A stretch of 14,273 bases of DNA, taken from NCBI GenBank assembly GCA_038127595.1, contig JAYPIC010000042.1, positions 1-14,273 of the forward strand, written 5' to 3'. The notes beneath the pieces are model-generated. The model was not told the DNA's origin, did not search any database, and was given only the letters and a program-made list of their open reading frames with translations. This stretch comes from a bacterium (GTDB lineage Bacteria > Fidelibacterota > Marinisomatia > Marinisomatales > UBA1611). The position numbers were made by a program, and so were the translations under genes. How positions within the stretch are numbered: the stretch's first letter is position 1; the number at the start of each line of letters is the position of its first letter. Positions 1 to 14,273 of the stretch are shown piece by piece.

Positions 1-1
1 G

Positions 2-91
2 GCAATGACCAATGCACTTGAAACAAGAATTAAAGAAAAAATTAAAGATTTATCATTAAAAATAATAAAAAAAATAAATTTTATGGAGTAA
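2..91 (+). CDS. Partial upstream ORF entering from the left edge (AMTNALETRIKEKIKDLSLKIIKKINFME*); either the C-terminus of an upstream gene or the upstream part of a frameshifted fusion with the AGPS homolog
   Basis: Manual translation: frame 2 is open from base 2 to TAA at 89-91, while frame 1 has stops at 19, 31 and 43. The peptide looks helical and protein-like but is too short to assign a family. Confidence 0.45.
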   Translation, partial: AMTNALETRIKEKIKDLSLKIIKKINFME

Positions 92-1821
92 ATGATGATT
101 TATGGGGACATAAGTGGGGTTTTAAAGATTCATCTTTTATCATTAACGATGATAATACTGTAACATTTACTGGAAAAAGATACGAGGGTATTTCTGGTGA
201 GAGATTGCCTTACCTGATACCTTTTGTAACCAAGGTTTTGAATACAGATATAAAAAAAGAGCCATATTTTAAAGAGTTAGAAAAAAAGTATGTCACTGAA
301 AGAAAAATAAATCAAGACTTTGTAAATGATATTGAATCTTTATTCAATGAAGATCAAATTAGTTTTAGTGATGAGGAAAGAGTATTACACAGCCATGGGC
401 AAAACTCTCCAGATGAAGTTTTTAAAGTATTGTATGATAAGCTTGAAAAATTTACAGACATTGTTGTGTACGTAGAAAATGAAGAAGATGTTATTAACTT
501 AATTCAAAAAGCAAAAAAACATAATGTCTGTTTAGTTCCTTATGGTGGAGGAACCAATGTTACTAACGCATTACAACTCCCTGAAGGTGAAGAACGCATG
601 ATTGTCTCTGTTGACACAAGAAGATTGAATAAAATCATTTCAATCGATACCAAAAACCTTTTAATTGAAGTTGAAGCGGGTATTACTGGAAAGTACCTTG
701 AAGAAGAGCTTCAGAAAAAAGGTTTTACAGTAGGACATCAACCAGATAGTATTGAATTATCAACATTAGGAGGATGGATTTCTACTAATGCTGCTGGCAT
801 GAAGAAGAACAAATATGGAAACATAGAAGACATCGTTCAAAATGTGGTAATGGTAACTCCTAATGGCACTATAAACCAAATTAAACCTTTGGTACGATCT
901 TCGATTGGTATAAAAACACAAAACTTATTATTTGGTTCAGAAGGCAACATTGGCATTATTACAAAAGCGGTACTAAAAATACATAAACTACCTGAATGTA
1001 GTGATTATGAGTCTGTTGTACTTAAAGATTGGGATACTGGGCTAGATTTTATGTATGAACTTGCTCATTCAAGCTCTGTTCCAGCAAGTGCTAGAATGCT
1101 GGATAGTTTACACTATCAATTTGGTAGTGCACTAAAACCAGAAAAAAATAATATTGGCAAGCTAAAGAGCAAAATTCAAAAAATAGTTTTTAAAATGAAA
1201 GATTTTAGCACGGACGATTTTGTTGCTGCAGTATTTAAACTTGAAGGCTCATTTTCGGAGGTTGAATACCAAAGAAAAAATATAAAAAGACTAGCTAAAA
1301 AATATAATGGACTCTTGGGTGGGAGTAAAGAAGGTAAAGTAGGATATAATATCACTATGGTAATAGCATACATTCGAGAATTTTTCGTTCCTCAAGGTAT
1401 ACTTGGCGAGACACTTGAAACAGCTGTTCCATGGTCAAAAGTAAATCAAGTCAAAGATGAAGCAAATAAACTTCTAACTGAGCTTCATAAAAAATATGAT
1501 CTTCCAGGTAAGCCATTTTTCTGTTCTAGAATTTCAAAAGTTTACCACACTGGTATTTGTATGTATAACACCATGGGTATTAATGTAAGAGGAATTAAGA
1601 ACCCAGAGAAAGTATTTAGCGATATAGAACATAAAATTAGAGATTGTTTTATTAAAAATGGTGGCTCGATATCTCACCATCATGGAGTAGGAAAATTAAG
1701 GAAAGATTTTATGCCAGAAACAATTTCATCTGGAAGCATAGATGTAATACAAGGCATAAAAAAATCTCAAGATCCAGATAATATTTTTGGTATTAGTAAT
1801 AATATTGTAAATAAAAAATAA
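46..1821 (+). CDS. agpS: Alkyl-dihydroxyacetone-phosphate synthase (alkylglycerone-phosphate synthase, AGPS)-like FAD-linked oxidase, VAO/PCMH family; true start unresolved (ORF track starts at TTG 205, frame is open from 46)
   Basis: Motifs closely match eukaryotic AGPS as I recall it: LVPYGGGTNV, GHQPDSIELSTLGGWISTNAAGMKKNKYGNIED, GSEGNIGIIT, PASARMLD..YQFGSALKP, GY.IT.VIAYIRE, GETLETAVPW and catalytic GGSISHHHGVG. In-frame sequence upstream of 205 (WGHKWGFKDSSFIINDDNTVTFTGKRYEGISGERLP) matches the AGPS N-terminal WNGWGY.DS.F...TGKRY..SG..LP motif. Confidence 0.88.
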   Translation, partial: RFIIKNNKKNKFYGVNDDLWGHKWGFKDSSFIINDDNTVTFTGKRYEGISGERLPYLIPFVTKVLNTDIKKEPYFKELEKKYVTERKINQDFVNDIESLFNEDQISFSDEERVLHSHGQNSPDEVFKVLYDKLEKFTDIVVYVENEEDVINLIQKAKKHNVCLVPYGGGTNVTNALQLPEGEERMIVSVDTRRLNKIISIDTKNLLIEVEAGITGKYLEEELQKKGFTVGHQPDSIELSTLGGWISTNAAGMKKNKYGNIEDIVQNVVMVTPNGTINQIKPLVRSSIGIKTQNLLFGSEGNIGIITKAVLKIHKLPECSDYESVVLKDWDTGLDFMYELAHSSSVPASARMLDSLHYQFGSALKPEKNNIGKLKSKIQKIVFKMKDFSTDDFVAAVFKLEGSFSEVEYQRKNIKRLAKKYNGLLGGSKEGKVGYNITMVIAYIREFFVPQGILGETLETAVPWSKVNQVKDEANKLLTELHKKYDLPGKPFFCSRISKVYHTGICMYNTMGINVRGIKNPEKVFSDIEHKIRDCFIKNGGSISHHHGVGKLRKDFMPETISSGSIDVIQGIKKSQDPDNIFGISNNIVNKK

Positions 1822-1832
1822 GGTTTATCTTT

Positions 1833-2633
1833 TTGGATCTAACTGGAAAAGTATGTGTCATTACTGGAGCCTCATCAGGAATAGGCCAATCTTTAGCAAT
1901 AAAGATTTCATTAAAAGGTGCTACAGTTGTGATGGCTGCGAGGAGAAACTCTAAACTAATAACCATCAAAGAGAAAATTGATACTGAAGGAGGGAAATGT
2001 ATTGGTATCAAGACTGACATTACAAAAAAACTCGAATGCAAGCACCTAATTGATGAGACAATAAATTTATATGGCAAAATTGACATCCTAATCTTGGGAG
2101 CTGGCGTAAGCATGTGGTCTCCATTTGAAGAAATTACTGACATATCTTTTTTTGATGACCTTATGGCAACAAATTATTCAGGAGCAGTACATTGTATCCA
2201 TGCTGCTCTGCCCCACTTAATATCATCTAAAGGCATGATTGTATCGTGTTCTACTGCTCAAGCACTGGTTGGTTTTACAAATCACTCTGGATATGCTGCT
2301 TCAAAACATGCTCTACATGGATTTTTAGATACATTAGATATGGAACTAAATGGCAAAGTACAATTTCTTGAAGCTTGCCTTGGCTGGATTAGAGGAACAA
2401 ATATGCGTTCTAATGCTTTTGGCCCAAGCGGGACTAAAATGGGTGAAACAAAAAGAAAACACAGCAGTAATTCAGTAGATCTAGATGTTTGCACAGACAA
2501 AATTATTAATGCGATTTTGGAAAGAAAAAAAACTATTTATATCCCATGGAAACTTAGTCTAATACCATATTTAGACCTTTTCTTTGGAAAATTTTTAAGA
2601 AATAAGATAACAAAAGCAGTTAAATCAGAATGA
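1833..2633 (+). CDS. Classical short-chain dehydrogenase/reductase, DHRS7/DHRS7B/11beta-HSD1-like subgroup, probably NADP(H)-dependent
   Basis: TGASSGIG Rossmann motif, basic AARR after strand beta-B (NADP preference), catalytic YAASK in YAASKHALHGFLDTL, and GWIRGTNMRSNA segment. TTG start lies 11 bp after the AGPS stop, so probably co-transcribed. Confidence 0.9.
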   Translation: MDLTGKVCVITGASSGIGQSLAIKISLKGATVVMAARRNSKLITIKEKIDTEGGKCIGIKTDITKKLECKHLIDETINLYGKIDILILGAGVSMWSPFEEITDISFFDDLMATNYSGAVHCIHAALPHLISSKGMIVSCSTAQALVGFTNHSGYAASKHALHGFLDTLDMELNGKVQFLEACLGWIRGTNMRSNAFGPSGTKMGETKRKHSSNSVDLDVCTDKIINAILERKKTIYIPWKLSLIPYLDLFFGKFLRNKITKAVKSE

Positions 2634-2652
2634 CTGCATTAGGTTGAGAAAA

Positions 2653-3798
2653 TTATTTTACCATTTTTAAATATTTAGAAATAATTCTAAGCATAATCTC
2701 ATCAGTTCCTCCACCAATTGAATGGAGCCTACCATCTCTATATAATTTTGCTGCTTGATTTTCCCATGTAAAACCCATCCCGCCATAATACTGAACGCAG
2801 GTATCTGCTACTTCCCTAATGAGCCTGCCACTCTTTAGCTTAGCCATAGAAGCTAAAAGCGTTACATCTTCACCTTGGATAAAATGTTCACAGGCACGAT
2901 AAATTAATGATCTTAATAATTCAACCTCAGTTTTAAGCTCTGAAAGTCTAAATTGAATAACCTGGTTATCAATAATTTTCTTTCCAAAGGCTTTCCTTTC
3001 ATTACAATAATCAATAGTATAATCAATACAATTATCCATGGAAACTAATATACTTGCAGCAAGAAAAAGTCTTTCTTCTTGGAATTGTTCCATCTGCATT
3101 TTAAAGCCTTCACCCTCTTTTCCAATTCTATAACGCTGTGGAACACAGACATTATCAAAGTAGACTGGAGCAGTATCAGAAGTTCTTAATCCTATTTTAT
3201 CAATTTTATCTCCTATTGAAACTCCCTTTGAATCAGATGGAACTATAATAAGTGACTTATTTCGATGAGGAGCACCATCACTTGTATTTACCAATGCGCA
3301 AAAGTAATCTGCCTGGGTAGCATTTGTAATCCACATTTTTTGTCCATTTATAATATAATCATCAGCTTTCTTTATAGCATTTGTTTTCAAAGCTGAAACA
3401 TCAGAACCTCCTCCCGGTTCACTTATAGCCACGGATGCTACCATTTCTCCTTTAATCGATGGAATAAGAAATTCTTGCTTTAATTTATGCGAGCCATATC
3501 GCTCTAAAGCAGGTGTAGCCATATCTGTTTGGACACCAATTGCAGTAACAGTACCACAATCATCTGCATGTCCTAGTGCCTCAGCAAAAATAATTCCGTA
3601 GCTATAATCTAGACCCATTCCTCCGTATTCTTCATTCTTCGTTATCCCAAGTAAATCAAGTTCTGCCATTTTCTTAAAAAGATCATGAGCTGGAAAAAAT
3701 CCATCTCTCTCCCATTCATCAGTAAATGGTTTAATTTCATTTTTTGCAAAATCCTTTACTGTATTATATAATGCTAATTTTTCTTCGTTTAAATGCAT
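2653..3798 (-). CDS. atuD: Acyl-CoA dehydrogenase, citronellyl-CoA dehydrogenase (AtuD)-like
   Basis: ACAD motifs AISEPGGGSDV, INGQKMWITN and SIGGGTDEIM. AtuD-type segments GGMGLDYSY, AIGVQTDMATPAL, PHRNKSLIIVP and QMEQFQEERL. ATG preceded by AAGGA; clustered with atuA/C/E homologs. Confidence 0.85.
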   Translation of the reverse strand: MHLNEEKLALYNTVKDFAKNEIKPFTDEWERDGFFPAHDLFKKMAELDLLGITKNEEYGGMGLDYSYGIIFAEALGHADDCGTVTAIGVQTDMATPALERYGSHKLKQEFLIPSIKGEMVASVAISEPGGGSDVSALKTNAIKKADDYIINGQKMWITNATQADYFCALVNTSDGAPHRNKSLIIVPSDSKGVSIGDKIDKIGLRTSDTAPVYFDNVCVPQRYRIGKEGEGFKMQMEQFQEERLFLAASILVSMDNCIDYTIDYCNERKAFGKKIIDNQVIQFRLSELKTEVELLRSLIYRACEHFIQGEDVTLLASMAKLKSGRLIREVADTCVQYYGGMGFTWENQAAKLYRDGRLHSIGGGTDEIMLRIISKYLKMVK

Positions 3799-3823
3799 CT
3801 AATATTCCTTCAAATAATTATGA

Positions 3824-4651
3824 TCATTTAGAATTTATCCAAGCAGGTTTTCTTTTTTTAAAAAAAGAATCAAAACCTTCTTTGCCGTCGTCACTAATAA
3901 TCGTATCAGAAAATAAATCTGCTGCTTGTTCCATATCTAGCTCAATGCTAGAGGATAAAATCTTTTTTGTTATTGCAACAGCATTCGGAGAGCATTCTAG
4001 AACCTGAGATTTAACCTCTGTGATGAGTTTTTTTAATTCATTCTGGTCTAAAGCAAGATAGTCAACTAGACCAATATCGTAGCCTTTTGATCCATCTATG
4101 ACTGTTCCAAGAAGCATCAACTTTTTTGCTACCGAATGTCCCAGACGCCTTATTACATATTTAGATATTTGAGAAGGAGTTAAACCAATTTTTGTTTCAG
4201 TTAGTGCAAACTTAGTATCAGATAGCGATATTATAAGATCAGAAGCACAAGCAATTCCAAAGCCACCAGCAAAAGCATACCCTTCAGTAACAGAGACTAC
4301 AACCTGCGGGGCTTCATTAATAGTTTTAAGCAAATTGCCAATGACCATGCTTAAATCAAATGCTTCCTCTTTTGCTTTAGTTCCAGAACTAGCTATTTTT
4401 TTCATTTGTTTTAAATCAGCACCAGCACAAAATATACCATTTGATCCCCTAATTAGGACTCCTCTAACGTGCTTATTGTCTCTAATCAAATCAAAAACAG
4501 TAAATAATTCTTTAATTAAATTTTGTTTTAATGCATTTCTATTTTCTACATTATTGAGGTGGATATCTAACCAACCATTTTCATAATTAAGAGTAATATC
4601 ACTTGTTTTTGGAAAATTTTTTATATTCATTTTTTTTGTTTCATAAAACAT
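3824..4651 (-). CDS. atuE: Enoyl-CoA hydratase/isomerase (crotonase family), isohexenylglutaconyl-CoA hydratase (AtuE)-like; alternative start ATG at 4630
   Basis: Crotonase motifs FCAGADLK, AGGFGIACASD, FALTETKIGLTPSQI and C-terminal EGFDSFFKKRKPAW. APQVVV, SQI..YVIRRLG and CSPNA resemble AtuE; directly downstream of atuC. Confidence 0.82.
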   Translation of the reverse strand: MFYETKKMNIKNFPKTSDITLNYENGWLDIHLNNVENRNALKQNLIKELFTVFDLIRDNKHVRGVLIRGSNGIFCAGADLKQMKKIASSGTKAKEEAFDLSMVIGNLLKTINEAPQVVVSVTEGYAFAGGFGIACASDLIISLSDTKFALTETKIGLTPSQISKYVIRRLGHSVAKKLMLLGTVIDGSKGYDIGLVDYLALDQNELKKLITEVKSQVLECSPNAVAITKKILSSSIELDMEQAADLFSDTIISDDGKEGFDSFFKKRKPAWINSK

Positions 4652-4658
4652 TTACTAT

Positions 4659-6281
4659 TTACATTCTAGCTATTCCAAAACTATTTGGCTTCATAGCTCT
4701 ATGTTTGCTTTCCCAAAATGTTTCTAACAAAAATCCTAAAATCTTTCTTGTATCTACTGGATTAATTAGCCCATAATCAAGTCCTCTACCAGAAGTTGTG
4801 AATGCATCAGATTGAGAATTGTATTTTTCAGTAATCTCAACCAATTGGCTCTTTAACTTTTCACTATCTACAGCCTTACCTTTTCTTTCAGCAGAGGCAA
4901 TCATGACCTGCTCCATAGTTTTAGCAGCTTGTTCCCCACCCATTACTCCAATTTTTGCATTAGGCCAAGAAAATATAAAATCTGGCTCATATGCTTTGCC
5001 AGACATTGCGTAATTACCCGCACCAAAACTAGCGCCCACATTCAAGGTAATCTTAGGAACTTTAACATTAGAGACAGCTTGGATTAGCTTAGAGCCATGT
5101 TTAATCATTCCCAACTGCTCTGTTTGCTTTCCAACCATAAATCCAGTTGTATTGCTTAAAAAAATTAATGGAGTATCAGATTGATCACATAACTGAATGA
5201 ATTGAGCAGATTTTGTAGCACCATTAGGGTCTATAGGACCATTGTTTCCAATAATACCGCATGCAAACCCGTTAATTTTAGTATGAACACATACCGTGGA
5301 AACACCATACTGAGGCTTGAAATCCATAAAATCAGAGCTATCTACAATTCTAGCAATTAATTCGCGTACATTATAAGGAACTTTATAGTCAATTGGTACA
5401 ACGCCAATGATTTCTTCACAATCATATATGGGTTCTTGAAATTTAATCGACTCACGTTTTAAAATTTTTGAATTCCAGTCAATTTTATTAATTAAATCTC
5501 TAATAATCTCAATTGCATGAGCATCATCATCAGCAAGATATTCTACTAGGCCGGTAACCCTAGAATGCATTTCACTACCTCCTAGCTCCTCATTTTTAGC
5601 AATTTCACCAGTGGCTGCTTTTAAAAGCGCAGGCCCAGCTAATGCTGCCATCCCATTTTTTTTGACTCCAATTACATAATCACTCATCCCTGGCTGATAT
5701 GCACCCCCAGCTGTTGATAAACCATGTAAAACAGCAATAGTGGGTATCCCAGCTGCGCTTAATTTCGCTAAGCCATAAAACATGCCGCCAGTATTTGACC
5801 AAAACTCTACAGTATAATTCATCAAATTTATTCCTGAACTTTCAACTAGATGAATAAATGGAAGTTTTTGTTTAAGTGATATATCTAAGCATCCAAGTGC
5901 CTTATCAATTGATTTTGCTGTTAAAGCGCCAGCATTTATGCCACTATCATCAACAAATACTACACATCTTACACCACAAACAAATCCTATCCCAGCAATT
6001 ATGCTACCCCCAGATACACTAGTGTCATGATTATCATCATCAACAAGAAAACTTATCATATTGAAAAGCTCTATGAAAATTTCATCTTTATCTAAAAGCT
6101 TAGATAATCTCTCTCGAGGTGTTAGCTGTCCTCTTTCAATAAATTTAGATCTTCTTCTTTCTGAAACTTTTTCAGCACGCGAATGAATATCTTCCATTTT
6201 TTTAATCAGTTTAGTGAAGTCTTCTTTATTATTATTAAAAAGATCTGATTTGCGATTTATTTTTGAAATGAAGACTGCCAT
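4659..6281 (-). CDS. atuC: Acyl-CoA carboxylase carboxyltransferase (beta) subunit, geranyl-CoA carboxylase beta (AtuC)-like
   Basis: RGQLTPRERL, LPFIHLVESSG, STAGGAYQPGMSDY, LAGPALLKAATGE, EELGG, NTTGFMVG, GMIKHGSKLIQAVSN, GASFGAGNYAM and terminal FGIARM. AGGT RBS-like sequence upstream; adjacent to atuA. Confidence 0.88.
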   Translation of the reverse strand: MAVFISKINRKSDLFNNNKEDFTKLIKKMEDIHSRAEKVSERRRSKFIERGQLTPRERLSKLLDKDEIFIELFNMISFLVDDDNHDTSVSGGSIIAGIGFVCGVRCVVFVDDSGINAGALTAKSIDKALGCLDISLKQKLPFIHLVESSGINLMNYTVEFWSNTGGMFYGLAKLSAAGIPTIAVLHGLSTAGGAYQPGMSDYVIGVKKNGMAALAGPALLKAATGEIAKNEELGGSEMHSRVTGLVEYLADDDAHAIEIIRDLINKIDWNSKILKRESIKFQEPIYDCEEIIGVVPIDYKVPYNVRELIARIVDSSDFMDFKPQYGVSTVCVHTKINGFACGIIGNNGPIDPNGATKSAQFIQLCDQSDTPLIFLSNTTGFMVGKQTEQLGMIKHGSKLIQAVSNVKVPKITLNVGASFGAGNYAMSGKAYEPDFIFSWPNAKIGVMGGEQAAKTMEQVMIASAERKGKAVDSEKLKSQLVEITEKYNSQSDAFTTSGRGLDYGLINPVDTRKILGFLLETFWESKHRAMKPNSFGIARM

Positions 6282-6300
6282 TATGGTTACCTATTAAAAG

Positions 6301-8085
6301 TTAAACACAAATTACCTCGTTATAAACTGATTCAGGTACTGATATTTTAATGTTTAAAAAATTCTGAGCATATCCTTTACCTTGTGGATCTAGTAACAAA
6401 CTAGACATTCCACCACCATCCAAACAATTTTTCAATAAAAAATTTAATCCATATATTTTTGGTAACTCCCAGCATAAAATGGATTCTTTAGATATATTTT
6501 TTAACTGTTTGGCAATAATATCCATATTCAAGGAATCTTTGATAAAAGGAAAATAATCAGATTTCCTCGATATTACTCCAATATTAACATGGTTGCCTTT
6601 GTCCCCACTTCTAGCATAGGCAAGTTTTATTAGTGGGACTTCAAAATCTAAACTCTTGTCTGGTTGTCCTAAAATTGCAAAATCAGATCTTAAAATAGGC
6701 TCATAATGCTCGATAAAATTGGATTTTATTTTTTCTCTTATTGAATCCAAATTAACCGAACAATTAATACTGTTCTTATTAATTAAAAAAGAATATAATT
6801 TTATCAAAGGTGAAATAGAAGGCCTACCACCTAAATAGTTCATAACGCCTGGTGCCATTCCTGTAGCAGCTTGTGCTATCTCCCTAGAAAAAATAATTAG
6901 TGCTTCTTTATTTTCATGAGAAACAGCTAGTCTCATGACTACTTCATTACTTCCTGATGTAACTTTTAAATCTTTGATATCATCAGAGCCTATCACTGAT
7001 AAGTTTATTTTTTTAAAATTTGAAAAATTATTTTTCTTAAATAGATACTCTACTCTTTTAAGTATAGAATTCCCAATGGAATATGCTTTTTTCACCGCTT
7101 TTTGACCACCGATTACTAGAGTCGCTACTGATTTAAAACCGTTATGATATGTAGCAGATACTTTATAAAATATCGGCGCGGCATAACCTTTCGCACCGGT
7201 CACATGAACTCTATCCTTGCCTAAATCAGTAATTTTCACTTCTGTAAAATCACAAATGACATCAGGAAGGATATAAGCTTTAGGATCGCCAATTTCATAA
7301 AGGAGCTGCTCAGCTACAGTGCCAAAATTAACCATACCACCAGTACCTTTTGGTTTAGTAACAATGAAATCACCATTTTGTTCAACTTCAACTACTGGGA
7401 AACCAATATTTGCAAAATTATTTAGTGACTCCCAATCTGTAAAATTTCCTCCAGTTACTTGAGCACCACATTCAATTATATGCCCTACTAAACTGCCGCT
7501 AGCTAAATGATCCAATTCACTAGCTCCCCATTTAAATTCATGCATTAGTGGCCCCAAAGCTAGTGCACTATCAACGCATCTCCCTGTTAATACAATATCA
7601 GCGCCTAAATCAAGTGCTCTTTTTATTGGATTAGCACCAAGGTATACATTTATACTTAACAAATTTTTAGGTAATGACTTTTCACTTTCAATTTCTTTAA
7701 TATTCATTTTACCTAACTTATCTTGACAATCAATTAGATCATCACCTTCGACTGTCGCAATTTTTAGATTTATATTTTTTTTCTCAGCCTCATCAATTAG
7801 CGCTTTTTTACAAGCATCAAGATTTACGCCACCCGCATTACTAATAACTTTTATTTTTTTTTGTTTAATTTTTTTTAAGAGAGGTCCAATGTGATTTATA
7901 AAATCTATGGCATACCCTTTATTACTATTTTTTAATTTTGCCCCAGCAAGAATGGACATAGTCACCTCTGATAAATAATCAAATACCAGATAGTCTACAT
8001 CACCCTTTTCTACAATTTGCGGAGCTGCAATATCCGTATCACCCCAAAATCCTGAAGCACAACCTATTCTAATTTTTTTAATCAA
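6301..8085 (-). CDS. atuA: Acyclic terpene utilisation protein AtuA (DUF1446 family)
   Basis: Family signatures IRIGCASGFWGD, DYLVFDYLSEVTMSILA, NAGGVN, GADIVLTGRCVDSAL, GHIIECGAQVTGGNF, EQLLYEIGDP..YILPDV, ARSGDKGN and LDGGG.SSL.LDPQGK. TTG start with AGGA upstream. Confidence 0.93.
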   Translation of the reverse strand: MIKKIRIGCASGFWGDTDIAAPQIVEKGDVDYLVFDYLSEVTMSILAGAKLKNSNKGYAIDFINHIGPLLKKIKQKKIKVISNAGGVNLDACKKALIDEAEKKNINLKIATVEGDDLIDCQDKLGKMNIKEIESEKSLPKNLLSINVYLGANPIKRALDLGADIVLTGRCVDSALALGPLMHEFKWGASELDHLASGSLVGHIIECGAQVTGGNFTDWESLNNFANIGFPVVEVEQNGDFIVTKPKGTGGMVNFGTVAEQLLYEIGDPKAYILPDVICDFTEVKITDLGKDRVHVTGAKGYAAPIFYKVSATYHNGFKSVATLVIGGQKAVKKAYSIGNSILKRVEYLFKKNNFSNFKKINLSVIGSDDIKDLKVTSGSNEVVMRLAVSHENKEALIIFSREIAQAATGMAPGVMNYLGGRPSISPLIKLYSFLINKNSINCSVNLDSIREKIKSNFIEHYEPILRSDFAILGQPDKSLDFEVPLIKLAYARSGDKGNHVNIGVISRKSDYFPFIKDSLNMDIIAKQLKNISKESILCWELPKIYGLNFLLKNCLDGGGMSSLLLDPQGKGYAQNFLNIKISVPESVYNEVICV

Positions 8086-8141
8086 AAATACTTCCTATAA
8101 ATTTTTCAAATGCTTTAAAAGGTAATAACAAAGAATAAGAT

Positions 8142-8543
8142 TCAAATCAAAAATATCGTTTTACCCAAAATTTTAACTTCACCAGAGAGATTAAGAACTT
8201 TTAGTTTAAGAGTTATAATTTTTTTTTGATTATTTTTTTCAATTTTTGAAACCTCGCCTTTACAGATTAATCTCTCTTCTAATTTTGTAATTGAGCAGAA
8301 TTGAACACTAAAATGTTTTAAAAAAGATATAGAATTTGAATTTGCTATACTCTTCCCTAAATGAGCCATAATTAGCATACCATGAACTATAATGTTATCA
8401 AGGCCAATTGTTTTTGCAAATTCTTTATCAAAATGTATTGGATTAAAATCACCTGAAGCTCTAGCATATTCAACTAAGTCATTTTGATTGAAAGGACCAA
8501 TATTGGTTTCAGGGATTTCATAACCCACTTTAATATTTCTCAA
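8142..8543 (-). CDS. MaoC/PaaZ-type hot-dog (R)-specific enoyl-CoA hydratase/dehydratase, catalytic subunit (HadB-like)
   Basis: Hydratase-2 motif YARASGDFNPIHFD with catalytic Asp/His, followed by IVHGML; 133 aa single hot-dog size. Confidence 0.88.
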   Translation of the reverse strand: MRNIKVGYEIPETNIGPFNQNDLVEYARASGDFNPIHFDKEFAKTIGLDNIIVHGMLIMAHLGKSIANSNSISFLKHFSVQFCSITKLEERLICKGEVSKIEKNNQKKIITLKLKVLNLSGEVKILGKTIFLI

Positions 8544-8555
8544 ATCAAAAATAAA

Positions 8556-8996
8556 TTAACTCCTCACAAGCAAAGTATTATTCATTACGCAAACTTCGAC
8601 TTCATCTTGATTATAAAATTTTGATTCATACACAAAAAACATCAAACTGCTTTCGTTTTTTTTATAAGCATTTTTAAAAATTGTTTCCATAGAAATTTTA
8701 TCTTGAACAAATACTAAATCTGAATAATTAAATTCCTGACCGGCATGTAGAATTTTCTCTAATCCTATTCCAAGATCTTCCAAACATTCATTTAGAATAT
8801 TCATTTTCATTCCAATTGATATTAAATAAGTCGGAGGGCAAACTATATTTTTAAAACCTTCATTTTGAGCGACAATTTTATTGGAAAATATCTCATCCTC
8901 TTGCTTTGTAGCTTTTGAAAAAGAAACTACATCTTCCTCTTTTATTTCCATAGAGATGGTTTTATAAGACTTGCCAATTAATTTTCCAGCGTTCAT
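8556..8996 (-). CDS. MaoC dehydratase N-terminal-domain protein (HadA/HadC-like, probably non-catalytic partner)
   Basis: Segments F..AT.....IF....A...GF..IVCPPTY and ILHAGQEFNY...V...D are typical of the MaoC_dehydrat_N family. It lacks the D-x4-H motif and lies 12 bp upstream of the catalytic MaoC gene. Confidence 0.8.
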   Translation of the reverse strand: MNAGKLIGKSYKTISMEIKEEDVVSFSKATKQEDEIFSNKIVAQNEGFKNIVCPPTYLISIGMKMNILNECLEDLGIGLEKILHAGQEFNYSDLVFVQDKISMETIFKNAYKKNESSLMFFVYESKFYNQDEVEVCVMNNTLLVRS

Positions 8997-9002
8997 AAAA
9001 TC

Positions 9003-9036
9003 ATTTAAAGCTAAGTATTAAAATATTTAAAGCTAA
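9003..9036. repeat. 12-bp perfect direct repeat ATTTAAAGCTAA (9003-9014, 9025-9036), 22-bp period
   Basis: Read directly from the sequence, in the gap between the dehydrogenase and the MaoC-N gene; function unknown. Confidence 0.5.
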
Positions 9037-10316
9037 TCATTTTGTAAAAATTGCTTAATATCACTAACATTCTTCAAAGTAGGAGGCAGGTCAAAATATT
9101 TCCCATATGAGGTAGAAAGAAATTGAGACCTTTTAACAAAATTTTTAATCCCATATTTATTTATAAATTCAAATATACCCGGCGAGGGGAAACCCCATCC
9201 ATATATACTTCCAATATTTGCTTCAGAAATTGAATTTAATACACCTTCTTCATAACAATGTAAAGCCTCTATTATTTGAGAGAATAATAATCTATCAATT
9301 ATCTCTCGCTCATTTAATTTAGGCTTCACAGTTTTAAAATTTTTATCAAGGCCTTCCCAGAGGTACTTTTTAGAATTTTTTGGGTAATTATAAAACCCTT
9401 TTTTATTAGGTCTGCCAAATCGCCCAAATTCATTTATCATTTTATCAAGGATATTATCCCAAGCTCCATCAATAGAATCCATCATCCGCTTGTTTAAAGA
9501 TTTTTTAATTTCACTTCTAATTTTATAAGCAACCTTTAAACCTATTTCATCGAGTACTGTTAACGGTCCAACAGGAAAACCAGCTTTCTTAGCGATTGAC
9601 TCAATAGGTTTTGATGGGTAGCCATCATAAAGCAAAGCCATACCCTCCATAACATACCTCATAAATACTCTAGTAGTATAAAACCCTGGACCATCGTTCA
9701 CTAAAATAGGAATTTTTTTAATTTGAGTAATGAAATCAAATATTTTTGAAATAGTTCGCAAACTTGTTTCTTTTGTTTTAATTACTTCAACTAATTTCAT
9801 TTTATGTACAGGAGAGAAAAAATGTATGCCAATGAAATTTTTCGGATGATTTGAATATTTGGCTAATTTAGAAATTGGAATACTTGATGTGTTAGATGAT
9901 AAAATAATATCATCTTTTATCTTTTTTTTCAAATTTTTAAAGATATCAGATTTTAATTTTTCATCCTCAAATACAGCTTCAATGATTAAGTCACAATCTT
10001 TTAATAGAGAATAATCTTTTGTTACATAAATTAGCTTTAAAATTTGTTCTCTTTCGTTTGATGAGATTTCATTGCGATTTATTTTATTTTTTAAAATTTC
10101 ATTTATTTTATGTAGACCTAGTGACGCTAATTCTTTTGTTTTATCTAACAAAATAACTTCTATCCCATTTAAAGATGATACTAAAGAAATACCATGTCCC
10201 ATTAATCCAGCACCTATCACACCTATTTTTTTAATTTGCGTTTTAGGGTAACCCATGGGTCTAGCAAAGCCAGATTTAATTTTTTTTATTTGAGCTTGAG
10301 CAATACTAGTTAACAT
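9033..10316 (-). CDS. 3-hydroxyacyl-CoA dehydrogenase, corresponding to the C-terminal part of a FadJ/FadB-type multifunctional enzyme (no enoyl-CoA hydratase domain)
   Basis: GVIGAGLMGHGI NAD-binding motif, DLIIEAVFED, SSNTSSIPI, catalytic IHFFSPVHKMKLVE and VNDGPGFYTTR. Two C-terminal helical repeats (GFPVGPL..LDEIG; EANIGSIYGWGFP). Confidence 0.88.
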   Translation of the reverse strand: MLTSIAQAQIKKIKSGFARPMGYPKTQIKKIGVIGAGLMGHGISLVSSLNGIEVILLDKTKELASLGLHKINEILKNKINRNEISSNEREQILKLIYVTKDYSLLKDCDLIIEAVFEDEKLKSDIFKNLKKKIKDDIILSSNTSSIPISKLAKYSNHPKNFIGIHFFSPVHKMKLVEVIKTKETSLRTISKIFDFITQIKKIPILVNDGPGFYTTRVFMRYVMEGMALLYDGYPSKPIESIAKKAGFPVGPLTVLDEIGLKVAYKIRSEIKKSLNKRMMDSIDGAWDNILDKMINEFGRFGRPNKKGFYNYPKNSKKYLWEGLDKNFKTVKPKLNEREIIDRLLFSQIIEALHCYEEGVLNSISEANIGSIYGWGFPSPGIFEFINKYGIKNFVKRSQFLSTSYGKYFDLPPTLKNVSDIKQFLQND

Positions 10317-10338
10317 TGATCATTCCATAAAAAAGTAA

Positions 10339-11331
10339 TCATCTATGACTAAGAATTACTCTACCAACTTGCAAACCATTTAATATTTTTTCTATTTCAG
10401 CAATTATTTCATCAATTGAAACTGATTTGTAAAGGTTATCAATGTCATCTATATACCATTCTGAGGCAAACTTATTCCAAATCTCTGATTTTATTGAAAT
10501 AGGGGTCTCTGCGGAATCAATTCCTACTAAGTGATTTGCCCTTAATATAAATGGATATACAGTCGCATTAAAGGAAGGTCCAGCTACATTACCGCAGCAA
10601 GTTATAACACCTCCATATTTCATACTAGGTATGAGATTAGAAAGAACTTCTCCTCCAACTGTATCAATGGCAATATCCCAAATTCCTTTTCCCATTGGCT
10701 TACGGACCGAAATTATAAAATCTTTTTTGGATATAATTTCATCAGCTCCAATCATTTTTAAAAAGCCTTCCTCATTTAACTTAGTAGTTATTGCTGTAAC
10801 CTTAGCACCTAATAATTTTAATAACTTAATAGCAAACGAGCCTACGCCTCCCGTAGCGCCAGTAACGACAGCATTTCTACCATAAATACCATTAAGTTTT
10901 TTTAGTTTTTTAACACAAAGTCCAGCTGTTAGGCCTGCAGTACCTATAGCCATAGATTCTTTAGCTGTTAAATTTTTTGGAAGATGACATGCCCACGAGC
11001 TTGGAACTCTTATATATTCACCGAAGCCTCCTGAAGTGTTCATCCCTAAATCATAACCAGAGACTATTACCTCCTGACCTATTTTAAAATTTTCATTTTT
11101 TGAAAATTCAATAATCCCTACTGCATCGATACCAGGTGTATGCGGATATTTTTTTGTTACCCCAAAATTACCGCTACTTGAAAGTGCATCTTTATAGTTC
11201 AGGGAACTATAACTAACCTTTATAAGTAATTCACCATCAGGTAGATCATTAATAAATTTATCTTTTACAGAGATAGAAAATATTTTATCAATGCTTTGTT
11301 CAATAGTGATTGCTTTAAATGTAGTTTTCAT
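10339..11331 (-). CDS. acuI: YhdH/YhfP (AcuI-like) zinc-independent medium-chain reductase, putative NADPH acrylyl-/enoyl-CoA reductase
   Basis: YSSLNYKDAL, YPHTPGID, GYDLGMNTSGGFGEYIRVP, MAIGTAGLTAG, VTGATGGVGS, DTVGG and TVYPFILR..L.GIDS. Confidence 0.85.
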   Translation of the reverse strand: MKTTFKAITIEQSIDKIFSISVKDKFINDLPDGELLIKVSYSSLNYKDALSSSGNFGVTKKYPHTPGIDAVGIIEFSKNENFKIGQEVIVSGYDLGMNTSGGFGEYIRVPSSWACHLPKNLTAKESMAIGTAGLTAGLCVKKLKKLNGIYGRNAVVTGATGGVGSFAIKLLKLLGAKVTAITTKLNEEGFLKMIGADEIISKKDFIISVRKPMGKGIWDIAIDTVGGEVLSNLIPSMKYGGVITCCGNVAGPSFNATVYPFILRANHLVGIDSAETPISIKSEIWNKFASEWYIDDIDNLYKSVSIDEIIAEIEKILNGLQVGRVILSHR

Positions 11332-11357
11332 CTTCAGTTCATTATGTTTGTGGAATA

Positions 11358-12590
11358 TTATTTAAATAATCGTTTAATAGAATCTTCTTTCCCTCTGATT
11401 TTTAATTTAATTGCTTTGTCACCATAATCGGTATCTAATATTTCGGCTTGATTTTGTATCTGAGATAAAATTTTACCTTGCTCATATGAAATATTTAAAT
11501 CGAAAACATTAAAGTCACTTTCTATCTTCTCAATTAAGTGATTTTTCACATCATCTAACCTTAAATGATGCAATGCTGAAGTTAAAATTGCATTCCTGTA
11601 GTTAGACTTTAATTTTTTTATATCGTTTTCATTTTCAACAAGATCAATTTTATTAAATATGTAGCTTTTTGGTATCTCGTTAGCCCCAAGTTCATTAAGT
11701 ACTTGAGAAATTGTTTCGAGGTGTTCGTCAATAATTTTTGAGGTTGCATCTAATACAATGAGAATGTGATTAGCTTCTAACAACTCTTTTAGAGTACTTT
11801 TAAATGATGCAACAAGATTGTGAGGTAGTTTCCTTATAAAACCAACAGTATCACTTATAAGAACCTGATGTTTTTTGTTTAATATAAGTTTTCGAACAGT
11901 AGTGTCTAGTGTCGCAAAAAGCTGATTTTTTACATAAACATTATTCCCAGTTAACGAATTAAATAATGTTGATTTACCAGCATTAGTATAACCTACTAGA
12001 GCTACTCTGAATTCATTTACTCTGTTTTGACTTTGTGTTTTTCTTTCAGATTCAATTTTAGTTAAATCTAATTTTAATTTAGAAATTTTATCCCTTATTA
12101 ATCTTCTATCAACTTCAATTTGCGTTTCTCCCATCCCAGCTCGAGTACCAACACCACCCATTTGCCTTTCAAGATGAGTCCATTGTCTTGTTAATCTTGG
12201 TAATAAATACTGACATAATGCTAGTTCTACTTGTGTCTTCGCTTCTCTGGTTTTAGCATGCTTTTTAAATATATCTAAAATTAGAGAGCTTCTGTCTATG
12301 ACTTTGATTTTTTTAGCAAGTTTATGATAATTTTTTACTTGAGCAGGACTTAGTTCATCATCAAATATTATAACATTCGCACCTAATAATTTTGCTTGAT
12401 CAATAACTTGCTGTGCTTTTCCTTTACCAATATAAAAAGCAGGGTTTATTTTTTGAACTCTTTGTGTGATTTCACCTAAAGTTTCAACATTAGCAGTTTG
12501 CGCTAACATTTTTAATTCATCTAAATGGTTTCTTACGTCACCATCAAAGACTTTAGGTAATATTATTCCAATTAATAGAGCTTTATCCAA
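11358..12590 (-). CDS. hflX: Ribosome-splitting GTPase HflX
   Basis: G1 GYTNAGKST, G2 LFATLD, G3 DTVGF, G4 NKID and G5 SAL. N-terminal IGKGK, FDDELSPAQ, LILDIF..HAKTREAKTQVELA and GETQIEVDRR. Confidence 0.97.
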   Translation of the reverse strand: MDKALLIGIILPKVFDGDVRNHLDELKMLAQTANVETLGEITQRVQKINPAFYIGKGKAQQVIDQAKLLGANVIIFDDELSPAQVKNYHKLAKKIKVIDRSSLILDIFKKHAKTREAKTQVELALCQYLLPRLTRQWTHLERQMGGVGTRAGMGETQIEVDRRLIRDKISKLKLDLTKIESERKTQSQNRVNEFRVALVGYTNAGKSTLFNSLTGNNVYVKNQLFATLDTTVRKLILNKKHQVLISDTVGFIRKLPHNLVASFKSTLKELLEANHILIVLDATSKIIDEHLETISQVLNELGANEIPKSYIFNKIDLVENENDIKKLKSNYRNAILTSALHHLRLDDVKNHLIEKIESDFNVFDLNISYEQGKILSQIQNQAEILDTDYGDKAIKLKIRGKEDSIKRLFK

Positions 12591-12599
12591 ATCTATAAA

Positions 12600-14273
12600 T
12601 CATTTTCTATTATTTTTGAAAGTAGGTCTTCCAACCCAAGTTTCTATCCAAAATAAGATTATTGCAAATATCAAAAATATTTTCCATAATGTTTTACCAT
12701 GTCTTATTTCTTTAAATACATTAATGAGATCATGACTAGCTGTGATAAATTTATATTCTAACCCATTTAATAATATTTCAATCTCAGCAGCAGAAATTTG
12801 TTTTGAGACTATTTCATTTGGATGTAATTCTGTCGCAAAAGAGGTGAATAGTTCTTTATTTTTATAAACATTATAAATACCTAACTCATCAGTGTTCGTA
12901 ATTTTTAAACCTTCCATGGTAAAATCAGGTACTATTAAATTACTAACTCCTGAGGGAGATTGAACCTCCCATTCATTTCTTACTTCATTTCCATTTAATA
13001 TAATCCATTTAATGTCACCAACTAATATTGGCAAAGAATTAATCTCATCCGTGCCCCCAAGAATAAGCAGTTTATGCATTAAAGGAATCAACAAACCTCT
13101 AAGAGTAAGATCATTCCAATTTAAGTTCAATAGAGATGTGAAATAAAAAATTTTGCCGCTTCCTCTATCAAAATCAATAAGAAAAGGGTCTCCATTATTT
13201 AATTCTAAATGAACTTTTTGATTCGCCTTAGGAATGTGTTTTACATAGCTAAAAACTTCAGGTAGATCATTTGATAATTTTCTCACATTTAAATCTGAAA
13301 GAATATGATCCCCCTTTGTTGGCATGATAACATTAAAATGTCCACTATTTATTTCTATTTTTCTAGTAGCTGTAGGAAATCTTAGATTGGAAAAATATTT
13401 CTGATAGACAGGATCAGGTTCTATGCCTCCAGAAAACCATATTAAACCACCCCCATTTTTTAAAAAAACATCTAACTCATTGAATGCTGCTTCAGTTATC
13501 GCTTCAGGGTTATGTACAACTAAAATATCTGTATCATCAACAAAAAGTCTATTTAAAATGGGTTGTTTTCGCAGTTCAAGGTTGATCAACTGCTTGTTAG
13601 GATCAATCGCATTTATTATTAGATCAAATATGTTATAATCTTGTTCTGAATTACCAATAATTAAACAATTAATCTTATTTAAAATAGGAGTGCTTAGGTA
13701 CCAAATATTATCATTTAAATAATCATCTTTAGGAAGCCTAACACTTCCTTGTAACATACCCTTTTTGTTAGGATAAGCCTGAAAGATAAAATCTTTATTT
13801 GCTCCTCCTTCAAAATCTGAGATAACTTGCCCCACTCTTCCATTATCAAATAACAGGTTTATTGGAATGTTGTTAGTTTCTGTTTGGTTAGAATTATTTA
13901 CGGTTGTTTTAATTTTTAAAAGTTGGTCTGGTACTTTTATCCTACTAAGTACATCCAACCGATTTATTGAAAGATTATTTATTACTTCGCCAACATCAAT
14001 TAAATAATATTTCCAATTCTTAGATAACGAATCCACAAAATCACTTTTTGTTTGAAAATCGCTAATTAGAATACACTCACGTATTGGCTCAATTACATCT
14101 AGAGTAGTTGTAAGTGAATCTAAATTAAACCAAATGTTATCATAATTTTGAGTAGGTTTAATTTGATCAATTACCATTTTTTTATTTTCATCAGAAGTTT
14201 TACCTGAAAAAAGAATTTTAGGAGGGCATGTTTGAGCTATACTTACAGTTGTGTTTTGTTCATAAATTTCTAA
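12600..14273 (-). CDS. Partial (5' end outside window) BatA/vWA-domain-type membrane-anchored protein: end of vWA domain, Ig/CARDB-like domain, GATase1-like domain, C-terminal TM helix
   Basis: Frame stays open from 14177 to the window edge (LEIYEQNTTVSIAQTCPPKILFSGKTSDENKK-MVID). ILISDFQ vWA end, DDYLNDNIWY, L..FLKNGGGLIWF, G.GKIFYF......WNDL....L.IPLMH, and hydrophobic LWKIFLIFAIILFWIETW at the C-terminus. Confidence 0.75.
   Translation of the reverse strand, partial: LEIYEQNTTVSIAQTCPPKILFSGKTSDENKKMVIDQIKPTQNYDNIWFNLDSLTTTLDVIEPIRECILISDFQTKSDFVDSLSKNWKYYLIDVGEVINNLSINRLDVLSRIKVPDQLLKIKTTVNNSNQTETNNIPINLLFDNGRVGQVISDFEGGANKDFIFQAYPNKKGMLQGSVRLPKDDYLNDNIWYLSTPILNKINCLIIGNSEQDYNIFDLIINAIDPNKQLINLELRKQPILNRLFVDDTDILVVHNPEAITEAAFNELDVFLKNGGGLIWFSGGIEPDPVYQKYFSNLRFPTATRKIEINSGHFNVIMPTKGDHILSDLNVRKLSNDLPEVFSYVKHIPKANQKVHLELNNGDPFLIDFDRGSGKIFYFTSLLNLNWNDLTLRGLLIPLMHKLLILGGTDEINSLPILVGDIKWIILNGNEVRNEWEVQSPSGVSNLIVPDFTMEGLKITNTDELGIYNVYKNKELFTSFATELHPNEIVSKQISAAEIEILLNGLEYKFITASHDLINVFKEIRHGKTLWKIFLIFAIILFWIETWVGRPTFKNNRK

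Follow-up and report, generated by a model that had tools for sequence, protein, structure and literature searches.

An AGPS route to ether lipids has been reported in bacteria. In Myxococcus xanthus it is assigned to MXAN_1676-1674, with ~42% identity to human AGPS (PMC9131029), and the three genes MXAN_1676, MXAN_1675 and MXAN_1674 encode, in that order, AGPS, a FAR-acyltransferase fusion and an NAD-dependent epimerase/dehydratase (PMC9131029, PMC13012113); disruption of the AGPS gene is described as lowering ether lipids only slightly (PMC9131029). The animal peroxisomal pathway consists of FAR1, GNPAT, AGPS and DHRS7B/DHRS7, and DHRS7B has been named the mammalian counterpart of Ayr1p (PMC7517302). 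Grossi et al. 2025 suggest that some FcrA feed ether lipids and place AGPS nine genes from Pb-fcrA (PMC11948995). Of 134 Marinisomatota MAGs, 49 are reported to carry Agps homologues (PMC11868695).

The genome considered here is a Marinimicrobia (Marinisomatota) genome, 96% complete, in which AGPS and an SDR form the last two genes of a four-gene operon ordered FcrA-like reductase, PlsC-like acyltransferase, AGPS, SDR (Table 1). These last two lie in the window (the whole 14,273-nucleotide stretch of DNA that was analysed), and the first two lie on another contig of the same genome, C107. The end of C107 and the start of the window have 17 bases in common, and public contigs connect the two: contigs of runs X2 and X12 extend left past the window start with C107-end sequence. 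A preliminary description had noted two co-oriented genes 11 bp apart, a spacing that holds (the AGPS stop ends at 1821 and the SDR begins with TTG at 1833), and had proposed inspecting the DNA to their left, where the reductase and acyltransferase genes were found directly adjacent. Its AGPS start at 46, in contrast, has to be moved to 55. This assembly has ATT as the start codon, but position 57 is G in all three covering runs (X2, X12, X15), which gives ATG, and five near-identical database AGPS proteins, 588 aa each, begin MSN. The acyltransferase stop overlaps this ATG.

Table 1. Features of the operon; positions refer to the window unless contig C107 is named
Feature	Position	Strand	Basis or remark
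FcrA-like gene	C107 2505-3665		upstream of the acyltransferase gene, outside the window
Acyltransferase gene, main part	C107 3678-end		
Acyltransferase gene, 3' end	1..58	+	frame 2 gives the C-terminal end of the 241-aa acyltransferase found in relatives
AGPS, long eukaryote/MXAN_1676 type, 588 aa	55..1821	+	similarity, Pfam, tree
SDR of family PRK06181 (NF004825), NADP-type motif	1833..2633	+	profile score, gene context

A programmed frameshift at the AGPS start was also considered, an idea that arose from an ATG in frame 2 at position 5 and the lack of any frame 1 start before 205; it was rejected because frame 2 encodes the end of the acyltransferase and the other runs show ATG at 55-57 without an indel. 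A promoter and terminator scan of positions 1700-2800 had little diagnostic value, with 8 sites against 4.7 +/- 2.2 expected and no terminator. RNA runs X15 and X16 contain contigs over the genes, although neither transcription nor a shared transcript can be concluded from contigs. Directly downstream of the operon, on the opposite strand, lies an Atu-like terpene/branched acyl-CoA degradation cluster.

The identification of the FAD protein as alkyl-DHAP synthase (AGPS, EC 2.5.1.26), with a predicted exchange activity, is well supported. All of the AGPS motifs named earlier (GHQPDS, GMKKNKYGNIED, PASAR, VIAYIR and SHHHGVG) are found in the protein, and the preference for AGPS over a generic FAD oxidase stands: the score against mammalian AGPS is 406 bits (E 2e-120, residues 22-585, about 40% identity), compared with <=93 bits against lactate/glycolate oxidases. 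In alignment, the protein retains equivalents of His300, Arg419, Tyr578 and His615-617. We take Arg419 and Tyr578 to be active-site positions, alongside PDB mutant entries 4bc7 and 4bca, in which precisely the Arg and Tyr kept here are replaced. A literature search on AGPS residue numbering found nothing direct; His616 and His617 are given as AGPS active-site residues in PMC13019191. The best 120 matches listed in the first homologue search were all 97-99% identical, and the tree was built on 34 rows picked out of 175, with the mammalian and M. xanthus sequences themselves left out. In this tree, a long-type AGPS clade of 26 rows (100/98 support) includes four named eukaryotes and Myxococcota and is separate from the short AgpS-like and the GlcD-like proteins; the phylogenetic check proposed in the preliminary description therefore places the protein with eukaryotic and myxobacterial AGPS and not with glycolate oxidases.

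The first gene of the operon encodes an HMG-CoA-reductase look-alike that, judged by its residues, is likely a fatty acyl-CoA reductase. The class I HMGR fold and the HMGR catalytic residues (E87, K215, D289, H380) are kept, and the pocket differs from HMGR at Ser684 (Asp, D208), Lys735 (Tyr, Y258) and Leu862 (Trp, W376); D/E, non-Lys and W/F occupy these positions in 27/27 aligned rows, canonical HMGR and Pb-FcrA itself having been left out of the tree. The FcrA signature, as given in PMC11948995, is an acidic residue at Ser684, loss of a conserved Lys and a bulky residue at Leu862; the number printed there is Lys795, and we infer from its offset to Gly411 that Lys735 is meant. Canonical HMGR is ruled out by a score of 283 bits against the HMGR equivalog TIGR00533 (cut-off 441.8), by the three changed pocket residues, by the absence of any match to HMG-CoA synthase (PF08540) in the host genome (the control matched in 4) and by DXR, which is present, in keeping with the absence of the mevalonate pathway from FcrA hosts. 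No FAR/ElbD reductase domain was found in the host genome. The second gene product carries PF01553, NHxxxxD and FPEGTR and scores 58 bits against the PlsC model, below the cut-off of 103; we predict that it is a DHAP acyltransferase, a candidate assignment in which sequence cannot separate DHAP, G3P and lyso-PA as acceptor.

The SDR scores 238.2 bits against NF004825 (PRK06181), above the curated cut-off of 215, and has its first strand at residue 7; a literature search on PRK06181 found no paper. Of the motifs ascribed to it, TGASSGIG, MAARR, YAASKH and GWIRGTNMRSNAFG are present, MAARR supplying the basic residues after beta-2 that mark the NADP type, but the GWI-TN spacing is two residues, not one. 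Its likeness to DHRS7B is a matter of such short motifs and is presumed here. The best PDB matches are generic, clavaldehyde dehydrogenase coming first; in the profile search, 11beta-HSD1 ranks 4th (139 bits over positions 2-257), with generic SDRs at 137. In structure comparison, 11beta-HSD1 reaches a Z of 31.2 (234 residues aligned, rmsd 2.2), a value equalled by other entries and exceeded by 2jah at Z 33.0; the top matches include steroid dehydrogenases and generic SDRs within about 2 Z units. Matches in the ESM Atlas are bacterial clusters only. The DHRS7 subfamily is placed near HSD11B1 (PMC13200781).

What supports the prediction that this SDR is an acyl/alkyl-DHAP reductase is gene context. 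An SDR lies directly downstream of AGPS in 39/74 loci, and across the phylum a close SDR orthologue is found in 44/301 genomes, all 44 of them AGPS-positive. The expected co-conservation of the pair thus holds for 44 of 48 AGPS-positive phylum genomes but is not universal: an SDR next to AGPS is absent at any score in 29/79 loci, no adjacent SDR occurs in the loci of Chloroflexota (7/7), Myxococcota (5/5) or Bacteroidota (4/4), and Acidobacteriota have a different SDR. Three different Rossmann-fold reductases occupy the reductase slot across phyla. AGPS itself is present in 48/301 phylum genomes and the FcrA-like gene in 45/301, with both in 44, counts that are not independent because the surveyed genomes are kin; PF00368 and long AGPS occur in the same 21 genomes among 41 relatives. 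Two AGPS-SDR fusions (P0319, P0321) and an acyltransferase-AGPS fusion (P0125, 39% to the operon enzyme) exist, and Cytophagia loci read FAR-AT-AGPS, with a classical FAR in the slot held here by FcrA.

Ether-lipid synthesis via the AGPS/DHAP route is thus well supported, with sequence, tree, gene order, co-occurrence and fusions in agreement. We posit, with a probability of roughly 0.7, that the four-gene operon turns fatty acyl-CoA and DHAP into 1-O-alkyl-glycerol-3-phosphate. In this model, the FcrA-like reductase would make fatty alcohol from fatty acyl-CoA, the acyltransferase would acylate DHAP, AGPS would form alkyl-DHAP, and the SDR would reduce acyl/alkyl-DHAP; the predicted product is a precursor of alkyl-ether membrane lipids, sn-2 acylation presumably being left to housekeeping PlsC-type enzymes. 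Of the two consecutive alkyl-ether steps proposed originally, the AGPS step thus draws on all of these lines of evidence and the SDR step on context. A search for PEDS1/CarF in the host genome gave no match, and alkyl rather than vinyl ethers would therefore be expected; that search had no positive control, so absence is not established.

Could the individual genes serve other ends? Both Pfam domains of the FAD protein, FAD_binding_4 and FAD-oxidase_C, are common to GlcD, as a lactate/glycolate-type oxidase would require, but 155 bits against the GlcD equivalog TIGR00387 (cut-off 567.9), the far higher AGPS score, the separate clade and the differing active-site residues rule out a GlcD/Dld identity and leave that possibility negligible. 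It is very improbable that the FcrA-like gene makes wax-ester alcohol or is a true HMG-CoA reductase, with an incidental link to AGPS. FcrA has been characterised in wax-ester synthesis (PMC11948995) and the fold is that of class I HMGR; against this, DXR is present and HMG-CoA synthase unmatched, WS/DGAT gave no match in the host genome (a search without a positive control, so that absence is not established), and in 41/44 genomes with both genes the two share a contig, the FcrA-like gene lying ~750 bases upstream of AGPS.

A broader question is whether the operon is a salvage or remodelling unit for scavenged alcohols (e.g., phytol-type, branched) or dietary ether lipids, tied to the Atu-like genes. 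The immediate proximity of that cluster and the patchy distribution (48/301 genomes) would fit such a role, yet Atu-like neighbours are seen in the closest relatives only and vary elsewhere, a dedicated alcohol-forming reductase accompanies AGPS in 44/48 genomes, as de novo synthesis would predict, and catabolism would better suit the short AgpS-like type, which has GlpD and FadR as neighbours and forms a separate clade; we consider a salvage or remodelling role improbable. Somewhat less remote, though still unlikely, is an arrangement in which the other three genes act as proposed while the SDR acts elsewhere (e.g., on a sterol, alcohol or acyl-CoA) and GpsA or another enzyme reduces alkyl-DHAP. 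The loci without an adjacent SDR, some with other reductases instead, the steroid dehydrogenases and generic SDRs among the top structural matches and the retention of gpsA in the host genome all point that way, but the 44/44 restriction of close orthologues to AGPS-positive genomes, the AGPS-SDR fusions, the recurrent filling of the slot by Rossmann-fold reductases and an SDR-acyltransferase pair in a GpsA-less sister genus argue for the alkyl-DHAP reductase.

That sister genus, g26, is streamlined to 1 Mb and has GpsA in 0/38, PlsY in 0/30, AGPS in 0/30 and GlpK in 0/4, but an operon-type acyltransferase in 31/38, preceded by a PRK06181-like SDR in 30/30 fetched loci. The g26 SDR shares only 32% identity with the one in the window, falls short of the 215 cut-off at 209 and has no supported place in the clade of the window SDR. 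Because the pair is kept without GpsA, PlsY and AGPS, it supports DHAP acylation and reduction. The host genome's own subclade lacks PlsX and PlsY, plsX being cleanly deleted, and a count of PlsC-like paralogues in PlsX/PlsY-less genomes showed none that stood out as a replacement for PlsY; the host genome encodes three PF01553 proteins besides the operon's acyltransferase. Acyltransferase and SDR alone would give 1-acyl-G3P, so the subclade may have been able to lose PlsX/PlsY, and since that step is absent, the operon may be the host's main entry to membrane-lipid synthesis. We speculate, tentatively and with the odds somewhat against us, that the operon is the sole maker of the sn-1 bond in the subclade, making bulk lipids largely alkyl ethers; that in g26 the remaining SDR and acyltransferase make lysophosphatidic acid via acyl-DHAP without glycerol-3-phosphate dehydrogenase; and that a DHAP route replaces PlsX/PlsY in abundant marine Marinimicrobia. 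To our knowledge, the acyl-DHAP route to lysophosphatidic acid is regarded as eukaryotic, and a literature search for a bacterial case found none.

If this replacement is real, Marinimicrobia would count among the major sources of alkyl glycerol ethers in seawater. The PlsX/PlsY loss together with the g26 pair hints at an overlooked bacterial start of phospholipid synthesis. That the operon is a source of such ethers in seawater is plausible; a literature search on the source of seawater monoalkyl ethers found nothing direct. The operon is a compact, apparently oxygen-independent candidate recipe for alkyl-ether lipids, and it offers candidate enzymes for two open steps of bacterial AGPS pathways, DHAP acylation and alkyl-DHAP reduction. 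The suggestion of Grossi et al. 2025 that some FcrA supply ether-lipid synthesis becomes directly testable, and uncultured marine bacteria would be named as producers of ether-lipid biomarkers.

How distinct, then, is this route? The host genome has no ElbD domain and no match to PF09989 (Ger/PlsA), as the preliminary description had supposed, so that the likeness to ElbD and Ger lies in their ether-lipid end products; its claim to novelty was overstated, given the bacterial AGPS route reported in PMC9131029. With M. xanthus the locus shares the long-type AGPS family (AGPS from Myxococcota loci arranged like the MXAN genes shares 41-43% identity with the query AGPS and falls in one clade with it) and four functions in one operon, but the alcohol would come from an HMGR-fold FcrA rather than FAR, the acyltransferase, PlsC-like and 241 aa long, is a protein of its own, and a PRK06181 SDR takes the place of the extended-SDR epimerase in the reductase slot. 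With the animal pathway it shares an AGPS with the active site kept, the predicted order of reactions and an NADP-type classical SDR at the reductase step; FcrA stands here for FAR and a small PlsC-like protein for GNPAT, and the SDR lacks an N-terminal membrane anchor. The FcrA-like protein resembles FcrA as described by Grossi et al. 2025 (PMC11948995) in its fold, catalytic residues, lack of Lys735, acidic residue at Ser684, bulky aromatic at Leu862 and host without a mevalonate pathway; it differs in lacking the N-terminal Lad domain, in having Tyr rather than a small residue at Lys735, in length (386 aa vs 515-529 aa in Chloroflexota homologues) and in forming a tight operon together with the genes for the acyltransferase, AGPS and the SDR. 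Short AgpS-like FAD proteins have the same FAD-oxidase fold but different motifs. As in the yeast and animal acyl-DHAP pathway (Ayr1p), acyltransferase and SDR would yield 1-acyl-G3P without G3P, here in a bacterium. To what is known, these genomes add the AGPS-SDR and acyltransferase-AGPS fusions, the loss of PlsX/PlsY in the subclade and the SDR-acyltransferase pair of g26.

The window starts with the first base of contig C42 in a 2.0-Mb genome that is 96% complete and whose closest named relatives carry the label Marinimicrobia. As the preliminary description had it, an AGPS gene and an SDR gene lie co-oriented and 11 bp apart. The AGPS start it placed at 46 has to move to 55: our assembly reads ATT there, while all three sequencing runs covering the start have G at 57, relatives have an overlapping ATGA at the matching position, and near-identical AGPS proteins (at least 5 of 120) begin with MSN. 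A check for lipid genes left of the window, also proposed there, found them. Relatives have the order HMGR-like gene (~387 aa), PlsC-like acyltransferase (~241 aa), AGPS, SDR; in the source genome, the first two sit at the end of contig C107, which has 17 bases in common with the window start, and contigs from two other runs (X2 and X12) span the C107-end sequence into the window. This is a real, intact ether-lipid operon, and we give the ether-lipid mechanism proposed for it a confidence of 0.72.

Features in the window and at fetched loci
Feature	Position	Strand	Remark
AGPS open frame	46-1821	+	591 codons; ORF reading
SDR	1833-2633	+	266 aa; 11 bp from AGPS frame
Atu-like cluster	2653-11331	-	breakdown of terpenes or branched acyl-CoA; encodes acyl-CoA dehydrogenase, enoyl-CoA hydratase, carboxyltransferase, AtuA, two MaoC-type dehydratases, 3-hydroxyacyl-CoA dehydrogenase without hydratase half, AcuI/YhdH-type reductase
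HflX GTPase and 3' part of a large membrane-anchored protein	11358-14273	-	weak ABC_transp_aux match in the latter
Non-coding stretch upstream of FcrA-like gene	L105:1230-1425 (G000:C107)		~240 bases, complementary ends (gggcgggtt...tcc / ctgcctgccc); may be a repeat or small structured RNA
plsX deletion	L121:4573-4803 (G000:C5)		rpmF-fabH-fabD-fabG cluster, 53-base gap
SDR-acyltransferase pair	L134:7185-8715 (G035); also L168-L197		streamlined genus g26, without GpsA, PlsY, AGPS
Polyketide synthase/AGPS locus	L068:3-12446		
Short AgpS-like type	L198:4154-8850; L199:812-4730		other families of the order

The first protein had been called an AGPS rather than a generic FAD oxidase, and this assignment stands: it scores 406 bits against mammalian alkyl-DHAP synthase (residues 22-585) and 277 bits against 2uuu, a Dictyostelium-length AGPS entry, versus at most 93 bits against lactate/glycolate oxidases. 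In a tree of 34 rows (chosen from 175, plus five outgroups), it falls in a 100/98 clade that also contains AGPS from Lagenidium, Pharyngomonas, Ephemera, and Thalassiosira; Myxococcota, Acidobacteriota, and Leptospirales are represented there too. Every one of the clade's 26 rows conserves the His, Arg, Arg, Tyr, and triple-His sites, and short AgpS-like and GlcD-like proteins fall outside it. The label "eukaryote-type" holds for family membership but not for a recent transfer from a eukaryote, since the window protein belongs, inside this clade, to a bacterial group of 14 rows (100/99) that stands at sister level to the myxobacteria; AGPS signal has been described as too small to place the origin of AGPS (PMC13012113). 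In other families of the order, genes for a FadR-type regulator and a GlpD-like protein flank that of the short AgpS-like type (~530 aa, HQH motif), which is possibly catabolic. Giant fusions of 1700-2700 aa join FAR, acyltransferase, and AGPS (P0136, from the diatom Thalassiosira profunda, P0137, P0141, P0145, P0155, and P0193), some with acyl-CoA-binding and DegT-like domains.

Where might the alcohol come from? The HMGR-like protein retains the catalytic Glu, Lys, Asp, and His, and Asp, Tyr, and Trp replace HMGR Ser684, Lys735, and Leu862. The same changes mark FcrA, whose substrate is fatty acyl-CoA, reduced to alcohol, rather than HMG-CoA, and for which an ether-lipid role has been proposed (PMC11948995). 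The source genome has DXR; searches of it gave no match to HMG-CoA synthase and no FAR domain. Because a classical FAR, with the same acyltransferase family, precedes AGPS in four Bacteroidota loci, FAR and FcrA occupy one operon slot. Other arrangements were also observed. At L068, AGPS comes directly after a polyketide synthase that has a terminal NAD_binding_4 reductase domain, and the next gene encodes an AMP-binding-ACP-acyltransferase protein; a polyketide-alcohol ether lipid is a possible product. At L042, L043, L038, and L050, a full ElbD-like protein (FAR-AMP-binding-ACP-acyltransferase) near the AGPS-SDR pair suggests that ElbD may feed AGPS in those genomes.

The window SDR presumably resembles DHRS7B and DHRS7; in profile and structure searches, 11beta-HSD1 was among its near matches, not set apart from generic SDRs. 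DHRS7B and DHRS7 are reported to reduce alkyl- and acyl-DHAP (PMC13200781, PMC7517302). The SDR scores above the PRK06181 cut-off, as does a protein beside AGPS, and only there, in 18 of 41 relatives. Conservation of the gene pair across genomes was among the checks proposed at the outset, and the adjacent SDR is not universal. Among 301 phylum genomes, a close orthologue (E below 1e-60) occurs in 44, all AGPS-positive (12 more genomes with weaker matches were left uncounted). A wider survey took in 80 AGPS loci across many phyla (79 scored, 74 with room downstream): an SDR directly follows AGPS in 45 of the 74, 39 of these scoring at least 100 bits under seven submitter-labelled phyla; none is adjacent in the surveyed loci of Chloroflexota (7), Myxococcota (5), or Bacteroidota (4) or in the single Pseudomonadota locus. 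Acidobacteriota often have an unrelated SDR at that place, and Myxococcota an epimerase-type reductase. AGPS and a PRK06181 SDR are joined in two metagenomic proteins, although read-through of overlapping genes could account for these, and one gammaproteobacterial protein fuses an operon-type acyltransferase to AGPS.

PF00368 occurs in exactly the 21 long-AGPS genomes among 41 relatives (once as a fragment only). Of the 301 genomes, 48 have AGPS, 45 the HMGR-like gene, and 44 both; in 41 of these 44 the HMGR-like gene lies just upstream of AGPS on the same contig. Because these genomes are kin, what the numbers document is a cassette passed down as one unit rather than separate events. One genome (G021, contigs C11 and C24) has the acyltransferase-AGPS region twice, one copy being cut off by a contig end.

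A sister genus in the same order, g26, with genomes of ~1 Mb, is informative about the other two enzymes. AGPS, FcrA-like, and PlsY had no match in 30 of 30 genomes, GpsA was absent in 38 of 38, GlpK in 4 of 4, and PlsX in the single genome examined. Of the 38 genomes, 31 encode an acyltransferase that falls in the clade of the operon enzyme and shares 42% identity with it, with a divergent PRK06181-like SDR (209 bits against the 215-bit cut-off) at most 15 bases upstream in all 30 fetched loci. Because no source of G3P is evident among the genes searched for (GpsA and GlpK), the simplest reading, predicted from the genes, is that this pair acylates DHAP and then reduces the product. It is a candidate bacterial acyl-DHAP pathway and supports the roles assigned to both operon enzymes.

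Does DHAP acylation then replace PlsX and PlsY? This would be the point most surprising to a specialist, and we hold it only tentatively, as somewhat doubtful. Neither protein has a match in the source genome, whereas PlsY occurs in 246 of the 301 genomes. plsX is cleanly absent between rpmF and fabH in G000 (the source genome), G007, G022, and G003 and is there in G009 and G020. In 25 family genomes, 14 are without PlsY (13 AGPS-positive) and 11 have it (4 AGPS-positive); in the set of 25 searched for PlsX, 19 are without it, 17 of these AGPS-positive. The two exceptions, G003 (92%) and G018 (71%), may be assembly gaps, because flanking genes are missing as well, though G003 could be a real counter-example. 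Against replacement, the losses probably represent one event, most AGPS-positive genomes beyond the source subclade retain PlsY, and the source genome retains gpsA and three other PF01553 proteins, one of which could acylate G3P.

In the literature searched, which took in few subscription journals, we found no account of an operon of these four genes, of the loss of PlsX and PlsY, or of an acyl-DHAP pair in bacteria. Of 134 Marinisomatota MAGs from the Black Sea, 49 have been reported to carry Agps homologues (PMC11868695), and such homologues are also reported from Poribacteria, Acidobacteriota, and Latescibacterota (bioRxiv 10.64898/2026.06.23.733905). Among bacterial AGPS operons, MXAN_1676-1674 of Myxococcus xanthus plays a minor part in ether lipids (PMC9131029, PMC13159169). 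What is new here is a variant of this known AGPS ether-lipid pathway.
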